From NCBI GenBank assembly GCA_035630545.1, contig DASQKK010000084.1, forward strand, positions 3,405-67,404: DNA of 64,000 nucleotides, written 5' to 3'. Made by a program: the position numbers and the translations under genes. The DNA is from Gaiellaceae bacterium. Its GTDB lineage: Bacteria > Actinomycetota > Thermoleophilia > Gaiellales > Gaiellaceae. The notes beneath the pieces are model-generated. The model was not told the DNA's origin and made no database searches. It worked only from the letters and a program-made list of their open reading frames with translations. Positions 1 to 64,000 of this stretch are shown in pieces (the first letter of the stretch is position 1; the number at the start of each line of letters is the position of its first letter).

Positions 1-369
1 GGTGTACTCGCAGAGGCAGACGTCGGTGACGAGGACGAGCTCAGGATGCTCGGCGCGCAGCGCTCCGAGCGAACGCTGCACGATCCCATCCTCGTCCCAG
101 GCGCCCGAGCCCTCGTCGTCCTTCTCGTCCGGGACGCCGAAGAGCAGCAGCGCCTTGACGCCGAGCCCGGCGAGCTCGCCCGCTTCGGCGACGAGGTCCT
201 CGACCGAGTAGCGGCTCATCCCGGGCAGCTCCTCGTTCCGGACCGTCGAAGGCCCGGCGAAGAGCGGCATCACGAAGTCGTCCAGGTCGAGCCGCGTCTC
301 GCGCACGAGGCCCCGGAGGGCATCGGTTCGGCGCAGCCGCCGCAGGCGTGTCGCAGGGTATGCGCTCAC
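1..369 (-). CDS. hemB: porphobilinogen synthase (delta-aminolevulinate dehydratase), N-terminal part; continues past the window start
   Basis: Reverse-strand translation from GTG at 369 gives MSAYPATRLRRLRRTDALRGLVRETRLDLDDFVMPLFAG...EHPELVLVTDVCLCEYT. DVCLCEYT is the HemB metal-site region. The edge-truncated ORF is absent from the track. Confidence 0.85.
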   Translation of the reverse strand, partial: MSAYPATRLRRLRRTDALRGLVRETRLDLDDFVMPLFAGPSTVRNEELPGMSRYSVEDLVAEAGELAGLGVKALLLFGVPDEKDDEGSGAWDEDGIVQRSLGALRAEHPELVLVTDVCLCEYT

Positions 370-645
370 GCCGACACTGTACGCAGGCAGCCGCGCTGGG
401 GGGTCGCCGCCGCCGTCGGATCGGAGCCGCTAGGCGCCGGTGATCCGCACCTGGAGCGATGCGAACGGGGAGTTCCTGAGCTTCCGCTTGAGCTCTGCCA
501 CAGTCATTCTCGTTCCGCCTTTCCGCCGCAGGGAACCAGTCCGGCGCAGCATCGGCGACCGCCGTCACCCGTCATCACCCCGACGGGGCATTCACGGTGC
601 GTCCGGGCTCCTCCCTAGGGTGGGCGGCGACGGGAGGATGAGTGC

Positions 646-1563
646 GTGACGACGCGAGATTCGAATCGTCCGACGCGGAGAGAGCGTGCCGCACGCAGCG
701 GAGGGAATTGGAAGCCTTCGGCAGGGTCGGCTATGGTGCCGCCCATGGCTTCGGCCCCCACCCGCCATGCGGTGCCGCCGCGCGCTTCCAGGGTGCGAGA
801 CCGCAGGGAGATCGACCGGCTGCGCGCGCGCCGCCGGCGGCCCGAGCGGCACGCCGCGCGCTTCCTGCTTGCCGCTCTTCTTTCGGCAGTCCTGCTCCTG
901 ACCCTGCTTCTGACCGCATTCGGGACGTGGAGCGCAGAGCCGGTCGCGACGAAGCCGCTGGCGACGTCGGCCGTGCTGCCCGGTGGCCAGCCGTTGCGCC
1001 AGATCGTCGCGACTGCTGGCGGCCTCCACCTGCAGCTGCCCGTGTCCCAGAGCGCCGTCACCGCGATCGGCTACCACAACGCCGGCGACGGCTCGCTCAT
1101 GCTCGACCCGATCGGTCGGCAGGGGAACGCAGGTCTCTTCGCGCGGCTCTGGCACAAGCTCGCGGGCACGAGCGAGACGAGCCTCGTCTGGTACCAGCTC
1201 CGCGGCGACCGCGGCCCGGGCACGTCGGTGCTCTCGGTCGGCGCCGCGCCCGGGACCGACGTCTACTCGCCCGTCGACGGCACCGTGGTCGGGATCACCG
1301 ACTACGTGCTCTCGAACCGGACGTACGGCGCCCGGATCGACATCCGGCCGCTCGACGCGCCCTCCGTCGTCGTCTCGATGACGCACCTGCGCGCCGACCC
1401 GGCGTTGACCGTCGGCTCGACCGTCGAGAAGGCCGCGACCAAGGTCGGCATGATCGTCGACCTCACCGCCGTCGAGCGCCAGGCGCTCGCGCGGTACACG
1501 CAGGACGCGGGCAACAACGTCTCGCTGTCGGTGAAGCCGGCCGCGCTGCTGTCGGTTCGCTAG
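646..1563 (+). CDS. membrane-anchored M23/LytM-like peptidase domain protein
   Basis: ORF track 646..1563. GGGAGG sits 8 nt upstream of the GTG start. One TM segment (FLLAALLSAVLLLTLLLTAF). C-terminal VYSPVDGTVVGI resembles an M23 beta-barrel. The catalytic residues were not verified. Confidence 0.65.
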   Translation: MTTRDSNRPTRRERAARSGGNWKPSAGSAMVPPMASAPTRHAVPPRASRVRDRREIDRLRARRRRPERHAARFLLAALLSAVLLLTLLLTAFGTWSAEPVATKPLATSAVLPGGQPLRQIVATAGGLHLQLPVSQSAVTAIGYHNAGDGSLMLDPIGRQGNAGLFARLWHKLAGTSETSLVWYQLRGDRGPGTSVLSVGAAPGTDVYSPVDGTVVGITDYVLSNRTYGARIDIRPLDAPSVVVSMTHLRADPALTVGSTVEKAATKVGMIVDLTAVERQALARYTQDAGNNVSLSVKPAALLSVR

Positions 1564-1583
1564 CCGGCGTTCCCTGGCGCGTG

Positions 1584-2363
1584 ATGAAGGTCCTCTTCGT
1601 CGGAGACGTCGTCGGCGCGCCGGGCAGGCGGGCCGTCGAGGAGCGCCTGCAGCAGCTGAAGGAGGAGGTCGGCGCGTCGTTCTGCATCGTCAACGGCGAG
1701 AACGCGGCCGACGGCGTCGGGATCACGCCCAAGCTCGCGGCGCGGATCCTGGCCGCCGGCGCCGACGTGATCACGCTCGGCAACCACACGTGGCGCCGCT
1801 CCGAGATCGCGCCCTACCTCGGAACCTCGGAGCAGGTGATCCGGCCTGCGAACTTCTCGACCCTCGCGCCGGGGCGCGGGCTCGTCGTCCGGCCGGCGGC
1901 GGACGGGACCCCGGTCGCGGTGATCAACCTGCTCGGCTCGCTCTTCCTCTCGCCCGCGGTCTCGATGTTCGAGCTCGTCGACGACCTTGTCGCCGAGGCG
2001 CGCGAGCAGGCGCAGGTGATCGTGGTCGACGTCCACGCCGAGGCGACGAGCGAGAAGGTCGCGCTCGCGCACTGGCTCGACGGCAAGGTGACGGCCGTCG
2101 TCGGCACGCACACGCACGTCCAGACCTCCGACGCGCGCATTCAACGCGGCGGCACTGCCGCGCTCACCGACGTCGGCATGACCGGCCCGCACGACTCCGT
2201 CATCGGCGTCAAGGCCGACCTGGCGATCCACCGGATGCGCACGGGAATGCCCGTCCGCTTCGAGGTCGCCGAGGGGGGCGTCAGGATCGAGGGCGCGGTG
2301 ATCGACTGCGACGAGTCGGGCCGCGCTACGGCGATCGAGGCGATTCGCCTCTCGTATCCCTGA
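1584..2363 (+). CDS. ymdB: YmdB-family metallophosphoesterase (2',3'-cyclic-nucleotide phosphodiesterase, TIGR00282-like)
   Basis: Internal ATG of ORF 642..2363. MKVLFVGDVVGAPGRRAV..., NGENAADGVGIT and GTHTHVQTSD are typical YmdB motifs. Confidence 0.9.
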   Translation: MKVLFVGDVVGAPGRRAVEERLQQLKEEVGASFCIVNGENAADGVGITPKLAARILAAGADVITLGNHTWRRSEIAPYLGTSEQVIRPANFSTLAPGRGLVVRPAADGTPVAVINLLGSLFLSPAVSMFELVDDLVAEAREQAQVIVVDVHAEATSEKVALAHWLDGKVTAVVGTHTHVQTSDARIQRGGTAALTDVGMTGPHDSVIGVKADLAIHRMRTGMPVRFEVAEGGVRIEGAVIDCDESGRATAIEAIRLSYP

Positions 2364-3531
2364 CCAGCACGACGAGCAACGCGACCAGGACGAGGTCGCG
2401 GAGCAGGACGAGCGTCGAGGGCAGCGGGTCGAGCTCGCGCGCCAGGTCCCAGTAGCGCGAGGGGAACCAGAGCTGCGTCAGCACGAGTGCCGCCGCGAGC
2501 AGCACGGACGCGCGGAGGCCGCGAAGGCCGCCGACCAGCGGCACGACGGGCGCGAGCCAGATCAGAAACTGCGGCGAGAGCACCTTCCCGAGCGCGACGA
2601 AGGCGACGAGGGCGGCAGCGCTCCAGCGGACGAGCTCCTCCGTCTCCGCCGGCCGTCTCAGCCAGATCCAGGCGAGCACCGCGATCTGCACGAGGCTGAG
2701 CACGGCCGCGGTGAAGGCCGTCCCCGACGCGTACAGGTTCTGCGAGCCGTGGCCCGAGCGCATCTCGACGTCGAGCCCGACCAGATGGTGGGCGGCGAGG
2801 TAGAGGGCCGCGCCGAGGCTCTCGATCTGGAGCGGCCGGGACAGTTGCCGCCCCAGGCTGTGGGCGACGCCGTCGGGCGCGACGAGGAGGAACGGCAGGA
2901 ACGCGAGCGCGACGACCCCGGCGCAGAGCGCCAGGCAGACGAGCGCCTCGCGCCGGCCGCGGCGGTTCCAGACGTAGCCGAGCGCGACGGGCACGAGCAC
3001 CGCCGGGTAGAGCTTCACCGCCACCGCCCCCCCGAGCAGCGCGAAGCCGAGCCGGTCGCGCCTGTGCACGAGCGCGGCGAGCGCGGCCGCCACGAACGCG
3101 ACCGGGTAGAGGTCGAACCGCGTCAGCACGACCGAGCCGAGGAGGAGCGGGAACGAGGCGACGAGGGCGAGCGCCCCGACGGTTCGCGCCCGCGAGGCAT
3201 TCAGCCCGCGCAGCGAGACGGCGGTGAGCAGCACGGTGACGACGCCGAGGAGCGCCATCAGCCCCTCGAAGACGTCCCTGAACCCCCGCTCGTCGTCGCT
3301 CAGGAGGGCGGGCACGACGAATGCGGGCAGCGCGCCCGGCGGGTACTCGGGCCGGACGTCGCGATACGGGACGGCACCGTCCTCGATCGCGGTGCCGTAG
3401 GAGGCGTAGACCGGGATGTCGACGATCTCACTTTCGTCGTACCAGGCCGTGTGCAGCGCGAGCCACGACAACAGGAAGAACGCCGCAGCGGCGACCGCCG
3501 CGAGCTCAGTGAACCTGCGCGGTGGGATCAC
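2326..3531 (-). CDS. polytopic membrane glycosyltransferase, GT87/DUF2029-like
   Basis: ORF track, 401 aa with about 10 TM helices. An N-terminal loop carries YPPGALP. The layout is that of a polyprenyl-phosphate-sugar dependent mannosyltransferase. Confidence 0.72.
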   Translation of the reverse strand: MIPPRRFTELAAVAAAAFFLLSWLALHTAWYDESEIVDIPVYASYGTAIEDGAVPYRDVRPEYPPGALPAFVVPALLSDDERGFRDVFEGLMALLGVVTVLLTAVSLRGLNASRARTVGALALVASFPLLLGSVVLTRFDLYPVAFVAAALAALVHRRDRLGFALLGGAVAVKLYPAVLVPVALGYVWNRRGRREALVCLALCAGVVALAFLPFLLVAPDGVAHSLGRQLSRPLQIESLGAALYLAAHHLVGLDVEMRSGHGSQNLYASGTAFTAAVLSLVQIAVLAWIWLRRPAETEELVRWSAAALVAFVALGKVLSPQFLIWLAPVVPLVGGLRGLRASVLLAAALVLTQLWFPSRYWDLARELDPLPSTLVLLRDLVLVALLVVLVRDTRGESPRSP

Positions 3532-5281
3532 GTCGATGGAGCAGTGCGAAGGCGACGAAGGGGAAGAACCAGGGGATGTAGAGGTAGAACCAGTGCGTCA
3601 GGGCGAGCTCGAAGCCGATCAGGACCGCCGCGGTGAGCGCGGCGAGCTGCAGGATCGACTTCTGCCTGGGCACGAAGGCGGTCAGGACCGCCCCGGCGAC
3701 GACGAGCACCTGCACCACCTGCTGCACGACATGCAGGTCGGGCACGCCGGCGGCGTGGTACTGGCCCCAGCCCCAGATCGAGAACGGCGAGTCACGGTCG
3801 AGCTGGAAGCCGAACGTGCGCTCGGCGAAGACGCGCGCCGCATGCAGCGGCTCCGGCTCGAGCAGGAGGACGAGAAACGCCGCGGCGGTCGCGCCCGCGA
3901 AGCCGAGCGCGAAGCGGCGCACCGGTGGGCGCAGGCCGTTCGGATAGGAGAGCCAGAGCGGCGCCAGCAGGAGCGCGGCGAACTTGGTCCAGCCCGCGAG
4001 CGCGACTGCGGCCCCTCGCGCCCAGGCCGAGCTCGCGAGCCAGAACCCCCAGATCAGGAAGGCGGGCATGATCGCGTCGTTCGTGTTCGAGTTCGACGCA
4101 TAGAGCGTGAACGGGTACGCGGCCCAGGCGAACGCGAGCGTCGCCGCCAGACGTGGGCCGCCGTACCGCCTCCCCACGAGCGCCAGCCCGAGGATGCAGA
4201 GCGCGTCGAAGAGAAGCGAGGTCGCGTGCGCCGCCCAGAGCTCGTCCCACTTCCCGGACCAGCCGAAGACCGCATACCCGGGCAGGTAGGCGAGGTAGGA
4301 CACCGGTCCGTATGTGTCGCCGCGCGGATTCGACGCCTCGCAGCGGCCGTTCGTCTGGATCCGCTCGCGGATCTCGCCCTCGGCGTCGGCGGTGCCGCAC
4401 GCCTTCAGACTTCCCTGCTCGGGCATGTGGCCGTACGGCATCTCGCCGTTCGCGATCCGCTGCGCACCGACGACGCCGGCGAAGCCGACGTCGATCACGC
4501 TCCGCTGCGCCTCGACGTTGAGCCCGACGCGGAACCCGACGAGGAAGACGCAGGCGGCCGCGAGCAGCCAGACCGGCCAGACGGGGGCGGAGGCACGCGG
4601 CGGCCGGTCGCGCCTGGCGACCCAGAGGCACCGGCCGAGTAGGTACACGATCGGCGGGTAGGCGAGCGGCGCGCTCCAGAAGATCTCGCCCTCGTTGAAG
4701 AAGCGGAGCGAGATCGAGAACGAGAGCAGCGCCAGGAGGTCGAGGTTGCGGAGCGAGAACGGCCGCCGCAGGTCGGCCAGGCCGACGAGGAAGAGCGCGC
4801 AGAACGCGAGCCAGAGCCAGACGCCGTTGATCGTCTTGCCCCCGAACGCGCCCGCGCCGCCGCGCGCCATCGACCAAGCCACCTGCGGCCCGGTCCAGGC
4901 CTCCGTCACCTCGCCGGTGCTGTCGTCGACCTTGCCGAGCACGATCTGGCCGGCCTTGCCCGACCAGGCCTTCACCACCCATTCGTCGTTCGCCGGCCGG
5001 TACTCGGCGTCCGTCTGCGGCTTCGGCGGGTAGCGGTCGAGCCAGTCGGCGACCTTGCCGTTGCGGAAGAGAATCGCGGTCGCCTGCTCCTCGGTCAGCC
5101 GCGCGGCACCCTCTGCGGGCACGAACGGGGTCTCGACGAGCCTGCCGTCGTCGTCGTAGACGGGCTCGGTCGGCGCCGTCGCCGCTCCCGCCGGAACGGC
5201 GAACGCCAACGCCGCCAGCGCGGCCGCTAGGGCCGGGAGCCGCGCCCGAACGACCAGAGCTTGTTCCCGACGAAGTTCCAC
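3506..5281 (-). CDS. large polytopic membrane protein with an N-terminal extracytoplasmic domain; putative GT-C type glycosyltransferase
   Basis: C-terminal ~590 aa of ORF 3506..5461. The Arg-rich first 60 aa overlap gtrA and look non-coding. The GTG at 5281 precedes the signal/TM segment RARLPALAAALAALAFAVPAGAA. The exact start is uncertain. Confidence 0.68.
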   Translation of the reverse strand: MELRREQALVVRARLPALAAALAALAFAVPAGAATAPTEPVYDDDGRLVETPFVPAEGAARLTEEQATAILFRNGKVADWLDRYPPKPQTDAEYRPANDEWVVKAWSGKAGQIVLGKVDDSTGEVTEAWTGPQVAWSMARGGAGAFGGKTINGVWLWLAFCALFLVGLADLRRPFSLRNLDLLALLSFSISLRFFNEGEIFWSAPLAYPPIVYLLGRCLWVARRDRPPRASAPVWPVWLLAAACVFLVGFRVGLNVEAQRSVIDVGFAGVVGAQRIANGEMPYGHMPEQGSLKACGTADAEGEIRERIQTNGRCEASNPRGDTYGPVSYLAYLPGYAVFGWSGKWDELWAAHATSLLFDALCILGLALVGRRYGGPRLAATLAFAWAAYPFTLYASNSNTNDAIMPAFLIWGFWLASSAWARGAAVALAGWTKFAALLLAPLWLSYPNGLRPPVRRFALGFAGATAAAFLVLLLEPEPLHAARVFAERTFGFQLDRDSPFSIWGWGQYHAAGVPDLHVVQQVVQVLVVAGAVLTAFVPRQKSILQLAALTAAVLIGFELALTHWFYLYIPWFFPFVAFALLHRRDPTAQVH

Positions 5282-5685
5282 GGGGTCACCAGCACGATCG
5301 CGATCGCCTGGGCGAGCACCTTGCCGACGCCGGCGGAGTCGACGAGCAGATGCAGGATGAGCAGGTTGGCGGCGAGCGCGATCGTCGAGACGACGAGGAA
5401 GCGCAGGCCCTGGTAGGCGACATGGCCGCGCTGGCCGCGGAACGTCCAGAGCCGGTTCCACGTGTAGTTGTTCGTCACGGCGACGAGGAACGATGCCGTC
5501 GCGGCGAGCAGGTAGTGGACGTCGCCCACCTTCAACAACAGCGTGTAGACGGCGAGGTTGACGACGTACCCGCTCGCGCCGACGAGGCAGAAGCGGATCA
5601 GCTGCAGCCAGTTCTCACGCCGGCCGAGCGCCCCCCGCGTGCGAGCGAGCGCAGCCGAGGCGCTGGGAGCGGTGGAGCGCTGCAT
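5227..5685 (-). CDS. GtrA family protein (polyprenyl-phosphate-glycose translocation)
   Basis: ORF track, 152 aa with 4 TM helices. Contains LIRFCLVGASGYVVN...NYTWNRLWTF...NFVGNKLWSF. Confidence 0.9.
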   Translation of the reverse strand: MQRSTAPSASAALARTRGALGRRENWLQLIRFCLVGASGYVVNLAVYTLLLKVGDVHYLLAATASFLVAVTNNYTWNRLWTFRGQRGHVAYQGLRFLVVSTIALAANLLILHLLVDSAGVGKVLAQAIAIVLVTPWNFVGNKLWSFGRGSRP

Positions 5686-5701
5686 CGCCGCGCGAGCCTA
5701 G

Positions 5702-6043
5702 CTAACGATGCGCCGAAAGCGGAATCACGAGCGCCCCGTCCGGCTCGATCCGCGCCTCGGCGAGCTCGGGAACGCTCGTGAGCGGGCGGCCGTGGGCGCG
5801 ATAGAACTCGAGCTCGCGCGAGTCGAGCAGGGTGAACGTGCTGTCGATCTCGATTCCGTGTGCGCCGCGGCGAGCCGTCGAGAAGGGGAGGAAGCGGTTG
5901 GCGCCGTCGCCGCAGTGGACCTCGAGCCCGAGGATCCGCGGCTCTTCGGCGTCGAGCAGCACGGTCTCCACTTCGCCGAGGCGAATCCCGCGCGTGAGCA
6001 CGGGCGCACGCAGCAACGTCGATGGCGTCTGCCCTCGCACCAC
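5702..6043 (-). CDS. PRC-barrel domain protein
   Basis: C-terminal 113 aa of ORF 5702..6184, starting at a GTG just downstream of the pcm stop. GIRLGEVETVLLDAEEPRILGLEV...FLPF fits a PRC barrel. Confidence 0.6.
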   Translation of the reverse strand: MVRGQTPSTLLRAPVLTRGIRLGEVETVLLDAEEPRILGLEVHCGDGANRFLPFSTARRGAHGIEIDSTFTLLDSRELEFYRAHGRPLTSVPELAEARIEPDGALVIPLSAHR

Positions 6044-6050
6044 GATCGCT

Positions 6051-6689
6051 CTACCCGCCCCCGGGCTCGTCGAACCCTGCCGAGCCGAGCAGCGGCACGA
6101 ACCGGCACGGCACGGTCCGCGTCCGGACGGGTCCCTGCGGCCCCCGCTCGACGATCTCGAGCCACTGGTCGCGCCGCGACCCAACCGGGACGACGAGACG
6201 TCCGCGTGGCGCGAGCTGCTCGTAGAGCGCGTCCGGGACCGCCGGCGCCGCAGCGGCGACGACGATCCCGTCGAAGGGCGCTCGCCCGGGCACGCCGAGC
6301 GTGCCGTCGCCGACCCGGACCTCGACGCGGTCGTAGCCGGCGCCCACGAGCGTGCGCCGCGCCTCCTCTGCGAGCTCCGGCACGCGCTCGATCGTCACGA
6401 CCTCGTCGGCGAGCTCCGCGAGCAGGGCCGCCTGGTAGCCGGAGCCCGTGCCGACCTCGAGCGCGCGGCCCCCGTCGAGCCTGAGCGCTTCGAGCATCGT
6501 CGCGACCATGTACGGCTGCGAGATCGTCTGCCCGGCACCGATCGGGAGCGCGCGGTCCGCATAGGCGTGCCGGCGGAGGTTCTCGGGCACGAACAGCTCG
6601 CGCGGCACGGCCGCGATCGCCGCCAGCACCCGCTTGTCGCGGATCCCCCGTAGGGCCATGAGCCTCGCGAGCTCGGGCCCGTCGCTCAT
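6051..6689 (-). CDS. pcm: protein-L-isoaspartate O-methyltransferase
   Basis: Last 212 aa of the artefactual 854-aa ORF. MSDGPELARLMALRGIRDKRVLAAIAAVPRELFVP, QTISQPYMVA and EVGTGSGYQAA (SAM motif I). Confidence 0.92.
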   Translation of the reverse strand: MSDGPELARLMALRGIRDKRVLAAIAAVPRELFVPENLRRHAYADRALPIGAGQTISQPYMVATMLEALRLDGGRALEVGTGSGYQAALLAELADEVVTIERVPELAEEARRTLVGAGYDRVEVRVGDGTLGVPGRAPFDGIVVAAAAPAVPDALYEQLAPRGRLVVPVGSRRDQWLEIVERGPQGPVRTRTVPCRFVPLLGSAGFDEPGGG

Positions 6690-7984
6690 GCCTTCGCGGG
6701 CGTTCGCGCGTACGCCGGCGCCGGGACGCCGAAGTGGTCGAGCACGGCGGGCATCACCTCGACGATCGAGGCCGGCAGAGCGTCGAGCCCGACGGTGAGC
6801 ATCGGTACCTCCGAGTCGCCGGTCAGGAGCGAGCCGTGCGAGCCGCCGCCGGAGTGATGGCGTCCGGCGAGGTCCGCGAACTCCCAGCCCGCGGCGGCCG
6901 AGATGATCAGCTCGCCCGCGTTCGGATTGACCAGCGCCGCCGCCGCGCGGGCGGCACCGTCGGGGTGGTCGAGCTGCGAGACGTCTCCGTCGGCTCCGTC
7001 GCGCCGAACGACGAGCCTGTCGCCGTCTCGCCGGAGGACGACGTCGACGGCCGGATTGCCGTCGAGTCGGCGCGCGAGCGGCGCGGGATCGTCGTCGGTG
7101 TAGATCATCCCGGCGCGGTTCGAGGCCGTCACGATCGCGTCCGGGAAGACGTCCTGCAGCCGCGCGACCTCGCTCACGGGCGTCTGGCCATGGTCGGAGC
7201 AGAGGATGACCGCGTACCGCTCGAGGAACTCGTCGGCGCCGCCTGCTGCCTCGATCAGTGCCCCGACGGCGTCGTCGGAGCGGGCGAGCGCAGCGTGCGC
7301 GGCGTCCGGGCCCTGGGCATGGGACGCGTAGTCGTAGTCGGAGAGGTAGAAGACGAGGAAGTCGAAAGCGTCGCGCGTGACCAGCCAGCGGCCGACGGCG
7401 GCCGCATACGCATCGATCGTCCCGCGGGGCCGGTTGCGCACGGACAGCGGCGCTCCGGTCACATCCGACTCGAACAGGTTGTAGAAGAAGAAGCGGCTCG
7501 GGCCGTGCGCGGGACGCGTCAGGAACGGGACGGTCGGCCGGTGCGGGTGCCGCCCGCGGTAGCAGGTGATGTTGATCGCAGCGGCCGTCAGGCCGGCGTC
7601 TTCGAGCGCCTCGTAGACGGTGACCGCGCCGCTGCCGAGATGGCTCGCATTCAGGCCGTAGATCGTGTCGACGAGCGACTGCTTGGCACCGGCCGCGCGT
7701 ACGGCGCCGAACGAGGAGCCGTACTCGACGAGCCGCTGCTCGCCGCGGTGGTACCAGACGAGGTGCGGGATCTCGTGCACGTCGGGGTGGGCGCCGGTGG
7801 CGAGCGCCGAGAGACAGACCGGCGTCAGCGAGGGGAAGGTCGAAAGCGCCCGGCGGTAGCGGCCGTGCTCGGCGAGCAGCCCCAGCGACGGAGCCGCGCC
7901 GCGCTCGAGCGTGTCCTCCAGCATCGACGGCGTCAGGCCGTCGATCACGATCAGGATGAGCTTCTTGGTGGCTCGTCCGGTCAT
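6686..7984 (-). CDS. alkaline phosphatase superfamily protein (nucleotide pyrophosphatase/phosphodiesterase-like)
   Basis: ORF track, 432 aa. LILIVIDGLTPSML, SDHGQ and GSHGS metal-ligand motifs. The stop overlaps the pcm start (ATGA). Confidence 0.85.
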   Translation of the reverse strand: MTGRATKKLILIVIDGLTPSMLEDTLERGAAPSLGLLAEHGRYRRALSTFPSLTPVCLSALATGAHPDVHEIPHLVWYHRGEQRLVEYGSSFGAVRAAGAKQSLVDTIYGLNASHLGSGAVTVYEALEDAGLTAAAINITCYRGRHPHRPTVPFLTRPAHGPSRFFFYNLFESDVTGAPLSVRNRPRGTIDAYAAAVGRWLVTRDAFDFLVFYLSDYDYASHAQGPDAAHAALARSDDAVGALIEAAGGADEFLERYAVILCSDHGQTPVSEVARLQDVFPDAIVTASNRAGMIYTDDDPAPLARRLDGNPAVDVVLRRDGDRLVVRRDGADGDVSQLDHPDGAARAAAALVNPNAGELIISAAAGWEFADLAGRHHSGGGSHGSLLTGDSEVPMLTVGLDALPASIVEVMPAVLDHFGVPAPAYARTPAKA

Positions 7985-8017
7985 GACGGTGCGCCGCCCA
8001 TGGCCGGGCGAGCCACC

Positions 8018-8437
8018 TCAGTCGCGGGCAAGGCTGCGGAGGCCGGCGTAGCGGTCGGCCTGGGTGCGGCGGAGGCGGGCGGCGAGGCCCGGCAGCGCGA
8101 CTGCCTCGAGATAGCCCGCGCCGGGCACGAACGCGAGGCCGGCGAGGCCCGCGGCGACGGCCGCGACGATCAGCGCGAGACCACCGCGCGTTCCGCCGCG
8201 CCGCAGCGCGCCGGCGACGACGATCACCGCTGCGGCACCGCCGACGAAGCCCCCGACCGCTCCGGCGAGGACCTCGGTCCAGTCGTCGATCACGAACCCG
8301 ACGGCTGCGCCTGCGGCGCCGCCGAGCAGGACTGCGGCGATCCGCCCGAGCGGCGTCGACGAGAGCAACCCCGCGAAGAGCACGCCGAGCGAGGTGCCGA
8401 GGCCGAGCGCCAGGCCGATCGTGTACCAGTCCCCCAT
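8018..8437 (-). CDS. Gly/Ala-rich small membrane protein
   Basis: Last 139 aa of ORF 8018..8764, from MGDWYTIGLALGLG. It has 4 predicted TM helices. No family recognised. Confidence 0.6.
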   Translation of the reverse strand: MGDWYTIGLALGLGTSLGVLFAGLLSSTPLGRIAAVLLGGAAGAAVGFVIDDWTEVLAGAVGGFVGGAAAVIVVAGALRRGGTRGGLALIVAAVAAGLAGLAFVPGAGYLEAVALPGLAARLRRTQADRYAGLRSLARD

Positions 8438-8531
8438 TGCGGGGCAGTGTAGAGGCGTCCTGCGTTTCGCCAGGGCGTTTTCTGGAAATACAACGCCCGA
8501 CCCGTACGACCGCTTCGGAGGAGGAGAATCC

Positions 8532-8825
8532 GTGAACGACGACCGGCCGCTGCTCGTGTTCTTCTGGTCCGAGCGCTCGGGCCCCGCCCGACGGATGGAG
8601 AGCCTGCTCGCCCACCTGGAGCGGAAGGAGCGGGACCGCCTCCGCGTCCGCCGCGTCGACGTCGACCAGAGCCCCGAGATCGCCGACCGCTTCCGCGTCA
8701 CGGTCGTCCCGACGCTCGTGCTCGTCAAGGACAAGCGGGTCGTGTCACGGCTCGACGGGCGCACCAGCGCTCCGAAGATCGAGGCGATGCTCGAGCCGCA
8801 CCTGCGCCAGCTAGCCGCGGCCTGA
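8532..8825 (+). CDS. thioredoxin-fold protein lacking the CxxC motif
   Basis: GTG start with GGAGGAGGAG upstream, in frame with ORF 8394..8825. LLVFFWSERSGPARRM aligns with WCGPCK, but both Cys are replaced. VVPTLVLVKDKRVV is a Trx-like cis-Pro region. Confidence 0.7.
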   Translation: MNDDRPLLVFFWSERSGPARRMESLLAHLERKERDRLRVRRVDVDQSPEIADRFRVTVVPTLVLVKDKRVVSRLDGRTSAPKIEAMLEPHLRQLAAA

Positions 8826-8916
8826 TTCGCAATCCATCCGCCGGGTATCCGAGTAGGGACCTGTGGCGGCCCAAATCAGGGCTTGCCCGGCCAACGACCG
8901 AAGGATGGAGGTTGGT

Positions 8917-9498
8917 ATGTCGAAGCTCGCAGTGCGAGGGCTCGTCCTGGGAACCGTGATCGCGCTGCTCGGCGTGGGCTCGTACGCCATCGCGGGCGGT
9001 GGGTCGAAGAACTTCAGCGGCAGCCCGATGACCGGATTCGAGGAGAACCCGGACCTGTCGACCACGGGGAACGGGTTGTTCACGGCACGGCTATCCAATG
9101 ACGGCACCTCGATCCACTACAAGCTCAGCTACTCCGGGCTCGAAGGAACCGTGACGCAGGCACACGTCCACTTCGCGAAGCGGGCGCTGAACGCGGGTAT
9201 CTCCTTCTGGCTCTGCGAGACCGCCACGAATCCGTCGCCGTCCGCCAGCACCCCGGCCTGTCCGATGCCGGGCGGCACCGTCGAGGGCGACATCACGGCG
9301 GCCGAGGTGATCGGTCCCGCCGCGCAAGGAATCGAGCCAGGAAACCTGGCCGAGATTCTCGCGGCGATGCGCGCCGGCCACGCGTACGCGAATGTCCACT
9401 CGTCCAAGTACGGGGGTGGCGAGATCCGCGCTCAGATCAAGAAGGGGCGCGGCGGCGACCATGACAAGGGCAAGAAGAGGCACGACGACGACGATTAG
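8917..9498 (+). CDS. secreted CHRD domain protein
   Basis: ATG with GGATGGAGG upstream, in frame with ORF 8863..9498. Signal peptide present. HVHFAKR...ANVHSSKYGGGEIRAQI fits CHRD. Charged tail KKGRGGDHDKGKKRHDDDD. Confidence 0.8.
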   Translation: MSKLAVRGLVLGTVIALLGVGSYAIAGGGSKNFSGSPMTGFEENPDLSTTGNGLFTARLSNDGTSIHYKLSYSGLEGTVTQAHVHFAKRALNAGISFWLCETATNPSPSASTPACPMPGGTVEGDITAAEVIGPAAQGIEPGNLAEILAAMRAGHAYANVHSSKYGGGEIRAQIKKGRGGDHDKGKKRHDDDD

Positions 9499-9523
9499 CC
9501 TCGTCGGCTCGAGGTGAAAGAGA

Positions 9524-9552
9524 GGGCGGCGCCGCAGAACACGGCGCCGCCC
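9524..9552. terminator. bidirectional hairpin between the convergent CHRD genes
   Basis: Perfect 11-bp stem GGGCGGCGCCG / CGGCGCCGCCC with loop CAGAACA. Confidence 0.6.
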
Positions 9553-9567
9553 CCGATCCCTCCCCCT

Positions 9568-10059
9568 CTACTTGATGTCGCCCCGGATTTCCCCGCTGGG
9601 GAACGCGACTGTGTGCACGTTCACGTAGGCACCGCCGTTGTTCATCCTCTCGATCACGTCCTCGAGGGTGGCGATGCCCCCGGGGCACGCCGCTGAGTCC
9701 GGACGGGCGATCACGTTTGCGTTGGTGATCGTGCCTTCGCTGAGCACGCCGTTGGGCGAGACGGTCGGGCCGAGGCCGTACAGAAAGACCACGACCGGCC
9801 CGTTGACGCCGGGTGCGCCGCAGTGGATGTGCGACTGGGTCACGTCGACGATATTCGAGGCGATCAGCTTGAAGTCTAGTGAGCTGCCGTCTTCCGACAG
9901 GTGGAAGACCGCCTGCGCCTGCCCCTGGCTGTCTCGAACAGGCACTTCGGTGTCGCCCTGGGAGTGGGTGCTCCAGTTCCGGTTCACGCCACCGACGGCG
10001 AGCCCGACAGCTGCCAGGCCGACCAGAAACGCTGCTGCGAGCCCTGTGCCTCGTTTCAT
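9568..10059 (-). CDS. secreted CHRD domain protein (paralogue)
   Basis: ORF 9568..10101, start taken at MKRGTGLAAAF (GGGAGGGA upstream). SHIHCGAPGVNGP...VNVHTVAFPSGEIRGDI. Confidence 0.8.
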   Translation of the reverse strand: MKRGTGLAAAFLVGLAAVGLAVGGVNRNWSTHSQGDTEVPVRDSQGQAQAVFHLSEDGSSLDFKLIASNIVDVTQSHIHCGAPGVNGPVVVFLYGLGPTVSPNGVLSEGTITNANVIARPDSAACPGGIATLEDVIERMNNGGAYVNVHTVAFPSGEIRGDIK

Positions 10060-10141
10060 GCGTCCCTCCCTTTTCCCCCCGCGGAAGTGAGTACGGACCA
10101 CTGCTCCCTACGACTACGGGCGCGACCCCGGATCGGTTTGC

Positions 10142-11260
10142 CTATGGCGCGGCCTCTTCGAGTCGGCGGATCACGTCGAGCGTGAACGCCGCCGCCCGCG
10201 CCCCGTCGACGACGCGATGGTCGAAGGTGACCGAGACGTTGCCGATCTGGCGGACGACGATCTCTCCGTCGCGAACGACGGGGCGCGGACCGATCCGGTG
10301 CAGACCGAGGATCCCGACCTGAGGGTGATTGACGAGGGGGGTCACGAGCACGCCGCCGAGCTTGCCGGCACTCGTGACGGTGAACGTGCCGTCGCGGAGC
10401 TCCTCCGGCTTCAGCGTCCCGGCCCGCGCGGACTCGGCGAGCCGCGTGACCTCGGCGGAAAGCGCCTCGAGCGGCTCGGTGTCGCAGGCGTGCACGACCG
10501 GGACGACGAGCCCCTGGTCGGTCTGGACCGCGACGCCGATGTCGACACGGTCGAGGTAGACGATCTCGTCCCCGTCGAGCCGGGCGTTCAGCTCCGGGAA
10601 CTCCTGCAAGGACGCGGCGACCGCTTTCAACGTCACCGGCAGCAGAAGCTTGACGTCGACGTCGGTGAAGTCCGCCTCCTCGACGAACGTGACGGCGGGA
10701 ATCTCGCGGTGGGCCTGGGTCAGGTGCTCGACGATCTGCCGGCGCACGCCGCGCACCGGCTCGCGCCGGCCCTCGGAGGGCTTGTGTCTATCAGACACAA
10801 GCTCCCCTCCGGCCGCGCCGCGGACATCCTCCTCCGTGACGCGCCCATTCGGTCCCGTACCACTCAACGACGCCAGATCGACGCCGAGGTCCTGGGCGAC
10901 GCGGCGGACGACCGGGGTGGCCTGAACACGAGCTTGTGACTGATAGACACTTGCCGTCGGGGCCGCCTCGGGCATCCGCCGCTCCTGTGTCGGTGCTCGC
11001 TCGGCGGCTGGCTCGGTGGCGCCGTCGCCGCCGATCACGACGAGGACGGTGCCGACCGGAACGACCTCCCCTTCGGCGACGAGGATCTTCGTCACCGTGC
11101 CCGCCGCCGGCGAGGGGATCTCGACCGTCGTCTTGTCGGTCGCGATCTCGACGAGCGGGTCGTCCTCGGCGAGCTCTTGACCCTCCGCGACGAGCCAGCG
11201 GGCGATCTCGCCCTCGGTCAGACCCTCGCCGAGGTCCGGCAGCTTGAACTCGTACGCCAT
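10142..11260 (-). CDS. 2-oxoacid dehydrogenase E2 (dihydrolipoamide acyltransferase)
   Basis: ORF track, 372 aa. Lipoyl site EIATDKTTVEIPSP, PSBD PVVRRVAQDLGVDLASLSGTGPNGRV, catalytic DHRVVDG. Confidence 0.93.
   Translation of the reverse strand: MAYEFKLPDLGEGLTEGEIARWLVAEGQELAEDDPLVEIATDKTTVEIPSPAAGTVTKILVAEGEVVPVGTVLVVIGGDGATEPAAERAPTQERRMPEAAPTASVYQSQARVQATPVVRRVAQDLGVDLASLSGTGPNGRVTEEDVRGAAGGELVSDRHKPSEGRREPVRGVRRQIVEHLTQAHREIPAVTFVEEADFTDVDVKLLLPVTLKAVAASLQEFPELNARLDGDEIVYLDRVDIGVAVQTDQGLVVPVVHACDTEPLEALSAEVTRLAESARAGTLKPEELRDGTFTVTSAGKLGGVLVTPLVNHPQVGILGLHRIGPRPVVRDGEIVVRQIGNVSVTFDHRVVDGARAAAFTLDVIRRLEEAAP
10784..10804. repeat. 21-nt AT-rich inverted-repeat arm inside the E2 gene (partner at 10930..10950); also self-palindromic
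   Basis: GTGTCTATCAGACACAAGCTC. The reverse complement of 10930..10950 is GTGTCTATCAGTCACAAGCTC (20/21 identical). Confidence 0.7.
10930..10950. repeat. 21-nt inverted-repeat arm inside the E2 gene (partner at 10784..10804)
   Basis: GAGCTTGTGACTGATAGACAC. See the partner arm. The two arms bracket the PSBD-coding segment. Confidence 0.7.
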
Positions 11261-11272
11261 CGCGCCCGCAGG

Positions 11273-11659
11273 CTACCGGGGGGTGCCGATCCAGGCGCCG
11301 GCGGGTGCGATGAGGACGCGCAGTCCGCCCTCGACGCGCCAGAGCGAGAGCGCCTGCTCGTCGCCGGCCAGCTCGGGCGCGACCGCCGCCGGGACGTAGC
11401 CGACCTGCAGCGTCCGTTCCTCGTTCCAGATCGCGACCGCATTCGGGTCGTGCTCGTTCGACGGCTCGGGAACGAGCGCGAGCCGGCGCGGCGGGTCGAA
11501 CGAGGGGTCGGACAGCGCCTCTGGGCGGTAGCTGACGCCGGCCGCCGCAACGACCCGGATCCGCGGATCCTCCCAGCCCACCGGCTCGCCGGTCGCCGCA
11601 TCACGGAGGCGGTACCCGCTCGCGCCACGCTCGAGCCAGAGCCGCAGCCGCTCCGTCAC
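11273..11659 (-). CDS. HIRAN domain protein
   Basis: GTG at 11659 overlaps the GNAT stop (GTGA). VAAAGVSYRPEAL...LALVPEPSNEHDPNAVAIWNEERTLQVGYVPAAVAPELA matches HIRAN hallmarks. Confidence 0.75.
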   Translation of the reverse strand: MTERLRLWLERGASGYRLRDAATGEPVGWEDPRIRVVAAAGVSYRPEALSDPSFDPPRRLALVPEPSNEHDPNAVAIWNEERTLQVGYVPAAVAPELAGDEQALSLWRVEGGLRVLIAPAGAWIGTPR

Positions 11660-12288
11660 AGCACGCGTGCGCCGGCGGCGTCGAACGCCGCGACCGGCGC
11701 CGCGGCAGAGGGAGAGCTGGCGTAACCGTCGCGGAAGATCGTGAAGACGACCACGTCGCGCGGCTCGCCGTCGCCGCCGGGGAGGCGCCTGCGCAGGCGC
11801 GCCTCCCGCTGGTAGCCGAGCTTGTGCGGGATCCTCGCACTGGGCTCGTTCGCCGGGTCGACGCGGATCTCGACGCGGTCGACGTCGCACACCTCGAAGG
11901 CGACCTTCGTCAGTGCGGCCGAGAGCTCGGTCGCGAGCCCGGCCCCGATCCGGCTCTTCCTGATCCAGTAGCCGATCTCGAACGCGCCCGCGCCCACCCT
12001 CGTGTGCAGGCCGGTGCCGCCGACGACCTCGGAGCCGTCCTGCGTGAAGACGCCGTAGACGAAATCCTGACCGAGGTCGAACTGACCTCGGAACCGACGC
12101 AGCAGCGACACCTTCTCCTCGTGCGGCCGCGGCTCGTCGCGCGCCCACGGCATCCACGGGCCGAGGTGGTCGAGGCTCGAGTCGATCGCGTCCTTGAGGC
12201 TCCCTGCGTCGGTCGGTTCCCAGCAGCGGATGAGCAGGCGCTCGGTACGAATCGCGTACGGCGGATCGACGACCTTCGCGGGCAGCAC
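11656..12288 (-). CDS. GNAT family N-acetyltransferase (RimJ/RimL-like)
   Basis: GTG at 12288 shares 1 nt with the E1beta stop. TERLLIRCWEPTDAGSL...IGYWIRKSRIGAGLATE...RIPHKLGY. Confidence 0.8.
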   Translation of the reverse strand: MLPAKVVDPPYAIRTERLLIRCWEPTDAGSLKDAIDSSLDHLGPWMPWARDEPRPHEEKVSLLRRFRGQFDLGQDFVYGVFTQDGSEVVGGTGLHTRVGAGAFEIGYWIRKSRIGAGLATELSAALTKVAFEVCDVDRVEIRVDPANEPSARIPHKLGYQREARLRRRLPGGDGEPRDVVVFTIFRDGYASSPSAAAPVAAFDAAGARVL

Positions 12289-13256
12289 TAGAACGCGAGC
12301 AGCGAACGGGCCGCGTCGACCACCCGCTCGACGGACGGCATGTACGCGTCCTCGATCTGCCAGTACGGGTACGGGACGTCGTACCCGGTGACGCGGACGA
12401 CCGGCGCCCGCAGGTCGAGCAGCGCCTTCTCGGCCAGGATCGCCGCCAGCTCGGCCGCGTAGCCGCACGTGCGCGGCGCCTCCTGCACGAGCACGACGCG
12501 GCCCGTCTTCGCCGCGGTCGCGAGCAGAGCCACTTCGTCGAGCGGCTTCAGCGAGCGGAGATCGAGCACCTCGACCGAGGCGTCGAGCGCATCAGCCGCC
12601 TGCTCGCAGACCGGCACCATCGCCCCGTACGCGACGAGCGTGACATCGGTTCCCTCCCGCACCAGACGTGCCTTCCCGAGCGGGACGACGTGCTCGCCGC
12701 CAGGCACTTCGCCTCGCTCGGTCCTGTAGACGAGCTTCGGCTCTAGGATCACGACCGGGTCCGGATCCCGGATGGCGGCCGCGAGCAGCCCCTTCGCATC
12801 GGCAGGCGTCGAGGGGACGGCGACCTTGATCCCGGGCGTGTGCACGTAGTACGCCTCGGGCGAGTCGTCGTGCAGCTCGGGCGCGCGCACGCCGCCGCCG
12901 TACGGCATCCGGATCGTGATCGGGAACGTCATCTTCCCGCCGGTCCGCCAGCGGTAGCGGCCGACGTGGGTGATCAGTTGGTCGAGGCAGGGGTACGAGA
13001 ACGCGTCGTACTGCATCTCGCAGACCGGCCGGTAGCCCGCCATGCAGAGCCCGACCGCGGAGCCGAGGATGCCCGCCTCGGCGAGCGGGGTGTCGACGCA
13101 GCGGTCGGGGCCGAAGCGGTCGCGGAGCCCTGCCGTCGCGCGGAAGACGCCGCCGGCGCGGCCGACGTCCTCACCGAGGACGAGCACGTCCGTGTCGCGC
13201 TCCATCTCGACGTGGAGCGCGTCGTTGACCGCCTCGACGAGAAAGAGCTCAGCCAC
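12288..13256 (-). CDS. 2-oxoacid dehydrogenase E1 component beta subunit
   Basis: ORF track, 322 aa. VLVLGEDVGRAGGVFRAT, DTPLAEAGILG. Confidence 0.93.
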   Translation of the reverse strand: MAELFLVEAVNDALHVEMERDTDVLVLGEDVGRAGGVFRATAGLRDRFGPDRCVDTPLAEAGILGSAVGLCMAGYRPVCEMQYDAFSYPCLDQLITHVGRYRWRTGGKMTFPITIRMPYGGGVRAPELHDDSPEAYYVHTPGIKVAVPSTPADAKGLLAAAIRDPDPVVILEPKLVYRTERGEVPGGEHVVPLGKARLVREGTDVTLVAYGAMVPVCEQAADALDASVEVLDLRSLKPLDEVALLATAAKTGRVVLVQEAPRTCGYAAELAAILAEKALLDLRAPVVRVTGYDVPYPYWQIEDAYMPSVERVVDAARSLLAF

Positions 13257-13280
13257 TCTCGCGCTCCTGGCCGGCTCCCG

Positions 13281-13306
13281 CTCCCGCCGGGCAAAGCCCG
13301 GCTCCG
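13281..13306. repeat. short hairpin repeat, copy A (family CTCCC-stem-AAA-stem-TCCG)
   Basis: CTCCCGCCGGGCAAAGCCCGGCTCCG, identical to 63630..63655. The reverse complement resembles 19538..19563 with compensatory stem changes. Confidence 0.55.
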
Positions 13307-13421
13307 CGGGCCCCTCGCCACGCTGACGGCCCCGGGCTCTTCGGCCCCGTACCGCCGTACTGTGACCTCCGGCCCAGCCCCGTCAGCACGGCGCCAGGAC
13401 CACAAGAGCTGCGTGACTCCG

Positions 13422-14489
13422 TCACTTGCCGAGGATCCTGCGCAGCTCGGCGAGATCGTGGGCGAACGAGTCGGGCGGGTTCGCGAGCGCATGCTCGAAG
13501 ACGAGGCCGGCGTCGGCCGCGGGCTCGGCCTCTGCGGCCGCGATCCCCGCGCGCATGACGTCCGCCGCCTCGGACTTGATCTGCTCGTCGAGCGCGTCGT
13601 GCAGGATCCCCTGCCGGCGCAGGTAGCCGGCGAAGCGGCCGACGCACTCGTTCGCCCGCTCCTCCTCCACCCGCTCGAGATCGATGTACGCCTTCGGGTC
13701 GTCGGCGGTCGCATGTGGCGCCGCGCGATAGGTGACGGCCTCGATGAAGGTCGGCCCGTCCCCGGCGCGGGCGCGCGCAACGCCCTCGCGCGCGGCCTCG
13801 TAGACGGCGAGCACGTCGCCGCCGTCCACACGGGTCCCGGGGATCCCGTAGCCGGCGGCCTTGTCCACGAGCGCCTCCGCCCGCGTCTGGGCCGAGAGCG
13901 GCGTCGAGATCGCCCACTGGTTGTTGTTGCAGAGCAGGACCAGCGGCGCGCGCATGACGGCGGCGAAGTTGGCGCCCTCGTGGAACGCGCCCTCGGAGGT
14001 GGCGCCGTCGCCGAAGAAGGTCAGCGCGCAGGCGCTTTCGCCGCGCAGGCGCTTGCCCCACGCCAGCCCGGCAGCGTGGGGAACCTGGGTTGCGATCGGG
14101 ACGCAGATCGAGGCGACGTTGTAGTCGGCGGGGTTCCACCAGCCCGCGGGATGCCCGCGCCACCAGGAGAGGATCGTCGCCGCCGGCATCCCCCGCAGCA
14201 GCCCGATCGCCGACTCGCGGTAGCTCGGAAAGATCCAGTCGTCGTCCTCGAGCGCATGCACGGCGCCGGCCTGGATCGCCTCGTGGCCCCAGAAGATCGC
14301 GTACGTCCCGATCCGGCCCTGGCGGTGGTACACCACCGAGCGCTCGTCGTAGGTCCGCAGCAGCACCATCGAGCGATAGAGCGCGAGCAGTTCCTGCTCG
14401 CCGACGCCTTCGACCTCTCCGTCCGGGATGGTGTCGCCGTCGCCGATCACGCGGCGGAGGTCTCGCTCCGCGGGCATCGTGCTCGCCAT
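13422..14489 (-). CDS. 2-oxoacid dehydrogenase E1 component alpha subunit (TPP-dependent)
   Basis: Internal ATG (MASTMPAERD) of ORF 13422..14867. TPP motif FFGDGATSEGAFHEGANFAA...NNQWAIS. Confidence 0.9.
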   Translation of the reverse strand: MASTMPAERDLRRVIGDGDTIPDGEVEGVGEQELLALYRSMVLLRTYDERSVVYHRQGRIGTYAIFWGHEAIQAGAVHALEDDDWIFPSYRESAIGLLRGMPAATILSWWRGHPAGWWNPADYNVASICVPIATQVPHAAGLAWGKRLRGESACALTFFGDGATSEGAFHEGANFAAVMRAPLVLLCNNNQWAISTPLSAQTRAEALVDKAAGYGIPGTRVDGGDVLAVYEAAREGVARARAGDGPTFIEAVTYRAAPHATADDPKAYIDLERVEEERANECVGRFAGYLRRQGILHDALDEQIKSEAADVMRAGIAAAEAEPAADAGLVFEHALANPPDSFAHDLAELRRILGK

Positions 14490-14509
14490 TCCGGCGCGGA
14501 CGATACCTC

Positions 14510-15730
14510 TCAGGGAAGGGCCAGCGCCCGCGCGAGCACCGGATCCCTGCCGGCGAGGACGTCGGCCGCCGTGGGCTCGACGGCGACGTCCGGCTCGACC
14601 GCCAGGCGTTTGTCGCCGGGCGCGACCTCGACCCATTCGGCGGCGACGTAGGCGGTCACGCCGGCGCGGGGGAGCTCGATCGGGATCCGATCGCCCCACT
14701 GATTGGGAGCTCCTCCGGTCGGCTCGCCGACGAGCATCGCATTCGTCTCGTGATCGACCGACGCCACGAAGTTCCCCGCAGCGGAGAACGTCATCCGCCC
14801 GGCCAGGACCGCAACCTTGCCGCGCTCCCGGAGCGGCCCGCTCTTCAGCAGCTCGACCAGCGACCAATAGGTCGTGTTGTCGCCGCCGCCGTTGTAGCGG
14901 GCGTCGATCACGAGCCGATGGAAGTCGGGCCGCCGCGCCGCCGCGAGGATGCGGTCGAGCAGCTCCTGCGGCGCGCTCTCGACGTGCCGGTACCCGAGAT
15001 ACAGCGAGCGGCCGCGCTCGAGCGGCTCGAGCAGGAAGGACTCGTCGAGGCCGCGGTACTGAAGCGGGTCGCCCGGCACCGGCAGCGGGGCGAACGCGGT
15101 CCCGAGCGCCTGCGCATACACATGGGACTCCACCGGCTCGAGCGTGACGCTGCTGCCGTCGGCGAAGCGGTACGTCGCCGCGCCCTTGACGGTCCCGAGC
15201 CCCCGCAGCACCTCGGCGCAGACGAGGTACTCGGGCAGCAGCAGCCGCACCGTCGAGGCGTTGTCGCGCGGAATCAGCGGCTCGACCCGGTCGACGACGT
15301 CCTCGATCGGGACGCCGTCCACGGAGACGACCCGTTTCCCGACGTGTGGCGTCCCGTCCAGCTCCGCGACGACATGCACGCCGTCGGCGAAGTCGTGGAC
15401 GCGCAGCGGGAAGAAGTGGAACGGCCGCGCGTGTGCCGGGTCGTGCAGGAAGATGCCGCCGTGGCCGTCGCGCTCCCCGAGCGTCGTCAGCCGGAGAAGG
15501 CCGACGACGAGCTCGTCGCGTGTGAGCTCGGGCGCCTTGGCGGCCAGGGCCCGCGCCTCCGCCCGCAGCTCATTCAGCGGCACCTGATGGTCGGCCTCCG
15601 GATGGAGGCTCGCCATGTCGGTGACGAGACCGGTGATCTCCCGCTGCAACGGCGTGGGCGCCGCCTGCTCCTCGTCGCCGCCGCAGCCCGCGACCACCAG
15701 TGCCAGCGCAGCGGCGGCGAGTGCGCGCAT
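14510..15730 (-). CDS. S41 family peptidase lipoprotein
   Basis: ORF track, 406 aa. Lipobox LVVAGCGG. VIDARYNGGGDN and MTFSAAGNF resemble the S41 catalytic region. Confidence 0.75.
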   Translation of the reverse strand: MRALAAAALALVVAGCGGDEEQAAPTPLQREITGLVTDMASLHPEADHQVPLNELRAEARALAAKAPELTRDELVVGLLRLTTLGERDGHGGIFLHDPAHARPFHFFPLRVHDFADGVHVVAELDGTPHVGKRVVSVDGVPIEDVVDRVEPLIPRDNASTVRLLLPEYLVCAEVLRGLGTVKGAATYRFADGSSVTLEPVESHVYAQALGTAFAPLPVPGDPLQYRGLDESFLLEPLERGRSLYLGYRHVESAPQELLDRILAAARRPDFHRLVIDARYNGGGDNTTYWSLVELLKSGPLRERGKVAVLAGRMTFSAAGNFVASVDHETNAMLVGEPTGGAPNQWGDRIPIELPRAGVTAYVAAEWVEVAPGDKRLAVEPDVAVEPTAADVLAGRDPVLARALALP

Positions 15731-16501
15731 CTAGCGCGCCAGGTGTTCCCGGAGGAAGGCGAGCGTCCGACGCATGACCGCGCGGGACTTCGCGTCCTTC
15801 GTCGTCTCGAAGCCGTGCGGCCCGGTCGGTTGCACGACGAGCTCGACCCGCGCACCGACCTCCTTCGCCCGGGCGATGTATCGGTCGATCGACCGGTTGA
15901 TCGCGGGGTTGTCGCGCCCGGCCTTGGCGACCAGCGTCGGCGGTGCATCCTTGCGCACGTACGCGAGCGGCGAGAGCTGGTCGAGCTCCGCGTGCAGGGG
16001 CCCGTAGTAGCCGACCGTGCAGCGGAGCGCGCCCAGCTTGCGCTGGAGCGCCGGCAGCATCGAGAGCTGGACGCCGGCGGAGAAGCCGGCTACACAGAGC
16101 CGGCTACCGTCGATCCCGAGCCGGGCGGCGTTGCGCCGGACGTAGCGAACGGCCGCCTCCACATCGGCCGGATCCTGCTGGTGGTCGAACGTGACTCCGG
16201 CGAGCCCCGACGCGGCCGCGAGCTGGCCCCAGCCGACGAAGACGCCGTCCGCCTTCGGGCTCTGCGAGCCGCGCGGAGTCCCATGCACGAACAGCACGGC
16301 AGGCAGGCGTCCACTCGCGCGCGCCGGACGGTAGACGTCGAGGGCGAGGCCCGCCTTGTAGAGGACGTTCCGCTTCACCTTCGCCAGGTGCATGCCGGGG
16401 ACCTGGAGCGCGACGACGGCCCCGGCCGTCGGGTTGCGATAGTCGCCGGCGAGCGCCGTCGGCACGAGTGCGAGGAGGAGGGCGGCGACGAAGGCCCTCA
16501 T
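15731..16501 (-). CDS. secreted alpha/beta hydrolase
   Basis: Last 256 aa of ORF 15731..16774 (MRAFVAALLLALVP signal). VLFVHG and the nucleophile elbow GFSAG. The start overlaps the PadR stop (ATGA). Confidence 0.8.
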   Translation of the reverse strand: MRAFVAALLLALVPTALAGDYRNPTAGAVVALQVPGMHLAKVKRNVLYKAGLALDVYRPARASGRLPAVLFVHGTPRGSQSPKADGVFVGWGQLAAASGLAGVTFDHQQDPADVEAAVRYVRRNAARLGIDGSRLCVAGFSAGVQLSMLPALQRKLGALRCTVGYYGPLHAELDQLSPLAYVRKDAPPTLVAKAGRDNPAINRSIDRYIARAKEVGARVELVVQPTGPHGFETTKDAKSRAVMRRTLAFLREHLAR

Positions 16502-17055
16502 GCGTCGAGCTCCCGTTCGACCTCGTTTGCCCAGTCGATCACCGCGCGCGCGTACGCGAGCCCGTACCTGCGCGTCAGCGCGGCGTGGAAGTCCGTCGAT
16601 GCTCCGGCCGACCGGGCGTCGCGCTGCTCGAGATCCTCGCGGAGCGACTCCGCCTCCTCGCGCTGGGCACGCACGTGCCGGGCGAGCGCCTCCGGCGAGG
16701 CGAGCGCTCCGAGAAAGACGCGGAGCAGAAACGGCGACCGGTCGCCGCCCGGAGCCGGCGACGCCTCGAGCCACGCCGTCACCGCCGCACGGCCGGCCTC
16801 CGTCACCTCGTAGACGTGCTTGTCGGGACGGTCGGCCTGCTCGACCTGCTCGCGGGTCGCGAACCCCGCGTCGACGAGCCGCGGCAGCACGGTGTAGATC
16901 TGCGTCTTCGCAGGGCCCCAGAAGTAGCCGACACCGTTGTCGACCGCCTTCCGCACGTCGTAGCCGGAGAGCGGGCCCTTGAGGGCGAGCACGCCGAGGA
17001 GCGCTGCCTCGGTGGCGGTGAGCGTCGTCGTAGTTCGCGCCGTACTAGTCCGCAC
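16498..17055 (-). CDS. PadR family transcriptional regulator
   Basis: ORF track, 185 aa. Winged helix LLGVLALKGPLSGYDVRKAV...IYTVLPRL. Confidence 0.9.
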   Translation of the reverse strand: MRTSTARTTTTLTATEAALLGVLALKGPLSGYDVRKAVDNGVGYFWGPAKTQIYTVLPRLVDAGFATREQVEQADRPDKHVYEVTEAGRAAVTAWLEASPAPGGDRSPFLLRVFLGALASPEALARHVRAQREEAESLREDLEQRDARSAGASTDFHAALTRRYGLAYARAVIDWANEVERELDA

Positions 17056-17059
17056 CGGA

Positions 17060-17917
17060 CTAATATAGCACCGAGATCGCGTCCCGCTCCGCCTCGAATG
17101 CGACGTCGGTCACGTCGCCGAGATCCTCACCGTCGAGCTGGAGCGGCAGCGGCGCGTCGCACCGGATCGCGATCCGGTCGGCGTCGTGCAGCTCGACGAG
17201 CGGCAGGCGCGTCCGGCCCGTCACGAGGTAGCGCACGGCCCCCGGGAGCGAGCGGAGGCGCAGCGACCGCGGCGCGAGCAGGTCGAGGCCGCCTTCGAGC
17301 CGTGCGCCGCGCGGCAGCCGAAGCGGCAGCCGCCCGAGATAGGTGTACGGGTCGGCGTTCGCGACGAGCGCGAAGGCGGCGCGGCCGTGCCCCTCGACCT
17401 CGAGCGCAGGGTCGAAGCGGACGCGCGTCTCTGCGAGCGTCTTCACGGCCGTCCACGCGAAGACCGCATCGCCAGGTCGCTTGCCGTCGGCCCCCCGGCC
17501 ACGCCTGTCCATGCGGCGGATGAGCTCGGCGTCGAGCCCGACCCCTGCGGCGAAGCCGAACCGGCGTCCGTTCGCGCGCCCGAGCCCGATCCGCCGCGTT
17601 CGTCCGATGGCGAGCTGCCGCGCAGCCGCGACCGGATCGCGCGGAAGCCCGAGCGCCCGCGGCATCACGCTCGTCCCACCGCCGGGGACGAAGCCGAGCA
17701 CCGTCTCCGGCCGGGCGCCGTTCAGCGCCTCGTTGAAGCCACCGTCGCCTGAGAAGACGACGACCGCCTCGGTGTCGGCGTCACGCGCGAGCTCGGTCGC
17801 ATGTCCGGCGCGCTCGGTGAAGACGACGGTCTGGGCACCGAGGGCCCCGGCGACGAGCTCGGCGAGCTCGGGTGTGACCTTGCTCGCATACGGGTTGACG
17901 ATCAGCGTCGTCCGCAT
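17060..17917 (-). CDS. diacylglycerol kinase family lipid kinase (YegS/BmrU-like)
   Basis: Last 285 aa of ORF 17060..18496. MRTTLIVNPYASK, VVVFSGDGGFNEAL, GFVPGGGTSV. Confidence 0.85.
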   Translation of the reverse strand: MRTTLIVNPYASKVTPELAELVAGALGAQTVVFTERAGHATELARDADTEAVVVFSGDGGFNEALNGARPETVLGFVPGGGTSVMPRALGLPRDPVAAARQLAIGRTRRIGLGRANGRRFGFAAGVGLDAELIRRMDRRGRGADGKRPGDAVFAWTAVKTLAETRVRFDPALEVEGHGRAAFALVANADPYTYLGRLPLRLPRGARLEGGLDLLAPRSLRLRSLPGAVRYLVTGRTRLPLVELHDADRIAIRCDAPLPLQLDGEDLGDVTDVAFEAERDAISVLY

Positions 17918-18417
17918 CAGCGCGGCGGCGCGTAGCCGCGGATCCCGTCGACGAGGATCGCGGCGAAGGAGTCGGCCAGTGCGTCCGTGTCGCGCCCGGG
18001 AGTGAGCCACGTGTACGCCCAGTTCGCGGCCGAGAGGACGAGCAGGGCGGCAGCGCCGTCGTCGAGATCGGTGCGGAGCTCGCCTCGCTCGCGGCCCTCG
18101 CGGAAGAGCGCCCGCAGCCGCTCCTCGTAGCGCCGGCGCTCGGCCACGATCTCCTCGCGGCGCTCGCCCTCGAGGTAGCGCCACTCGCGGATGAAGACGG
18201 TCGCCATGTCGAGCTGCTCGACGACGACACGGAGGTGCGCGCGGAGCGCGAGCCGGATCCGCTCGGCGGCGCCTGCGTCCTCGGGGATCGCGTCGAGACC
18301 GGCGTGGAACGCGGCCGCCCCCTCCCGCATCGTCTCGTAGAGGAGCTCCTGCTTCGAGTCCGTCAGCGAGTAGAGCGAGCCCTTCTGCACGCCCATCGCC
18401 TCGGCGAGGTCGCCCAT
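17917..18417 (-). CDS. TetR family regulator, PaaR-like; the true start is probably further upstream
   Basis: ORF track, 166 aa, begins inside the HTH (MGDLAEAMGVQKGSLYSLTDSKQELL). The in-frame upstream sequence TRRNELTRQAARLFAQKGYHGTS is HTH helix 1, but no ATG/GTG/TTG is available; a CTG or ATT lies near 18465-18501. Confidence 0.8.
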   Translation of the reverse strand: MGDLAEAMGVQKGSLYSLTDSKQELLYETMREGAAAFHAGLDAIPEDAGAAERIRLALRAHLRVVVEQLDMATVFIREWRYLEGERREEIVAERRRYEERLRALFREGRERGELRTDLDDGAAALLVLSAANWAYTWLTPGRDTDALADSFAAILVDGIRGYAPPR

Positions 18418-18502
18418 CGACGTGCCGTGGTAGCCCTTCTGCGCGAAGAGCCTGGCAGCCTGGCGGGTCAGCTCGTTCCTGCGAGTGCCGATACACTCAA
18501 TG

Positions 18503-18516
18503 CTAACGACCGTTCG
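18503..18516. promoter_or_regulatory. candidate PaaR operator (palindrome AACG-N2-CGTT)
   Basis: CTAACGACCGTTCG lies directly upstream of the paaA SD (GGGAGG). It fits the CNAACGNNCGTTNG pattern I recall for Thermus PaaR. Confidence 0.45.
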
Positions 18517-18532
18517 GCAGGGAGGCCAGACC

Positions 18533-19432
18533 GTGGAAGCGCGTGAGCAGGAGTTTCTCGACTACGTCCAGTCCGGAGGCCTCGTCGAGACCGACGACTG
18601 GATGCCCGACGAGTACCGGCGGCGGCTGATCAAGTTCATCGAGATGCACGGCAACTCGGAGCTGATGGGCGTGCTGCCCGAGCGCGACTGGATCCTCCGC
18701 GCGCCGACGCTGCAGCGAAAGCTGGCGCTGACGGCGAAGATCCAGGACGAGGTCGGCCACTGCCAGCTGATCTACCGAGTCGTCGAGGATCTCGGCAAGC
18801 CGCGGAGCGCCTGCCTCGACGATCTGGTCTCGGGCACGTCGAAGTTCCACAACGTCTTCCACTACCCGACCAAGTCCTGGGGCGACGTCGGCGTGATCGC
18901 CTGGCTCGTCGACGCGGCCGCGATCATCTCCCAGAAGGCGCTCCTCAAGTGCTCGTACGCGCCCTACGCCCGCGTGATGAAGAAGGTCTGCTGGGAGGAG
19001 TCGTTTCACATCCTCCACGGCCGCGACACCGTGCTCGCGATGGTTACGGGAACGCCGGAGCAGCGCGAGCTCGTCCAGGAGGCGCTCAACCGCTGGTGGG
19101 AGCCGCTGATGCACTTCCACGGCACCCCGATCGCGGCCGAGGAGGATCCGATGGTGATCTGGCGGATCAAGAGCCAGGGCAACGAGGACGCGCGGCAGCA
19201 GTTCCTGGAGGGCTACGTGCCGCAGATCCTCGAGCTCGGCCTCGAGATCCCAGACCCGAAGCTGCGCCGCAACGACGAGGGCGTCTGGGAGTACACCGAG
19301 CCCGACTGGGACAAGCTGCTCGCCGTCGTCACCGGCCATGGCCCGGCGTCGCAGGAGCGGCTCGACTTCCGCCGCCTCTCGCGGGCCGAAACCGACTGGG
19401 TCTCGACTGTGGTCCTCCCGGAGGCAGCGTGA
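18533..19432 (+). CDS. paaA: 1,2-phenylacetyl-CoA epoxidase subunit A
   Basis: GTG 7 nt after GGGAGG, in frame with ORF 18485..19432. Di-iron motifs DEVGHCQL and EESFHILHG. Confidence 0.92.
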   Translation: MEAREQEFLDYVQSGGLVETDDWMPDEYRRRLIKFIEMHGNSELMGVLPERDWILRAPTLQRKLALTAKIQDEVGHCQLIYRVVEDLGKPRSACLDDLVSGTSKFHNVFHYPTKSWGDVGVIAWLVDAAAIISQKALLKCSYAPYARVMKKVCWEESFHILHGRDTVLAMVTGTPEQRELVQEALNRWWEPLMHFHGTPIAAEEDPMVIWRIKSQGNEDARQQFLEGYVPQILELGLEIPDPKLRRNDEGVWEYTEPDWDKLLAVVTGHGPASQERLDFRRLSRAETDWVSTVVLPEAA

Positions 19433-19529
19433 CGTTCCCGCGCTTCCTGGCGCGTTCCTCGCGGTGCGCGGCGGGAGAGGACAGTACGGGAGTACGGATT
19501 CGGAGAGCCGCGTGCCGCGAGGGACGCGA

Positions 19530-19571
19530 GGCCGCGCCGGAGGTCGGCTTTGCCGACCGGGAGGCGCGGCC
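19530..19571. repeat. short hairpin repeat, copy B, embedded in a longer hairpin
   Basis: GGCCGCGCC-GGAG-GTCGGC-TTT-GCCGAC-CGGGA-GGCGCGGCC, within the 154-nt paaA-paaB spacer. Confidence 0.55.
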
Positions 19572-19586
19572 GGCCAGGGGGCGCGG

Positions 19587-19907
19587 GTGATCTGGGAGGT
19601 CTTCAGGCAGGAGCGCAAGGGGCAGCCGTTCACGCACGGCGGCTCGTTCCACGCGCCGGATCAGGCGTTCGCGGACGCATACGCGCGCGAGTTCTACGCG
19701 CGCCGGCAGGAGTCGGTCGCGCTCTGGGTCGTGCCGCGCGAGGCGATCACGACGATCGAGGAGTTCCCGGACGAGTTCGACCTCAAGTACCGCCGCGTCG
19801 ACGGCTACTCGATCAAGGCGAGGCTGAAGGAGGCACGCGAGCGCGTAGGCTCGACGGAGCGCTCAGGCGCGGAGATGCCGGGTTTGCCGGCGTCGGAGCG
19901 GGAATGA
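19587..19907 (+). CDS. paaB: 1,2-phenylacetyl-CoA epoxidase subunit B
   Basis: GTG in frame with ORF 19338..19907. VIWEVFRQERKGQPFTHGGSFHAPD...YARRQESVALWVV. Confidence 0.85.
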   Translation: MIWEVFRQERKGQPFTHGGSFHAPDQAFADAYAREFYARRQESVALWVVPREAITTIEEFPDEFDLKYRRVDGYSIKARLKEARERVGSTERSGAEMPGLPASERE

Positions 19908-20551
19908 ATCGCGAGCGGGCACGGCTGCTGCTGGAGATAGCTGACGACGAGCTGATCCTGGGCTGGCGCAACTCCGAGTGGACCGGGATCGCGCCATTCC
20001 TCGAGGAGGACGTCGCGTTCTCGTCGATCGCGCAGAACGAGATCGGGCACGCGCGCGCGCTGTACGACCTCGCGGCGGCCGAGCTCGGCACCGATGCGGA
20101 TGCGCTCGCCTTCGACCGCAGGCCCGCGGAGTACTGCTGCGCGCCTCTGGTGCAGCTGCGGCTCGTCCCCGACTGGGCCCGCACGATCGCGCGCCACGTC
20201 CTCTACGAGGCGGCCGATGCGATCCGGATCGAGCACCTGAAGGGGCACGAGGACGCCGAACTCGCCGGCATCGCCGCCAAGATCGACCGCGAGGAGGTCT
20301 ACCACCGGCTCCACGCCGAGATGTGGCGCGAGCGCCTGCAGGGTGAGAAGCGCTACGTGGCGGCGGTCGACGACCTGTGGCCGTACGCGCTCGGCGTGCT
20401 CACCCCGGAGCTGCGCCCGGCGCTGGCCGAGCGGCTCGGCCGCGACGAGGTCGAAGCGGTCGAGCGCTCGACGCCGGGCGACGAGTTCGCGGCGCTCTGG
20501 GAGGAGATGACGATGGTGCGGCGCTCGGCCCCGGTCGGTGCGCAATGGTGA
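19904..20551 (+). CDS. paaC: phenylacetyl-CoA epoxidase subunit C
   Basis: ATG overlaps the paaB stop (ATGA). LLEIADDELILGWRNSEW...IAQNEIGHARALY. Confidence 0.88.
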   Translation: MNRERARLLLEIADDELILGWRNSEWTGIAPFLEEDVAFSSIAQNEIGHARALYDLAAAELGTDADALAFDRRPAEYCCAPLVQLRLVPDWARTIARHVLYEAADAIRIEHLKGHEDAELAGIAAKIDREEVYHRLHAEMWRERLQGEKRYVAAVDDLWPYALGVLTPELRPALAERLGRDEVEAVERSTPGDEFAALWEEMTMVRRSAPVGAQW

Positions 20552-21030
20552 CCGAGGCCGCGGTCTGGGAGGCGCTCGCCGGGATTCCGGATCCGGAGAT
20601 CCCGGTGATCTCGCTCGTCGACCTCGGCGTCGTCAAGTCGGTCGAGGTCGAGGCCGAGCGGGTCCGGATCGAGTTCACGCCCACGTTCATGGGCTGCCCC
20701 GCGCTCGACGCGATGCGGACGCAGATGGAGGCGGCCGTGAGCGCGCTCGGCGGCGAGCCGGAGGTGGACGTCCTCCTCGACGACTCCTGGTCGACGGACC
20801 GGATCACACCGGTCGGCCGCGAGAAGCTGCGCGAGGCCGGCTTCGCGCCACCGACGCCACGGGCCGAGGGAACGCCGACGCTGCTACAGCTGCAGCAGGC
20901 CGTCCACCGCTGCCCGTACTGCGGCTCGACCGAGACGCGCCTCGACAACCTGTTCGGCCCGACGCCGTGCCGCTCGGTTCGCTACTGCACGACCTGCAAG
21001 CAGCCGTTCGAGCAGTTCAAGACGATCTGA
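20545..21030 (+). CDS. paaD: phenylacetate-CoA oxygenase subunit PaaD (PaaJ)
   Basis: ATG overlaps the paaC end. DPEIPVISLVDLGVV, C-terminal CPYCGS...CTTC. Confidence 0.88.
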   Translation: MVTEAAVWEALAGIPDPEIPVISLVDLGVVKSVEVEAERVRIEFTPTFMGCPALDAMRTQMEAAVSALGGEPEVDVLLDDSWSTDRITPVGREKLREAGFAPPTPRAEGTPTLLQLQQAVHRCPYCGSTETRLDNLFGPTPCRSVRYCTTCKQPFEQFKTI

Positions 21031-21115
21031 GGCGTTTCTCTCCGCCTGTGATGAAACGAGCGGCCTCATCGACCAGTCAAGCGACCTCGACGCCTCAAGG
21101 GCAGCGATACGCGCG

Positions 21116-21994
21116 ATGAAGGCGATCAGCGACCACGTGTACTGGTTACCGCCGGCAAAGCCCGACAGACCATCGCTGTGTGCTGTCGTCGGCGAGCACG
21201 CCACTCTGATGCTCGACGCCGGTGCTTCGGCTGCGCACGCCCGCCTCTTCCTTGACGCGCTCGCCGCCGAGGGCGTCCCGCCGCCGATCGCGGTCGTGCT
21301 CACGCACTCCGACTGGGATCACGTCTTCGGCGCCGTCGAGGTGGGCGCGCCGGTGATCGCACACCAGCTGACGGACGTCGCCCTGGCCGAGCTTGCCGCG
21401 ACCGACTGGAGCGACGAGGCGCTGGACGCGCGGGTCGCGGCGGGGGTGCGGAGCCCGGAGCACGCGGCGAACATCAAGGCGGAGATGCCCGCGCCGCGGG
21501 ACGTTCGGGTCGCGCGCGCGGACACCGTCTTCGAGCATGGACTCGACCTCGAGCTCGGCGGCACCACCGTCCAGGTTCGGCACGTCGGCGGCGACCACGC
21601 GGCCGACAGCACCGTGATCTACGTGCAGCAGGACCGGCTGCTCTTCCTCGGCGACGCCCTCTACGAGTCGACCGGCGGAGAAGCCGGAGGAGCAGCGCGC
21701 ACCCTGACCGCCGAGCGCGCGTTCCCGCTCCTCGACGCGGTCATCGCCTTCGACGCCGAGCTCTACGTCGAGGGGCACACCGACACGGTGATGCCGCGTG
21801 CGGAGGCCCTCGAGCTCCTCGCTGCGATCCGCTGGGCAGGCGAGCTCGTCAGCAAGTCCGTGGCGGACGGCCGCTTCCTCGACGAGGCGGCCGCGCTCGC
21901 GGCCGCCCGCGACGACCTCCGCTCCGAGCCCAGTGAGCTGCAAGCGGATCTCATCCGCGCGTTCCTCGCAGGCCGCCGCCCAGACGGTCCCTAA
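21116..21994 (+). CDS. MBL-fold metallo-hydrolase
   Basis: ORF track, 292 aa. THSDWDH variant of HxHxDH, GGDHAAD. Confidence 0.85.
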   Translation: MKAISDHVYWLPPAKPDRPSLCAVVGEHATLMLDAGASAAHARLFLDALAAEGVPPPIAVVLTHSDWDHVFGAVEVGAPVIAHQLTDVALAELAATDWSDEALDARVAAGVRSPEHAANIKAEMPAPRDVRVARADTVFEHGLDLELGGTTVQVRHVGGDHAADSTVIYVQQDRLLFLGDALYESTGGEAGGAARTLTAERAFPLLDAVIAFDAELYVEGHTDTVMPRAEALELLAAIRWAGELVSKSVADGRFLDEAAALAAARDDLRSEPSELQADLIRAFLAGRRPDGP

Positions 21995-22647
21995 CGCGCG
22001 ACCGTGGGGCCGCGTGCGTCGACTCGGCCCTCGCGGATGTGGATGCCAGCTCCGATTGCCGCGATGGCCGTGCTCAGCATGGCGGCCTCGGCCTCGGATT
22101 CTCGGATGCGACCGCCTTGGATTTCGTGGCTGGCTGCGTGAACGACCGCTCGGATCACGGCGAGGTGCCAGGCGACGGGGAGATCGCTCCGGAAGACGCC
22201 TTGTTTCTGGCCGCGTTCGATCAGGGGCTCGAGCTGGTCGAGCATGGGGACGTGACGGCGGCGGAGCTCCGCGGCGGAAAGCCGTGCGGTGTTGAGTGCG
22301 AGGAGACCGTGGAACTGCGCGAGTTGCCGCCAGGTGGCTCGTAGCACTCGCTCCAGCGCCTCGACCGGCTCGCCGCGGTGGGGTTCGGCGCCGCTCATCG
22401 CTTCGACGACTTGGTTGACCGCGTATTCCATGACAGCGTCGAGCAGCGACTCACGTGTCGGGAAGTGGACGTAGATCGTGGCGCGGACGACGCCTGCGCG
22501 GCGAGCGATCTCCGACATGCTGCTGTCGGGATCGCTCGCCAGCGCTTCGAGGGCGGCGTCGAGGATGGCGGCGACGCTGCGTTCCGCGTCGGCCCGGCGG
22601 CGCTTCGGGGCTGACGTGTCGGCGGGTGTCGTCGGTCGTGCCATCAT
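21991..22647 (-). CDS. TetR family transcriptional regulator
   Basis: ORF track, 218 aa. SMSEIARRAGVVRATIYVHFPTRESLL. Confidence 0.9.
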   Translation of the reverse strand: MMARPTTPADTSAPKRRRADAERSVAAILDAALEALASDPDSSMSEIARRAGVVRATIYVHFPTRESLLDAVMEYAVNQVVEAMSGAEPHRGEPVEALERVLRATWRQLAQFHGLLALNTARLSAAELRRRHVPMLDQLEPLIERGQKQGVFRSDLPVAWHLAVIRAVVHAASHEIQGGRIRESEAEAAMLSTAIAAIGAGIHIREGRVDARGPTVAR

Positions 22648-24146
22648 CAGTGGCTCGGCATCGCGCTGGGGTTCAGCCGCAGCTTCGGCACGAAGTGGTG
22701 TGCCCGCGGCAGCACGGCCAGAGCAACCATGCTCGCGACACTAGCGAGGAGCCCAGCTGCGACGAAGGCGTGCGCGATCCCGGACGCGGCCTGCGGTCCG
22801 GCGATTGCGCCGCTGCCGGCTGCGATCGTGGAGAAAATCGCGATTCCCAGAGTGCCGCCGATCTCGTGGCCGGTCGAGTTGAGGCCGGAGATCATTCCGG
22901 TCTCCTCGTCGCGGGCGCCGGTGAGGATGGCGATCGAGACGGAGACGACGGCGACGCCGAGTCCGAGTCCGGCGACGAGCATTCCGGGCAAGACATCGTG
23001 GAGATAGCTGCCGTTCTCTCCCACGTGGGCGAGCATGGTCATCCCGGCCGCGGCGATCAGGAAGGCGGCGGCGAGTGGGCCGCGGACGCCGTGCTTGCTG
23101 ACGATGTGCCCGGCCGCGTGGGCGCCGACTCCTGCCGCGAGCGCGAGTGGGATGAAGGCGAGGCCGGTGGAGAGCGGGCCCCATCCGAGCACGTTCTGCA
23201 GATAGAGCGAGCTGAGCAGGAAGAGGCCGAAGATGGAGCCGGCTGCGGCGAGCATCAGGAAGAGGCCGCCGCCGACGGCCCGATCGGCCAGCCGCTCGAT
23301 CCGCAGGAGCGGCGTCTCGGTCCGGCGCTCGAGGGCCGCGAAAGCGGCGAGGCCGGCGAGGCCGCCGAGGCCGAACAGGTGGCTCTGGGCGGACGTCCAA
23401 CCTTCGCCCTCGGCCTGGGTGATAGCGAAGACGATTGCGCCGAGGCTCGTGGTTGCGAGCACGGCGCCGCGGAGGTCGAGCCCATTCCAATGGGGCTTGC
23501 CGGTGTCGGCGGGGATGGTCTTCAGCGCGGCGATCGCGAGGGCGGCTGCGACGGGGAGGTTGACGTAGAAGATCGTCCGCCAGTCGGTGAACTCGGTGAG
23601 GACGCCGCCGACGAGGACACCAATCGCAGCGCCTGCGCCGCCGACTGCGCCCCAGGCGGCGAGCGCCTTCGCCCGCTGCTTGCCCTGGAAGGCGGACATG
23701 ATGATCGCGAGGGCGGCGGGGGAGAGCATCGCTGCACCGACTCCCTGGCCTGCGCGAGCGGCGAAGAGCGCACCTGCGGTGCCGGCCATCGCGGACGCAA
23801 ACGAGGACACGGTGAAGACGCCGAGACCGGTCAGGAACATCCGGCGCCGACCGAGCAGATCGGCTGCCCGCCCGCCGAAGAGCAGCAGGCTGCCGAAGAT
23901 GAGCGAGTAGCTCGTGATCGTCCAGCTGATGCTCGATCCGGTCAGCTCGAGGTCGCTGGCCAGGCTGGGCAGCGCGATGTTCACCGCGGTGATGTCGAGG
24001 ATGACCATCAGCTGAGCAATTAGCAGCACGAACAACAGGAGACCGCTCTTGCGGGTGGTCGGCTCGGGATGGGCGGTGCCGTGACGATGGCGGCGGCCAT
24101 GACCCCGCTTCGGTGCTGACGTGGCGGGCTTGTGTCGTTGCAGCAT
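22647..24146 (-). CDS. MFS transporter, DHA2 (EmrB/QacA-like, 14-TMS) efflux family
   Basis: ORF track, 499 aa. LDITAVNIALPS, GRAADLLGRRRMF. Overlaps the TetR start by 1 nt. Confidence 0.92.
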   Translation of the reverse strand: MLQRHKPATSAPKRGHGRRHRHGTAHPEPTTRKSGLLLFVLLIAQLMVILDITAVNIALPSLASDLELTGSSISWTITSYSLIFGSLLLFGGRAADLLGRRRMFLTGLGVFTVSSFASAMAGTAGALFAARAGQGVGAAMLSPAALAIIMSAFQGKQRAKALAAWGAVGGAGAAIGVLVGGVLTEFTDWRTIFYVNLPVAAALAIAALKTIPADTGKPHWNGLDLRGAVLATTSLGAIVFAITQAEGEGWTSAQSHLFGLGGLAGLAAFAALERRTETPLLRIERLADRAVGGGLFLMLAAAGSIFGLFLLSSLYLQNVLGWGPLSTGLAFIPLALAAGVGAHAAGHIVSKHGVRGPLAAAFLIAAAGMTMLAHVGENGSYLHDVLPGMLVAGLGLGVAVVSVSIAILTGARDEETGMISGLNSTGHEIGGTLGIAIFSTIAAGSGAIAGPQAASGIAHAFVAAGLLASVASMVALAVLPRAHHFVPKLRLNPSAMPSH

Positions 24147-24166
24147 CTCGTGCTCCTCTCTCTAAC

Positions 24167-24210
24167 TCAGACAGTGTTGTCTGAGCTAATAAATCAGACA
24201 CTGTTGTCCA
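24167..24210. promoter_or_regulatory. tandem operator-like palindromes upstream of the MFS-TetR operon
   Basis: TCAGACA-GTGT-TGTCTGA (24167..24184, perfect 7-bp arms) and TCAGACA-CTGT-TGTCCA (24194..24210), in a locally AT-rich stretch 20-65 nt upstream of the MFS ATG. Confidence 0.5.
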
Positions 24211-24529
24211 TGTCAAGAGCCGCATCCGAGCAACAGGATGCGGCGGAGGGGAAGCAGGGGAGTACCGTGGCTCTCGTGACACCCGGCCGATCATGATCGC
24301 GATCACGCTCGTCGCGATCGTGAGCACCCGTGCGTTCCGTCGAAGCGGTTGTCCAGGCGCAACAATCCTCGGTCCGTTGGGCCTCTGAGCTTTCGCCGAG
24401 TGACCTGTTCAGGCGGCCGCGACCGGCAACGCTCCGCTACGGCACCCTTGAGAGGCGTGGAAGATCCGACAGGAGCCCGGGTATGCGCGTAACGGTGCTC
24501 GAGAACTGCTCATCTGCAGCGAGTTTGAG

Positions 24530-24694
24530 TTGAAGAATCTCCCTGACGTGCCCGACTGGACGGACGAGAATCGGTCCGATCCGGGCGTGACGTTCGCACA
24601 GCTGTTCCCCTGGCTCGCCGGCGCGCTTCTGTTCGCGTTCGGCCTGCGCGCGCACCTCACGCGCCGGCGTGGCCGCAGACGCCCCAAGCCCTGA
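24530..24694 (+). CDS. possible small membrane protein (48-54 aa)
   Basis: TTG at 24530 or GTG at 24548 gives (LKNLPD)VPDWTDENRSDPGVTFAQLFPWLAGALLFAFGLRAHLTRRRGRRRPKP. One TM helix plus an Arg-rich tail. Third-position GC is high. No clear SD. Below the track length cut-off. Confidence 0.3.
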   Translation: MKNLPDVPDWTDENRSDPGVTFAQLFPWLAGALLFAFGLRAHLTRRRGRRRPKP

Positions 24695-24853
24695 CGACGC
24701 GCTTACAGTTTCCTCACTGCGCTTGACCCGTTCGGGTCTGGGCGGTGCGGGTCTGCCATGACGAAGATTGCCCGCTGAAGCGAATCAGGCGCCCCCGCCG
24801 GGTGGTCCCGTCTCTATGCCCCGGTGAACAGCGCCGTCTGGAGGTACTCGAGC

Positions 24854-25369
24854 ATGACCCGACGCCCACCTCGTGGCGCACCGAACGCCGTCGTCGCACT
24901 GCTCGCGCTCGTACTCGCGAGCGCGATCCTCGCTGCGCCAGGAAGCGCGGCCGCCGACCCGCACAAGCCGCTCAGGAAGCACGCGGCGAAGAGGCACGTC
25001 GAGAAGCGGGTGAGTCCCGGCCTGCGGGCCGTTCGGATCGCGAGCAAGCTCACCGGCATCCCGTACCGCTGGGGCGGCGCCTCGCCGGGGGCCGGCTTCG
25101 ACTGCTCCGGGCTCGTCCGGTACGTGTACGGAAAGGTCGGGATCGACCTTCCTCACTACGCCGCCGGCCAATACGGGCGCGGGCGTCGCATCTCGCGCCA
25201 CTCGCTGCGGGCGGGCGACCTCGTCTTCTTCTCCGGTCTCGGCCATGTCGGCATCTACGCCGGCGCCGGGAAGTTCATCCACGCGCCGCGGAGTGGCACG
25301 ACCGTCCGCTGGTCGCGGCTCTCGTCGCACGCGAGCTACTACGGCGCCACGCGCCTCTTCGCGGCCTAG
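24854..25369 (+). CDS. NlpC/P60 (C40) family cell-wall peptidase
   Basis: ATG 9 nt after GGAGG, in frame with ORF 24824..25369. Signal peptide present. GIPYRWGGASPGAGFDCSGLVRYVY and GHVGIY. Confidence 0.88.
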   Translation: MTRRPPRGAPNAVVALLALVLASAILAAPGSAAADPHKPLRKHAAKRHVEKRVSPGLRAVRIASKLTGIPYRWGGASPGAGFDCSGLVRYVYGKVGIDLPHYAAGQYGRGRRISRHSLRAGDLVFFSGLGHVGIYAGAGKFIHAPRSGTTVRWSRLSSHASYYGATRLFAA

Positions 25370-25412
25370 GAGGGTTTGGCGGCGGCTCAGCCGCTACTTC
25401 GCCAAACCCTCC
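25369..25412. terminator. strong bidirectional hairpin between convergent genes
   Basis: 13-bp stem GGAGGGTTTGGCG / CGCCAAACCCTCC with nested GCGGC-TCA-GCCGC. Confidence 0.65.
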
Positions 25413-26270
25413 TTAGAGCGGCTTGCAGCCGTTGCCGCTGCGGCCGGCGAAGATCTGCCGCTGGTGCGCGTTCGCCTGCTTCTCGCGGGCCAGGTCGAAC
25501 GGACCAGCGGGCTCGCCTTCCCACATCACGTCGGGGACGACACCGGGGCCGATCACCGTCGCGCGATAGCGCGTCCCGTTGCCGACCGGCCGCGAGCCGT
25601 GTGGATAGAAGCCGTAGCAGAACGCCCCGTTCGGCCGCTGGGCGAGAAAGCTGTTCTCCCGCCGCCATCCGGCTCCGTACCGCGAGTCCCGCGTATCCAG
25701 AAAGAGGTTGCGGCCGTAGTCGTCGAGCGGGCTTCCCTGCGGTGTCGCCCGGAAGCCGTGCACGGGCCGGCCCTGATAGCTGTAGCGCCCGTAGAGATGG
25801 TCGAACCGCCGATACGCCCAGTCGGTCCAGACCTCGAGCACGGGAAGCGGCCCCGACCAGTGGGAGAGGCGGAGCTCCCAGCCGCCGGTCGTGCCCCCGT
25901 AGTTCGGCTTCAGCCGCTGCCAGCGCTGCAGCGCCCAGTACGAGCCGTCCGGGGCCTTGCACGCGGCGACGACCCAGGCGAGCGGCGGCCCGTCGTAGCG
26001 GCCGCAGCCCGCCCCGGGAATCGAGGAGGCTCCGTAGCGGAGGTGGAAGGAGACCTGCGGCACCCCGGGCCGGGGCGGGCGGGCGTTGATCGCGTTCCCG
26101 GCGACGGCGTGGCGCGTGGCGCCGTCCTCGGACCAGCTGACGTGGGCCTGGCCGGCGCCGTTCACCTCCAGGCCGGCGCGGCCCCCGTCACGGCCGATCA
26201 GCTCGGAGGCGGCGGCGTCGCCGGCGAAGACGAACGCGGCGAGTGCAAGCGTGCAGGCACGGGCGAGCAT
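25413..26270 (-). CDS. secreted hypothetical protein (Trp/Tyr/Gly-rich)
   Basis: ORF 25413..26414, start taken at MLARACTLALAAFVFAG (AAGGAG upstream). No family recognised. Confidence 0.7.
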   Translation of the reverse strand: MLARACTLALAAFVFAGDAAASELIGRDGGRAGLEVNGAGQAHVSWSEDGATRHAVAGNAINARPPRPGVPQVSFHLRYGASSIPGAGCGRYDGPPLAWVVAACKAPDGSYWALQRWQRLKPNYGGTTGGWELRLSHWSGPLPVLEVWTDWAYRRFDHLYGRYSYQGRPVHGFRATPQGSPLDDYGRNLFLDTRDSRYGAGWRRENSFLAQRPNGAFCYGFYPHGSRPVGNGTRYRATVIGPGVVPDVMWEGEPAGPFDLAREKQANAHQRQIFAGRSGNGCKPL

Positions 26271-26308
26271 TGGCTCCTTCCGTCGCTGGCGGGTCACGGT
26301 AGCGCAGA

Positions 26309-27121
26309 TCAAACGGCAACGACCCGGTTCCGGAGCGTCCCGATCCCGTCGATCTCGGCCTCCACCACGTCGCCCGCGGCCAGCGAGCGCGGCGGCTCCA
26401 TGAACTCGCCGCACCCCCAGGGAGTTCCGGTGAGCAGGACGTCGCCGGGCTCGAGCGTGAAGCTATGCGAGCAGAACGCGAGCAGCTCGGCGACGCCGAA
26501 GACCATCTCGGCGGTCGAGGACTCCTGCATCACCTCGCCGTTGACTCGGGTTCGCAGTGCCAGCGCCTGCGGGTCGGCGATCTCGTCGGCGGTGACGACG
26601 ACCGGCCCGAGCGGGCAGAACGTGTCGAAACTCTTGGCCCGCACCCACTGGCTCTCCGAGAACTGAACATCCCGCGCCGAGACGTCGTTGCCGACCGTGT
26701 AGCCGAAGACGTGGTCGAGCGCGTCGCGGGCCGCGACGCGCCGCAGCGTCCTACCGACGACGACCGCGAGCTCGACCTCCCAGTCCACGCGTGAGGTGAG
26801 CGTCCCGTCGAGCTCGATCGCGTCCGTCGCGCCGATCACGCTCGAGGGGAGCTTTGCGAACACGAGCGGCCGCTCCGGGCGCTCGAGGCCGGACTCGCGA
26901 ATGTGGTCGAGGTAGTTGAGCCCGATCGCGACGACTTTTCCCGGCCGGAGCGGAGCAGCCGGCACGCCGTCGACCGGCTCGCAGACCTGCAGCTGCCGCG
27001 GGTCGTCGCCGCCGCGGAGGAGCGCGGTCAGGTCGGCGGACGTGTCGAGCCGCCGGTGGCCACCGCCGCCGGCGACCGCCAGGCATTCGCCCCCGTCCGC
27101 TCGGAGTGTCGCGAGCCGCAT
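26309..27121 (-). CDS. fumarylacetoacetate hydrolase (FAH) family protein
   Basis: Last 270 aa of ORF 26309..27577 ([10 protein letters not shown]). [19 protein letters not shown]. Confidence 0.88.
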
Positions 27122-28841
27122 GCGACCAACGTACAGTCGCACCGTGGGAGGCGAACAGGAGGCGCTCCGTCGTCGCGCGCGGGCCGGGCTGGCCGCCGCC
27201 GCCGAGCGCGCACCCGCCCGAGCGCACTTCCGCGCGATGGGGATCGACCCGGCGCGCCTCAGCGGTCCGGTCGTCGGCGTCGCCTCGACGTGGACGGGGA
27301 CGATGCCGTGCAACCTGAACCTGCGCGAGCTGGCCGACCGCGTCGGTGAGGGAGTAACCGCAGCCGGCGGCATCGCGCTCGGCTTCAACACGATCGCCGT
27401 CTCCGACAACCAGTCGCAGGCGACGCCCGGGATGCGCGCCTCGCTGATCTCGCGCGAGGTGATCGCCGATTCGATCGAGCTGATGGTGCACGCGCACGAC
27501 TTCGACGGTGTCGTCTGCCTGGTCGGCTGCGACAAGACGGTCCCGGCGGCGCTGATGGCGCTCGCGCGGGTCGACAAGCCCGCAGTCGTCGTCTACGGCG
27601 GGCCGATGCGCGCCGGACGCTGGCGCGGCCGCGAGGTCACGATCCAGGACGTCTGGGAGGCCGTCGGCGCGGAGGAGCGCGGGCTGATGCCGCGGGCCGA
27701 CCTCGACGAGCTCGAGCAGCACGCCTGTCCGGGCCCCGGCACGTGCGCCGGCCACTTCACCGCGAACACGATGGCCGTCGCCCTCGACTGCCTCGGGCTC
27801 GCGAGAATCGGGGACGGGCTGATCCCGGCAGACGAGCACGAGGCGAAGAACGAGGCGGCGACCCAGGCCGGCGCGCTCGCCGTGCGCCTCGTCGAGCAGG
27901 GGATCACGGCGCGCAGCTTCCTCGACCGGCGCGCGCTCCTGAACGCGATGGCCGGGATCGCGGGAAGCGGCGGCTCGACGAACGGGATCCTGCACCTGCT
28001 CGCGATCGCGCGCGAGGCCGGGACGCCGCTGTCGCTCGCGGACCTCGCCGGGGTGGCGAGCCGGACACCGGTGCTGGCGAGCCTCGCGCCGTCCGGACAC
28101 TTCATGGCGGAGGACTTCCACCGGGCGGGCGGCACGGCCGCGCTGATCCGCGAGCTCGTGCGAGGCGGCCGGCTCGACGGCTCGGCGCCGACGGTGACGG
28201 GCCGGACGCTCGCGGAGGCCACGGCAGACGCAAACGCGCCGGACGGCGCGGTGCTCCTGCCGCTGGAACAGCCCTTCAAGCCGAGCGGCGCGCTCCACGC
28301 GCTGCACGGCAACCTCGCTCCCGAAGGGAGTCTCGTCAAGCTCGCGGGCACCGAGCGCCGCGTGCACTCCGGCCCTGCGCGCATCTTCGACAGCGAGGAA
28401 GCGTGCACCGACGCCGTCCGATCGGGGCAGGTACAGACCGGGGATGTGCTCGTCGTCCGCTACGAGGGGCCTGCCGGCGGACCCGGGATGCGGGAGCTGC
28501 TGAGCGTGACCGCGTCGGTCGTCGGCGCGGGCCTTGGCGAATCGGTCGCGCTCGTCACCGACGGGCGCTTCTCGGGCGCCACGCGCGGACTGATGGTCGG
28601 CCATGTCGCCCCGGAGGCTGCGCGCGGCGGCCCGCTCGCGATCGTCGCCGACGGAGACACGATCACGATCGACCTCGAAGCCGAGACGCTCGCGGTCGAC
28701 CTCGACGACGCCGAGATCGCCGAGCGCCTCGCCGCCTGGCAGCCGCCGCCGCTCCGCTACGCAGGCGGCGTCTTCGCGCGTTATCGGGCACTCGTCGGCT
28801 CAGCGTCCGAGGGCGCCGTCCTCCTCCCCCAGGTGACGTGA
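27120..28841 (+). CDS. IlvD/Edd family dehydratase (context suggests a sugar-acid dehydratase)
   Basis: In frame with ORF 26916..28841. [44 protein letters not shown]. The start may instead be the GTG near 27145. Confidence 0.88.
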
Positions 28842-28846
28842 CCGGC

Positions 28847-29710
28847 TCAGCCCGCGAAGAACGGCTGCGCCGGCGGCCCCGAGACACCGGCGTCGGTGAC
28901 GAAGACGCTGCCCGCCAGCGGCTGGCGGCTTCGCCGCTCGGCAGGCAATTCGACCGAGGCCGATGTCACGTAGAGAGAGCGGCCGTCGTCGCCGCCGAAG
29001 CAGCATGCCGTGACGTTGTCCGCCGGCACGTCCAGCACCCGGATGAGCTCGCCGTCCGGGCTGTAGCGGCGGATGGCGGCGCGTCCCCAGAGCGCGACCC
29101 AGATGCCGCCTTCGTCGTCGACAGCGAGGCCGTCGGGGATGCCGGCGCCTCGCTCGATCACGATCACCGGCCGGCGCTCCGAGATCGCACCGGTCGCCAG
29201 GTCGAAGTCGAAGGCATCGACGCGGTAGGCCATCGAGTCGATGTAGTACATCGTCCCGCCGTCGGGCGACCAGCCGAGCCCGTTCGAGAGCGTCACGTCC
29301 TCGAGCACGCGGTCGAGGCCCTCGCCGCTCGAGTAGCGGTAGAGCGCGCCCTGGCCGGGGGCGAAGTCGAGCGCCAGGCTTCCCACCCAGAACCGGCCGG
29401 CCGGATCGCAGACGCCGTCGTTCAGCCGCAGCCCCTCACCGTGCGGGATCTCGACCAGGGTGCGGGCCGACTCGCTGCCGAGATCGACCACGGCCAGTCG
29501 TCCGGCGAGTGCGACCAGGACGTCGCCGGCGGTCGTCGGGGCGGCGGCACCGACGCGGTCGTCGAACAGGATCGAGCGATCGTCGCCGCTCGCGGGATCG
29601 AAGACGTGCAGCGCGCGCGACTCGATGTCGACCCAGAGCAGTCGTCCGGTTGCGGCGTCCCAGCGTGGACACTCGCCCAGCAGCGCGCCGACGCCGATCG
29701 CAACTTCCAT
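28847..29710 (-). CDS. SMP-30/gluconolactonase/LRE family lactonase
   Basis: ORF track, 287 aa. LGECPRWD, SNGLGWSPDG, PDGLAVDDEGGIWVA. Confidence 0.88.
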   Translation of the reverse strand: MEVAIGVGALLGECPRWDAATGRLLWVDIESRALHVFDPASGDDRSILFDDRVGAAAPTTAGDVLVALAGRLAVVDLGSESARTLVEIPHGEGLRLNDGVCDPAGRFWVGSLALDFAPGQGALYRYSSGEGLDRVLEDVTLSNGLGWSPDGGTMYYIDSMAYRVDAFDFDLATGAISERRPVIVIERGAGIPDGLAVDDEGGIWVALWGRAAIRRYSPDGELIRVLDVPADNVTACCFGGDDGRSLYVTSASVELPAERRSRQPLAGSVFVTDAGVSGPPAQPFFAG

Positions 29711-29724
29711 CGGGAGAACGTCGC

Positions 29725-31104
29725 ATGAATGCGGCCGTCCTGTCGCGAGAGCTCGCCGCGGCCGTCGATGCGCCCGTGCTCGACGGCGATGCGGTCGCCC
29801 CGTATCTGCTCGACGCGACCGAGGCGCGCGGGCTCCGCGGCCGCGCGGATGCAGTCGTGCTCGCGAGGACGGCCGACGACGTCGCCGGCGTCCTGACCTG
29901 GTGCTACGAGCACGACGTCCCGCTCACGACCCGGGGCGGCGGCAGCGGCTACGCCGGCGGGGCGGTTCCCGACGGCGGCGTGGTCGTCGCACTCGCGGGC
30001 CTGAGGTCGGTGCGGTCGATCGAGCCGCTGCAGTGGCGAGCCGAGATCGAGAGCGGCGTGACGACGCATGAGGTGCACCGACTCGCGCTCGAGAACGGGC
30101 TCTACTACCCGCCCGACCCCGGCGCGGCCGAGCAGTCCCAGCTCGGCGGCAACGTGGCAACCAACGCGGGCGGCCCTCACGCGTTCAAGTACGGCGTCAC
30201 CGGCGCGTGGGTGACGGGTCTCGAAGTCGCGATCGCGCCGGGCGAGCTCGTCACCTTCGGTCGCGGCCTGCGCAAGGACGTGGCCGGCTACGACGTCCGC
30301 TCGCTCCTGGTCGGATCCGAGGGCACGCTCGGGATCGTGACCGCCGTCCGTCTGAGGCTGATTCCACCGCCGCAGGCCCGGCGCCCGGTCGTCGCGTTCT
30401 ACGGCGACGCCGCTGCGGGAACGGCCGCCGTCGTGCGCGCGATGGCGAGCGGGACGGTGCCGGCTGCGATCGAGTTCCTCGACGGCGCCGCGTTCGCGAT
30501 CTCCGGACGCGCCTTCCCGCTCGCCGTCGAACGTGCGGGCCGACCCGCCTTCGTCGTGATTGCCGAGGCCGACGGCAGCGAGGAGGAGGCCGCGTCGGGC
30601 CAGGTGCTGCTGCGAGAGGCGCTCTCGGCCGATGCAGAGGACGTGCTGACGCCGTCGCGGCCCGAGGAGGTCGCCGCCCTCTGGCGCTGGCGCGACGGCA
30701 TGGGGATCGCCGCCGACGGCTACCGGGGCGGCAAGGTGAGCGAGGACGTCGGCGTCCCCGTGGAGCGGCTGGCCGAGGTGATCGCGGCGACTCACGAGGC
30801 GGCGGCCGCGGGGCAGCTGGACGCGTGCTGCTGGGGTCACGCCGGCGACGGCAACGTGCACTCGTCGTTCCTCTTCGACGGCGGCGACGCCGCTGCGGGT
30901 CTGCGGGCCGCTGCAGCCGCCGAACGCGTCTTCGACGCCGCGCTCTCGCTCGGCGGCACCGTCACCGGCGAGCACGGGATCGGGCTGGTCAAGGCGGCCC
31001 AGCTCCCGAAGCAGCTCTCAGCCGCCGCCCTCGGGATCCACCGCGCCGTCAAGCAGCTCTTCGACCCGAAGGGCCTGCTCAACCCGGGTAAGAAGGTCGC
31101 GTGA
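29725..31104 (+). CDS. FAD-linked oxidase (GlcD / D-lactate dehydrogenase family)
   Basis: ATG in frame with ORF 29509..31104. TRGGGSGYAGGAVP, GTVTGEHGIG. Confidence 0.85.
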   Translation: MNAAVLSRELAAAVDAPVLDGDAVAPYLLDATEARGLRGRADAVVLARTADDVAGVLTWCYEHDVPLTTRGGGSGYAGGAVPDGGVVVALAGLRSVRSIEPLQWRAEIESGVTTHEVHRLALENGLYYPPDPGAAEQSQLGGNVATNAGGPHAFKYGVTGAWVTGLEVAIAPGELVTFGRGLRKDVAGYDVRSLLVGSEGTLGIVTAVRLRLIPPPQARRPVVAFYGDAAAGTAAVVRAMASGTVPAAIEFLDGAAFAISGRAFPLAVERAGRPAFVVIAEADGSEEEAASGQVLLREALSADAEDVLTPSRPEEVAALWRWRDGMGIAADGYRGGKVSEDVGVPVERLAEVIAATHEAAAAGQLDACCWGHAGDGNVHSSFLFDGGDAAAGLRAAAAAERVFDAALSLGGTVTGEHGIGLVKAAQLPKQLSAAALGIHRAVKQLFDPKGLLNPGKKVA

Positions 31105-31826
31105 ACGACCGTCACCTCAGCCGCCGCACGGCGCTCGTCACGGGTGCGGGCTCGGGGATCGGAGCAGCCGTCGCACGTCGGCTCGCCGGGGACGGCACCA
31201 GGGTGATCCTCGCCGACCTCTCACGGGACGCGGTCGAGGCTCTCGCCGCGGAGCTCGGCTCCGAGGCCCGCGCCCTGCAGCTCGACGTGCGCGATGAGGA
31301 GCAGGTCGCGCCGGCGATGGCCGGCCTCGACGTGCTCGTCAACGTCGCGGGGATCGGGTCGACGACGAACGCCCCCGAGACGCCGCTCGAGGTCTGGGAG
31401 GACGTCTTCGCCGTCAACGCGCGGGGCACGTTCCTCTGCTGCAAGCACGCGATCCCCGAGATGGCCGCGCGGGGCGGGGGGTCGATCGTGAACGTCGCGT
31501 CGGTCGCCGCCCTCGTCGGCCTTCGCAACCGCGCCGCCTACTGCGCGTCGAAGGGCGCGGTCGTGGCGCTGACACGCGCGCTCGCCGTCGACCACGTGGC
31601 CGACGGCATCCGCGTCAACGCCGTCTGCCCCGGCACCGTCGACTCGCCCTGGGTACGGCGCCTCGTCGAGGAGGTCGGCGAGTCGCTCGACGCGCTGCGC
31701 GCCCGGCAGCCCCTGGGACGGCTGGGCACGACCGACGAGATCGCCGAGGCCGTCGAGTTCCTCGTCTCCGCCGAGTTCGCGACGGGAACCGTGCTCGTCG
31801 TCGACGGCGGCCTCACCGCCGCCTGA
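31101..31826 (+). CDS. short-chain dehydrogenase/reductase (SDR)
   Basis: ORF track, 241 aa. TGAGSGIG, NVAS, YCASKGAV. Confidence 0.9.
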   Translation: MNDRHLSRRTALVTGAGSGIGAAVARRLAGDGTRVILADLSRDAVEALAAELGSEARALQLDVRDEEQVAPAMAGLDVLVNVAGIGSTTNAPETPLEVWEDVFAVNARGTFLCCKHAIPEMAARGGGSIVNVASVAALVGLRNRAAYCASKGAVVALTRALAVDHVADGIRVNAVCPGTVDSPWVRRLVEEVGESLDALRARQPLGRLGTTDEIAEAVEFLVSAEFATGTVLVVDGGLTAA

Positions 31827-32887
31827 TGCAGGCGCTCGTCGTCACGCCCGGCGAGGCGCAGTCGGCGCGCGTCGCCGACGTCCCGCAGCACGCGGTGCGC
31901 GAGGGCGAGGTGGCCGTGCGGACGCTCGAAGTCGGCGTCTGCGGTACCGACCGGGACATCTCCGCGGGACTCTTCGGCGTCGCCCCCGAGGGAGACGACC
32001 TGCTCGTTCTGGGCCACGAGTTCCTCGGCGCCGTCGAGCAGGACGGGCACGGACTCTCGCGCGGCGACCTCGTCACCGCGATCGTGCGCCGCTCGTGCAC
32101 GCATTGCCTCGCGTGCAGCGAGGGCGCTCCCGACTCGTGCCTCACCGGCGACTACAGCGAGCGCGGGATCACACGTCTGCACGGGTTCGCACGGGAGCTC
32201 GTGGCGGAAGACCCGGCCCAGCTGATCAACATCCCGCCGTCGCTCGGACGGCTGGGCGTGCTTGTCGAGCCGGCGTCGATCTGCGAGCGCGGGATCCGGC
32301 ACGCCCGCTCGATCGGCGGCCGCCAGCCGTGGGAGCTCCAGCGCGCGCTCGTAGTCGGGACGGGCGCGATCGGGATGCTCTCGACGTACCTGCTCCGCCT
32401 CGCGGGACTCGACGTCTGGACGGCCGCCCGCAGCCCGGCGGACAACCCGCGGGCCCAGCTCGCGGCCGCGTCGGGCGCCCGCTACGTCTCGACGGCGGCA
32501 GAGCCCCTGGCAGACCTTCGAGCAGAGGTCGGCGGCTTCGACCTCGTCGTCGAGGCGACCGGCAACGCCCAGGTCATGGCCGACACGATCGGGCTGCTGC
32601 GCCGGAACGGCGTCGCCTGCCTGCTCGGACTCGACCCGCGCCGCCGGAAGGTCGAACTCGACGCAGACGTGATCGGGGTCGACGCGATCCTCGAGAACCG
32701 CGCCGTCTTCGGCAGTGTCAACGCGAACCGGAGCGACTGGCTCGCCGCCGTCGAATCGCTCGGGCGCGTCCACGAGCGCTGGCACGACGAGATGCATCGG
32801 TTCGTCGGCCTGCGCGTCCCGCTCGACCGGTTCGCGGAGGCGTTCGACCACACCGGGGTCAAGGCCACGCTCGTGCTCCAGGACTGA
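31826..32887 (+). CDS. zinc-dependent MDR dehydrogenase, glucose/aldose 1-dehydrogenase-like
   Basis: ORF track, 353 aa. VGVCGTDRD, GHEFLG, second Zn site CTHCLACSEGAPDSC, GTGAIG. Confidence 0.85.
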   Translation: MQALVVTPGEAQSARVADVPQHAVREGEVAVRTLEVGVCGTDRDISAGLFGVAPEGDDLLVLGHEFLGAVEQDGHGLSRGDLVTAIVRRSCTHCLACSEGAPDSCLTGDYSERGITRLHGFARELVAEDPAQLINIPPSLGRLGVLVEPASICERGIRHARSIGGRQPWELQRALVVGTGAIGMLSTYLLRLAGLDVWTAARSPADNPRAQLAAASGARYVSTAAEPLADLRAEVGGFDLVVEATGNAQVMADTIGLLRRNGVACLLGLDPRRRKVELDADVIGVDAILENRAVFGSVNANRSDWLAAVESLGRVHERWHDEMHRFVGLRVPLDRFAEAFDHTGVKATLVLQD

Positions 32888-32889
32888 CT

Positions 32890-32917
32890 GGAGCGGCCTC
32901 CGGGTGGAGGCCGCTCC
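32890..32917. terminator. bidirectional hairpin
   Basis: 12-bp stem GGAGCGGCCTCC / GGAGGCCGCTCC with loop GGGT, followed by a GGGCTTTTC run. Confidence 0.65.
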
Positions 32918-32930
32918 GAAGCCGGGCTTT

Positions 32931-33206
32931 TCAGCCGCGCTCTCCGTCGTGACGGAAGCCGTACTTCGCGACGACCCACGTGCCGAGGAACGCGAACAGC
33001 GCGACGGCGACGGCCGACGGGACCGTCGTGGAGTCACCGGCTACGCCGTGGCTGACGATGTCAGGCCCGTAGACCGCGTCGAACAGGACCGAGAGCCACA
33101 TGACGATGATCGTCAGCGAGGCCCACATCTCCGGCACGAGGAGCCTGGACGACGTGCGAGGGGTCTCCTCGACGACCCGCGGCGTCTCGTGCGGAATCGT
33201 TGTCAT
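32931..33206 (-). CDS. small membrane protein (91 aa, 2 TM helices)
   Basis: ORF 32931..33332, start taken at MTTIPHETP with GAAGGAGGTG upstream. Confidence 0.6.
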   Translation of the reverse strand: MTTIPHETPRVVEETPRTSSRLLVPEMWASLTIIVMWLSVLFDAVYGPDIVSHGVAGDSTTVPSAVAVALFAFLGTWVVAKYGFRHDGERG

Positions 33207-33410
33207 CTCACACCTCCTTCGACCTACCGATGGCCCCGCGGCGACCCGTGGAGCATCCGGGGTGCCCCCGATCCGCGATGCGTACATCCGCGCAACCGAC
33301 CGCGCGGGGGGCGGATTGCGGCTCAGCCGCAACCCGATTCACGGGATCCCCCGATGGCGTCGAGGCACCGCTGAGCGATCTTGTGCACAACCGCACGAGG
33401 GAGGGACACC

Positions 33411-33545
33411 ATGAACATCGGGCTAATCGTCGTCTTCGCCGTCGTGATCGCGGGCGCGCTGTTCGTCGCGTACGGCCTGATCCGGCCGTTCACGCATACC
33501 CACCACGACCACCGCGATGTCTTCCACCCGCCGCACCTCGACTGA
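33411..33545 (+). CDS. 44-aa membrane peptide with a His-rich tail
   Basis: ATG 5 nt after GAGGGAGGGA. MNIGLIVVFAVVIAGALFVAYGLIRPFTHTHHDHRDVFHPPHLD. Not in the ORF track (below 60 aa). Confidence 0.45.
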   Translation: MNIGLIVVFAVVIAGALFVAYGLIRPFTHTHHDHRDVFHPPHLD

Positions 33546-33563
33546 CAGGCGGAGCGGCGGCGG

Positions 33564-34043
33564 CTAGCTCGGAGCGAGCCGCCGCCGCGCCTCGTCGATG
33601 ACCTGCTCGGCCTCGGCGCGGTTGCCGTAGCCCCGCGTCTCCGTCTTCTTCTCCTCGAGGTCCTTGTAGACCTGGAAGAAGTGCTCGATCTCGTCACGGA
33701 ACTCGGAGGGGATGTCGTGGATGTCGTGCACGCGCATCCACGCCGGATCCTTGAGCGGGACGAGGATCACCTTCTCGTCCGGCCCCTTCTCGTCGGTCAT
33801 GTGGAAGACGCCGACGACGCGGGCCCGGATACGGCAGCCGGGGAACGTCGGCTCACCGACGAGCACGAGCGCGTCGAGCGGGTCACCGTCCTCGCCGAGC
33901 GTCCCCTCGATGAAGCCGTAGTCGGCCGGATAGCTCATCGAGGTGAAGAGGCGCCGGTCGAGCACGACGTGGCCCGTCTCGGCGTCGACCTCGTATTTGT
34001 TCCGCGAGCCCATCGGCACCTCGACGAAGACCATGACGTCCAT
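33564..34043 (-). CDS. ppa: inorganic pyrophosphatase (family I)
   Basis: Last 159 aa of ORF 33564..35072. NKYEVD, YPADYGFI, EDGDPLDALVL. Confidence 0.93.
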   Translation of the reverse strand: MDVMVFVEVPMGSRNKYEVDAETGHVVLDRRLFTSMSYPADYGFIEGTLGEDGDPLDALVLVGEPTFPGCRIRARVVGVFHMTDEKGPDEKVILVPLKDPAWMRVHDIHDIPSEFRDEIEHFFQVYKDLEEKKTETRGYGNRAEAEQVIDEARRRLAPS

Positions 34044-34068
34044 GGTCGCCGAGCCTACACTCGGTCGG

Positions 34069-36438
34069 ATGGACCCGAACGCGCTCGACGTGCTGGAGTT
34101 CCCGGCGATCCAGGAGCGGGTTGCGCGTGCGACTGCGACCGACTTCGGCGCTGCGCTCGCCGCCGGCCTCGAGCCGTCGCCCGACCCGGAGGAGGTCGCC
34201 CGGCGCCAGGCGCTGACCGCCGAGGCGATCGGGCTCCTGGAACACTCGCTCGAGCCGCCGCTGGAGGGGATCCGCGACGTGCGCGAGCAGGCGGCGCACG
34301 CGGCGCTCGGCGGCGCGCTCTCGCCCGCGGCGCTGAGGCACGTCTCCGACACGGCCGCCGGCTCGCTGCGGGCGCGCGCAGCGCTCGACGACGCCCCGGC
34401 GCCGCTGCTCCGCGCACTCGCCGAAGCCGTCGACCCTGCGCTGGCGGCTGTCGCAAAGGCGATCGACCGCGCCGTCGAAGAGGACGGCTCCGACCTGCGC
34501 GACAACGCCTCGCCGAAGCTGCGCAAGTTGCGCGGCGAGCTCCGCACCGGGCGGCAGCGGGTGCGCGACAAGCTCGAGCAGCTCGTGCGCTCGAGCGAGC
34601 TACGCGAGCACCTGCAGGAGGAGTTCATCACCCTGCGCGGCGGCAGGCCGGTGCTCGCGGTCAAGGCGAGTGCCCGCCGCAGCGTGCCCGGGATCGTCCA
34701 CGACGCCTCCGACTCGGGCCAGACGCTCTTCGTCGAGCCCTTCGACGTCGTCGAGCTCTCCAATCGCCAGTCGGAGGCGGTGAGCGCGGAGCGGGACGAG
34801 GTCGAGCGGATCCTGCGGGAGCTCTCGACCGCCGTCGGCGAGGCGGCCGCACTGCTGACGGCCGGCGTCGAGGCAACGGGCCGGATCGACCTGTCGCTGG
34901 CGCTCGGGACGCTCTCACGCGGCTGGAAGGGGGCGGCGGTCGAGGTGTCGGAGGAGGTGCGGCTCGCGGCGGCCCGCCACCCGCTCCTCGACCCGAAGCT
35001 CGCCGTTCCGATCGACCTCGATCTCGGCACCTTGCGCGCGCTCGTGATCAGCGGTCCGAACACCGGCGGCAAGACGGTGGCGCTGAAAACGCTCGGGCTC
35101 GCCGCGCTCCTGCATCAATCAGGCCTCCGGCCTCCGGCTGAGACGGCCGCCCTGCCCGTCTTCGACCAGGTGCTCGCCGACATCGGCGACCGGCAGTCGA
35201 TCGAGATGAGCCTCTCGACGTTCTCCGGCCACGTCGCCAGCATCGTCGCGATCCTGAACGCCGCCGGCGAACGCTCGCTCGTGCTGCTGGACGAGCTCGC
35301 CTCGGGGACCGATCCGGTCGAGGGCTCTGCGCTCGCGCAGGCGCTCGTCGCGCGGCTCGCCGAGCAGGCGCGGCTGACGCTCGTCACGACCCACTATCCC
35401 GAGCTGAAGGAGTGGGCGAGCGCGAGCGAGGGTGTCGCCAACGCGGGCACCGGTTTCGATCCGGAGACCGATGCGCCCCTCTACCGGATCGCCCTCGGCA
35501 GGCCGGGAACGTCGCATGCGCTGCAGATCGCCGAACGCCTCGGGCTGGACACCGGCGTCGTCGCCGACGCGCGCGAGCTCGTGACACCGGAGCGGCTTCG
35601 GATTCAAGAGCTGCTCGCGGAGACGGAGTCGGCCGAGCGGGCCGCCGTCGACGAGCGCGCGTCGGCCGAGGCGGAGCGGGCCGAGGCCGCCCGGGTCACA
35701 GAGGATGTGCGCGAGCGGGAGCGGGAGCTGGAGGCCGAGATCGCGGCGGTGAAGGCGTCGGCCGCCGCGGAGCGTGAACGGGCCGCGGCGGAGGCGCAGC
35801 GAGATCTGGCCGCCGCCCGGGAGGAGCTTGCGGCGCTGCGTGAGGAGATCCGGGTCGCCCGACGGCGCGACCGCGAGTCGAGGCGGGCGACCCCGGCCGC
35901 CGCCCGCGAGCGCGACCGCCGCCTCGGGGCCGCCGCGGATCGCGCGGTGCGGGCGGAACGGGCGATCCGCGAGCTCGACGAGCCGCTCCCCTTCACTGGG
36001 CCGCTCGCGGCCGGCGATCCGGTCGAGGCGCCGGGGCTCGGCGTGCACGGGACGATCGCGGCGATCGAGGGTGACGAGGCCGAGGTGGTGGGGGCGGCCG
36101 GCCACCGGCTGCGGATCCCACTCGCGCGGCTGCGTCCCTCGCGCAAGCGGGAGCCGGAGCCGGAGGAGGTCCCGGTCACGGTCGTCGCGATGGCGAGTGC
36201 CGACGTCTCCGACGAGCTCGACGTGCGCGGGCAGCGGGCGCAGGAGGCGCGGGAGGCCGTCCGGTCTTTCGTCGACGACGCGGCCCTGGCGGGACTGCCG
36301 AGCGTCCGCGTCATCCACGGCCGCGGCACGGGTTCGGTGCGGGCTGCCGTGCGGGAGGAGCTGGACGGCCATCCGCTCGTCGACCGGCGCGAGAGCGATT
36401 CTGCCGACGGCGCCACGATTGTCCACCTCGAGGGCTAG
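34069..36438 (+). CDS. mutS2: endonuclease MutS2 (MutS domain plus C-terminal Smr)
   Basis: In frame with ORF 33943..36438. MDPNALDVLEFPAIQERV, Walker A GPNTGGKT, Smr VIHGRGTGSVR. An alternative ATG at 34042 is possible. Confidence 0.92.
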   Translation: MDPNALDVLEFPAIQERVARATATDFGAALAAGLEPSPDPEEVARRQALTAEAIGLLEHSLEPPLEGIRDVREQAAHAALGGALSPAALRHVSDTAAGSLRARAALDDAPAPLLRALAEAVDPALAAVAKAIDRAVEEDGSDLRDNASPKLRKLRGELRTGRQRVRDKLEQLVRSSELREHLQEEFITLRGGRPVLAVKASARRSVPGIVHDASDSGQTLFVEPFDVVELSNRQSEAVSAERDEVERILRELSTAVGEAAALLTAGVEATGRIDLSLALGTLSRGWKGAAVEVSEEVRLAAARHPLLDPKLAVPIDLDLGTLRALVISGPNTGGKTVALKTLGLAALLHQSGLRPPAETAALPVFDQVLADIGDRQSIEMSLSTFSGHVASIVAILNAAGERSLVLLDELASGTDPVEGSALAQALVARLAEQARLTLVTTHYPELKEWASASEGVANAGTGFDPETDAPLYRIALGRPGTSHALQIAERLGLDTGVVADARELVTPERLRIQELLAETESAERAAVDERASAEAERAEAARVTEDVRERERELEAEIAAVKASAAAERERAAAEAQRDLAAAREELAALREEIRVARRRDRESRRATPAAARERDRRLGAAADRAVRAERAIRELDEPLPFTGPLAAGDPVEAPGLGVHGTIAAIEGDEAEVVGAAGHRLRIPLARLRPSRKREPEPEEVPVTVVAMASADVSDELDVRGQRAQEAREAVRSFVDDAALAGLPSVRVIHGRGTGSVRAAVREELDGHPLVDRRESDSADGATIVHLEG

Positions 36439-37064
36439 ACCGGCTCCTCGACCACCTTCGCTGCGTAGAGCTGATACGGGAGCGCCTCGAGCACGCGCAG
36501 GCGTGGCTCCGGCACGTCGAAGAAGCGCGCGAGCGCGAGCGGCTGCAGCCACGCCAGGTCGGCTCGCGACTCGAGCACGCGGGCGACGGCCGCGCGGTCA
36601 CCGCCGAGTGCGACGCGGTCGACGCGTTCCCGCCAGGGACCGAGCACCCGGGCCGCCTCGGACGCCGCCGCGTCGACGAGCTCCCGCTCCTGCTCACCCC
36701 GCCGGCGGCGAAAGCGGTTGGACGAGGAGCCGCCCTTCTTGTGCCGACCCTTGACGAATCGCGTGCCGACCTTCGACGCGACGAGGCGCTCGCCCTCGAA
36801 GACGCCGGCTGCGTACCCGCCCATCCGCACGAGCAGGACGGCGACCGTCGGCGCGGCCGCCAGCGCGTCGAGCAGCGGGTCGACGCGGAGCACCTCGTAC
36901 TCGCCGTCGTGATCGAGGCCGAACGGCGGCGTCACGGTCAGCACGGCCTCGTCGAGCTCGAATCGGGCGCTGCCGGCGGCATAGAGCGCGCGACCCGGTG
37001 AGCCCGAGAAGGCGCGGACCCGCTTCGCGACGTTGTCGCGACCGATGTAGCGAGTCTCCGTCAC
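36435..37064 (-). CDS. acVLRF1-like (Vms1/ANKZF1-type, eRF1-fold) peptidyl-tRNA hydrolase
   Basis: GTG at 37064 in the frame of ORF 36435..38921. RMGGYAAGVFEG...FVKGRHKKGGSSSNRFRRRRGEQ aligns with the eRF1 GRGGQSALRFARLR loop, with Q replaced by S. Confidence 0.72.
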   Translation of the reverse strand: MTETRYIGRDNVAKRVRAFSGSPGRALYAAGSARFELDEAVLTVTPPFGLDHDGEYEVLRVDPLLDALAAAPTVAVLLVRMGGYAAGVFEGERLVASKVGTRFVKGRHKKGGSSSNRFRRRRGEQERELVDAAASEAARVLGPWRERVDRVALGGDRAAVARVLESRADLAWLQPLALARFFDVPEPRLRVLEALPYQLYAAKVVEEPV

Positions 37065-37082
37065 CGCGGCCACAATGGCAGG

Positions 37083-38642
37083 ATGACAACGACACACGGA
37101 ACTTCGACCGCGAACCAGCCGCCGCCGCTCGCGGGCTACAACCTCTACGAGCAGGACATCGCCCTGGTCGAGGGGCTGCGCCGGGAGGGTGGCAGCCCCT
37201 GGGAGGAGAGGGTCGCCGCGTTCGGCGAGCTCCTCGGCGGCGAGCCGCTCGAGTGGGGCCGGCTCGCAAACGAGCATCCGCCGCGGCTGCGGTCGCACGA
37301 CCGCTACGGCGAGCGTGTCGACGAGATCGAGTTCCACCCGGCCTGGGACTCGCTGCTCCGGGTCGGGCTGAAGGCGCAGGTGCAGTCGCTGCCCTGGGCG
37401 GAGCCGGCGACCGGCGCCCACGTCGCACGGGCAAGCCTGTTCATGCTGCTCGGCCAGGTCGAGGCCGGTGTCGGCTGCCCGCTCTCGATGACGTTCGCCG
37501 CCGTGCCGGCGCTGCGTACGCACCTCGACCTCGCCGAGGAGTGGATCCCGCGGCTGATCGCGGGCGAGGCGCTCTGCGGGATGGCGATGACGGAGCGTCA
37601 GGGAGGCTCCGACGTGCGCGCGAACGAGACGACGGCGCGGCCGGTCGGGGAGGCGTGGGAGCTGAACGGTCAGAAGTGGTTCTGCTCGGCGCCGATGAGC
37701 GATGCGTTCCTCGTGCTCGCGCAGGCGCCGGCCGGGCTCTCCTGTTTCCTGCTCGAGCGGCCGCAGCCCGGCTTCCGGATCGAGCGGCTGAAGGACAAGC
37801 TCGGCAACCGCTCGAACGCCTCGGCCGAGATCGCGCTCGACGGCGCGGTCGCCACCCTCGTCGGCGAGGAGGGGCGCGGCCTCCGGACGATCCTCGAGAT
37901 GGTCAACCACACGCGGCTCGACTGCGTGCTCGGCTCGACGGCGCTGATGCGCCGGGCTGTCGCGGAGGCGACGCACCACGCCGCCCACCGCGCCGCCTTC
38001 GGCAAGCTCCTCGCCGAGCAGCCGCTGATGCAGAACGTGCTCGCCGACCTCTGCGTCGAGTCGGAGGCGGCGACCGCGACGGCGCTCCGGCTCGCACGCG
38101 CGCACGACGAGGACGACGGCCCGTTCCGGCGGATCGCGACCGCGGTCGCGAAGTTCTGGATCTGCAAGCGGACACCACCCCTCGCCGCGGAGGCGCTCGA
38201 GTGCCTGGGCGGCAACGGCTACGTCGAGGAGTCGCAGCTGCCACGCCTCTTCCGCGAGAGCCCGCTCAACTCGATCTGGGAGGGATCGGGCAACGTCAAC
38301 GCGCTCGACGTCCTGCGGGCGCTCGGCAGGGAGCCGGAGACGGCGGAGGCCTTCCTGGCCGAGGTGCGGCTCGCGGCCGGAGCGGACGCGCGTCTGGACG
38401 CCGGCATCGCGCGTCTCGAGCACGAGCTCGCCGATCCCGAGGAGCAGAGCGCCCGGCGGCTGCTGGAGCTGCTCGCGGTGACGCTGCAGGGCTCGCTGCT
38501 CGTCCGCCACGGTGCGCCGGAGGTCGCGTCGGCGTTCTGCGCTTCGCGGCTCGACCGCCCCGGCGGGGTCTACGGGACGCTGCCGGCGGGCCTCGACCTG
38601 GAAGCGATCGCCGAGCGGCATCGCCCGCGGCTCGACGGCTAA
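37083..38642 (+). CDS. AidB-like acyl-CoA dehydrogenase family protein
   Basis: ORF track, 519 aa. MTERQGGSDVRANET, WFCSAP, IWEGSGNV. Confidence 0.88.
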   Translation: MTTTHGTSTANQPPPLAGYNLYEQDIALVEGLRREGGSPWEERVAAFGELLGGEPLEWGRLANEHPPRLRSHDRYGERVDEIEFHPAWDSLLRVGLKAQVQSLPWAEPATGAHVARASLFMLLGQVEAGVGCPLSMTFAAVPALRTHLDLAEEWIPRLIAGEALCGMAMTERQGGSDVRANETTARPVGEAWELNGQKWFCSAPMSDAFLVLAQAPAGLSCFLLERPQPGFRIERLKDKLGNRSNASAEIALDGAVATLVGEEGRGLRTILEMVNHTRLDCVLGSTALMRRAVAEATHHAAHRAAFGKLLAEQPLMQNVLADLCVESEAATATALRLARAHDEDDGPFRRIATAVAKFWICKRTPPLAAEALECLGGNGYVEESQLPRLFRESPLNSIWEGSGNVNALDVLRALGREPETAEAFLAEVRLAAGADARLDAGIARLEHELADPEEQSARRLLELLAVTLQGSLLVRHGAPEVASAFCASRLDRPGGVYGTLPAGLDLEAIAERHRPRLDG

Positions 38643-38651
38643 GCTCGGCTC

Positions 38652-38876
38652 GTGGCCGTCGAGATCCACTACTGCCCCGTCTGAAGCGGCTACGACCGAC
38701 GGGCCGCGAGTCTCGCGGCCGTGCTGAACGGCAACGGCGTCCCCGCCGAGATCGTCGAGGGCGCGAAGAGCCAGTTCGACGTGATCGCCGACGGCGAACT
38801 CGTCTTCTCGAAGCAGCGCGAAGGACGCTTCCCCGAGGAGGATGAGGTGCTCGGGCTGCTCGCTAGCTCCCGCTGA
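38652..38876 (+). CDS. SelW/Rdx-family protein with an in-frame TGA (putative selenocysteine at 38682..38684)
   Basis: MAVEIHYCPV-U-SGYDRRAASLAAVLNGNGVPAEIVEGAKSQFDVIADGELVFSKQREGRFPEEDEVLGLLASSR. CxxU-GY redox motif, with a hairpin 17 nt after the TGA. Confidence 0.6.
38702..38720 (+). promoter_or_regulatory. SECIS-like stem-loop
   Basis: GGCCGCGAG-T-CTCGCGGCC. The apex (GAGUCUC) contains G/U and lies 25-29 nt after the UGA. Confidence 0.4.
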
Positions 38877-39633
38877 AGCGGGGCTCGCGCTTCTCGAGGA
38901 AGGCCTGCACGCCCTCGGCAAAGTCGCCCGTCTCGGTCGCGGCCTGCTGCAGCTCCGCTTCGAGCTCGAGCTGCTCCTCGAGGGTCGCGTCGTAGGCGTG
39001 GTCGAAGAGACGCTTCGTCATTCCGATCGCGCGCGTCGGCAGCGCCGCGAAGGTCGCCGCCACCTCGGCCACGTGCGCGGCGAGCCTGTCCGCCTCGACC
39101 ACCTCCGCGACGAGCCCCCAGGCCTCTGCCTCGGTGGCGCTCAGCCGCTTGTTGGTCGTCATCCAGTCGAAGGCGCGGGCGAACCCCAGCAGGCGGTGGA
39201 TGAACCAGGATCCGCCCGAGTCGGGGATCAGGCCGATCCCGATGAACCCGGGCACGAACGTCGCCGCGTCGGAGGCGATCCTGATGTCGCAGGCGGCGGC
39301 CAGCGACAGTCCCGCACCCGCGCAGGGCCCGTTGACCGCCGCGATCACCGGCTTTTCGAGCGCGCGGATCAGCCGGATGTTCGGGTGGTAGGTCTGCTCG
39401 AGCCGGTCGCGAATCGAGCCCGGGGCCTCCTGGAACTCCTTCAGGTCCTGACCGGAGCAGAAACCGCGGCCCGCGCCGGTGATCACGACCGCACGAACAT
39501 CCGACGAGCGCGCCTCCTCGAGCGCCTCGTGCAGGCGCGCGTGCAGCGCCGCGTTGAAGGCGTTGAAGACGTCAGGCCTGTTCAGCGTGATCGTCAGGAC
39601 GGCGCCGTCGCGCTCGCTCAGGACTTCGCTCAT
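38863..39633 (-). CDS. enoyl-CoA hydratase/isomerase (PaaG-like)
   Basis: ORF track, 256 aa. LNRPDVFNAF, GAGRGFCSGQDL, NGPCAGAGLSLA. Confidence 0.9.
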   Translation of the reverse strand: MSEVLSERDGAVLTITLNRPDVFNAFNAALHARLHEALEEARSSDVRAVVITGAGRGFCSGQDLKEFQEAPGSIRDRLEQTYHPNIRLIRALEKPVIAAVNGPCAGAGLSLAAACDIRIASDAATFVPGFIGIGLIPDSGGSWFIHRLLGFARAFDWMTTNKRLSATEAEAWGLVAEVVEADRLAAHVAEVAATFAALPTRAIGMTKRLFDHAYDATLEEQLELEAELQQAATETGDFAEGVQAFLEKREPRFSGS

Positions 39634-40136
39634 GAGACCGACCCTAACGCGGAGCGGTCGAGCTCGTAGAGCTCGCCGCCCACATGGCGCACGCCGGGAA
39701 CCTTCGCGAGCAGACGCAGCGACTTGTCGTTCGTCTCCTCGACACCGGCGTAGATGCGCTCGCGCCCGACACGCTCGAAGAGGTCGCGCGCGACCGCCGC
39801 CCCGGCCTCGAGCGCGATCCCCTGGCCCCAGCGGTCGGGGTGGAGAACGACGCCGAGCTCGAGCTCGTCCGGATCGACGCCGCTGTCCTCGCCGATCGGG
39901 TGCACCTCGACGAAGCCGATCGGCTCGCCGTCACGGAGGATCAGCCAGGAGCCGAAGCCCCGCTCGCGCCAGCTCGCGACGCGGCGTCCGACCTGACCGG
40001 CCATCCGCTCGCGCGAGAGCGGCTCCTTTGTGTTCGTCGTCCCGACCACCGCCGGCGCGTTGCGGACCGCAAGCATCGCGTCGACGTCGTCCTCGGTCAC
40101 CGGCCGGAGCACGAGGCGCTCGGTACGGAGCTCCAC
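39630..40136 (-). CDS. GNAT family N-acetyltransferase
   Basis: ORF track, 168 aa. TERLVLRPVTEDD, RWGQGIALEA. Confidence 0.85.
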   Translation of the reverse strand: MELRTERLVLRPVTEDDVDAMLAVRNAPAVVGTTNTKEPLSRERMAGQVGRRVASWRERGFGSWLILRDGEPIGFVEVHPIGEDSGVDPDELELGVVLHPDRWGQGIALEAGAAVARDLFERVGRERIYAGVEETNDKSLRLLAKVPGVRHVGGELYELDRSALGSVS

Positions 40137-40949
40137 CTACTTCGAGCGGTCGAGGAAGCTGCGGACCGCGCCCTGGGCCTCGTCGCCGAGCATCGAGAGC
40201 GCCAGCCAGTCGCGTGCGTGGCCGACCGTCTCGTGCCATGAGATGTCGCGCCACCAGTTCAGTTGCTGCTTCGCGTACCGCGTCGTCTCGGGCAGCTTCC
40301 GGGCGAGGTTCTCGACCCATTCGTCGACGACGGCGTCCAGCTCGACGGCCGGCACCGCGCGATTGACCAGGCCCCACTCCGCTGCCTGCGCGGCGGGCAC
40401 CTCGTCGCAGAGCAGGATCATCTCGCGAGCGCGGCGGTCGCCGATCATGATCGGCAGCCACTGGGTCGCACCCCCGGCGGGCACCGAGCCGTGCTCGAGC
40501 CCGACGTGGCGGATGAAGGCGTCGTCGACCATCACCGAGAGGTCGCACCCCATCTGCAGCTCGTTGCCGCCGCCGACGGCGATCCCGTTCACGCGCGCGA
40601 TCGTCGGCTTGCCGATCTCGCGCAGGCGGTCGTGCATGTCCTTGAACGCGCCGAACCACTTCCAGTACTCCTTCGAGTTCCCGAGCAGGTCCTCGCCCCA
40701 CGCACGCAGGTCGGCCCCGACGCAGAACGCGCGGCCGGTGCCGGTGACGACGACGACCCGGATCTCGTCGTCCCAGGACGCGTCCTCGAACGCCCGCGCG
40801 AGCTCGCGCAGCATCCGGAAGTCGAACGCGTTCAGCACGTCCGGTCGGTTCAGCGTCACGGTCGCGCGCGGGTAGTCCTTCTCGTAGACGATCCGCTCGA
40901 AGCCGAGCTCGTCCGGGGGTAGCGGACGGGGCTGGTCCGGCTCGGCCAC
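40137..40949 (-). CDS. enoyl-CoA hydratase/crotonase family protein
   Basis: GTG at 40949 in the frame of ORF 40137..41483. LNRPDVLNAF, GTGRAFCVGADL, NGIAVGGGNELQM. Confidence 0.85.
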   Translation of the reverse strand: MAEPDQPRPLPPDELGFERIVYEKDYPRATVTLNRPDVLNAFDFRMLRELARAFEDASWDDEIRVVVVTGTGRAFCVGADLRAWGEDLLGNSKEYWKWFGAFKDMHDRLREIGKPTIARVNGIAVGGGNELQMGCDLSVMVDDAFIRHVGLEHGSVPAGGATQWLPIMIGDRRAREMILLCDEVPAAQAAEWGLVNRAVPAVELDAVVDEWVENLARKLPETTRYAKQQLNWWRDISWHETVGHARDWLALSMLGDEAQGAVRSFLDRSK

Positions 40950-41230
40950 TACGCGATCTCGGCGAAGGCGACCGTGAACGGAATGCCCATTTCCATCGCG
41001 TCCTTGCCGCTCGCAGCGAACTCCTCGGAGCGGACGGCCGCCTTGAACGCGTCCATGTCGGCCCACTCGAACTCGGCGTAGTACGCGAACGGCGGGTCGC
41101 CGAACGGGGAGCCGAACACCTTGCCATGGCGGAACGCGTCGCATGGCACCGGCCGCGTGAACTCCTCCAGGTGCCGCGCATAACGCTCCGGCTCCGGCTC
41201 GCGCTCGTACTGGATCACCGCTCGCACCAT
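40949..41230 (-). CDS. EthD family reductase
   Basis: ORF track, 93 aa. YYAEFEWADMDAFKAA pattern of TIGR02118-like proteins. Confidence 0.78.
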   Translation of the reverse strand: MVRAVIQYEREPEPERYARHLEEFTRPVPCDAFRHGKVFGSPFGDPPFAYYAEFEWADMDAFKAAVRSEEFAASGKDAMEMGIPFTVAFAEIA

Positions 41231-41281
41231 CGCTCCAGCTCCTTTCGCCTAGGGACGTGCGGGAGCGTATAGCTTGCGCCC

Positions 41282-41734
41282 GTGTCCGGAGGAACGGCTG
41301 CCGCAGCGACACTCGCGTTGACCGCGGGCCTCGCAGGCTCGATCCAGGTGGCCGTGATGGGCCGCTTCGGCGAGCGGATCGGCTCCTACGAGGCGATCGC
41401 CGCGAACCTCCTCTTCTCGACGCTGATCGCGACCACGCTGCTGCTCCTGCTCCGCCAGAGCCTGGCCGGCTTCGGCGACGCACTTCACTCGCCCTGGTGG
41501 TACTGGGTCGGCGGCGGCGGCATGGGCGTCGTCGTCGTGTTCACGATCACCGTCGTGACACCGCAGATCGGCGCGACTGCGACAATCGGGCTCCTGATCG
41601 CGGGGCAGCTCGCGATGGGCGTGCTGATCGACCGCTACGGCTGGTTCGGCGTCGAGCAGGTGCCGCTCAACTGGCCCCGCATCGTCGGCGTGCTGCTGTT
41701 GGCGGTCGGCGCGCTGCTCGCCCTGCGCCGCTAG
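41282..41734 (+). CDS. DMT superfamily transporter (DUF606/YdcZ-like)
   Basis: ORF track, 150 aa with 5 TM helices. QIGATATIGLLIAGQL. Confidence 0.8.
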   Translation: MSGGTAAAATLALTAGLAGSIQVAVMGRFGERIGSYEAIAANLLFSTLIATTLLLLLRQSLAGFGDALHSPWWYWVGGGGMGVVVVFTITVVTPQIGATATIGLLIAGQLAMGVLIDRYGWFGVEQVPLNWPRIVGVLLLAVGALLALRR

Positions 41735-43947
41735 AGGCCGACGACGTCGTCCGGGCGGACCGGGATCCGCGCCAGCTCGCGACCGGTCGCGTCCCGGAGC
41801 GCCGAGACGACCGCCGCCGACGAGACCACGGTCGGAGGCTCGCCGACGCCCTTGACGCCGTAGGGAGCGTCGGGCTCGGCGTCCTCGATCAGCTCGCTCT
41901 CGACCGGCGGCATGTCGAGCGCGGTCGGGATCAGGTAGTCGGTGAAGCTCGCGTTCGTGATCAGCCCGTCGCGCGTGCGGATCTCCTCCATCAGCGCCAG
42001 GCCGAGCCCCTGGGCGGTGCCGCCCTCGATCTGCCCCTCGACGGCGAGCGGGTTGATCGCCTTGCCGACGTCCTGCGCGGTGCCGATCCAGACGACGCGC
42101 GTGAGGCCGAGGTCGACGTCGACCTCGGCGACGACGCGCATCGCGGCAACCGCGAATGAGACGTGCGCGCGCTCGCCCGTGACCTGACCGGTCTCGGGGT
42201 CGAGCGGCGTCGTCCGCGGATGGCGGTAGATACGCTCGACGTCCACCTCGCCGCCGGAGCGCTTCTGCTCCTCGAGCGCGGCCCGGCACGCATCGCGGAC
42301 CGCCCCGGCCGCCATCCAGGTCATCCGCGAGGCGGAGGCCGACCCGGCGGAGCCGACCGCGGCGGTACCGGGGGCGGCGAGCACGACGTCGTCGGTGCCG
42401 AGCTCCGTGCGCGCGACCTGGAGGATCACGTCGGTGACGCCCTGCCCGACCTCGGCCGAGGCGCAGTGGATCTCGGCCGACCCGTCGGCGCGCAGCAGCA
42501 CCCGGGCTGCAGTGAAGTCGTCGAAGCCCTCCGAGTAGCAGATGTTCTTGAACCCGACGGCGAAGCCGACGCCGCGCTTGACCCCCTCGCCGCGGGTCGT
42601 GTTGCCCGCGCCGCCGGGCAGGCGGATCGCGTCGCGCGGCAACGGCTCGGCGTCTGGCACGGGGAGCGCGGCGGCGCGGCGGATCACCTCGGCGGTCGGG
42701 AGGACGCCCTCGATCACCTGACCGGTCGGCAGCGTGTCGCCGCTGCCGAGGGCGTTCAGGAGCCGGAGCTCGACAGGGTCGATCCCGAGCTCGTCGGCGA
42801 GCTTGTCCATCTGCGCCTCGGCGGCGAAGCAGGTCTGGACGGCGCCGAAGCCGCGCATCGCGCCGCAGGGCGGGTTGTTCGTGTAGACGCAGGTCGACTC
42901 GATCAGCGCGTTCGCGACCTTGTAGGGGCCGATCGCGAAGCAGGCCGCATTCGAGGCCACGGCCGTCGAGCTGGAGGCGTAGGCGCCGCCGTCGAGCAGG
43001 ATCCGGATCCGCACGCTGACGAGCTCGCCGGCACGCGTCGCCCGGTGCTCGCACCAGATCCGCGCCGGATGACGGTGGACGTGGCCGAAGAACGACTCCT
43101 CGCGGTTGTAGACGATCTTCACCGGCCGCGTCGTCTGCAGCGCGAGCATGGCGCCGTGGATCTGCATCGAGAGGTCCTCGCGGCCGCCGAACGCGCCGCC
43201 GACGCCGGCGAGGTGGATGCGCACCATCTCGGGCGGCAGGCCGAGGCACGGCGCCACCTGGTCGCGGTCGACGTGCAGCCACTGCGTCGCGACGTAGACG
43301 TCGACGCCCCCCTCTCCGTCGGGGACGGCCAGGCCCGACTCCGGCCCCAGGAACGCCTGGTCCTGGATGCCGACGTCGTAGACGCCGCTGACGGTGATAT
43401 CGCCCTCGGCGTCCGGGTCGCCGTGCCGGATCACGAGGTGGCGGACGACGTTCGGGCGCTCGTCCTCGCGGTAGCCGTGCGCCATCGTCGGCCGGTCGGT
43501 GTGGAGCGGCGGTTGCTCGGTCGCCCGCTCCATGTCCACGACCGGCTCGATCACCTCGTACTCGACGCGGACGGCGGCGGCGGCGCGGCGCGCCTGCTCG
43601 GGCTCCTCGGCGGCGACCAGCGCCACCGGCTCGCCGTAGTAGCGCACCCGCTCGGCGGCGAGCACCGGCTGGTCGGCGAACTCGAGCCCGTAGGTCTTCT
43701 GGCCGGGCACGTCCGCGTGCGTGAGCACCGCGTGGACTCCGGCCATCCGCATCGCCTGGGAGATGTCGAGCTCGACGATTCTCGCATGCGCGTGCGGGCT
43801 GCGAACAGTGACGCCCCAGAGCATCCCGGCCGCGTTGAGGTCGCTCGAGTACGCGAATTCCCCGGTTACCTTCGGCGTCGCGTCGTGACGAGCGACCGCG
43901 TCGCCGATGCGCCCGAGCTGGAGCTTGGTCGGCTGGGTCGTGCTCAT
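41731..43947 (-). CDS. xanthine dehydrogenase family molybdopterin-binding subunit
   Basis: ATG (MSTTQPTK) in the frame of ORF 41731..44289. GGAFGGRED, GAMRGFG, GVGEPP. Confidence 0.92.
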   Translation of the reverse strand: MSTTQPTKLQLGRIGDAVARHDATPKVTGEFAYSSDLNAAGMLWGVTVRSPHAHARIVELDISQAMRMAGVHAVLTHADVPGQKTYGLEFADQPVLAAERVRYYGEPVALVAAEEPEQARRAAAAVRVEYEVIEPVVDMERATEQPPLHTDRPTMAHGYREDERPNVVRHLVIRHGDPDAEGDITVSGVYDVGIQDQAFLGPESGLAVPDGEGGVDVYVATQWLHVDRDQVAPCLGLPPEMVRIHLAGVGGAFGGREDLSMQIHGAMLALQTTRPVKIVYNREESFFGHVHRHPARIWCEHRATRAGELVSVRIRILLDGGAYASSSTAVASNAACFAIGPYKVANALIESTCVYTNNPPCGAMRGFGAVQTCFAAEAQMDKLADELGIDPVELRLLNALGSGDTLPTGQVIEGVLPTAEVIRRAAALPVPDAEPLPRDAIRLPGGAGNTTRGEGVKRGVGFAVGFKNICYSEGFDDFTAARVLLRADGSAEIHCASAEVGQGVTDVILQVARTELGTDDVVLAAPGTAAVGSAGSASASRMTWMAAGAVRDACRAALEEQKRSGGEVDVERIYRHPRTTPLDPETGQVTGERAHVSFAVAAMRVVAEVDVDLGLTRVVWIGTAQDVGKAINPLAVEGQIEGGTAQGLGLALMEEIRTRDGLITNASFTDYLIPTALDMPPVESELIEDAEPDAPYGVKGVGEPPTVVSSAAVVSALRDATGRELARIPVRPDDVVGL

Positions 43948-44402
43948 GCTCGGGAGGCGGCGAGCCGGACGGCGTCGAAGATCTTGGCGTAGCCGGTGCA
44001 GCGGCAGAGGTTCCCGGAGAGCTCCTCGCGGATGACGTCGTCGCTCGGGCTCGGCACGCGCTCGAGCAGCGCCGCGGTCGCGACGACGAGCCCCGGCGTG
44101 CAGAAGCCGCACTGGACGGCGCCGGCCTCGACGAACGCCTGCTGGACGCGGTGGAGCCCGTCCTCCGAGCGGAGGCCCTCGACCGTCGTCACCTCGTGCC
44201 CGTCCGCCTGGGCCGCGAGCACGAGGCAGGCGCAGACGAGGTCGCCGTCGAGGAGGACCGAGCAGGAGCCGCACTCGCCCTGCTCGCACGCGTTCTTCGA
44301 GCCCGGCAGCTCGAGCGTGTCGCGCAGCGCCGTCAACAGGCTCTCGCCCGCCCAGACGTCGGCCTCGCGCGCCTCGCCGTTGACGACCAGCCTGATCTTC
44401 AT
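43944..44402 (-). CDS. xanthine dehydrogenase family (2Fe-2S)-binding subunit
   Basis: ORF track, 152 aa. CEQGECGSCSV, CGFCTPG, CRCTGY. Confidence 0.92.
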   Translation of the reverse strand: MKIRLVVNGEAREADVWAGESLLTALRDTLELPGSKNACEQGECGSCSVLLDGDLVCACLVLAAQADGHEVTTVEGLRSEDGLHRVQQAFVEAGAVQCGFCTPGLVVATAALLERVPSPSDDVIREELSGNLCRCTGYAKIFDAVRLAASRA

Positions 44403-44412
44403 GCGAACCGTC

Positions 44413-45204
44413 TCACACGAACACCCTGTCCAGTGCGCGCTTCGTCAACACGCGTAGCGCGTGGCGGCGGTAGGCAGCGGTGCCGCGGACGTCGTCGATC
44501 GGGCTGGACGCGCCGGCGACGAGGTCGGGGAAGTCCTCGCGCGCGTCGAGCGGCGCGGTGACGAGCGCGGGTACGGGCCCGGCCGAGCCGTAGGCCGCAC
44601 GCAGCTCGCCGCGCACGCGGTCGATCCCGACGGCGAGGGAGCAGACCGCGATCACCATCGCGTTCCGCGGCCCCACCTTCATGAACGTCTGCGGCTGTCG
44701 GCCGGGATCGACCCTGACGGCGAGCACGAGCTCGTCCTCCGCGAGCGCGTTCCGCTTCGGGCCGAGGAAGAACTCGGTCAGCGGCAGCGTGCGGACACCG
44801 CGCGCGCTCCCGATCTCCACCGTCGCGTCCTCGACCAGCAGCGGCGGGTGCGCGTCGCCGGCGGGGGACGCGGTACCGAGGTTGCCGCCGATCGTGCCGC
44901 GGTTGCGGATCTGCGGCGAGCCGACCGTGCGCGAGGCCTCGGCGAGTGCCGGGAGGAGCTCGGCCAGCTCCGGCGCCATTGCCTCGGTGTAGGTGAGACC
45001 GGCGCCGAGGCGCAGCGATCCGTTCTCCCGCACCCAGCCCTTCAGCTCCGGGACCTCGGCGAGATTGAGGATCGTCTCGGGCCGCGTCCGGTCGAAGTTG
45101 AGCTCGACGAGCAGGTCGGTGCCGCCTGCGATCGGCCGCGCGTCCGGCCGCTCCGACTTCAGACGCAGCGCCTCGTCGAGGGTGCGGGGAGTGATGACCT
45201 CCAC
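44413..45204 (-). CDS. xanthine dehydrogenase family FAD-binding subunit
   Basis: GTG at 45204 in the frame of ORF 44413..46533. PIAGGTDLLVE, RNRGTIGGNL. Confidence 0.88.
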   Translation of the reverse strand: MEVITPRTLDEALRLKSERPDARPIAGGTDLLVELNFDRTRPETILNLAEVPELKGWVRENGSLRLGAGLTYTEAMAPELAELLPALAEASRTVGSPQIRNRGTIGGNLGTASPAGDAHPPLLVEDATVEIGSARGVRTLPLTEFFLGPKRNALAEDELVLAVRVDPGRQPQTFMKVGPRNAMVIAVCSLAVGIDRVRGELRAAYGSAGPVPALVTAPLDAREDFPDLVAGASSPIDDVRGTAAYRRHALRVLTKRALDRVFV

Positions 45205-45228
45205 GCGGCCAACGATACGGTACCGAGC

Positions 45229-46563
45229 GTGAAGTCCCTGCTCACCGACGCGCACGTACTGACGATGGACGACGCGGAGACGGAGCACGAGGACGGCTGG
45301 ATCCTCGTCGAGGACGGCTTCGTGGCGGCCGTCGGGACGGGTCCGGAGCCGGACGCGGACGAGCGCACGGGCCTCGGCGGCGCGCTCGTCACGCCGGGCC
45401 TCGTCAACACCCACCACCACCTCTATCAGACGCTCACGCGCGCCCGGGCACAGCAGGCGACGCTGTTCGAGTGGCTCGTCGAGCTCTACCCGACCTGGGC
45501 GCGGATCGACGCCGAAGCCGAGTACGCAGCGGCGCGGACCGGGATCGCCGAGCTGATGCTCTCGGGCTGCACGACGGTCTTCGACCACCACTACGTCTTC
45601 CCGCGTGGCCGCACCGGCCTCGTCGAGGCCGAGGTGGAGGCGGCCCGTGAGCTCGGCTGCCGGCTCGTCGCGTCGCGCGGGTCGATGGATCTCGGGGTCT
45701 CCGACGGTGGCCTGCCGCCGGACGAACTGGTCGAGGACGTCGACGCCGTGCTCGCGGACACGGAGCGTCTGGTCGCCGAGCTGCACGAGGCCGGCGCCGG
45801 AGCGCGGATCCAGATCGCAGTGGCGCCGTGCTCCCCCTTCTCCGTCACCGGACGGCTGATGACCGAGTCGGCCGACCTCGCGCGCCGCCTCGGGCTCAAC
45901 CTGCACACGCACCTCGCCGAGACGGTCGAGGAGGAGACGTACTGCAAGGAGCTGTACGGCTGCACGCCGGTCGAGTACCTCGACTCGCTCGGCTGGCTCG
46001 AGGGCGACGTCTGGTGTGCGCACTGCGTCCATCTCACCGCGGCCGAGATCGCGCGCTTCGCCGAGACCGGCACCGGCGTCGCCCACTGCCCGACCTCGAA
46101 CCTCCGCCTCGGCGCCGGCGTCGCGCCAGTGCGGGAGCTGAGCGCTGCGGGGGTGCGGGTCGGCCTCGGCGTCGACGGGTCTGCGTCGAACGAGCGCAGC
46201 CATCTCTTCAACGAGGTCAAGCAGGCGCTGCTCGTCGCGCGCGGCCGCGGCGGCCCGACGGCGATGACGGCGCGCGAGGCGATCCGGCTCGGGACCCGCG
46301 GCGGGGCAGCCGTGCTCGGGCGGGACGACATCGGCGCGATCGCCTCGGGCCGCTGCGCCGACCTCGCGGTCTGGGCGACCGACGGGCTCGAGCTCGCGGG
46401 CGCCGCCGACCCGGTCGCCGGGCTCGTCTTCGCCGGCGCGCATCGGGTCGACCGGCTCTACGTCGGCGGCGAGCTCGTCGTCCGGGGTGGAGCGCTCGTG
46501 CGCGCGGAGGAGGCGGAAATCGCTCGCGCCCACCGTGCACAGGCGAGTAGATTCGCGCCATGA
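45229..46563 (+). CDS. amidohydrolase, 8-oxoguanine/guanine deaminase-like
   Basis: GTG in frame with ORF 44461..46563. VNTHHHLYQ, HTHLAE, GVDGSASN. Confidence 0.85.
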   Translation: MKSLLTDAHVLTMDDAETEHEDGWILVEDGFVAAVGTGPEPDADERTGLGGALVTPGLVNTHHHLYQTLTRARAQQATLFEWLVELYPTWARIDAEAEYAAARTGIAELMLSGCTTVFDHHYVFPRGRTGLVEAEVEAARELGCRLVASRGSMDLGVSDGGLPPDELVEDVDAVLADTERLVAELHEAGAGARIQIAVAPCSPFSVTGRLMTESADLARRLGLNLHTHLAETVEEETYCKELYGCTPVEYLDSLGWLEGDVWCAHCVHLTAAEIARFAETGTGVAHCPTSNLRLGAGVAPVRELSAAGVRVGLGVDGSASNERSHLFNEVKQALLVARGRGGPTAMTAREAIRLGTRGGAAVLGRDDIGAIASGRCADLAVWATDGLELAGAADPVAGLVFAGAHRVDRLYVGGELVVRGGALVRAEEAEIARAHRAQASRFAP

Positions 46564-46859
46564 CGACTGCGGCGATCTCCCTCTCGACGCACGTGCTCGA
46601 CACCTCCGCGGGCACGCCTGCGGACGGGGTGCTGGTCGTCCTCTACCGCGGCGACATGTTCATGGCCGAGACGCGCACCGACGCCGACGGCCGGGCGCAG
46701 CTCTCGGACGACCTCGACCCCGGCACGTACCGGCTCGTCTTCCATCCTCCCTCCCCGTTCTTCAAGCGGGTCGAGCTCGAGGTCGCCCTGGACGAGGGCC
46801 ACTACCACGTCCCGCTGCTCGTCTCCCCCTACTCGTGCGCGAGCTACCGCGGCAGCTGA
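46560..46859 (+). CDS. uraH: hydroxyisourate hydrolase
   Basis: ORF track, 99 aa. STHVLDT and the C-terminal YRGS signature. Confidence 0.9.
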   Translation: MTTAAISLSTHVLDTSAGTPADGVLVVLYRGDMFMAETRTDADGRAQLSDDLDPGTYRLVFHPPSPFFKRVELEVALDEGHYHVPLLVSPYSCASYRGS

Positions 46860-47254
46860 GCGTCGAGGAGCTGACGCCGCTGTTCTCCGGCCGGACACGG
46901 CTCGTCGACGAGCTCGCAGCGAGGACCGATCCCCTGGCCGTCGCCGAGGAGGTGGCGCTGGCGCTGCCCGAGGCCGACCAGGTCGCGGCGCTCGCGACGC
47001 ATCCGCGCATCGGCGAGCCCTCCGAGGAGCAGCGCGGCGCCGAGCCGGAGGTGCTCGCCGAGCTCGCCCGCCTGAACGACGCGTACGAGCGCCGCTTCGG
47101 CTTCGAGTTCGTCGTCTTCGTCGACGGCCGCACCCGTGCGGAGCTGCTGCCGGTGCTGCGCGAGCGCCTCCAGCGCACGCGTGCCCAGGAGCTCGAGACG
47201 GGGCTGCAGGCGCTCTGCGCGATCGCGAGGGACAGGTGGACGCGGACTACCTGA
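46835..47254 (+). CDS. uraD: 2-oxo-4-hydroxy-4-carboxy-5-ureidoimidazoline (OHCU) decarboxylase
   Basis: In frame with ORF 46487..47254. HPRIGE...YERRFGFEFVVFV. The start (GTG at 46835) is uncertain. Confidence 0.75.
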   Translation: MRELPRQLSVEELTPLFSGRTRLVDELAARTDPLAVAEEVALALPEADQVAALATHPRIGEPSEEQRGAEPEVLAELARLNDAYERRFGFEFVVFVDGRTRAELLPVLRERLQRTRAQELETGLQALCAIARDRWTRTT

Positions 47255-48378
47255 GAGACCTCGCCGACCTCCTGCTGCGGATGCTGCACGTCGTCGCCGG
47301 GATCGCCTGGATCGGCGCTTCGTTCTACTTCATCCGGCTCGACCTCGGCCTGTCGCCGCCGAAGGAGGAGAAGGAGGGGGTCGCCGGCGAGTACTGGGGC
47401 GTCCACGGCGGCGGCTTCTACCACTCGCAGAAGTACAAGCTCGCGCCGCCGCAGCTGCCGGACCAGCTCCACTGGTTCAAGTGGGAGGCGTACACGACCT
47501 GGCTGTCCGGCTTCGCGCTGCTCGTCGTCCTCTACTGGCTCGACGCCGACACGAGGCTCGTCGACCCGACTGTCGCCGACCTCAGCGGCTGGCAGGCGGC
47601 AGCGCTGTCGGCCGCAGGGCTCGCGCTCGCCTGGGTCGTCTACGACCTCGCGTGCCGCGTCCTGATCGAGGACCGGCTGGTCGCCGTCGCGGTCGTGGCG
47701 CTCGTGGCCGTCTCCGCATTCGCCGCGGGCGAGCTCTTCGCCGCGCGGGCGTCGTACCTGCAGGTGGGCGCGATGCTCGGGACGATCATGGCCGCAAACG
47801 TCTTCTTCGTGATCATCCCGGCGCACCGCGAGCTCGTGCGCGCCAAGCAGGAGGGCCGCGAGCCGGATCCGCTGCCGGGGCTGCGCGCGAAACAGCGCTC
47901 GGTGCACAACAACTACCTGACGCTACCGGTCGTGTTCACGATGCTCGCCGGCCACTTTCCGCTCGCGTTCGGCAGCGACCACGCCTGGCTCGTCCTGCTC
48001 GCGATCTTCGCCGTCGTGGCGGCGATCCGGCACTTCTTCAACCGCTGGCACTCGGGCCGGCGCGACTGGTGGATCCTGGCCGCCGCAGCCGTCGGGGCCG
48101 CGGCGCTCGCGATCGTGCTCGCGCCCGACGAGCCCGATTCGGCAGCCGTGCCGAGCGACGACGAGGCGGTCGCGATCGCAACGCAGCGCTGCGCGGGCTG
48201 TCACTCCGGCGCCGCAGCGCCGCTCGGCGTCCAGCTTGGTACCGCCGACCAGCTGCAGCAGCACGCCGACCAGGTCCAGGCGATGCTCGAGTCGGGAGCG
48301 ATGCCGCCCGGGAACGCGACCGGCCTGACCGACGCCGAGCGCGCGCGGTTGATCGCCTGGGCCGCCGCGCACGGATAA
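47236..48378 (+). CDS. puuD: urate hydroxylase PuuD (membrane protein with a C-terminal cytochrome c domain)
   Basis: ORF track, 380 aa. HVVAGIAWIGASFYF and the C-terminal haem site CAGCH. Confidence 0.85.
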   Translation: MDADYLRDLADLLLRMLHVVAGIAWIGASFYFIRLDLGLSPPKEEKEGVAGEYWGVHGGGFYHSQKYKLAPPQLPDQLHWFKWEAYTTWLSGFALLVVLYWLDADTRLVDPTVADLSGWQAAALSAAGLALAWVVYDLACRVLIEDRLVAVAVVALVAVSAFAAGELFAARASYLQVGAMLGTIMAANVFFVIIPAHRELVRAKQEGREPDPLPGLRAKQRSVHNNYLTLPVVFTMLAGHFPLAFGSDHAWLVLLAIFAVVAAIRHFFNRWHSGRRDWWILAAAAVGAAALAIVLAPDEPDSAAVPSDDEAVAIATQRCAGCHSGAAAPLGVQLGTADQLQQHADQVQAMLESGAMPPGNATGLTDAERARLIAWAAAHG

Positions 48379-48388
48379 GGTCACGGCC

Positions 48389-48796
48389 GTGCTCGAGATC
48401 ACCGCCGCCGGGATGCGCTTCGTCGCCCGCTGGGAGGATGAGCTGGCGCCGAAGACGGTCGCGGCCTTCAAGGGGATCCTGCCCCTCGACGACCGGATCA
48501 TCCACTGCCGCTGGAGCGGCGAGTCGAACTGGATCCCGTGGGGCGACCGCGACCTCGGGATCGGCCCCGAGAACGCGACCAGCTACCCCCACCCCGGCGA
48601 GCTCGCGCTCTACCCGGGCGGCGAGAGCGAAACGGAACTGCTCTTTCCGTACGGCTATTGCTCCTTCGCGAGCAAGGCGGGGCACCTCTGGGCGAACCAC
48701 TTCGCCACGCTCGTGGAGGGCCAGGAGCAACTGAAGGAGCTCGGCCGGCTGACGCTCTGGGAGGGCGCGCAGCCGATCTCGTTCCGCGAGTTGTAG
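48389..48796 (+). CDS. DUF3830 (cyclophilin-like fold) family protein
   Basis: ORF track, 135 aa. IIHCRWSGESNW...LLFPYGY. Family assignment is from memory. Confidence 0.65.
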   Translation: MLEITAAGMRFVARWEDELAPKTVAAFKGILPLDDRIIHCRWSGESNWIPWGDRDLGIGPENATSYPHPGELALYPGGESETELLFPYGYCSFASKAGHLWANHFATLVEGQEQLKELGRLTLWEGAQPISFREL

Positions 48797-48853
48797 ACGC
48801 AGCCGCGGTCGGGTCGTAGGGTGGCCGTGCCATCAACGCCCCGAGGAGGCGAT

Positions 48854-50626
48854 ATGCGCGTCACGATCTGCTCGCTCATCTCTGCGGCCTCCCTGACGAT
48901 CTTTGCGGCGCTCGCCGGCACTGCGACGGCGGCGACCGCTCCATCAGGCCCCCCGACCGCGACTGGCACGGGCGGCGCCGCCGCGACCGTGGAGACGCTC
49001 GCGACCCAGGCGGCCATCGACACCCTCCGTCGCGGCGGCAACGCCGTCGACGCCGCCGTCACCGCCGCCGCGGTGCTCGGTGTCACGGAGCCGTTCTCGT
49101 GTGGTATCGGCGGCGGCGGCTTCCTGCTGCTCCGGACTGCGGGCGGCGCGGTCACCTCGATCGACCACCGTGAGACCGGTCCGGCGGCGATGCGCGTCGA
49201 CTCGTTCTGGGAGAACGGGGCGGCGCTCCCGTTCACGCCGGCCCGCTACAGCGGCCTCTCCGTCGGCGTCCCCGGCACGGTCGCCGGCTGGGCGAATTCG
49301 CTCGACCGCTACGGGACGATCTCGCTTGCGGAAGCGCTTCAGCCCGCGATCCGGATCGCGCGCGAGGGCTTCGTGATCGACAGCACGTTCTTCGACCAAA
49401 CCCAGGGCAACGTCGACTTCTTCGACGACGTCCCCGCTTCGGCCGCGCTCTTCCTCGACCCAAATGGGACACCGAAGGATGTCGGCACGGTCTTTCGCAA
49501 CCCGGACCTCGCGCGCGCGTACGAACGGATTGCACATCTCGGCGCGAAGGGCTTCTACCGCGGCGCGATCGCCGACGCGCTCGTCGAGACGGTGCAGAGC
49601 CCACCCGTGACGCCCACCGCGAACCATGTCTGGCGCCCGGGCCTGATGACCATGCGCGACCTGCACACGTATGTGGCCCCCGAACGGGCGCCGACGCGGG
49701 TGTCCTACCGCGGGCTCGACGTCTACGGGATGGGCCCGCCCTCGAGCGGCGGCTCGACCGTCGGCGAGGCACTGAACATTCTGGAGGGCTATCCGCTCGC
49801 GACGGAGACCCGCGAGCGGCAGCTGCACCTGTTCCTGGAAGCGTCGCGCTACGCGTTCGCCGACCGCGGTGCGTACCTCGGCGACGCCGACTTCGTCCGC
49901 GTGCCTTTGCGCGGGCTGCTTTCCGACGGGTTCGCCGCCACGCGCCGTGCCCTGATCAAGGAGACCGCAGCCCCCGGCGCCGTCGCGGCCGGCGACCCCT
50001 GGCCGTTCGAGGACGCCGTCGGACTCTTGCTCGCTGGGGCGTCCGTCGACCAGGAGGGCCTCTCGACGACGCACCTCAGCGTCTCCGACCGCTGGGGCAA
50101 CGTGGTCTCGTACACGTTCACGATCGAATCGACCGGCGGAGCAGGGCTCGTCGTCCCCGGCTGGGGGTTCCTGCTCAACAACGAGCTGACCGACTTCGAC
50201 TACGCGCTGCTCAACCACCCGAACAGCGTCGCGGGCGGCAAGCGTCCGCGTAGCTCGATGGCTCCCACGATCGTGACCCAGGGCGGCCGCACACTGCTGA
50301 CAGTCGGATCACCCGGCGGCTCGACGATCATCACAACCGTCCTGCAGCTCCTCCTCGATCGACTCGACACGGGAATGACCCTGCCGCAGGCGATCGCAGA
50401 CCCGCGAGCGACGCAGCGGAACGGCGCGACGACGCAGGCGGAGCCGGCGTTCCGCGCTTCGCCGCTCGCCACGGCGCTCGAGGCGCGTGGGCACCAGTTC
50501 GTGACGAACCCGGAGATCGGCGCCGCGACCGGAATCGAGTTCCTACCGGCCGGAGGCGTCATCGCGGTCGCGGAGCCGACGCGTCGCGGGGGCGGCAGCG
50601 CGATGGTGGAAACGCCGGCGCCGTAG
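48854..50626 (+). CDS. ggt: gamma-glutamyltransferase
   Basis: ATG after GAGGAGG, in frame with ORF 48821..50626. Signal peptide present. Autoprocessing site GLSTTHLSV, GSPGGSTI. Confidence 0.9.
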   Translation: MRVTICSLISAASLTIFAALAGTATAATAPSGPPTATGTGGAAATVETLATQAAIDTLRRGGNAVDAAVTAAAVLGVTEPFSCGIGGGGFLLLRTAGGAVTSIDHRETGPAAMRVDSFWENGAALPFTPARYSGLSVGVPGTVAGWANSLDRYGTISLAEALQPAIRIAREGFVIDSTFFDQTQGNVDFFDDVPASAALFLDPNGTPKDVGTVFRNPDLARAYERIAHLGAKGFYRGAIADALVETVQSPPVTPTANHVWRPGLMTMRDLHTYVAPERAPTRVSYRGLDVYGMGPPSSGGSTVGEALNILEGYPLATETRERQLHLFLEASRYAFADRGAYLGDADFVRVPLRGLLSDGFAATRRALIKETAAPGAVAAGDPWPFEDAVGLLLAGASVDQEGLSTTHLSVSDRWGNVVSYTFTIESTGGAGLVVPGWGFLLNNELTDFDYALLNHPNSVAGGKRPRSSMAPTIVTQGGRTLLTVGSPGGSTIITTVLQLLLDRLDTGMTLPQAIADPRATQRNGATTQAEPAFRASPLATALEARGHQFVTNPEIGAATGIEFLPAGGVIAVAEPTRRGGGSAMVETPAP

Positions 50627-50645
50627 CCCAAGCAGAAGCGCCGGA

Positions 50646-50683
50646 GAGCGACCCCGAGGGCGTCGACCGCCCCGGGGTCGCTC
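50646..50683. terminator. bidirectional hairpin between ggt and the cupin gene
   Basis: 11-bp stem GAGCGACCCCG / CGGGGTCGCTC with a 15-nt loop. Confidence 0.6.
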
Positions 50684-50693
50684 CCTCCTCGGC

Positions 50694-51038
50694 TTAGGCT
50701 TCGAGCCTGAGGTCGAAGCCGGCCGGCGCGTGGATGTTGACCATCCGCACGACCGCGTCGCCGTCGTTCCGGAATGTGTGCTGCAGGCCCGGCGGGACGA
50801 GCACGAACGTGCCCGGGCCGGCGACGACGACCTCGTCCTCGACGGTGAACGTCAGCTCGCCCTCGAGGATGTAGAACGAGTCGTCCTCGGCCGCGTGCGC
50901 ATGGATCGGCGGCCCACCCCGGTGCGGCTGGATCTCGATCACGGCGAGGTTGAAGCGCGGCGTGTCGGCACTGCGGGCGAGGAACTCGACGTTCCCGACG
51001 CGATGGCCTTCGCCCGGCTTGACGACGACGGCCTTCAT
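50694..51038 (-). CDS. cupin domain protein
   Basis: Last 114 aa of ORF 50694..51932. PIHAHAAEDDSFYILEGEL...PPGLQHTF. The start overlaps the upstream stop (ATGA). Confidence 0.8.
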   Translation of the reverse strand: MKAVVVKPGEGHRVGNVEFLARSADTPRFNLAVIEIQPHRGGPPIHAHAAEDDSFYILEGELTFTVEDEVVVAGPGTFVLVPPGLQHTFRNDGDAVVRMVNIHAPAGFDLRLEA

Positions 51039-52027
51039 GCCACGAGCCGCGTCAGCGTGCCCGTGAGCGCGTCGAGCGCGAGCGCGATGTCGTCGGGGGA
51101 GCTCAACTCGGCCGGATTGTGACTGACGCCGCCGTTGAGGCTGCGGACGAACAGCATCCCGGACGGGATCCCGGCACTCGCGAGGATCCCCGCATCGTGC
51201 CCCGCGCCGGAGGGCAGCTCCAGGACGGGCACGCCGAGCGCCTCCACCTCGGCGCGCAGGGCGGCCCGGATCTCCTCCGACATCGGCGATGGCTCGGTGC
51301 GAATCGGCTCCTCGATCTCGAGCGCATCGGCGAGGCGGTCGAGCCGCGCGGCGTCCGGCGCGCGCGCGTCGACGGAGACGACGACCCGCCCTGGGATCAC
51401 ATTCGTCCCGCCAGGCTCCACCGTGACCTGGCCGACGGTCGCCACCGCGCCGTCGATCCCGCGGGCAACCTCGCGCGCGTGGAGGACGAACTCGGCCGCC
51501 TCGACGAGCGCGTCCTCGCGGACGTCCATCGGCGTCGTGCCCGCATGGCCGGGCGTGCCCGCGAACGTGCGCCGGCCGCGCACGTAGCCGACGATCGCGG
51601 TGACGACGCCGAGCGGTGCGTCCGCGCGGAGCAGCGTCGGTCCCTGCTCGATGTGGAGCTCGACGTAGGCATCGGGGCGCGCGGTGCAGCCGCGGCTGCC
51701 GGCGCAGCCGCGCTCCTCGTCGCGGAAGACGACCACGCCGAGGCCGGGAGTCCCGAGCCGCTCGACCGCCTCGATCCCGGCGACGACGCCGAGCGTCCCG
51801 TCGAACCGGCCCGCCCCGGGAACCGTGTCGAGATGCGACCCCGTCCAGACCTGGCGCGCCCCGCCCGGGAGGCGGCCGATCAAATTTCCCGGCGCGTCGA
51901 CCGCGACCTCGAGCCCGGCCTCGAGGAACCAACCGCGCGCGAGCTCGTGTGCCGCGTCCTCCTCGGGCGAGTAGCCGATCCGGTCGCCGAGCGCCGCCAG
52001 CCGATCGAGTCGCTCGAGGATCCGCAC
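51035..52027 (-). CDS. M20-family amidohydrolase, allantoate amidohydrolase / N-carbamoyl-amino-acid hydrolase-like (short form)
   Basis: ORF track, 330 aa. GSHLDTVPGAGRFDG, HAGTTPM, SGAGHDA. Confidence 0.8.
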   Translation of the reverse strand: MRILERLDRLAALGDRIGYSPEEDAAHELARGWFLEAGLEVAVDAPGNLIGRLPGGARQVWTGSHLDTVPGAGRFDGTLGVVAGIEAVERLGTPGLGVVVFRDEERGCAGSRGCTARPDAYVELHIEQGPTLLRADAPLGVVTAIVGYVRGRRTFAGTPGHAGTTPMDVREDALVEAAEFVLHAREVARGIDGAVATVGQVTVEPGGTNVIPGRVVVSVDARAPDAARLDRLADALEIEEPIRTEPSPMSEEIRAALRAEVEALGVPVLELPSGAGHDAGILASAGIPSGMLFVRSLNGGVSHNPAELSSPDDIALALDALTGTLTRLVA

Positions 52028-52037
52028 GCCTCGGAAC

Positions 52038-52640
52038 CTATCGCGGCCGCAGACCCGCCTGGTCCAGCTCGGCGGCGACGAGGGCGTCGTAGCGACCTGC
52101 CTCGAGGTCGCCGAGCGGATCCTTGGTGAAGCGCAGCAGCTCGCCGTAGGGCAGCCCGAACGCTGCCCGCATCGCCAGCAGCCGGCGCCGCTCGTCCGAG
52201 AGCTCGCCGACCGCCTGAGTCGCCGCGTTCAGCCGGCGCACCTGGCGCACGCGCGGCGGGAGGGCGAACAGCAGGAGCAGAGCGGCCGGGAGGGCGAAGA
52301 AGAGGAAGCCGAGCAAGTTGGCGAGATCGTGCGCGGCGCCGGAGCCGCCGCGGCCGAGATCCTCGACCTCGCCGCCCGACCCCTCGCCGGCTCCGCGGAG
52401 TGCGTCGCCGAGCTCGTCGCCGATGAGCGGCGTGCCGTCGACCGCGTCTGCGGCCGCCTCGAAGCCGCCGCTCACGCCTCGGCCCGCTGATTCGACGCCC
52501 TCGCCCAGCACCGCCAGCCTGTCGACGGCATCGTGCACCTCCAGCGCGATCAGCCCGAAGAGAACGAGGGCGAGCACGACGGCGAGGTCTCGCGCCATCA
52601 GGTCGATCCGCCGGCCGGTCTGGTCTGGGTAGATACGCAT
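52038..52640 (-). CDS. hypothetical membrane protein
   Basis: ORF track, 200 aa with 2 TM helices flanking a Gly/Asp/Glu-rich loop. Confidence 0.6.
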   Translation of the reverse strand: MRIYPDQTGRRIDLMARDLAVVLALVLFGLIALEVHDAVDRLAVLGEGVESAGRGVSGGFEAAADAVDGTPLIGDELGDALRGAGEGSGGEVEDLGRGGSGAAHDLANLLGFLFFALPAALLLLFALPPRVRQVRRLNAATQAVGELSDERRRLLAMRAAFGLPYGELLRFTKDPLGDLEAGRYDALVAAELDQAGLRPR

Positions 52641-52643
52641 GAT

Positions 52644-53810
52644 TCAGTGCGCCGCGAGCGGACGGAGGAGCCATGCGCCCGCGAGCGGGAACACTGCCGC
52701 GAGCGCGAAGGCGATTGTCCAGGAGGTGCCGGACACCACCGCCGCGAATGCGACCGGCGCCACGACGCCGATCGCCGCGAGCACCGTCTGCTGAAAGCCG
52801 ATCGCGGCGCCGCTGCGGCGGCCGCCGAGCTCGGCGGCGATCGTGTACGAGAGCCCGTTCCACGCCATCGACATGCCGGTCGCGAGCACGAGCGCCGGCA
52901 CCAGCAGCCAGGCCGGCGAGTCCGACAGCACCGCCACGGCCGCGAGCGTGACCGCGATCACGATGCCGATCGCGCGGAGGGGCCTGACCCGCGTACCGAG
53001 CACGTCGGACCAGTGGCCGACGCCGATCCGCAGCGCGGCTGCGAGCCCCTGGCCGACCGCGAAGACGGCGGCCGCCGCACCGGTGGAGAAACCGTGCTCG
53101 TCGTGCAGGAAGAGGACGGCGAACCCCATCATCGCCACCTGCGCGACGAGGTAGAGGCCGCTGGCCCAGCACGCGAGCCAGAGCCGGCGGTCGTGGAGCG
53201 TGATCTCGACGTCCGTCTTCTCGAGATGCTCCTCGGTGCCGGCGCGAAGCACGAGCGCCCCGGCAAGCGCTCCGGCGAGGACGAAACCGGCGATGAAGAG
53301 GAGCCCGGCTTGCGGGGACTCGAGCACGGGCAGGACGAGCGCGGCCACCGCACCTCCGATCGGCACCGCCGTCTGGCGGACGCCCAGGGCCAGCCCACGC
53401 TCCCTGGCCGAGAACCAGCGCATCACCGCGCGGCCGCTCCCCGACTGGACGCTGCCGCCGGCGGCCCCGGCGAGGCCGAGCAGCGCGACGAGCCAGGCGA
53501 AGCTCGGCGCGAACGCGGCTGCGGTCAGGCAGGCGGCGCAGAGCACGAGGCCACTCGCGAGCGTCCAGCGCTCCCCCCAGCGGTCGACGGCGAAGCCCCA
53601 CGGCAGCAGCGCGATCGTCAGGCCGACCCACTCGGCGGCGAGGACGACGCCGATCTGGGTCAGGGTGAGCTCGTACTCCTCCCGCAGCGCCGGCGCGAGC
53701 ACCGCGATCGCGAACGAGATCGACGAGAAGGACGCCTGCGCGACGGTGCCCGCCGCCAGCACCGCCCAGCGGTAGCTCACCGCGGCACGGTCCCGGTTTG
53801 CGGTGGCCAC
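52644..53810 (-). CDS. MFS transporter
   Basis: ORF track, 388 aa, 12-TM pattern. PWGFAVDRWGERW. Confidence 0.88.
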   Translation of the reverse strand: MATANRDRAAVSYRWAVLAAGTVAQASFSSISFAIAVLAPALREEYELTLTQIGVVLAAEWVGLTIALLPWGFAVDRWGERWTLASGLVLCAACLTAAAFAPSFAWLVALLGLAGAAGGSVQSGSGRAVMRWFSARERGLALGVRQTAVPIGGAVAALVLPVLESPQAGLLFIAGFVLAGALAGALVLRAGTEEHLEKTDVEITLHDRRLWLACWASGLYLVAQVAMMGFAVLFLHDEHGFSTGAAAAVFAVGQGLAAALRIGVGHWSDVLGTRVRPLRAIGIVIAVTLAAVAVLSDSPAWLLVPALVLATGMSMAWNGLSYTIAAELGGRRSGAAIGFQQTVLAAIGVVAPVAFAAVVSGTSWTIAFALAAVFPLAGAWLLRPLAAH

Positions 53811-53852
53811 CCGCCAGCATGGTGCTCCCCGGGAATCGGGATCGTGCCGCGG

Positions 53853-55310
53853 TTAGAGGCCGAAGGGGTTGATCGGGCGTGCGCCGGTGTTGATGGTCAC
53901 GCTCTTCGTCTCGAGATAGAGGTCGAGCGCGTCGATCCCGAGCTCGCGGCCGAAGCCGGACTGCTTGTAGCCGCCGAACGGCAGCCCCGGAAAGGCCGTG
54001 TACGGCATGTTGATCCCGACCGTGCCCGCCTTGATCCGCGCGGCCAGCCGGTGCCCGCGCGCGGGATCGCCAGTCCAGACGGATGCCATCAGCCCGTACT
54101 TGACGTCGTTGGCGATCCGGATCGCGTCCTTCTCGTCCTCGAACGGGATGATCGTGACGACCGGGCCGAAGACCTCCTCCTGCGCAATCGTGGACGAGTT
54201 CTCGACGCCGGCAACCACGGTCGCCGGGTAGAAGGCGTGCTCGCCCGGCTCACCGCCGAGCACGATCTCGCCGCCCTCGTCGCGTGCTTCCTCGACGAAC
54301 GAGTGCACGCGCTCCCGGTGCGCCTCCGAGATCAGCGAGCCCATTTGCGTCTCGGCGTGGAGCGGGTCGCCCACCTTCAGCCGCCCGGCCTTCTCGGTGA
54401 ACGCGGCGACGAAGTCGTCGTAGATCGAGCGCTCGACGAGGACGCGGGAGCGCGCCTCGCAGCTCTGTCCCGCCGCGTAGTAGATCGACCAGACGGCGCT
54501 CGGGATCGCGGAGTCGAGGTCGGCGTCGGCGAAGACGAGGTTGGGGCTCTTGCCGCCCAGCTCCAGCGTCAGCCGCTTGATCGGCTCCGAGCAGAGCCGC
54601 ATGATCTCGCCGCCCGTCCTCGTCGAGCCGGTGAACGCGACCTTGTCGACGCCCGGATGCCTGACGAGATAGGCGCCGGTCGTCGGCCCGTCGCCGGCGA
54701 CGATGTTGATCGCCCCGGCGGGAAAGCCGACCTCGGCGGCGAGCTCCGCGAGCCTGAGCGCGGTCACCGGCGTCTGCGGATCGGGCTTGAGCACGACCGC
54801 ACAGCCAGCCGCAAGCGCCGGCGCGAGCTTCCACGTCGTCATCAACAGCGGGTAGTTCCAGGGGACGATCTGGCCCGCGACGCCGACCGGCTCCTTCAAC
54901 GTGTACGAGAGGAGCGAGCCGCCGATCGGGTTCGAGCGGCCGCCGATCGAGGCGATCGCGGAGGCGAAGTAGCGGAAGTTCTCGACCGCGCCGAAGAGCT
55001 CCGCCTTGGTCGAGGAGATCGCCTTGCCGACGTTGCGCGCCTCGAGCTCGGAGAGCTCGTTCCGGTTCGCCTTGACGGCGTCGGCCAGCGCGTGCAGGAG
55101 CCGCGACCGCTCGGTCGCGGCTGTCTTGCCCCAGTCGCCGTCGAGCGCGCCCCGGGCCGCCTCGACCGCTCGGTCGATCTCCGCCTCGCCCGCGAGCTGC
55201 GCCGTGCCGAGCACCTCGCCCGAGGCCGGCTCGATCAGGTCGCGGGACGAGGAGCCCTCGACGGTCTCGCCGTTGATGAAGAGCCCGAACTCGTTCGTCG
55301 CGACTGCCAC
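53853..55310 (-). CDS. NAD(P)-dependent aldehyde dehydrogenase
   Basis: GTG at 55310 in the frame of ORF 53853..55547. VPWNYP, FTGST, ELGGKSP, GQSCEA. Confidence 0.92.
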   Translation of the reverse strand: MAVATNEFGLFINGETVEGSSSRDLIEPASGEVLGTAQLAGEAEIDRAVEAARGALDGDWGKTAATERSRLLHALADAVKANRNELSELEARNVGKAISSTKAELFGAVENFRYFASAIASIGGRSNPIGGSLLSYTLKEPVGVAGQIVPWNYPLLMTTWKLAPALAAGCAVVLKPDPQTPVTALRLAELAAEVGFPAGAINIVAGDGPTTGAYLVRHPGVDKVAFTGSTRTGGEIMRLCSEPIKRLTLELGGKSPNLVFADADLDSAIPSAVWSIYYAAGQSCEARSRVLVERSIYDDFVAAFTEKAGRLKVGDPLHAETQMGSLISEAHRERVHSFVEEARDEGGEIVLGGEPGEHAFYPATVVAGVENSSTIAQEEVFGPVVTIIPFEDEKDAIRIANDVKYGLMASVWTGDPARGHRLAARIKAGTVGINMPYTAFPGLPFGGYKQSGFGRELGIDALDLYLETKSVTINTGARPINPFGL

Positions 55311-55340
55311 GGCAGGACGATAGCGGCTTACAGTTCGCGC

Positions 55341-55860
55341 ATGAGCAGCACCGCTCCCGACGGCAGCCCGGTCGGGCTCTACGCCACGCTCGCGCCGCTG
55401 GGCGAGCCGGAGCTGATCGACGCGGCGATTCCGGCGGGCTGCGAGATCCTCGAGCTCGGCTGCGGTGCCGGCCGGATCACGCACGAGCTGCTGGCACTCG
55501 GCCACCGCGTCACGGCCGTCGACAACTCGGCCGAGATGCTCGCCCACGTGCGGCGGTCAGGTGCTGCTGGAGCGGATGCCGCCTCAATGGGAGCCGAGCC
55601 CGCAGTCGAGGACGGTGGGCGGGGTGGAGCTGAGGCTGCGCGACGCCGTGCCGGAGGGCGAGCTCGTCTCGGCGGTGGTGGAGTACCGGGCGGCCGGCGA
55701 GCGCTGGACGCACGCCTTCCGCGCGAGGCTGATCTCGGACGACGACGTCGACGCCGCGCTCTCGCGCGCGGAGCTCGAGCGAGTGCGCTGGCTAGACGAG
55801 CGTCGCACGTGGCTCGAGGCTCGGCCGCTCCCGGCTACGACCCGAGGTGGCGGAGGCTGA
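55341..55860 (+). pseudogene. class I SAM-dependent methyltransferase disrupted by an internal deletion and frameshift
   Basis: Frame A from the ATG at 55341 reads ...ILELGCGAGRITHELLALGHRVTAVDNSAEMLAHV. The C-terminal part VLLERMPPQWEP...WTHAFRARL...WLEARP is in frame B (ORF 55465..55860). About 50 aa between motif I and the C-terminal region are missing. Confidence 0.5.
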
Positions 55861-56287
55861 CCTGGAGCGCCGGCGGCGTCACGTCGTCGGGCAGCAGGAG
55901 CGAGTTCCGAAACTCGGTGACGGCGAGCTCGAGCCGGCCCGACGGCGCCCGCCTCTCGGCGAGGAAGCCTCGCTCGCCGCTCGTCCCCGGCTGGGTCCAG
56001 CCGGCGGCGAGGGCTGCCTCGCGCGCCTGCTCGAGCGCCCGTGCCGAGGCGGCGGCGCTGAGCTCGAACATGCGCGTGTACTGGGCGGATACAGGCTCGC
56101 CGAGCGATGTGCCCTCGTTCCGCGAGTCCGTGTCGACGAGTGTCCCGCCGTCCGGCACGTAGGTCGCCATCGGATCGTCCTGCAACGCCTGCAGCTGCGC
56201 GCTCGACTCCTCTCCGCCCCGGGAGAGCAGGAGCACGAGCGCGGCCAGCGCCCCGACGGCCGCGAGGAGCTTCGTGCGGGTGCTCAC
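55835..56287 (-). CDS. hypothetical secreted or membrane-anchored protein
   Basis: GTG at 56287 (GTGA overlap with the thiolase stop). [22 protein letters not shown]. Confidence 0.6.
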
Positions 56288-57453
56288 CGCTCGAACAGTG
56301 CGGCCTGGCCCTGGCCGACGCCGACGCACATCGTCGCGACGCCGTAGCGGCCGCCGCGGCGGCGGAGCTCGTGCAGGAGGCTGACGACCAGCCGCGCACC
56401 GCTCATCCCGAGCGGGTGGCCGATCGCGATCGCGCCGCCGTTCACGTTCACCTTCTCCTCGTCGAGGCCGAGCTCGCGGACGACCGCCAGGCTCTGCGAC
56501 GCGAACGCCTCGTTCAGCTCGACGAGGTCGAGGTCGCCGACGCCGATCCCGGCTCGGTCGAGCAGCTTGCGCACCGCCGGTACCGGGCCGATTCCCATCA
56601 CGCGCGGGTCGACCCCGGCGACGGCGCTGGCCACGAAGGTCCCGAGCGGCTCCGCGCCCCCCTCTCCGTAACCCAGCGCTCGCGCCTTCTCCTCCGACGC
56701 GATCACGAGCGCGGCCGCGCCGTCGTTGAGCCCGCTCGAGTTGCCGGCCGTGACGGTGCCGCCGTCGCGGAACGCAGGCCTCAGCGCAGCGAGCTTCTCG
56801 GCGCTCGTGTCCGGCCGCGGGTGCTCGTCCCGGTCGAGCTCGCCGACGGACACGAGCTCCTCGGAGAAGTCCGCTTCCGCCCAGCGCTGCTGCGAGCGGA
56901 GCGCGAACGCGTCCTGGTCCTCGCGAGACACCTCCCACCGCTCGGCCACGTTCTCGCCCGTCTCGCCCATCGTCTCGAGCGGGAACCGCTCGGCGAGCGC
57001 AGGATTGGGGAAGCGCCAGCCGAGCGTCGTGTCGTACATCGTGCGGTCGCCGCGCGGATAGGCCGCGTCGGGCTTCGCGGTCACGAGCGGCGCGCGGCTC
57101 ATCGACTCGACCCCGCCGGCGACGAAGAGGTCGCCGTCGCCGGCCGCGATCGCATGACACGCACCGACGACGGCCGAAAGGCCGGAGGCGCAGAGCCGGT
57201 TCACGGTCACGCCGGCCACCGATTCCGGCAGCCCGGCGAGCAGCGCCGCCATCCGGGCGACGTTGCGGTTGTCCTCACCCGCCTGGTTCGCGCAGCCGAG
57301 GTAGACGTCCTCGATCTCACCCGCCTCGACGCCGGCCCGCTCGACCGCCGCTGCCACTGCGATCGCCGCGAGATCGTCCGGCCGCACGCCCGCAAGGGCG
57401 CCACCGTAGCGACCGACCGGTGTCCGGACCGCCGAGATCACGACCGCCTTCAC
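56284..57453 (-). CDS. acetyl-CoA C-acyltransferase (thiolase; PaaJ/FadA-like)
   Basis: GTG at 57453 in the frame of ORF 56284..57588. [30 protein letters not shown]. Confidence 0.92.
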
Positions 57454-57604
57454 GTCGCGTACCCCTGGGGACAGTCCCGGGGCCTGTCCCCTGTTACGAG
57501 ATTGCAACTCGAGCGGCGAGACGTGAGCGCGAACGGCGTAGCCAAGCGGCCGGAGGTGGGGACAGTCCCCACCCAACTCGGTGCGCAACGGAGCCCGGGC
57601 GACA

Positions 57605-58429
57605 TCAGGAGACGTAGTCGAGCCGGACGGGCTCGGGAAACGCGCCGATCGCCTCGCCGCGGCGCAGCAGCTCTTCGACCGCGCGGCGGCCCTCGTCCCC
57701 GTAGTCGCACGTCAGCTCGTTCACGTACATGTCGACGAAGCGCTCGTTCGTCGCCGCGTCGATCCCGCGGCCGAAGCGCATCGCGTAGCGCATCGCGTCG
57801 CGCCGGTTGTCGAGGCCGGCCCGGATCGAGTCGAGCAGGACCGCCGAGAGGTCGCCCATCCGCTCGCCGACATCGCGGCGGGCGAGGTTGACACCGAGCG
57901 GCAACGGCAGCCCCGTCTCGAGCAGCCACCACTCGCCGAGGTCGAGCACCTTGTGCAGCCCGGCCGACTCGTAGGTGAGCTGCCCCTCGTGGATCACGAG
58001 CCCTGCGTCGGCGCGGCCGGACGAGACCTCGTCGAGGACGCGGTCGAACGCCAGCTCGCGGTGTGCGAACTCGCCGAGCGCGAGCCGCAGGGTCAGGAAC
58101 GCCGTCGTCATCCGCCCCGGAACGACGATCTCGGCGAAGCGCAGCTGCTCGAACGTGAGCGGCTCGCGCGCGACGAGGATCGGCCCGTAGCCGGACCCGA
58201 TACTGGCGCCGTGCGGCAGCAGCGCGTACCGGTCCTGCACGAACGGATACGCGTGCAGCGAGGTCGCCGTCACCTCCAGCCGCCCCTCGAGCGCCCACTC
58301 GTTCAGCGTCTGGATGTCCTGGAGCACCTGCTCGAACTGGAACCCGCGCGTGTCGATCGCGCCCGCGGCGATCGCCCAGAACATGAACGCGTCGTCGGGG
58401 TCAGGGCTGTGTCCGAGCCGAATGAGCAC
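57605..58429 (-). CDS. MqnA/MqnD family protein (futalosine-pathway menaquinone biosynthesis)
   Basis: ORF track, 274 aa. [24 protein letters not shown]. Confidence 0.8.
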
Positions 58430-58470
58430 CGAGCGAGGCTACCACCGGCCTACCTCCCTACACTGGCCCC

Positions 58471-58908
58471 GTGGCGAACGCCCACCTGAGCGACGCGATT
58501 CAGGACTACCTGAAGGAGATCTACAAGCTCGGCACCGAGAGCGAGCGAGTCTCGACATCGGCGCTCGCCGAGCGCCAGCAGGTGTCGGCGGCGTCGGCGA
58601 GCGCGATGGTGAAGAAGCTCGCCGCGCTCGGCCTCGCGGAGCACGCCCCCTACCGCGGCGTCACGCTGACCCACGCCGGCGAGCAGGTCGCGCTCGAGGT
58701 GATCCGCCACCACCGCCTGCTCGAGCTCTACCTCGCCGAGACGCTCGGGATCGGGGTCGACGACGTCCACGACGAGGCCGACCGGCTCGAGCACGCACTC
58801 TCCGACGAGCTCGAGGCGCGGATCGACAAGGTGCTCGGCTTCCCGACGCACGATCCGCACGGCGACCCGATCCCCGACGCCAACCTGGAGTGGCCGAAAG
58901 AGGGCTGA
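58471..58908 (+). CDS. DtxR/MntR family metal-dependent transcriptional regulator (no SH3-like domain)
   Basis: ORF track, 145 aa. DYLKEIYKL, EVIRHHRLLELYL, HDPHGDPIP. Confidence 0.88.
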   Translation: MANAHLSDAIQDYLKEIYKLGTESERVSTSALAERQQVSAASASAMVKKLAALGLAEHAPYRGVTLTHAGEQVALEVIRHHRLLELYLAETLGIGVDDVHDEADRLEHALSDELEARIDKVLGFPTHDPHGDPIPDANLEWPKEG

Positions 58909-58965
58909 CCTCCGGCGCAGGCAAGGATCGCTGAGGGGCCGCGTCGCGGGCCCGGAGTCACGACC

Positions 58966-59310
58966 TCAGCGTCTGCCGAAGAAGAAGCGCTCCAATACCG
59001 GCAGCACCTCTTTCCTCGTGAACGGCTTGATCCGCACGGTCGAGCCGTCGTCCTCGAGCACGCGCGCGTCGTCCTCGAGCGCACCGTTCGCGGCGTCGAG
59101 CGCGTCGCCGAGCTCGTGCCCCTCGAAGAGGTAGTCGTCGTCCCGGGGCTCGCCGCTCGGCCGGTGCTGCGGATTGACGGCGCGACCGACCGCCCAGAGC
59201 GCTCCTTCTTTGCGCTCGAGCCAGATCACGATCCGCTCCGCGCGCCCCGCGTCGTCGAACCCCTCCAGAGTCCGCTCGGCGCACCTGCCGTCGGAGCTGA
59301 TCTTGCGCAT
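58966..59310 (-). CDS. hypothetical protein (acidic, 114 aa)
   Basis: ORF track. No family recognised. Confidence 0.55.
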   Translation of the reverse strand: MRKISSDGRCAERTLEGFDDAGRAERIVIWLERKEGALWAVGRAVNPQHRPSGEPRDDDYLFEGHELGDALDAANGALEDDARVLEDDGSTVRIKPFTRKEVLPVLERFFFGRR

Positions 59311-59335
59311 TGAAAGGAGGATACAATCGCCCGCG

Positions 59336-59578
59336 ATGGCGTTCCGGAACCTCTTCTCGTTTCTCTTCCAGCGGTCGTCGGCCGAGGAGCGGGTCGCCGC
59401 CTACGTGATCCGAGAGCACGACCGCGGGCGAGACCTCGCCGAGATCCTCGAGGACCGCTACGTGCAGAACCGCTGCAATCCCGACCAACGTGCGAGGCTG
59501 CTCGACCGCCCGGAGATCATCAAGGCGATCGGCAAGGACACGATCGCGGACGCCCGCGAGGCGATCGGCACCAGCTAG
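59336..59578 (+). CDS. hypothetical protein (80 aa)
   Basis: ATG in frame with ORF 59174..59578. AAAGGAGG lies upstream at a rather long spacing. Confidence 0.5.
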   Translation: MAFRNLFSFLFQRSSAEERVAAYVIREHDRGRDLAEILEDRYVQNRCNPDQRARLLDRPEIIKAIGKDTIADAREAIGTS

Positions 59579-60504
59579 ACGGTCGTCCCGACGCCGCGCT
59601 CGCGCGCGCGCCGGACGAGCTCGGCCGCGATCGCGACGTCCCAGGCGGCGAGCCCGTTCGACTTGAAGACGACGATGTCCGTGTCCGATTCACGGCCCGG
59701 CACGTCCCCGGCGACGACCTCGTGCAGCTCGTGCACCTCGAGCCAGTCGAGCAACCCGCTCTCGACGGGGTCGATCAGATCGCCCGATTCGAGTTTCGCG
59801 TTCTCCTTCGAGTCGCAGCAGACGAAGCTCGCGCGCTCGAGGACGACGTTGTCGAGCTCGCGCTTGCTCGGATCGTTCGCGCCGGCTGCGCAGACGAGCG
59901 CGCCCTCGCGCAGCCAGTCGCCGCGCAGGACCGGATCGCGCGAAGTCGTGATCGTGACGACGACGTCCTGTGCGGCCGCGTCCACAGGCGACTCGGCCGG
60001 CTCGGCGGCGACCCGAGCGCAGAAGGCCTGCAGGCGCTCGGGCGTCCGGCAGTAGGCGACGACGCGCTCGATCGTCGGCACGGCGGCCCGGATCGCCTCC
60101 ACCTGCGACTCGGCCTGCCAGCCGCAGCCGATCACGCCGAGCGTGCGCGCGTCTGGCCGGGCGAGGTACGTGGCGGCGACGCCGCTCGCGGCCCCGGTCC
60201 GCCGCTGGCCGGCAGCGTCCGCCTCGAGGACCGCGGCGAGCGCTCCGGTGCCGAGATCGAACAGCGAGACGGCGAAGACGGCTCCGCCGGCGGTGGCGGT
60301 GTAGGCCTTGACCCCCGCGTAGCCGAGCTCGCGGTCGACCGCGGACATGACGGCGAAGCTGCCGTCGCCGAATCGGAGTCGCCGGCGCGGCACGTTCTCG
60401 ACCGCACCGGCCGCCATCCGGCGAAAGGACGCCTCCAGCACGGGCACCGCCTCGCCGGCCGTGATCAGGCCCGCGACGTCAGCCTCGGTCAGATACAGCG
60501 GCAA
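59575..60504 (-). CDS. ornithine cyclodeaminase / mu-crystallin family protein
   Basis: ORF track, 309 aa. [18 protein letters not shown]. Confidence 0.88.
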
Positions 60505-60514
60505 GCCCGAAAGC

Positions 60515-60961
60515 CTACGCGTCGCCCTTCCGCAGGAAGCTGATCCGGCCGTTCGTCTCCAGCACCGCCCACTGGACTGAGTCCAGCGGCCCGATCCCGT
60601 CCTCCCGCGCGGCGGCTGCGAGCTCCTCGAGCGTGATCCGGTTCCGGCGCAGGTTGCGGTCGATCGGCCTGCCGTCCTCGAGCACGATCACCGGCTCGCC
60701 GTCGAGCATGGGCCGCAGCCGCGGGAAGCGGAAGCTCGTGTACGAGACGGCAACGGTCATCAGGGCGATCGTCGAGCCGACGAGCAGCGCGCCGGTGACG
60801 GAGAAGTCGTTCTGGGTTACCCCCTGCTGCACGAGGTCGCCGATCATCACGAGCATGATCAGGTCGAAGGGCTGCATCGAGGAGAGCTCGCGCCGACCGA
60901 TCACGCGCGTCAGCAGGTAGACGAACAGAAAGGCGACGGCTGCACGGACGACGAGGTCCAT
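60515..60961 (-). CDS. DUF421 (YetF-like) membrane protein
   Basis: Last 148 aa of ORF 60515..61378. GRRELSSMQPFDLIMLVMIGD. Confidence 0.8.
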   Translation of the reverse strand: MDLVVRAAVAFLFVYLLTRVIGRRELSSMQPFDLIMLVMIGDLVQQGVTQNDFSVTGALLVGSTIALMTVAVSYTSFRFPRLRPMLDGEPVIVLEDGRPIDRNLRRNRITLEELAAAAREDGIGPLDSVQWAVLETNGRISFLRKGDA

Positions 60962-61485
60962 CAGGGATAGATGGTCACCGTGCGATCGAGGTCGAGCAGC
61001 GGCGTCTCGCCGTCGAGCAGTTGGACACTCTGGGGCCGGCGGCCGACCTCGGTCGGGTTGACCTGGAAGTGGAGGAAGAGGACGTACTCCGTCCCGGCGC
61101 GGACGTGTCCGAGATCGAAGGCGATCTTGCCGTCCCGGCTCGCCTCGCCGACGGGAGACGGGACGACGGTGTTCAGGGTGATCCCCTCGACCCAGCCCGG
61201 ATCGAGCACGAGCGTGGCCGCCTCGACCTCCCGCTCGGCGCGGATCGTGAACCGAGACATGAAAAAGAGGCCGCTGCGGACGCGCTCCGGGGAGTAGACC
61301 TCGAGCTCGACGCCGTCGGCGGCGGCCGTCTCGGTCTGGGGCTGCTGGCCGAACGCGTTCGAGAGGCCGAGCAGGCACAGGAGCCCGAGCACCGACAGCA
61401 CCGCCCAGCGGATGAACGGACGGCGCTCCCGGCCGACGAGATCGCGGTGCCGTCTCAGGGTCAGCTGGTCCGGCGCAGAGGCCAC
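60961..61485 (-). CDS. hypothetical membrane-anchored protein
   Basis: ORF track, 174 aa. One N-terminal TM helix and a beta-rich ectodomain. The stop overlaps the DUF421 start by 1 nt. Confidence 0.65.
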   Translation of the reverse strand: MASAPDQLTLRRHRDLVGRERRPFIRWAVLSVLGLLCLLGLSNAFGQQPQTETAAADGVELEVYSPERVRSGLFFMSRFTIRAEREVEAATLVLDPGWVEGITLNTVVPSPVGEASRDGKIAFDLGHVRAGTEYVLFLHFQVNPTEVGRRPQSVQLLDGETPLLDLDRTVTIYP

Positions 61486-61552
61486 CCGGAGCAGTTCGCC
61501 CGGAGCGAGAGCTCTCCTACCGGGGGAGGCCGCTACACTAGGCCGTCTCCGG

Positions 61553-61625
61553 GCGCCCGTAGCTCAGGGGATAGAGCGCTGCCCTGCGGAGGCAGAGGTC
61601 GCACGTTCGAATCGTGCCGGGCGCA
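61553..61625 (+). tRNA. tRNA-Arg, anticodon GCG
   Basis: Hand-folded cloverleaf: acceptor GCGCCCG/CGGGCGC, D arm GCTC-AGGGGATA-GAGC, anticodon arm CTGCC-CTGCGGA-GGCAG, variable AGGTC, T arm GCACG-TTCGAAT-CGTGC, discriminator A. CCA is not encoded. Confidence 0.9.
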
Positions 61626-61646
61626 TCGCACCGCCGCGGCGAAGCT

Positions 61647-62162
61647 CTAGGCGCCGAGGGTGCCGGCGAGTGCCGACCCGACGATCGCCCACATCGCGAC
61701 GTAGGGAATCGCGTAGGCGATCGCCCCGAGCACGACTCGGCGCTCTCCGACCGGCGTGCCGCCGATGACGCGGGCAAGGGCGGCGACGAGGATCGGGTTG
61801 GCCACTGCCGCGGCGAACGCGTACGAGCGGTCCGAGCCACGCTGGAGCCACGCCACCGGGCGCGCGAGCAGGCGGCTCGCCCGCATCGTCTCGAGCCGCC
61901 GCTCGATCCGCGCGCCGTTGCCCGCGAACCAGTCATCCCAGTGGCGATCGGTCCAGCGGCAGCAGCCGATCACGAGGAGGAGGACGACGGCGATCGTGGC
62001 GGCCGCGTAGACGAGCGAGGGCCGGAAGAAGGCCGCGAGCAGCGCGATGGGCAATCCGAGCAGGATGCTGTCGAAGAACGCGAACCCCACGACGGCGGTA
62101 CCGACGACACCGGTACGTGCGGCGCTCACGGCACTGTGCGGCGAGTCGGGCGGCGGGGCCAT
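61647..62162 (-). CDS. hypothetical polytopic membrane protein
   Basis: ORF 61647..62249, start taken at MAPPPDSP so that it does not overlap the upstream gene. Confidence 0.6.
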   Translation of the reverse strand: MAPPPDSPHSAVSAARTGVVGTAVVGFAFFDSILLGLPIALLAAFFRPSLVYAAATIAVVLLLVIGCCRWTDRHWDDWFAGNGARIERRLETMRASRLLARPVAWLQRGSDRSYAFAAAVANPILVAALARVIGGTPVGERRVVLGAIAYAIPYVAMWAIVGSALAGTLGA

Positions 62163-62187
62163 CACGCCGTGTATCGGCAGCGACGCG

Positions 62188-62928
62188 CTACGACACGAGG
62201 TCGAGCTCCGCGCCCTCGGGAACCTCCCGGCGAACGTAGGCGAGCGCAACCACGCGGTCGCCGTCCCGGGCGGCGCTCGTGACGCGCCCGACGGCCTTGC
62301 CCTCGTAGACGAGCTCGCTGTCGGGCGCCGGCAGCTCGGCGAGCTCGAGGACGCGCAGCCCGCGGTTCGCGTGGCCGCGGTAGTGCAGCCGCGCGATCGG
62401 CTCCTGGCCCGGATAGCAACCCTTGGTGAAGCTGACCGCCCGCTCGGTCAGCCCGGCCTCGGCAGGAAGGACGCGGTCGTCGATCTCCTTGCCCCAGGCG
62501 GGGGTGCCCGCGCGGATGCGAAGCAGCTCCAGCTCGTCCGCCGAGACCGTCGGCTCGAGCGCCGCGTCGAGCAGCTCAGCCGCCGGCTCGCCGTAGTCGC
62601 GCGTCGGGATTCCCTCACCTCCGAAGACGACGTGGGAGGTGTGCTCCTCCGGCTCGATCTCCGCCTTGGCGGCGAAGCGAGAGCGGACGAGCTCGGCCCG
62701 GACGCGCTCGCCCAGGTCGGGCTCCGTCAGGAGCAGGAAGTCCTCGTGGCCGCGGCGGAGGACGACCAGCGGTGCGATCACACGCGCTTTCGGCGTCAGC
62801 AGCAGCGCCTCGCACGACTCGCCAGGGCCGAGCGCGGCGATGTCGTTCGAGACCATCCGGTCGAGATACTCCTCGGCGGCAGGGCCCGAGACGCGGACGA
62901 AGGAGCGGGGACGGAACGCGACGCGCAT
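62188..62928 (-). CDS. ygfZ: YgfZ/GcvT-like folate-binding protein
   Basis: ORF track, 246 aa. Signature KGCYPGQE. Confidence 0.85.
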   Translation of the reverse strand: MRVAFRPRSFVRVSGPAAEEYLDRMVSNDIAALGPGESCEALLLTPKARVIAPLVVLRRGHEDFLLLTEPDLGERVRAELVRSRFAAKAEIEPEEHTSHVVFGGEGIPTRDYGEPAAELLDAALEPTVSADELELLRIRAGTPAWGKEIDDRVLPAEAGLTERAVSFTKGCYPGQEPIARLHYRGHANRGLRVLELAELPAPDSELVYEGKAVGRVTSAARDGDRVVALAYVRREVPEGAELDLVS

Positions 62929-62948
62929 CCCTGGTTACTGTAGAGACG

Positions 62949-63554
62949 GTGTTCAGGTCGAAAGCGGAAAGGAAGGTCCTCGAGGCGGGCTACGACCCGG
63001 CCCGGCTCCCGCCCGGCCAGTACCTGACGGAGAAGTGGCCGGTGCTGCATGCCGGCTCGATCCCGTCGACCGACCTGGCGACGTGGACGTTCGAGGTCTC
63101 GGGCGAGGTCGAGAGCCCCGTCACGCTCTCGTGGGACGAGCTGAACGCCCTGCCGCGGACCGAGCACACCCAGGACATCCACTGCGTCACGCGCTGGTCG
63201 AAGTTCGACATGACCTTCTCGGGGATCCACTGGCGCGAGGTCGAGGAGCTCGTCCGGCCGACGCCGGGCGCACGCTTCGCGATCGCGCACGCCGAGCAGG
63301 GCTTCACCGCGAACGTGCCGATCTCGTTCCTGCGCGACGAGCACGCGCTGCTCGCCACGCACGCGAACGGCGAGCCGCTCGGCGCCGAGCACGGCTACCC
63401 GCTCAGGCTCGTGATCCCCGGCAAGTACTTCTGGAAGAGCGCGAAGTGGCTGCGTGGGATCGAGCTCTCGGCGACCGACAAGCCTGGCTTCTGGGAGCGC
63501 TACGGCTACCACAACGACGCCGACCCGTTCGCCGAGCAGCGCTACCAGTTCTGA
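62949..63554 (+). CDS. sulfite-oxidase-like molybdopterin oxidoreductase domain protein
   Basis: GTG in frame with ORF 62772..63554. DIHCVTRWS, GYPLRLVIPGKYFWKSAKWL. Confidence 0.85.
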   Translation: MFRSKAERKVLEAGYDPARLPPGQYLTEKWPVLHAGSIPSTDLATWTFEVSGEVESPVTLSWDELNALPRTEHTQDIHCVTRWSKFDMTFSGIHWREVEELVRPTPGARFAIAHAEQGFTANVPISFLRDEHALLATHANGEPLGAEHGYPLRLVIPGKYFWKSAKWLRGIELSATDKPGFWERYGYHNDADPFAEQRYQF

Positions 63555-63558
63555 CAGC

Positions 63559-63583
63559 GTGGGGGAGCCCATGGTTCCCCCAC
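63559..63583 (+). terminator. hairpin directly after the oxidoreductase stop
   Basis: GTGGGGGA-GCCCATGGT-TCCCCCAC, starting 5 nt after the TGA. No U tract. Confidence 0.4.
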
Positions 63584-63629
63584 GGACCCCCTCCTTCTTC
63601 GCGAGCGCAGCTGAGAACGTTCGTCGGGC

Positions 63630-63655
63630 CTCCCGCCGGGCAAAGCCCGGCTCCG
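63630..63655. repeat. short hairpin repeat, copy C
   Basis: CTCCCGCCGGGCAAAGCCCGGCTCCG, identical to 13281..13306. Confidence 0.55.
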
Positions 63656-63786
63656 GCCACCAGCCGCGTCGCGTTGGAGCAGCGTCTCGAATCGCTGCCA
63701 GCTGACAGATCACTCGTTCGAGTGACTACGGCGGCCGCGGCGGGCGCCGATACCTGGGCTACCCACCTCCCCCAGTTTCACCCCTC

Positions 63787-63820
63787 GAAGACCCGGCCCC
63801 TACCGGGTCTTCACTTTTGG
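63787..63820 (+). terminator. intrinsic-terminator-like hairpin with a U tract
   Basis: GAAGACCCGG-CCCCTA-CCGGGTCTTC followed by ACTTTTGG. Confidence 0.5.
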
Positions 63821-63917
63821 ACCGGCGACGGCTTGCCCCCGTCGACGTGCGTCGTCGACAATCACGCGCATGGCGCGTCCTCAACCGCTCCCGTCGCTCC
63901 CCGACTCCGGTGACCGG

Positions 63918-64000
63918 ATGGCACGACGCGAGTTCGCGCTCCGCCGTGTCGACGAGCAGATCGAGTGGTACGAGTCGCACTCAGCCCGGCAATGGTGGGC
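63918..64000 (+). CDS. possible DUF4231 (SLATT-like 2-TM) protein, N-terminus only; runs off the window
   Basis: MARREFALRRVDEQIEWYESHSARQWW resembles the conserved DUF4231 N-terminus (..L..QI.WY...S...). Only 27 codons are visible. Confidence 0.4.
   Translation, partial: MARREFALRRVDEQIEWYESHSARQWW

What the first reader, a model, noticed from the sequence alone, without database searches (positions are those of the whole stretch)
11273..12288. GNAT acetyltransferase and HIRAN-domain genes embedded between E1beta and E2 of a 2-oxoacid dehydrogenase operon
On the minus strand the order is E1alpha, E1beta, GNAT, HIRAN, E2.

The junctions indicate translational coupling. The GNAT GTG shares 1 nt with the E1beta TAG. 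The HIRAN GTG overlaps the GNAT TGA (GTGA). Only 12 nt separate HIRAN from the E2 ATG.

HIRAN (motif PSNEHDPNAVAIW...VGYVP) is known as a DNA 3'-end binding module of eukaryotic HLTF/Rad5-type proteins. It has no known connection with acyl-transfer metabolism.

An insertion inside an otherwise canonical E1-E2 operon suggests either acetylation-based regulation of the complex with HIRAN acting as an adaptor, or a selfish two-gene cassette using a highly expressed operon.
Basis: partly seen in the sequence, partly recalled or inferred. Interest (0 to 1): 0.6.

Follow-up and report, generated by a model that had tools for sequence, protein, structure and literature searches.

The report
Variable gene slot inside dehydrogenase operon
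In a family of uncultured soil actinobacteria (Gaiellaceae), the gap between two subunit genes of a central metabolic enzyme complex holds a HIRAN gene (a DNA-end-binding type) plus a changing set of small enzyme genes, here an acetyltransferase; I found no report of this pairing and its purpose is unknown.

Summary
On the minus strand the order is E1alpha, E1beta, a RimJ/RimL-type GNAT, a 128-aa stand-alone HIRAN protein, then E2. The junctions are TAGTG, GTGA and a 12-nt gap.

It is not a private two-gene cassette. Across Gaiellaceae the E1beta-E2 junction of this one operon is an accessory-gene slot:
- With one genome per genus, 34 of 47 operons have it occupied.
- 22 of 47 carry HIRAN, 14 an FmdA/AmdA amidase and 6 this GNAT.
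- Orthologues of HIRAN and the amidase are found almost nowhere else in these genomes.
- Sister families have E1beta directly followed by E2.
- Other recurrent slot genes are PF06475, TPR_5 and a second GNAT type. I counted about 40 architectures.

In this window the GNAT sits exactly where the nearest relatives (E1beta 96% identical) carry the amidase.

The HIRAN model is confident (pLDDT 91) and matches the HLTF HIRAN domain. Pocket-equivalent residues are invariant, but the protein is acidic.

Function is unresolved. I favour accessory factors of the dehydrogenase (about 0.45) over unrelated hitch-hikers (about 0.35).

This scan had already noted the same arrangement in six other genomes, as first-reader notes only. 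No paper describing it was found.

The parts
13422..14456 (-). E1 alpha subunit of a heterotetrameric (PDH/BCKDH-type) 2-oxoacid dehydrogenase
   Evidence: Pfam E1_dh 2.5e-77. NCBIfam TIGR03181 scores 382.7 bits, just under its 411 cut-off. Closest solved structures are Geobacillus PDH E1alpha 1w85 (3e-60) and Thermus 2-oxo acid dehydrogenase E1alpha 1um9 (2.8e-56), followed by the human and Pseudomonas branched-chain (2-oxoisovalerate) dehydrogenases. The substrate is not assignable.
13257..13421 (-). 165-nt spacer between E1alpha and E1beta, specific to this lineage
   Evidence: blastn homology to the three nearest relatives stops at window 13429-13432 and resumes at 13256. In the relatives the two blocks abut or overlap.
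12288..13256 (-). E1 beta subunit
   Evidence: Pfam Transket_pyr 8.7e-38 and Transketolase_C 1.8e-35. Orthologues are 76-96% identical across Gaiellaceae.
11656..12288 (-). RimJ/RimL-type GNAT N-acyltransferase (210 aa); its GTG start shares one base with the E1beta TAG
   Evidence: Pfam Acetyltransf_3 3e-22. Closest solved structures are YdaF-like 1nsl (5e-14) and a putative ribosomal-protein-serine acetyltransferase 2fck. Orthologues (54-70% id) lie in the same slot in 6 genera of the one-per-genus draw and outside the operon in 5. It occupies the position of the amidase gene of the closest relatives.
11273..11659 (-). Stand-alone HIRAN-domain protein (128 aa); its GTG overlaps the GNAT TGA
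   Evidence: Pfam HIRAN 39.3 bits against a cut-off of 24.7. AlphaFold2 model has pLDDT 90.8 and pTM 0.84. Best PDB fold matches are the HLTF HIRAN domain (4s0n, 4xzg, 4xzf) and Lp_0118 (3k2y), E about 2e-4. N68, H70, D71, R45 and Y88 are invariant in 35 orthologues; position 44 is always F or Y.
11261..11272 (-). 12-nt spacer before E2
   Evidence: Whichever gene precedes E2 in related loci usually ends in TAG followed by about 10-15 nt and then the E2 start.
10142..11260 (-). E2 dihydrolipoyl acyltransferase (one lipoyl domain, a subunit-binding domain, a catalytic domain)
   Evidence: Pfam Biotin_lipoyl 1.4e-21, E3_binding 7.4e-16, 2-oxoacid_dh 8.4e-67.

Best explanation
Shown:
- The GNAT and HIRAN genes are intact, co-directional, translationally coupled occupants of a Gaiellaceae-wide accessory-gene slot. 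The slot lies between E1beta and E2 of one PDH/BCKDH-type operon.
- HIRAN is the long-standing resident. It is present in about half of the genera, is as conserved as E2, and is found almost only in this slot.
- The RimJ/RimL-type GNAT is one of a small rotating set of partner genes. The others are an FmdA/AmdA amidase, a second GNAT type, PF06475 and TPR_5.
- In this lineage the GNAT sits exactly where the nearest relatives carry the amidase.

Inferred:
- The junctions are overlapping stop/start codons and no promoter-like or terminator-like site lies within the operon. The two proteins are therefore probably made from the E1-E2 message in amounts tied to E1 and E2.
- They most likely work as accessory factors of this dehydrogenase.
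- The amide-forming enzymes (GNATs) and the amide-splitting enzyme (amidase) would act either on the acyl-CoA that E2 releases or on acyl- or lipoyl-lysine amides of E2.
- HIRAN is a small acidic protein with an invariant pocket of the HLTF type. It would serve as a ligand-binding or protein-binding adaptor or regulator, not as a classical repair factor.

I hold the anatomy and evolutionary history at about 0.9 and the functional reading at about 0.45.
For: - Coupled junctions and domain assignments. No sigma-70-like promoter or intrinsic terminator in 9900-14900.
- In the window's own genus, HIRAN was found in 17 of 24 genomes and always in the slot. In four sister families of the order it was found in 0 of 16 genomes. 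The three sister-family genomes with an orthologous E1beta have a slot of 3-44 nt.
- Census with one genome per genus, 47 operons: 13 empty and 34 occupied. HIRAN is in 22, the amidase in 14 and the GNAT in 6.
- All 17 amidase orthologues in the draw lie beside slot genes. HIRAN lies next to E1beta in 24 of the 26 genera that have a HIRAN match.
- HIRAN is 61-83% identical across genera, against 63-78% for E2, so it is under comparable constraint.
- Recurrent slot families are few. Three of the six, the two GNAT types and the FmdA/AmdA amidase, are annotated as making or splitting amide bonds.
- Slot-internal junctions are mostly NTGA overlaps.
- HIRAN fold and invariant pocket-equivalent residues. 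The protein is acidic: pI about 5, net charge about -5.
- The swap is dated by the E1beta tree and by blastn breakpoints at the E1beta stop and the HIRAN start.
Against: - No experiment or expression data.
- Slot genes are dispensable: 13 of 47 operons have none, and close relatives differ in content.
- Some loci carry 3-kb inserts between HIRAN and E2, including opposite-strand genes. Strict co-translation with E2 is therefore not required.
- Two loci keep HIRAN at the syntenic site without E1 or E2 beside it.
- GNATs and TPR proteins are abundant small genes that could land anywhere.
- Positional fidelity can be explained by vertical inheritance alone.
- The closest studied HIRAN domains bind DNA 3' ends, not metabolites or enzyme complexes.
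Confidence: 0.45

Rival explanations
1. Permissive landing pad. The E1beta-E2 junction tolerates insertions, and small promoterless genes that land there gain expression from the operon's promoter. Their functions have nothing to do with the dehydrogenase. HIRAN does a DNA-end job (repair, or sensing phage DNA). The GNAT and the amidase act on unrelated substrates.
For: - Slot content differs between close relatives, and 13 of 47 operons are empty.
- Large unrelated inserts, some on the opposite strand, occur in the same slot.
- HIRAN is retained without adjacent E1/E2 in L136 and L144.
- The GNAT also lives outside the operon in 5 genera.
- Pocket residues of the DNA-end-binding type are invariant.
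- Bacterial HIRAN domains are otherwise known from Hip-kinase and defence contexts (PMC8262856, PMC11706625; weak PADLOC PDC-M03B hits).
Against: - Only this junction is used. E1alpha-E1beta stays contiguous in nearly all loci.
- The repertoire is small and recurrent rather than random, and includes uncommon families (FmdA/AmdA, PF06475).
- Amidase and HIRAN orthologues are essentially slot-exclusive.
- Junctions are kept as overlapping stop/start codons.
- The HIRAN protein is acidic and has no lysine, which is unusual for a DNA binder.
Confidence: 0.35
2. Acyl-CoA supply at nucleic-acid ends. HIRAN tethers the dehydrogenase, or its product, to DNA or RNA 3' ends. The GNAT then uses locally made acyl-CoA to acylate proteins bound there.
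For: - HIRAN fold with conserved pocket-equivalent residues.
- A GNAT that needs acyl-CoA is encoded beside the enzyme that makes it.
- From my own recall, not checked here: E2 of Bacillus PDH has been reported to bind DNA, and nuclear PDC and alpha-KGDH/KAT2A supply acyl-CoA for histone acylation.
Against: - Only 6 of 47 operons carry this GNAT, and most HIRAN-bearing operons have none.
- HIRAN is acidic.
- Nothing else in the neighbourhood is DNA-related.
Confidence: 0.1
3. Selfish or mobile two-gene cassette (toxin-antitoxin-like or integron-like) parasitising a highly expressed operon.
For: Two small genes with overlapping stop/start codons. GNAT toxins and predicted HIRAN-containing antitoxins exist in other systems (PMC8262856).
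Against: - GNAT and HIRAN occur independently of each other in most genomes.
- The GNAT is of the RimJ/RimL type and gives no PADLOC hit.
- Junctions overlap, so there is no room for attC-like sites, and no shared junction repeat was seen.
- HIRAN identity to the window falls roughly in step with that of E1beta and E2 across genera, as vertical descent predicts.
Confidence: 0.03

Closest known systems
HIRAN domain of human HLTF and yeast Rad5 (Pfam PF08797; PDB 4s0n, 4xzf, 4xzg, 5bnh)
   Same: - The fold matches: Foldseek E about 2e-4, probability 1.0, about 93 aligned columns.
- The loop motif EP-x-N-E-H-D-P-N-A aligns with HLTF DPNNPYDKNA.
- Equivalents of N91 and D94 are invariant, and an aromatic residue plus Arg sits where R71/Y72 lie.
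   Different: - It is a stand-alone 128-aa protein with an extra N-terminal beta-hairpin of about 34 residues.
- Y93 is replaced by an invariant His.
- It is acidic (pI about 5).
- It is not fused to an SNF2 or RING module and is encoded inside a metabolic operon.
Stand-alone bacterial HIRAN protein Lp_0118 of Lactobacillus plantarum (PDB 3k2y)
   Same: A small single-domain bacterial HIRAN. It is the second-best fold match and the best sequence match in the PDB.
   Different: Function also unknown. Sequence identity is about 16%. I know of no link to a dehydrogenase operon.
HIRAN domains of Hip-kinase modules (HipL, HipN) and of HipA/diDNase clusters in Actinobacteria
   Same: Bacterial HIRAN domains used outside classical repair proteins (PMC8262856, PMC11706625). 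Weak PADLOC hits to PDC-M03B fall on the same region.
   Different: Those are fused to HipS-like or kinase domains and sit in toxin-antitoxin or defence loci. Here there is no kinase and no HipS-like domain, and no Hip-kinase or defence gene was noticed among the neighbouring genes examined.
RimJ/RimL-type protein N-acetyltransferases (Pfam Acetyltransf_3; B. subtilis YdaF, PDB 1nsl)
   Same: Full-length match to Acetyltransf_3. Best PDB matches are 1nsl and 2fck.
   Different: Scores are far below the NCBIfam RimJ, RimL and SpeG cut-offs. The acceptor substrate is unknown. The operon context is new.
Gram-positive-type pdhABC / bkdABC operons (E1alpha-E1beta-E2 contiguous)
   Same: Same three genes, same order and same domain sets. 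Sister families of the same order keep E1beta and E2 only 3-44 nt apart.
   Different: In Gaiellaceae, 34 of 47 operons carry 244-2067 nt of extra genes between E1beta and E2.
OdhI/GarA, the small FHA-domain regulators of actinobacterial 2-oxoglutarate dehydrogenase (from my own recall; analogy only)
   Same: Precedent for a small non-catalytic protein that binds and regulates an actinobacterial 2-oxoacid dehydrogenase.
   Different: Unrelated fold, not encoded inside the operon, and controlled by phosphorylation. No evidence here for any binding.

Membership tests
HIRAN domain (PF08797) | Sequence match above Pfam's gathering score | tested here: met
   39.3 bits against 24.7, E 5.6e-10, covering profile positions 6-62 of 96. 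The whole-genome family search also passes the cut-off.
HIRAN domain (PF08797) | HIRAN beta-barrel fold | tested here: met
   AlphaFold2 model with pLDDT 90.8. The top 16 PDB fold matches are all HLTF HIRAN or Lp_0118, TM about 0.5 over about 93 columns.
HIRAN domain (PF08797) | Pocket residues that hold the 3'-terminal nucleotides in HLTF. Y72 and Y93 stacking is described in PMC4666394. The roles of N91 and D94 are from my own recall of the HLTF structures. | tested here: inconclusive
   N68, D71, R45 and Y88 are invariant and residue 44 is always F or Y. The Y93 equivalent is an invariant His. The motif is kept but altered.
HIRAN domain (PF08797) | Binding of DNA 3'-OH ends | not testable with these tools
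   Needs gel-shift or fluorescence-anisotropy assays. The acidic net charge makes it uncertain.
GNAT superfamily, Acetyltransf_3 (RimJ/RimL-like) | Full-length match to PF13302 and similarity to solved RimL-like enzymes | tested here: met
   E 3e-22, residues 17-160 on profile positions 1-138 of 138. PDB 1nsl 5e-14 and 2fck 3e-10.
GNAT superfamily, Acetyltransf_3 (RimJ/RimL-like) | Orthology to a named enzyme (RimJ, RimL, SpeG, BlmB) | tested here: not met
   All NCBIfam hits are far below their cut-offs, for example PRK10809 at 29 bits against 190 and TlmB at 31 bits against 625.
Heterotetrameric-E1 2-oxoacid dehydrogenase operon (PDH/BCKDH type) | E1alpha (E1_dh), E1beta (Transket_pyr plus Transketolase_C) and E2 (lipoyl, subunit-binding and catalytic domains), in that order | tested here: met
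   and orthologous operons.
Heterotetrameric-E1 2-oxoacid dehydrogenase operon (PDH/BCKDH type) | Substrate class (pyruvate, branched-chain or acetoin) | tested here: inconclusive
   TIGR03181 sits just under its cut-off. PDH and BCKDH structures score similarly.
Integron-like gene-cassette array | attC-type recombination sites between cassettes, with an integrase nearby | tested here: not met
   Cassette junctions are overlapping stop/start codons and leave no room for a site. No common junction repeat was seen in over 90 loci. An integrase was not specifically searched for.
GNAT-toxin type II toxin-antitoxin pair | An obligate toxin-antitoxin gene pair that travels together | tested here: not met
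   HIRAN occurs without the GNAT in most operons, and the GNAT occurs without HIRAN (G296, G298, G288) or outside the operon. No PADLOC hit for the GNAT.

The most novel reading that the evidence does not exclude
The HIRAN protein is a stoichiometric accessory subunit of a bacterial 2-oxoacid dehydrogenase complex. It couples the complex to nucleic-acid 3' ends or to a nucleotide ligand with a free 3'-OH. The slot's GNATs and amidase write and erase acyl marks using acyl-CoA made on the spot. This would be a bacterial counterpart of the nuclear PDC and alpha-KGDH/KAT2A acyl-CoA supply lines, and a new non-repair role for the HIRAN fold.
Probability: 0.1. Interest if true: 0.85.

Novelty: new variant of a known kind. 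Interest (0 to 1): 0.6.

Why it matters
- HIRAN is known as a DNA 3'-end reader of fork-remodelling enzymes and, in bacteria, of toxin-antitoxin and defence modules. Finding it fixed for a whole family's history between two subunit genes of a central metabolic complex gives a concrete, testable case. Either the fold has a non-DNA role, or there is a direct link between acyl-CoA metabolism and nucleic-acid ends.
- The slot is also a clean natural experiment in operon evolution. One junction inside an enzyme-complex operon has accepted at least six gene families in about 40 arrangements while overlapping stop/start junctions were kept.
- Gaiellaceae are abundant in soil metagenomes: the HIRAN query alone found 5228 similar proteins in the genome and metagenome protein collection. 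Their physiology is almost unknown.

Tried and rejected
- Promoter and terminator scan: nothing found in 9900-14900. This is weak evidence in a GC-rich actinobacterium.
- Cassette-boundary repeats or attC-like sites: I printed every stop-codon junction of over 90 loci and found no shared repeat. There is only the rule that slot-to-slot junctions are NTGA overlaps and that the last gene ends in TAG followed by about 10-15 nt before the E2 start.
- Natural E1beta-HIRAN or HIRAN-amidase fusions as Rosetta-stone evidence: the candidates in the 50%-cluster library (P0149, P0151, P0154, P0212, P0220, P0262) are frame-switching gene calls across overlapping genes, not real fusions.
- I suspected a BRCT domain in P0190, a related HIRAN protein. 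Pfam does not support it.
- Origin of the window's GNAT: the tree is unresolved. The nearest relative is only 70% identical, and the GNAT of same-genus G017 only 46%. Gain and differential loss cannot be told apart.
- The amidase is not found elsewhere in the window's genome, but that genome is only 54% complete.
- PDB sequence search for the PF06475-like slot protein returned nothing. The amidase matches only structural-genomics 'acetamidase' entries.
- The two HIRAN loci without E1/E2 (L136, L144) may partly reflect mixed MAGs. G305 holds two versions of the locus.
Full report
**1. The observation.**
The minus strand of window 10142-14456 reads E1alpha (13422-14456), a 165-nt spacer, E1beta (12288-13256), a 210-aa ORF (11656-12288), a 128-aa ORF (11273-11659) and E2 (10142-11260).
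- TAGTG between E1beta and the 210-aa ORF.
- GTGA between the two inserted ORFs.
- 12 nt between the 128-aa ORF and the E2 ATG.

Pfam gives these assignments:
- 210-aa ORF: Acetyltransf_3, 3e-22, full profile length.
- 128-aa ORF: HIRAN, 5.6e-10, 39.3 bits against a gathering score of 24.7.
- E2: lipoyl, E3-binding and catalytic domains.
- E1alpha and E1beta: the expected E1 domains.

NCBIfam names none of them as an equivalog. E1alpha falls just under TIGR03181, and the GNAT gives only faint RimJ, RimL and BlmB-type hits. No sigma-70-like promoter or intrinsic terminator was found anywhere in 9900-14900.

**2. Organism.**
The window is contig C84 of a 54%-complete MAG. Names attached to close HIRAN homologues, and the titles of related genome records, place it in Gaiellaceae (Thermoleophilia, Actinomycetota), mostly from soil metagenomes.

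**3. It is not a private cassette.**
- In 24 genomes of the same genus, HIRAN was found in 17, always between the orthologous E1beta and E2. It was found in none of 16 genomes from four other families of the order.
- The three out-of-family genomes with an orthologous E1beta (81-84% identity) have E1beta and E2 only 3-44 nt apart.
- Within the genus the usual slot content is not GNAT-HIRAN. It is a roughly 285-aa FmdA/AmdA-family amidase followed by HIRAN.
- Other genus members have the amidase alone, HIRAN alone, or amidase-GNAT-HIRAN.

**4. Family-wide picture.**
A scan of species-representative genomes with a HIRAN alignment found 297 relatives. The best 80 are at least 69% identical, and nearly all are labelled Gaiellaceae or a broader actinobacterial rank; two carry other labels. 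They were fetched with 6-kb flanks. In 78 of the 80, HIRAN lies next to the orthologous E1beta and/or E2.

Pooling all fetched loci gives about 40 different architectures. The recurrent slot genes are:
- HIRAN.
- The FmdA/AmdA amidase.
- The RimJ-like GNAT.
- A second, shorter GNAT (Acetyltransf_1).
- Two variants of PF06475 ('putative glycolipid-binding').
- A 120-aa TPR_5 protein.
- A 3-TM protein.

A few loci carry inserts of 1-3 kb, some on the opposite strand. Both amidase-HIRAN and HIRAN-amidase orders occur. The HIRAN-first loci carry a distinct, slightly longer HIRAN subtype, so that rearrangement looks old.

**5. Unbiased census.**
The 80-locus set was selected on HIRAN, so I repeated the count on one genome per genus (80 genera) with E1beta, E2, HIRAN, the amidase and the GNAT as queries.
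- The orthologous E1beta was found in 54 genera.
- 47 operons have E1beta and E2 on one contig.
- Of these, 13 have an empty slot (2-24 nt) and 34 an occupied one (244-2067 nt).
- 22 carry HIRAN, 14 the amidase and 6 the GNAT.
- 5 carry only other content.

HIRAN was detected in 26 of the 80 genera. In 24 of them it is next to E1beta. The other two have a short remnant and a distant paralogue (about 45% identity). All 17 amidase orthologues lie beside slot genes. The GNAT is less faithful: 6 in the slot and 5 elsewhere. HIRAN is 61-83% identical across genera, in the same range as E2 (63-78%). The window's own combination, GNAT plus HIRAN without the amidase, is rare. The census holds only one similar case, and its HIRAN is a remnant.

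**6. History of this window's slot.**
On an E1beta tree the window sits in a group made almost entirely of amidase-HIRAN operons, with E1beta up to 96% identical; the fork itself has 93/96 support, just under the tree's own starring threshold.
- Nucleotide homology to the three nearest of these stops at the E1beta stop codon (window about 12285).
- It resumes at 11661-11690, at the HIRAN start (11659).
- So a whole gene has been exchanged between conserved, overlapping junctions.

The nearest GNAT in the sample is only 70% identical, and the GNAT tree is unresolved. I cannot say whether the GNAT was gained here or the amidase was lost from an amidase-GNAT-HIRAN ancestor. That ancestral arrangement exists in G017, G252 and L106. 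The same comparison shows that the 165-nt E1alpha-E1beta spacer is also peculiar to this lineage.

**7. Junction grammar.**
Slot gene to slot gene is nearly always an NTGA overlap. Whichever gene comes last usually ends in TAG, followed by about 10-15 nt and then the E2 start. I found no shared repeat or room for a recombination site, which argues against an integron-like mechanism. Downstream synteny is conserved across the family: E2, then 0-3 CHRD genes, then a thioredoxin-like gene, then an AlkP-family gene. E1alpha-E1beta is contiguous almost everywhere. The variability is therefore concentrated at this one junction.

**8. The HIRAN protein.**
- With 35 orthologues as the alignment, AlphaFold2 gives pLDDT 90.8 and pTM 0.84.
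- The 16 best PDB fold matches are all HLTF HIRAN (with and without DNA) or the stand-alone Lp_0118, at E 2e-4 to 1e-3 and about 93 aligned columns.
- The first 34 or so residues form an extra beta-hairpin. It contains a motif (ERLRLWLE...GY-LRDAATGE) that is conserved in the operon-linked subfamily and not aligned in the unlinked paralogues.
- The loop EP-x-N68-E-H70-D71-P-N-A aligns with HLTF DPNNPYDKNA.
- N68, H70, D71, R45 and Y88 are invariant, and residue 44 is always F or Y.
- HLTF uses Y72 and Y93 to sandwich a dinucleotide (PMC4666394). Here the Y93 equivalent is an invariant His.
- The protein is acidic (median pI 5.06, net charge -5, almost no lysine).

A conserved ligand pocket is thus likely. 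Avid DNA binding is not obvious.

**9. Exceptions.**
Two loci (L136, L144) keep HIRAN at the syntenic place, beside the thioredoxin-like and AlkP genes, without E1 or E2. One of those genomes has E1alpha-E1beta-E2 with an empty slot on another contig. The other has a second, complete copy of the locus, so MAG mixture is possible. At face value, HIRAN can persist without adjacent E1/E2.

**10. What is known.**
I found no paper that links HIRAN to a 2-oxoacid dehydrogenase operon. Bacterial HIRAN domains have been discussed in two settings:
- As parts of HipL kinases and HipN putative antitoxins, as possible DNA-end sensors (PMC8262856).
- Beside HipA and deoxydinucleotide-specific nuclease (diDNase) genes in actinobacterial islands (PMC11706625).

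PADLOC gives only weak PDC-M03B hits for HIRAN and nothing for the GNAT. This scan's own notes list the same arrangement in six other genomes, with the amidase, PF06475, TPR, GNAT and 3-TM partners. All are first-reader notes without follow-up. My census confirms each of those partner types on independent loci.

**11. Interpretation.**
Shown:
- The anatomy and the domain and fold assignments.
- The family-wide slot and its repertoire.
- The slot-exclusivity of HIRAN and the amidase.
- The whole-gene exchange in this lineage.

Inferred: co-expression by coupled translation.

For function I weigh two readings.
- (a) Accessory factors of the dehydrogenase. In favour: use of this single junction, the small recurrent repertoire, the fact that three of the six recurrent families make or split amide bonds (the chemistry of acyl-CoA consumption and of E2's lipoyl-lysine), the maintained coupling, and constraint on HIRAN equal to that on E2.
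- (b) Unrelated hitch-hikers at a permissive junction. In favour: dispensability, rapid turnover, large unrelated inserts, the two orphan HIRAN loci, and the DNA-type pocket.

I put (a) at about 0.45 and (b) at about 0.35. A DNA-linked acyl-CoA supply reading gets about 0.1, and the selfish or toxin-antitoxin cassette about 0.03.

**12. Verdict.**
The finding is real and reproducible across a bacterial family. I found no description of it in the literature I could search. Its function is open. It is a new variant of a known kind: a canonical E1-E2 operon with an internal accessory-gene slot whose constant tenant is a stand-alone HIRAN protein.

Noticed in passing
window 13257-13428: The 165-nt spacer between E1alpha and E1beta is absent from the three closest relatives, where the two genes abut or overlap. 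It is a lineage-specific insertion. An earlier first-reader note says it carries a hairpin repeated at 63630-63655.
   Followed up: partly
window 8917-10101, and loci L076-L155 downstream of E2: The CHRD-domain genes downstream of E2 vary from 0 to 3 copies and in orientation among related genomes. The flanking thioredoxin-like and AlkP-family genes stay syntenic.
   Followed up: partly
L136:6001-6384 and L144:6001-6381: HIRAN orthologues (74-77% identical) sit at the syntenic site next to the thioredoxin-like and AlkP genes with no E1 or E2 beside them. In L136 the upstream gene is a diacylglycerol-kinase-like ORF. The genome of L136 has E1alpha-E1beta-E2 with an empty slot on another contig (L156). 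The genome of L144 has a second, complete locus (L157), which suggests a mixed MAG.
   Followed up: partly
proteins P0149, P0151, P0154, P0212, P0220, P0262: Public protein catalogues contain chimeric 'fusion' proteins. They read the 3' end of E1beta or the amidase out of frame and run into HIRAN. These are gene-calling artefacts of overlapping genes in GC-rich DNA and could mislead domain-architecture surveys.
   Followed up: yes
L031 (G017:C2:405000-415000): The operon in this same-genus genome is split into many frame-shifted tblastn pieces (E1beta, HIRAN, E2). This points either to an error-prone long-read assembly or to a decaying copy. Its GNAT is only 46% identical to the window's.
   Followed up: no
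L084, L093, L104, L128 (slot inserts of about 3 kb): Some slots hold large genes, in L084 and L093 on the opposite strand. My readings of these from the translated sequence are a roughly 935-1000-aa AAA/LuxR- or cyclase-like protein, an FAD monooxygenase-like gene and a 541-aa membrane protein; none was run against a family library. In these genomes E2 must have its own promoter.
   Followed up: no

What the first reader, a model, noticed from the sequence alone, without database searches (positions are those of the whole stretch)
34069..37064. MutS2 tail-to-tail with a Vms1-like (acVLRF1) peptidyl-tRNA hydrolase: candidate ribosome-rescue pairing
The mutS2 gene carries Walker A GPNTGGKT and a C-terminal Smr domain. 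Its 3' end overlaps by 4 nt the 3' end of a convergent gene whose product has an eRF1/Vms1-type loop: KKGGSSSNRFRRRR against eRF1 GRGGQSALRFARLR, with the catalytic Gln replaced by Ser.

From established knowledge, MutS2 acts in Bacillus as a sensor and splitter of collided ribosomes feeding ribosome quality control (RQC). Vms1/ANKZF1 releases nascent chains from obstructed large subunits in eukaryotic RQC.

Finding both at one locus suggests a MutS2 plus VLRF1 rescue route in this lineage, possibly in place of RqcH-type tailing. The genes are convergent and not co-transcribed, so the link rests on proximity only.
Basis: partly seen in the sequence, partly recalled or inferred. Interest (0 to 1): 0.65.

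Follow-up and report, generated by a model that had tools for sequence, protein, structure and literature searches.

The report
MutS2 paired with Vms1-like release factor
A soil actinobacterium (Gaiellaceae) keeps the gene for MutS2, which splits collided ribosomes, next to a gene for a small Vms1/eRF1-like release factor; relatives keep the same pair together in several gene orders, which points to an undescribed bacterial route for clearing stalled ribosomes.

Summary
Bases 34069-36438 (+) encode a full-length MutS2 with an ABC ATPase, a KOW domain and an Smr domain (DVR in place of DxH, as in Bacillus subtilis). Bases 36435-37064 (-) encode a 209-aa acVLRF1 that scores above the NCBIfam and Pfam cut-offs. 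The two stop codons share one CTAG.

The acVLRF1 model has the eRF1 middle-domain fold. Its loop reads GGSSSNRF, so it lacks Gln at both positions where relatives carry one.

The adjacency is not unique to this genome. About 57% of acVLRF1 loci and of MutS2 loci sampled from Gaiellales/Thermoleophilia show the pair. It occurs in three arrangements:
- convergent, as in the window;
- mutS2 then acVLRF1, often with ATGA or TGATG stop/start overlaps;
- acVLRF1 then mutS2.

Flanking genes differ between these arrangements. Four Dehalococcoidia loci also carry the pair. Actinomycetes acVLRF1 loci never do.

No paper found in the library describes this link; the paper that defined the family calls bacterial VLRF-1 standalone.

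Best reading: MutS2 splits collided ribosomes and acVLRF1 frees the nascent chain from the 50S subunit. The chemistry is uncertain because the Gln is missing. Whether this replaces RqcH could not be tested.

The parts
34069..36438 (+). mutS2 coding sequence (789 aa plus stop), orthologue of the B. subtilis ribosome-collision sensor and splitter
   Evidence: TIGR01069 at 700.6 bits against a cut-off of 400. End-to-end phmmer alignment to B. subtilis MutS2 from the disome-bound structure 7qv3, E=8e-124, residues 3-782 against 3-776.
35053..35076 (+). Walker A motif GPNTGGKT of the ABC ATPase (residues 329-336)
   Evidence: Lies inside Pfam MutS_V, residues 326-505.
35284..35313 (+). Walker B region LLDELASGTD (residues 406-415)
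   Evidence: Aligns to LFDELGAGTD of B. subtilis MutS2. Park et al. mutated E416 of that protein as the Walker B residue (PMC10897456).
36013..36138 (+). KOW-like segment GDPVEAPGLGVHGTIAAIEGDEAEVV... (residues 649-690)
   Evidence: Aligns to the KOW region of B. subtilis MutS2 (GDEVKVLTFGQKGTL...). The role of KOW in binding uS10 comes from PMC10897456. No Pfam KOW hit was obtained here.
36217..36429 (+). Smr domain (residues 717-787) with DVR (718-720) in place of DxH, and with HGRGTG retained (750-755)
   Evidence: PF01713 at 63.7 bits. Motifs read. B. subtilis MutS2 has DLR and does not cleave mRNA (PMC10897456).
36435..36438 (.). CTAG: the two TAG stop codons on opposite strands overlap by 4 nt
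   Evidence: The same overlap of about 4 nt is estimated in several relatives (L004, L008, L019, L025, L030, L034, L038).
36435..37064 (-). acVLRF1 coding sequence (209 aa plus stop, GTG start), a single-domain Vms1/eRF1-like factor
   Evidence: NF041024 at 148 bits against 125. PF18859 at 123.6 bits. AlphaFold2 mean pLDDT 95.9. Best structural matches are aRF1/eRF1 middle domains, then Pelota, Balon and Vms1.
36711..36734 (-). Loop GGSSSNRF (residues 111-118). It corresponds to the GGQ loop of eRF1 and to the family motif GGxSQ. There is no Gln at position 3 or 5 and an Asn at position 6.
   Evidence: G111, G112, S114, R117, F118, R120 and R122 are invariant across 45 diverse homologues. This is the only region of lowered pLDDT, 78-85.
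36849..37064 (-). N-terminal extension of about 72 residues (beta-rich) that replaces the stop-codon-reading domain of eRF1
   Evidence: It lies upstream of the PF18859 match, residues 73-203. Secondary structure. It is described as a distinctive extension of the bacterial VLRF-1 families in PMC6514570.

Best explanation
The two genes form a facultative two-step module for rescuing stalled ribosomes.

**Step 1 (inferred by orthology).** MutS2 recognises collided ribosomes through its KOW and Smr domains. It uses its ABC ATPase to split the stalled ribosome into a 30S subunit and a 50S subunit that still holds peptidyl-tRNA. It does not cut the mRNA, because its Smr domain has DVR rather than DxH.

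**Step 2 (inferred by homology and gene linkage).** acVLRF1 is an eRF1 middle domain without the codon-reading and GTPase-binding domains. It therefore cannot act at stop codons on 70S ribosomes. Like Vms1 on 60S subunits, it would enter the vacant A site of the free 50S. Its invariant GG loop and the basic helix RFRRRR would reach the peptidyl-transferase centre, where it would detach the nascent chain from the tRNA and so recycle the subunit.

In this lineage the usual Gln is replaced by Ser or Ala, with an Asn one residue further on. The chemistry is therefore uncertain: it could be ester hydrolysis with a different water-positioning residue, or cleavage of the tRNA 3' end as reported for Vms1/ANKZF1.

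**Shown here:** the identities, folds and motifs of both proteins, and the conserved gene linkage. **Inferred:** every biochemical step.
For: **Identities**
- MutS2 aligns end to end with the B. subtilis MutS2 seen on collided disomes, including Walker A and B, KOW and Smr.
- acVLRF1 passes both curated HMM cut-offs and folds as an eRF1 middle domain.

**Linkage, acVLRF1-centred (80 Gaiellales loci)**
- 34 convergent with MutS2.
- 11 in the order mutS2 then acVLRF1.
- 1 with MutS2 about 5.4 kb away.
- 34 with no MutS2 within 6 kb.

**Linkage, MutS2-centred (80 Gaiellales/Thermoleophilia loci)**
- 21 convergent.
- 18 mutS2 then acVLRF1.
- 7 acVLRF1 then mutS2.
- 34 with no acVLRF1 within 4 kb.

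**Signs of co-expression and of selection on the pair**
- Co-directional junctions show ATGA, TGATG or GTGA stop/start overlaps, or gaps of a few bases.
- The window's flanking genes (ppa, aidB-like acyl-CoA dehydrogenase, enoyl-CoA hydratase) are kept only in part of the convergent class. They never occur in the other two classes, so only the pair itself is conserved.
- In another phylum, 4 of 80 Dehalococcoidia acVLRF1 loci have MutS2 within 2 kb, in two orders and at least two tree positions.
- No other translation-related neighbour was found for acVLRF1 in any group.

**Constraint on the loop**
- G111, G112, S114, R117, F118, R120 and R122 are invariant in 45 diverse homologues.

**Background**
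- MutS2 splits collided ribosomes and feeds 50S-peptidyl-tRNA into RQC (PMC10897456; PMC11633108).
- Vms1 is the RQC release factor of the VLRF-1 clade (PMC6514570).
Against: - In the window itself the genes converge and cannot share a transcript.
- About 43% of sampled Gaiellales loci of either gene lack the partner nearby, and at least one genome has both genes unlinked (JBBJOI01: L028 and L247).
- acVLRF1 is common in class Actinomycetes, where MutS2 was never adjacent (0 of 80) and is reported absent (0 of 3,213 genomes; PMC11633108). It therefore does not need MutS2.
- The arrangement classes follow clades of the acVLRF1 tree, so the number of independent events is small, roughly five.
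- The protein lacks Gln at both candidate catalytic positions.
- No activity has been measured for any acVLRF1; no paper on one was found.
- Part of the older literature assigns MutS2 a role in DNA recombination.
Confidence: 0.55

Rival explanations
1. The genes are functionally linked, but the Gln-less acVLRF1 is not a hydrolase. It could be a non-catalytic A-site or peptidyl-transferase-centre binder. In that role it would help MutS2 split ribosomes, as Pelota/Dom34 helps the ABC ATPase ABCE1, or it would cap idle subunits, as the eRF1-like hibernation factor Balon does. Alternatively it could cut the tRNA 3' end rather than the ester bond.
For: - There is no Gln at loop position 3 or 5.
- 52 of 135 representative loops lack Gln at both positions, so this is a stable state and not a one-off.
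- Pelota, Dom34 and Balon all appear among the significant structural matches.
- MutS2 is an ABC-type ATPase, like ABCE1.
- From my own knowledge, not checked here: Vms1/ANKZF1 have been reported to cleave the CCA end of the tRNA.
Against: - Pelota and Balon have three domains and lack a conserved GG loop. Here the GG, Ser, Arg-Phe and following arginines are invariant, which argues for an active loop aimed at the peptidyl-transferase centre.
- Close family members that keep the Gln also occur next to MutS2 in Dehalococcoidia (GGSSQRRF), so the linkage is not specific to the Gln-less form.
- B. subtilis MutS2 splits disomes in vitro without such a partner (PMC10897456).
Confidence: 0.22
2. The adjacency has no functional meaning. 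It is inherited synteny within one order plus a few chance juxtapositions. The two proteins act in unrelated processes, for example MutS2 in suppressing recombination.
For: - The genes converge in the window.
- The arrangement states map onto clades.
- 34 of 80 loci of each gene lack the partner nearby.
- The paper that defined the family calls bacterial VLRF-1 proteins standalone (PMC6514570).
Against: - Three different orders and orientations occur with unrelated flanks, so only the pair persists.
- Stop/start overlaps typical of translational coupling occur at co-directional junctions.
- The pair recurs in a second phylum in two arrangements. My rough estimate is that 4 of 80 within 6 kb compares with about 0.3 expected for a random gene in a genome of about 3 Mb.
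- MutS2 is the only ribosome-related neighbour found for acVLRF1, and both proteins are predicted to act on stalled ribosomes.
Confidence: 0.15
3. acVLRF1 acts on whole 70S ribosomes as a codon-independent rescue factor, like ArfB, and works in parallel with MutS2 rather than after it.
For: - It is a single release-factor-type domain with a basic helix.
- It occurs widely without MutS2.
- PMC6514570 suggests single-component release factors in specialised contexts.
Against: - It has no C-terminal tail or decoding-site domain that could sense an empty mRNA channel.
- Its closest functional analogue, Vms1, needs the small subunit to be absent (statement in PMC6514570).
- Parallel action does not explain operon-level linkage with a splitting factor.
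Confidence: 0.08

Closest known systems
Vms1/ANKZF1 (eukaryotic VLRF-1), the release factor of ribosome-associated quality control
   Same: - It belongs to the same clade of the eRF1 superfamily, according to the paper that defined the family (PMC6514570).
- The fold matches the Vms1-60S structure 6r84_R (E=2.3e-4).
- It lacks codon-reading and GTPase-binding domains.
- It is predicted to act on a large subunit that a dedicated ATPase has split off.
   Different: - It is a bare 209-aa protein without zinc finger, ankyrin repeats, VIM or Cdc48 partner.
- By sequence and fold it is closer to archaeal aRF1 than to Vms1.
- The loop is GGSSSN rather than GxxQ.
- The upstream splitter is MutS2 rather than the eukaryotic splitting machinery.
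B. subtilis RQC pathway (MutS2, RqcH, RqcP, then Pth)
   Same: The MutS2 here is an end-to-end orthologue with the same Smr variant, DVR against DLR. The predicted substrate, 50S-peptidyl-tRNA, is the same.
   Different: - The release step in Bacillus is carried out by Pth after Ala-tailing (cited in PMC11633108). Here an eRF1-like factor is the linked gene.
- No rqcH or rqcP lies near the pair.
- Whether the genome encodes rqcH is unknown. The published survey found none in Actinobacteriota, but no Gaiella entry was found in the held part of its table.
Other acVLRF1 family members (class Actinomycetes and Dehalococcoidia)
   Same: Same family by HMM, same length class or slightly longer, and the same invariant GG..S..RF.R.R core.
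   Different: - Most carry GGxSQ (GGWSQQRF, GGSSQRRF, GGQSQRRF), whereas Gaiellales carry GGSS[AS]NRF.
- Their neighbours are metabolic: SDR, RpiB, an alpha/beta hydrolase and an Fe-S assembly protein.
- MutS2 is next to them in 0 of 80 Actinomycetes loci and 4 of 80 Dehalococcoidia loci.
Pelota/Dom34 with ABCE1, and Balon
   Same: These are eRF1-superfamily proteins without the catalytic Gln that work with, or alongside, ATPases or GTPases on stalled or idle ribosomes. They appear among the structural matches.
   Different: They have three domains and enter the decoding site. Their loop is not conserved, whereas the acVLRF1 loop is invariant apart from the Gln position.

Membership tests
acVLRF1 (NCBIfam NF041024 / Pfam PF18859) | Scores above the curated family cut-offs | tested here: met
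   NF041024 at 148 bits against 125. PF18859 at 123.6 bits against 27.1.
acVLRF1 (NCBIfam NF041024 / Pfam PF18859) | eRF1 middle-domain (RNase H-like) fold | tested here: met
   AlphaFold2 mean pLDDT 95.9. Foldseek top hits are aRF1/eRF1 (4af1 at 3e-8; 8hku_ARF1 at rmsd 3.3 A over 127 columns), and Vms1 6r84_R at 2.3e-4. The profile search hits aRF1 4af1 at E=7e-21.
acVLRF1 (NCBIfam NF041024 / Pfam PF18859) | No stop-codon-binding or C-terminal domain; a short distinctive N-terminal extension instead (PMC6514570) | tested here: met
   The protein is 209 aa. The domain match covers residues 73-203, preceded by a beta-rich extension of about 72 residues.
acVLRF1 (NCBIfam NF041024 / Pfam PF18859) | GGxSQ loop with a conserved Gln (PMC6514570) | tested here: not met
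   The loop is GGSSSNRF, with Ser at the Gln position. Position 5 is Q in 81, A in 29 and S in 25 of 135 representative loops. The Gln is therefore not universal in the family as HMMs now delimit it.
acVLRF1 (NCBIfam NF041024 / Pfam PF18859) | Arginine-rich start of the helix after the loop | tested here: met
   RFRRRR at residues 117-122. R117, F118, R120 and R122 are invariant in 45 homologues.
acVLRF1 (NCBIfam NF041024 / Pfam PF18859) | Peptidyl-tRNA hydrolase activity (the name NCBI gives the family) | not testable with these tools
   No experimental paper on any acVLRF1 was found.
MutS2 (TIGR01069), ribosome-collision sensor and splitter | Scores above the equivalog cut-off over its full length | tested here: met
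   700.6 bits against 400, residues 4-787 of 789.
MutS2 (TIGR01069), ribosome-collision sensor and splitter | Architecture of lever/clamp, ABC ATPase, KOW and Smr, without MutS domains I and II | tested here: met
   End-to-end alignment to B. subtilis MutS2 7qv3 (E=8e-124), including the KOW and Smr regions. Pfam finds MutS_V, Smr and a weak MutS_III hit only. KOW is seen by alignment only, not by a Pfam hit.
MutS2 (TIGR01069), ribosome-collision sensor and splitter | Smr nuclease motif DxH | tested here: not met
   The motif is DVR at residues 718-720, with HGRGTG kept. This is the same state as B. subtilis DLR, which splits ribosomes without cleaving mRNA (PMC10897456).
MutS2 (TIGR01069), ribosome-collision sensor and splitter | Binds collided disomes and splits them using ATP | not testable with these tools
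   Inferred from orthology only.
Bacterial RQC of the Bacillus type (MutS2 with RqcH, RqcP and Pth) | rqcH (NFACT) encoded in the same genome | not testable with these tools
   - Only 64 kb of the genome is available.
- The ten genes flanking the pair are metabolic.
- The published survey reports 0 of 3,213 Actinobacteriota with rqcH. It also reports 0 with mutS2, and no Gaiella entry was found in the held part of its table.
Conserved gene neighbourhood (operational definition) | The same gene pair is adjacent in several lineages, with differing order, orientation and flanks | tested here: met
   Three arrangements occur in Gaiellales/Thermoleophilia and two in Dehalococcoidia. The window's flanks are not shared between arrangement classes. 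Co-directional junctions show stop/start overlaps.

The most novel reading that the evidence does not exclude
Gaiellales, and some Dehalococcoidia, run a tailing-free form of ribosome-associated quality control. MutS2 splits collided ribosomes. A minimal Vms1-like factor then frees the nascent chain directly from the 50S subunit, using a Gln-less GGSS[SA]N loop and therefore a variant catalytic mechanism. This would be the first bacterial pathway in which an eRF1-superfamily protein is the RQC release factor. It would be a prokaryotic counterpart of the eukaryotic Vms1 step, and RqcH would not be required.
Probability: 0.35. Interest if true: 0.8.

Novelty: new variant of a known kind. Interest (0 to 1): 0.62.

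Why it matters
In bacteria the only established way to release nascent chains from split 50S subunits is Pth acting after RqcH/RqcP Ala-tailing, a mechanism reported only in 2024. Many bacteria have MutS2 but no detected RqcH. In the published survey, the Fibrobacterota-Chlorobiota-Bacteroidota group has 1,781 genomes with mutS2 against 404 with rqcH, and Acidobacteriota 31 against 8. How those lineages clear obstructed 50S subunits is an open question.

A conserved, partly operonic link between MutS2 and a Vms1-like factor names a concrete candidate and makes the question testable in vitro with two small recombinant proteins.

It would also give the bacterial VLRF-1 proteins a cellular context, since until now they have been described as standalone. 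It bears on how the eukaryotic Vms1 step of RQC arose. The naturally Gln-less loop offers a test of what the 'catalytic' Gln of release factors is really needed for.

Tried and rejected
- **Alignment too diverse.** A 45-sequence family-wide alignment had no stretch conserved enough for the locus search. I split it into three sub-alignments.
- **Home-made gene callers.** Two callers for the fetched loci mis-called genes in this 72% GC DNA; for example they fused acVLRF1 with the antisense shadow of the neighbouring dehydrogenase. I dropped them. I used tblastn with known proteins instead, and clustering of all ORFs followed by Pfam annotation of cluster representatives.
- **Other ribosome-related neighbours.** None was found. 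The recurrent neighbours are an SDR, RpiB, an Abhydrolase_10 protein, a SufT-like Fe-S assembly protein, a glyoxalase and an EamA transporter.
- **clpS-DUF2017 operon.** It lies beside acVLRF1 in L072 and looked interesting, but it recurs only in L070, so I rejected it as a conserved link.
- **Fusion proteins.** The long database proteins containing acVLRF1 (P0126, P0138, P0177, P0163, P0146) have no MutS2 or other informative domain and look like frameshift or read-through artefacts.
- **L071.** The joined MutS2 match in L071 contains stop codons. I left it out of the alignment; it may be a pseudogene or an assembly error.
- **Promoters and terminators.** The scan around the pair found nothing above background.
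- **RNA genes.** The window holds no tmRNA or other ribosome-rescue RNA, only one tRNA-Arg.
- **rqcH.** Its status could not be addressed. There is no whole-genome access, and the published survey does not appear to include Gaiellales in the held part of its table.
- **Cerullo et al. 2022.** This MutS2 paper is not held in the library.


Full report
**What is in the window**

The window is 72% GC. The closest homologues of both proteins come from Gaiellaceae metagenome-assembled genomes (class Thermoleophilia, Actinomycetota).

On the + strand, 34069..36438 encodes a 789-aa protein. It matches the NCBIfam equivalog for MutS2 over its whole length, at 700.6 bits against a cut-off of 400. It also contains Pfam MutS_V and Smr domains.

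On the - strand, 36435..37064 encodes a 209-aa protein. It passes the curated cut-offs of both acVLRF1 models: NF041024 at 148 bits against 125, and PF18859 at 123.6 bits against 27.1.

The genes converge, and their TAG stops share the tetranucleotide CTAG at 36435..36438.

The surrounding genes are metabolic:
- Upstream: a dihydroxy-acid dehydratase family protein, a gluconolactonase-like protein, an FAD-linked oxidase, an SDR, a glucose-dehydrogenase-like protein and inorganic pyrophosphatase.
- Downstream: an AidB-like acyl-CoA dehydrogenase, two enoyl-CoA hydratases and a GNAT acetyltransferase.

**MutS2**

The protein aligns from residue 3 to 782 with B. subtilis MutS2 from the collided-disome structure 7qv3, at E=8e-124. 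The alignment covers:
- Walker A (GPNTGGKT, residues 329-336) and Walker B (LLDELASGTD, residues 406-415);
- the KOW segment (residues 649-690);
- the Smr domain.

In Smr, DVR replaces the nuclease motif DxH, while His-Gly-x-Gly (HGRGTG) is kept. This is the state of B. subtilis MutS2 (DLR). Park et al. showed that this protein binds collisions through KOW and Smr and splits ribosomes with its ATPase without cutting mRNA (PMC10897456). By orthology, the window's MutS2 is a collision sensor and splitter of the Bacillus type. This is an inference, not a measurement.

**acVLRF1**

An AlphaFold2 model built on 45 diverse homologues is very confident, with mean pLDDT 95.9. Only the loop region drops, to 78-85.

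Foldseek against the PDB gives, in order:
- archaeal and eukaryotic release factor 1 middle domains (4af1 at 3e-8; 8hku_ARF1 at rmsd 3.3 A over 127 columns);
- Pelota/Dom34;
- the bacterial hibernation factor Balon;
- yeast Vms1 on the 60S subunit (6r84_R at 2.3e-4).

A sequence profile of the family hits aRF1 at E=7e-21 but finds no Vms1 chain at E<=1.

The protein has no stop-codon-reading domain and no C-terminal domain. A beta-rich extension of about 72 residues precedes the core. This matches the description of the family by Burroughs and Aravind (PMC6514570).

**The loop**

That paper gives GGxSQ as the acVLRF-1 motif. The window protein has GGSSSNRF.

The profile alignment to aRF1 (GGQSAQRF and GGQSQRRY) places the classical GGQ Gln at loop position 3 and the family's Gln at position 5. 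The window has Ser at both positions.

This is a lineage trait and not a lesion:
- Among 135 representative clusters at 50% identity with a readable loop, position 5 is Q in 81, A in 29 and S in 25. 52 have no Gln at position 3 or 5.
- Asn at position 6 occurs in 30 of the 54 loops with A or S at position 5. It occurs in none of the 81 Q-type loops. This hints that the amide group has shifted by one residue.
- That sample is the 150 best hits to the query, so it is biased towards close relatives.
- The rest of the loop and the following helix are invariant across 45 diverse sequences: G111, G112, S114, R117, F118, R120 and R122.

The loop is thus under strong constraint even without the Gln.

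**Is the adjacency conserved?**

| Scan | Loci | Result |
|---|---|---|
| (i) acVLRF1, Gaiellales (Ser/Ala loop) | 80 | 34 convergent with MutS2 as in the window; 11 mutS2 then acVLRF1; 1 with MutS2 about 5.4 kb away; 34 with none within 6 kb |
| (ii) acVLRF1, class Actinomycetes (GGWSQQRF type; Kribbella, Streptosporangium, Nonomuraea and others) | 80 | none has MutS2 within 6 kb |
| (iii) acVLRF1, Dehalococcoidia (GG[SQ]SQRRF type) | 80 | 4 have MutS2 within 2 kb (listed below) |
| (iv) MutS2, Gaiellales/Thermoleophilia (reciprocal) | 80 | 21 convergent; 18 mutS2 then acVLRF1; 7 acVLRF1 then mutS2; 34 with no acVLRF1 within 4 kb |

The four Dehalococcoidia cases in scan (iii):
- L224: mutS2 then acVLRF1, 39-nt gap.
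- L231: same order, gap of about 110 nt.
- L222: MutS2 1.7 kb upstream.
- L228: acVLRF1 then mutS2.
- They sit at two or more positions in the acVLRF1 tree.

An example of the third arrangement from scan (iv) is L290, where acVLRF1 at 3347..3979 is followed after 9 nt by mutS2 at 3989..6367.

**Why this is more than inherited synteny**

- Three orders and orientations of the same pair occur within one order of bacteria, and two more occur in another phylum.
- The window's flanking genes (ppa, the AidB-like dehydrogenase, enoyl-CoA hydratase) are found only in part of the convergent class. They are never found in the other classes, so the only constant is the pair.
- Many co-directional junctions are ATGA, TGATG or GTGA stop/start overlaps, or gaps of a few bases. 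That is the usual signature of co-transcription and translational coupling.
- MutS2 is the only translation-related neighbour acVLRF1 has anywhere in the 240 loci. The other recurrent neighbours are an SDR, RpiB, an Abhydrolase_10 protein, a SufT-like protein, a glyoxalase and a transporter.

**Caveats**

- The arrangement states follow clades of the acVLRF1 tree, so the number of independent events is about five, not dozens.
- About 43% of loci of either gene lack the partner nearby.
- One genome has both genes on different contigs (JBBJOI01: L028 and L247).

**Relation to what is known**

Full-text searches for acVLRF1, VLRF1 with MutS2, MutS2 with Vms1, and Vms1-like bacterial factors found no paper that links the two. 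The MutS2 paper co-authored by Burroughs and Aravind does not mention Vms1 or gene neighbourhoods. Cerullo et al. 2022 is not held in the library, so I cannot exclude a remark there.

A survey of 15,259 genomes found rqcH and mutS2 in 0 of 3,213 Actinobacteriota (PMC11633108). No Gaiella entry was found in the held, truncated part of its genome table, although Solirubrobacterales and Rubrobacter are listed there. A MutS2 in Gaiellales is thus itself outside the published picture of the phylum.

The same survey shows that MutS2 without RqcH is common in some phyla: 1,781 against 404 in the Fibrobacterota-Chlorobiota-Bacteroidota group, and 31 against 8 in Acidobacteriota. The step after splitting is unexplained in those lineages.

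**Most likely mechanism**

MutS2 splits the stalled ribosome of a collision. The resulting 50S-peptidyl-tRNA complex is the substrate of acVLRF1. Because acVLRF1 lacks a decoding domain, it can only reach the peptidyl-transferase centre once the 30S subunit is gone, as with Vms1. It then detaches the nascent chain.

The link to MutS2 is facultative. In Actinomycetes the same family must receive its substrate from some other source. I put about 0.75 on the two genes sharing a pathway and about 0.55 on the specific split-then-release model.

Rival explanations:
- The main rival (0.22) keeps the linkage but doubts the chemistry. Without a Gln the protein may be a tRNA-end nuclease or a non-catalytic factor in the manner of Pelota or Balon.
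- Pure coincidence or synteny has about 0.15.
- ArfB-like action on 70S ribosomes in parallel with MutS2 has about 0.08.

**Not tested**

- Whether rqcH, rqcP, arfB or tmRNA are present in this genome. The window holds only one tRNA-Arg and no tmRNA.
- Whether Gaiellales genomes whose acVLRF1 is not next to MutS2 encode MutS2 elsewhere. Only one such case was caught.
- Any biochemical activity.

**Verdict**

Both proteins belong to known families. What is new is their conserved pairing and the Gln-less loop, so I rate this a new variant of a known kind of system, with moderate to high interest.

Noticed in passing
window 36711..36734 (-); homologues P0121-P0270: Across the acVLRF1 family the 'catalytic' Gln at loop position 5 is replaced by Ala or Ser in 54 of 135 representative loops. 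Asn at position 6 occurs only in those Gln-less loops: 30 of 54 against 0 of 81. This suggests a compensating shift of the amide group. Some members carry GGQSQ or GGQSA, identical to archaeal aRF1 at the classical GGQ position.
   Followed up: partly
window 34069..36438; loci L241-L320: A full-length MutS2 is widespread in Gaiellales/Thermoleophilia: 269 relatives were found in the species-representative genome collection. A published survey reports mutS2 in 0 of 3,213 Actinobacteriota genomes, and no Gaiella entry was found in the held part of its table. Its search was DNA-based, to judge from its bp coverage filters, and may also miss high-GC genes.
   Followed up: partly
window 34043..34069 and 37064..37083: Both genes of the pair are divergently abutted by their outer neighbours with almost no spacer. 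The ppa start codon and the mutS2 start codon are 25 bp apart. The acVLRF1 start (GTG) and the AidB-like dehydrogenase start are 18 bp apart. Promoters must lie inside the neighbouring coding regions, or the mRNAs are leaderless. The consensus promoter scan found nothing there.
   Followed up: partly
L161-L240 (Dehalococcoidia), e.g. L207:3979-5973: In about 30 of 80 Dehalococcoidia loci, a protein of about 660 aa with an Abhydrolase_10 domain lies directly upstream of acVLRF1 on the same strand, with gaps of 4-200 nt. An SDR gene converges on the 3' end of acVLRF1 in 55 of 80 loci. The significance is unknown.
   Followed up: partly
L081-L160 (class Actinomycetes), e.g. L150:5518-5904: In about 19 of 80 Actinomycetes loci, a small Fe-S cluster assembly protein (Pfam FeS_assembly_P, SufT-like) lies just upstream of acVLRF1 on the same strand. 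acVLRF1 there may sit at the end of a suf gene cluster.
   Followed up: no
L052/L293 (JBLNEO01) and L303 (JAICUZ01): These contigs carry Gaiellales-type mutS2 (and, in L052/L293, acVLRF1), with 63-74% identity to Gaiellaceae proteins. Their records are titled 'Pseudomonadota bacterium' and 'Burkholderiales bacterium'. The contigs are probably mis-binned or the MAGs mislabelled.
   Followed up: no
L071:3643-5983: The MutS2 match upstream of acVLRF1 in this Thermoleophilia MAG contains four in-frame stop codons when the matched range is translated as one frame. It is either a frameshifted pseudogene or an assembly error.
   Followed up: no
L070 and L072 (about 6500-7360 in L072): A clpS gene followed by a DUF2017-like gene lies next to acVLRF1 in two Gaiellales genomes that lack MutS2 at the locus. 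It was not found in any other of the 320 loci, so it is probably coincidental.
   Followed up: yes

Follow-up and report, generated by a model that had tools for sequence, protein, structure and literature searches.

Does the ribosome stop at a UGA codon that lies only ten codons into a short reading frame of a Gaiellaceae bacterium, a soil actinomycetote, or does it insert selenocysteine (Sec) there and translate on? The frame lies at positions 38652–38876, on the plus strand, of the window analysed here, by which we mean the whole stretch of 64,000 nucleotides. A sequence-only reading of this DNA had proposed that the frame encodes a selenoprotein of the SelW/Rdx kind, with an in-frame UGA followed by a SECIS-like hairpin. 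In bacteria, a SECIS element is a stem-loop immediately 3′ of the UGA with a small apical loop that contains a G (PMC1088965). Proteins of the SelW-like type, with the motif CXXU, form an abundant bacterial selenoprotein family according to the literature, and have been described from the Sargasso Sea selenoproteome and from Symbiobacterium thermophilum, Desulfotalea psychrophila and Desulfotomaculum reducens (PMC1088965, PMC1794560). Our answer is that 38652–38876 is, with high probability, a single gene that encodes a SelW-like thiol/selenol oxidoreductase of 74 residues (Rdx family), and that its UGA is read as Sec by way of the hairpin. Support comes from a family match, a fold, a conserved UGA, a pairing of Sec with Cys among orthologues and a hairpin that is conserved as RNA, and we take these up in turn together with the other ways in which the locus could be explained.

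The gene and its annotation

The frame begins, as the earlier reading described it, with a GTG start codon at 38652–38654 (+), 10 nt downstream of the TAA of an AidB-like gene. It reads VAVEIHYCPV, meets the in-frame TGA at 38682–38684 (+), the predicted selenocysteine codon, resumes with SGYDRR and closes with SSR and a second TGA, the true terminator, at 38874–38876 (+). Together these make a coding sequence of 74 codons and a stop, delimited by its translation, profile matches, orthologues and modelled fold, and the conceptual product is M/V-AVEIHYCPV-U-SGYDRRAASLAAVLNGNGVPAEIVEGAKSQFDVIADGELVFSKQREGRFPEEDEVLGLLASSR. The terminator overlaps the 3′ end of a convergent enoyl-CoA hydratase gene on the minus strand (38863–39633). 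The predicted redox motif C-P-V-U occupies 38673–38684 (+), with Cys8 encoded by TGC at 38673–38675 and Sec11 by the TGA.

For comparison we assembled 84 loci, among them the window, one further locus (L001) and 80 GTDB species genomes. A GTG or ATG stands at the position of the start codon in 81 of the 84, and the remaining three start at least one codon upstream, in frame. A Shine-Dalgarno-like sequence precedes the start in only four loci. What precedes it in 80 of the 84 is a TANNNT hexamer 6–7 nt upstream, the bases in between being variable. In the window this hexamer is TAAGCT at 38640–38645 (+), 6 nt before the start and overlapping the AidB-like TAA; it resembles a −10 element and may be the promoter of a leaderless transcript. 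From this arrangement of sequence, the mRNA of the Rdx gene is probably leaderless.

Standard gene finders see little of this. The sole open reading frame listed in the frame is a truncated one of 51 amino acids at 38721–38876 (+), from which strand 1, the CxxU motif and half of helix 1 of the predicted protein are missing. The sequence-only reading had put both halves of the gene at fewer than 60 amino acids; the frame after the UGA is in fact 63 codons long, and the statement holds for that half when it is counted from its first start codon, which gives 51. Its forecast that standard callers would truncate the gene is borne out by the databases, where most homologues are 51-aa fragments. The internal start at codon 24 on which such fragments depend is Val in only 60% of sequences and absent in about 40% of orthologues. 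Some database entries carry a "W" at the Sec position, which is an artefact of translating TGA with an alternate genetic code. A dominant soil lineage carries relatives of the gene in at least 284 of its species genomes. Carriers with complete or near-complete genomes include OY970171.1, where the gene lies at about 1,670,937–1,671,146 (complement), CAVVAC010000003.1 and CAWDZG010000002.1. For annotation this is a clean case of systematic error, in which the public entries mostly lack the active site or show a spurious Trp.

Family and fold

With U replaced by C, the translation matches two family profiles above their cut-offs and over their full length, as the earlier reading had anticipated. 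Pfam Rdx (PF10262) scores 43 bits (cut-off 22.6), with residues 3–69 aligned to profile positions 2–71 of 74, and NCBIfam TIGR02174 (CXXU_selWTH) scores 42.4 bits (cut-off 34.2) over profile positions 1–72 of 74. The part after the UGA, taken alone, reaches just 30.6 bits and aligns with no more than the C-terminal half of the profile. A third profile, the NCBIfam equivalog NF041051 (SelTWH_Campy), gives 54 bits against a cut-off of 88, which makes the protein a family relative and not a member of that equivalog. C8-P-V-U11 falls on the CxxC/CxxU position of the Rdx profile and is invariant in the orthologues, and matches by sequence in the PDB are MIEN1, Atu0228 and a SelW-related protein.

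The structure was modelled on a natural Cys orthologue, P0003, which is 73% identical to the window protein and stands in for it. The AlphaFold model of P0003 has a pLDDT of 95 and shows a thioredoxin-like Rdx fold in the order strand-helix-strand-strand-strand-helix, with the motif in the loop between strand 1 (residues 2–7) and helix 1 (residues 14–27). In a Foldseek search with this model, the top 23 PDB matches are all Rdx-family proteins, with TM scores up to 0.90; first come the SelW-related structures 2p0g, 2fa8, 2ojl and 2obk (TM 0.85–0.90), then mouse SelW. On these profile matches and this model, the predicted product of 38652–38876 belongs to the Rdx/SelW family. The codons of strand 1 and of the CxxU motif precede the UGA or include it, so the fold requires that the UGA be read through.

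Conservation of the UGA codon

The earlier reading had pointed to the aligned codon in relatives as a check, and the result is uniform: all 80 GTDB species genomes, L001 and the window have TGA at codon 11, never TAA or TAG, and TGA stands there in 82 of the 84 loci overall, while the codon for Cys8 is TGC in all 84. The true terminator of the same orthologues is mixed, with TGA in 50, TAG in 33 and TAA in one. A Sec/Cys pair is found as well. The metagenome orthologue L003, on a contig of 746 bp, has TGT (Cys) at codon 11, a single-nucleotide difference from its nearest relatives (L038, L047 and L064), which have TGA, and is the only close Cys orthologue seen; Cys is also the residue that the Rdx profile and the PDB homologues have here. 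Two loci, L002 and L088, carry Gly variants, with the codons GGG and GGA respectively; like the TGT of L003, these may be true losses of Sec or errors of sequencing. Elsewhere in the window TGA is an ordinary stop, and indeed the commonest one, ending 23 of 44 gene-like open reading frames, so that the genetic code is standard and the recoding would be local.

As expected of a gene that spans the UGA, the VEIHYCPV segment and the GTG or ATG before it are conserved, whereas the internal start is not. Both flanks of the UGA are conserved in one frame, without insertions or deletions, and so is the downstream domain. By a crude count, change at the three codon positions of codons 2–10 amounts to 0.107, 0.106 and 0.078, without an excess at the third; the codons before the UGA also carry constraint at the nucleotide level, and the position count alone does not prove that the decapeptide is translated. 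The case for coding in codons 2–10 is made by the HMM match, the conserved start, the use of all four codons for Pro9 and the conservative character of the replacements.

These observations bear on a rival view of the locus, that the UGA is a true stop and the gene a decayed or fossil selenoprotein gene, from which at most a 10-residue peptide, a 51-aa C-terminal fragment or both would be made. Gene callers do give the 51-aa frame, UGA is the commonest stop in this DNA, and Sec machinery was not found in the window and the flanks of related loci. Against such decay, the TGA, the frame, the start, the CxxU context and the downstream protein have all been kept across 80 species in which synonymous sites elsewhere are well mixed. 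The fragment would moreover lack its start in those roughly two-fifths of orthologues without the internal codon, and would be deprived of strand 1 and the redox motif, both of them parts of a single-domain fold that is predicted with confidence. We regard a fossil gene as very unlikely indeed.

The hairpin downstream of the UGA

The hairpin (GGCCGCGAG/CTCGCGGCC) lies at 38702–38720 (+), and begins 17 nt after the UGA. Its position is the one originally claimed. The perfect 9-bp stem that went with the claim cannot form, as it would leave a loop of 1 nt; the sequence folds instead as an 8-bp stem (38702–38709 with 38713–38720) closed by a G-U-C loop (38710–38712), at −14.7 kcal/mol and with pair probabilities of 0.71–0.99 in context. 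Its design agrees with the bacterial SECIS consensus, a stem-loop just after the UGA with a small apical loop that holds a G (PMC1088965). The curated Rfam SECIS families gave no match over 38630–38800, either at the gathering threshold or up to an E-value of 10, which means only that the curated models do not cover this hairpin; what the permissive Rfam scan did return was at chance level. In DNA of 72% G+C the energy of the single-sequence fold is unremarkable against chance (z = 0.07 and −1.41), and hairpins with a GTC loop and a stem of at least 7 bp number 247 in 1.48 Mb of related DNA. Because such single-sequence statistics are not significant in G+C-rich DNA, we left them out as evidence; the significance of the hairpin comes from the comparison across genomes and not from the window sequence alone.

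That comparison is consistent throughout. The TGA, the frame on both its sides, the 17-nt spacing and the hairpin are all kept in 80 of 80 species genomes examined; the spacing is fixed, with no insertions or deletions, and RNAalifold recovers the hairpin independently from the orthologue alignment. The sequence-only reading had named loss of the hairpin in orthologous loci as evidence against itself, and we find the hairpin at every such locus, conserved beyond what the protein sequence needs. Cells of the alignment that belong to the stem are paired in 98.5% of cases, as against 26–50% for slid partners, and none of 500 shuffles reached as high. Compensatory cells number seven, at two pairs (GC to AU in five sequences and CG to UA in two), and covariation is confined to these two of the eight pairs because the stem hardly varies.

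Part of this conservation lies at the level of the protein, since the sequence of the hairpin encodes RAASLAA, a conserved peptide. Perhaps, then, the selenoprotein gene is real and the hairpin a mere by-product of coding for this peptide, with the SECIS elsewhere or undefined. The stem does encode residues that are invariant in the protein, hairpins of this sort are frequent in G+C-rich DNA, and the variants with Cys (L003) or Gly (L002, L088) keep the structure although they have no need of it. In BSepDB, 12.6% of bacterial selenoprotein entries are without a canonical SECIS (PMC13326102). Synonymous sites, however, are far tighter in the stem-loop than at equally conserved residues elsewhere in the gene: over conserved codons of four- and sixfold degeneracy, codon entropy is 0.28 bits in the hairpin and 1.05 bits outside it (p = 0.003). 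Ser20 is AGT, a rare and G+C-poor codon whose T is the U of the loop, in 82 of 83 sequences, and all 84 have CTC for Leu21, in contrast to the three codons found for Leu25; the rare changes are compensatory or wobble. The distance to the UGA does not vary, and the loop matches the G-U-C apex of the fdhF element. As for the Cys variant, SECIS-like hairpins are documented to persist in Cys forms recently derived from Sec forms (PMC1794560). Judged by these alignments, the hairpin is conserved at the RNA level, and we consider the by-product explanation very unlikely.

Selenocysteine machinery and modes of decoding

A search for the genes of the Sec pathway, which the earlier reading had also called for, found no selA, selB, selD or tRNA-Sec gene (selC), either in the 64 kb of the window or in the 10-kb flanks of 83 related loci, which together amount to 1.48 Mb. 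Against a genome of about 3 Mb, a search of the window and flanks carries little weight. Within the same DNA, tblastn with E. coli queries gave no matches to SelA or SelD and no FdhA homologue (FdhF query), and when the 1.48 Mb was screened for further in-frame TGA codons with a GTC-loop hairpin behind them, every candidate proved to be an out-of-frame TGA or a stop at a gene overlap. Candidates that turned up along the way were set aside. A 95-nt "tRNA-???" called by ARAGORN in L004 was rejected as tRNA-Sec, as Rfam finds no tRNA there, and weak tblastn matches to SelB 3 kb downstream of the gene in L028, L032, L052, L060 and L063 belong to an EF-G/TetM-type GTPase. The release-factor-like gene acVLRF1, two genes upstream, was considered for a link with UGA recoding and likewise dismissed, for MutS2 is the gene that it accompanies, and only 20 of 83 loci have it near the Rdx gene. 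A literature search on selenocysteine in Gaiella, Thermoleophilia or Actinomycetota returned no report that links Gaiella or Thermoleophilia with selenocysteine.

The UGA could also be read through without selenium, by a near-cognate Trp or Cys tRNA or by a suppressor, with the hairpin as a stimulant and a CxxW or CxxC protein as the product. In other systems a downstream hairpin can promote read-through of a stop codon, the Cys variant L003 is evidently viable, and the sel genes of the carrier genomes have been sampled only in the window and flanks. Yet the residue that defines the family at this position is Sec or Cys (TIGR02174), and the simpler way to Cys, a TGT or TGC codon, has been taken once only, on the short contig of L003. 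The "W" of the databases is an artefact and lends Trp no weight, the apex of the hairpin resembles a SelB-binding loop, and some Actinobacteria are established users of Sec (PMC1794560; bioRxiv 10.64898/2026.03.03.709296). Read-through of this kind appears extremely unlikely.

Under the preferred reading, that of a selenoprotein gene, translation would begin at the GTG at 38652, probably on a leaderless mRNA, and the ribosome would reach the UGA at 38682–38684 after ten codons. The hairpin at 38702–38720 would then act as a bacterial SECIS, its G-U-C loop bound by the elongation factor SelB carrying Sec-tRNA(Sec). Sec would be inserted in place of termination, giving a redox centre Cys8-x-x-Sec11 at the start of helix 1, and translation would run on to the true stop at 38874–38876. 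By analogy with the established bacterial Sec pathway we infer SelB binding, the insertion of selenium, sel genes in other parts of the genome, translation from a leaderless start and the thiol/selenol-dependent redox function of the predicted protein. A more radical idea, that the Gaiellaceae do without the canonical selA, selB, selC and selD and decode the UGA and hairpin by a SelB-independent mechanism, strikes us as most improbable. Much likelier is a milder one, in which the Gaiellaceae are a large, unreported Sec-using clade of the abundant soil Actinomycetota where this gene is near-universal and is read from a leaderless mRNA, with Sec 30 nt from its 5′ end.

Comparison with known systems

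The closest likeness is to the SelW-like selenoproteins of other bacteria. These too are small single-domain proteins of the same fold with CxxU at the junction of strand 1 and helix 1, their in-frame UGA is followed by a stem-loop with a small G-containing apical loop, they have few Cys homologues, and they are routinely truncated or missed in annotation. What sets the present gene apart is its host, the Gaiellaceae (Thermoleophilia), a lineage for which our literature search found no selenoprotein report; its length, as 74 residues is at the short end of the family; and its putative SECIS, which is near-invariant over at least 80 species and stands on a probably leaderless mRNA.

The E. coli fdhF SECIS also lies within the coding region just 3′ of the UGA, and shares with our hairpin an apex of the form A-G(G)UC-U in which G and U are exposed in a small loop (GCA-GGUC-UGC in fdhF and GCGA-GUC-UCGC here). 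The loop G and U fall at +29/+30 from the U of the UGA here, in contrast to +23/+24 in fdhF; a perfect stem of 8 bp takes the place of the longer, bulged fdhF helix, which begins at the UGA; and the loop is 3 nt and not 4, with no bulged U evident. The fdhF hairpin binds SelB, and the Gaiellaceae hairpin is by this resemblance a putative SelB target.

With mouse SelW (2npb) and MIEN1 (2ljk) the protein shares the thioredoxin-like Rdx fold (TM 0.71–0.77), the placement of the CxxU or CxxC motif and a presumed thiol-dependent redox role, although identity is only about 24%. The SECIS of the eukaryotic genes differs, being in the 3′ UTR and of another structure, and phylogenies indicate that the family's bacterial and eukaryotic members arose independently in at least some cases (PMC1088965). 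Closer in structure are the Cys-type bacterial Rdx proteins Atu0228 (2fa8), VcR75 (2p0g), BpR68 (2ojl), 2obk and SAV_2001 (3dex), which superpose over the whole chain with TM 0.85–0.90 and an r.m.s.d. of 1.2–1.8 Å. Unlike the Gaiellaceae gene, however, these have Cys, no in-frame UGA and no SECIS; sequence identity is 22–30%.

Conclusions

This kind of gene is already well known, and the current understanding of selenoproteins is unchanged. Being only 19 nt long and close to invariant, the hairpin could serve studies of recognition by SelB as a compact natural SECIS from a high-G+C lineage, and the leaderless start, if true, would place Sec insertion unusually near the 5′ end of an mRNA. For the organisms themselves, a full set of sel genes together with FdhA or SelD selenoproteins (PMC1794560) is predicted in Gaiellaceae genomes. 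The gene would imply that these aerobic, largely uncultured soil Actinomycetota use selenocysteine, which bears on the cycling of selenium in soil.

An in-frame UGA in a SelW-like gene

Weighing the comparative evidence against the sel genes not seen in the DNA searched, we consider it very probable that 38652-38876 (+) is a selenoprotein gene, here called the Rdx gene. The comparison demonstrates its family and fold, a conserved in-frame UGA, a Sec/Cys pair, and a hairpin constrained as RNA at a fixed distance. The frame opens with a GTG at 38652, 10 nt past the TAA that ends a gene for an AidB-like acyl-CoA dehydrogenase (37083-38642, with Pfam domains AidB_N and Acyl-CoA_dh), and reads VAVEIHYCPV, a TGA at 38682-38684, 63 sense codons and a terminal TGA at 38874-38876. 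The sequence-only reading had described this same start, decapeptide, in-frame TGA and final TGA, and the window sequence bears it out. It had also held that standard callers cut the gene short, and they do: the sole ORF of this frame in the mechanical ORF list has 51 aa (38721-38876), and among 624 homologues returned by a protein search most close ones are 51-aa fragments beginning at the counterpart of 38721, while the few full-length homologues show W, G or C where Sec is predicted.

Family assignment and fold

Read with C in place of U, the product of 74 residues agrees with the SelW/Rdx family proposed from sequence alone, scoring 43 bits against Pfam Rdx (cut-off 22.6; residues 3-69 aligned to positions 2-71 of the 74 in the profile) and 42.4 bits, end to end, against NCBIfam TIGR02174 'CXXU_selWTH' (cut-off 34.2); the Campylobacter equivalog NF041051 was not reached (54 bits against a cut-off of 88). 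On its own, the part after the UGA reaches 30.6 bits and covers only profile positions 34-71, and therefore the decapeptide before the UGA belongs to the domain. The PDB matches by sequence are MIEN1, Atu0228 and a 'Selenoprotein W-related protein'. A structure model of a natural Cys orthologue (P0003, 73% identical), standing in for the window protein, has a pLDDT of 95; in it, strand 1 (2-7) is followed by the CxxC loop, helix 1 (14-27), three strands and a C-terminal helix. The top 23 PDB hits to the model all belong to the Rdx family (TM 0.85-0.90 for 2p0g, 2fa8, 2ojl and 2obk; 0.71 for mouse SelW), and thioredoxins come next. Judged by this model, the 51-aa ORF would be missing strand 1 and the redox motif as well as half of helix 1.

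The codon at the Sec position in relatives

When one genome per GTDB species was scanned, relatives turned up in 284 species, and the best 80 of these nearly all carry the label Gaiellaceae, Gaiella or Thermoleophilia. The 20-kb neighbourhood of the Rdx gene aligns to these MAGs at ~88% identity across roughly 17 kb, so the window is Gaiellaceae DNA. The question raised earlier, whether relatives carry Cys or TGA at the aligned codon, has a clear answer: TGA in the window, in L001 (a related locus) and in all 80 of those best-matching species genomes, never TAA or TAG, and TGT (Cys) in one metagenome locus (L003 165-167), one nucleotide off the TGA that its nearest relatives have. At its true end the gene varies in stop codon (TGA 50, TAG 33, TAA 1). 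Since TGA also ends 23 of the 44 gene-like ORFs in the window, the genetic code is standard and any read-through is necessarily local.

The 'W' of database proteins with CPVW arises because a gene caller read TGA with an alternate genetic code. This is confirmed at L001, whose DNA has TGA (10031-10033) at the Sec codon and does not yield the stored protein P0002 under table 11; we infer the same artefact for P0004, P0006, P0009, P0010 and P0011. Codons other than TGA are confined to short single metagenome contigs, where they comprise the TGT of L003, GGA (Gly; L088 193-195) and GGG (Gly; L002 604-606, within a run of eight G), and the hairpin is intact in every such locus. These variants could reflect recent Sec losses, or else sequencing mistakes in G-rich surroundings.

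The segment before the UGA

Predicted translation of the pre-UGA stretch rests on the match to the profile, conservation of the start, codon use at Pro9 and conservative replacements. The segment had been expected to be conserved if the reading was correct, and it lies within the profile match, with codon 1 being GTG or ATG in 81 of 84 aligned loci; the other three begin upstream, in frame. Codon 24, the internal start chosen by gene callers, is Val in just 60% of sequences. All four codons are in use at Pro9, and replacements are conservative at residues 6 (H/F/Y), 2 (A/R) and 10 (V/T). A crude per-position count finds no third-position excess in codons 2-10, which are also constrained as nucleotides, Val3 being GTC in 80/83 and Val10 in 77/77.

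RNAalifold also draws a weak 4-bp helix, GUCG/CGAC, around the UGA (38658-38661 with 38693-38696; alignment columns 23-26 with 58-61). A Tyr14 change from TAC to TAT leaves a G-U pair, and there are no two-sided changes. The helix is unproven; judging from the aligned sequences, nucleotide-level constraint upstream of the UGA does show.

A SECIS-type hairpin constrained as RNA

At 38702-38720, 17 nt past the UGA, lies the inverted repeat GGCCGCGAG/CTCGCGGCC, which had been reported there as a perfect 9-bp stem. Repeat and position stand; a stem of 9 bp closed by a single-nucleotide loop is impossible, and the folded form has 8 bp and a G-U-C loop (38710-38712; -14.7 kcal/mol; pair probabilities 0.71-0.99 in a 141-nt context). 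Taken singly, the hairpin is not unusual for DNA of 72% G+C (z = 0.07 and -1.41), 1.48 Mb of related DNA containing 247 hairpins that combine a GTC loop with a stem of 7 bp or more, and no Rfam family matches it. The case therefore rests on cross-genome comparison.

As conservation of the hairpin would demand, it is present at all orthologous loci examined, always 17 nt from the UGA and free of indels. RNAalifold, unprompted, predicts the same 8-bp helix, and pair counting finds 98.5% of cells paired, against 26-50% with partners shifted 1 to 3 columns along. Two-sided changes, seven cells in all, fall at two pairs (A:U replaces G:C in five sequences, and U:A replaces C:G in two), and none of 500 shuffles reaches seven; one-sided changes at four further pairs mostly give wobble (G-U) pairs. 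Because the stem encodes an invariant peptide, RAASLAA, synonymous freedom was compared within the gene, over residues that are conserved in at least 90% of sequences and have four or six codons. Mean codon entropy is 0.28 bits for the seven stem-loop codons versus 1.05 bits for fifteen elsewhere (Mann-Whitney p = 0.003). Ser20 is the G+C-poor AGT, whose T is the loop U, in 82/83; Leu21 is CTC in 84/84, whereas Leu25 varies (CTG, TTG, CTC); and Ala19 is GCG in 82/82, whereas Ala32 ranges over all four codons. These frozen synonymous sites show that the hairpin is constrained as RNA.

To compare like with like, we took the fdhF SECIS of E. coli from the genome; there the apex reads GCA-GGUC-UGC and the loop G-U lies at +23/+24, counted from the U of UGA, whereas the Rdx hairpin has GCGA-GUC-UCGC, with G-U at +29/+30.

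Proposed selenocysteine insertion and its machinery

By analogy with the established bacterial pathway (PMC1088965; bioRxiv 10.64898/2026.03.03.709296), SelB, carrying GTP together with Sec-tRNA(Sec), would bind the hairpin apex and hand over selenocysteine as the UGA reaches the A site, giving a Cys8-x-x-Sec11 redox centre. Across the window and 83 related loci, 1.48 Mb in total, we found no tRNA-Sec (ARAGORN and Rfam), no selA or selD (tblastn, E. coli proteins), no selB beyond weak tblastn matches, and no FdhA homologue; for genomes of ~3 Mb, absence from the window and these flanks says little. The weak SelB-like matches (L028, L032, L052, L060, L063) are by sequence an EF-G/TetM-type translational GTPase, not SelB; in L052 it has 627 aa (13125-15008, +) and lies ~3 kb downstream of the Rdx gene, with the other four at the equivalent site. 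An ARAGORN 'tRNA-???' of 95 nt with a 4-base anticodon (L004 3007-3101, -) is a false positive, Rfam showing neither tRNA nor tRNA-Sec there.

Gene neighbourhood

On the 5' side lie MutS2/Smr (33943-36438, +), a release-factor-like acVLRF1/baeRF gene (~36435-37082, -; L001 7354-8001, -; Pfam acVLRF1 123.5 bits, baeRF_family10 62.3 bits) and the AidB-like gene. A convergent enoyl-CoA hydratase (38863-39633, -) overlaps the 3' end by 14 nt, followed by a GNAT acetyltransferase and a second hydratase (both -). Synteny is loose over 83 loci (hydratase adjacent in 52, AidB-like gene in 37, the MutS2 and acVLRF1 pair in 20), and no functional inference is drawn from the neighbours. MutS2/Smr and the VLRF1-like factor look like a ribosome-rescue pair; the acVLRF1 gene accompanies MutS2 and is not specifically tied to the selenoprotein gene.

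Upstream region and significance

A TANNNT hexamer stands 6-7 nt 5' of the start in 80 of 84 loci amid variable bases; in the window it is TAAGCT, within 38640-38651 (alignment columns 4-16), overlapping the AidB-like stop codon. Shine-Dalgarno-like sequence occurs in only 4/84 loci. In actinobacteria this combination is the signature of leaderless transcripts, the likely form of this mRNA. A scan for E. coli-type promoters gave no match.

Bacterial selenoproteins have long been known to include the SelW-like CXXU family, the most abundant in Sargasso Sea data, with few Cys homologues and routine mis-annotation (PMC1088965, PMC1794560), and some of the homologues found here bear JGI labels such as 'selT/selW/selH-like putative selenoprotein' or 'predicted Rdx family selenoprotein'. 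BSepDB reports 16,621 Sec-using species; our literature search found no paper tying Gaiella or Thermoleophilia to selenocysteine. Possible novelties are the host lineage, how widely the gene occurs (284 species), the near-invariant SECIS and the likely leaderless mRNA. If the transcript is leaderless, the Sec codon would lie just 30 nt from the 5' end of the mRNA.
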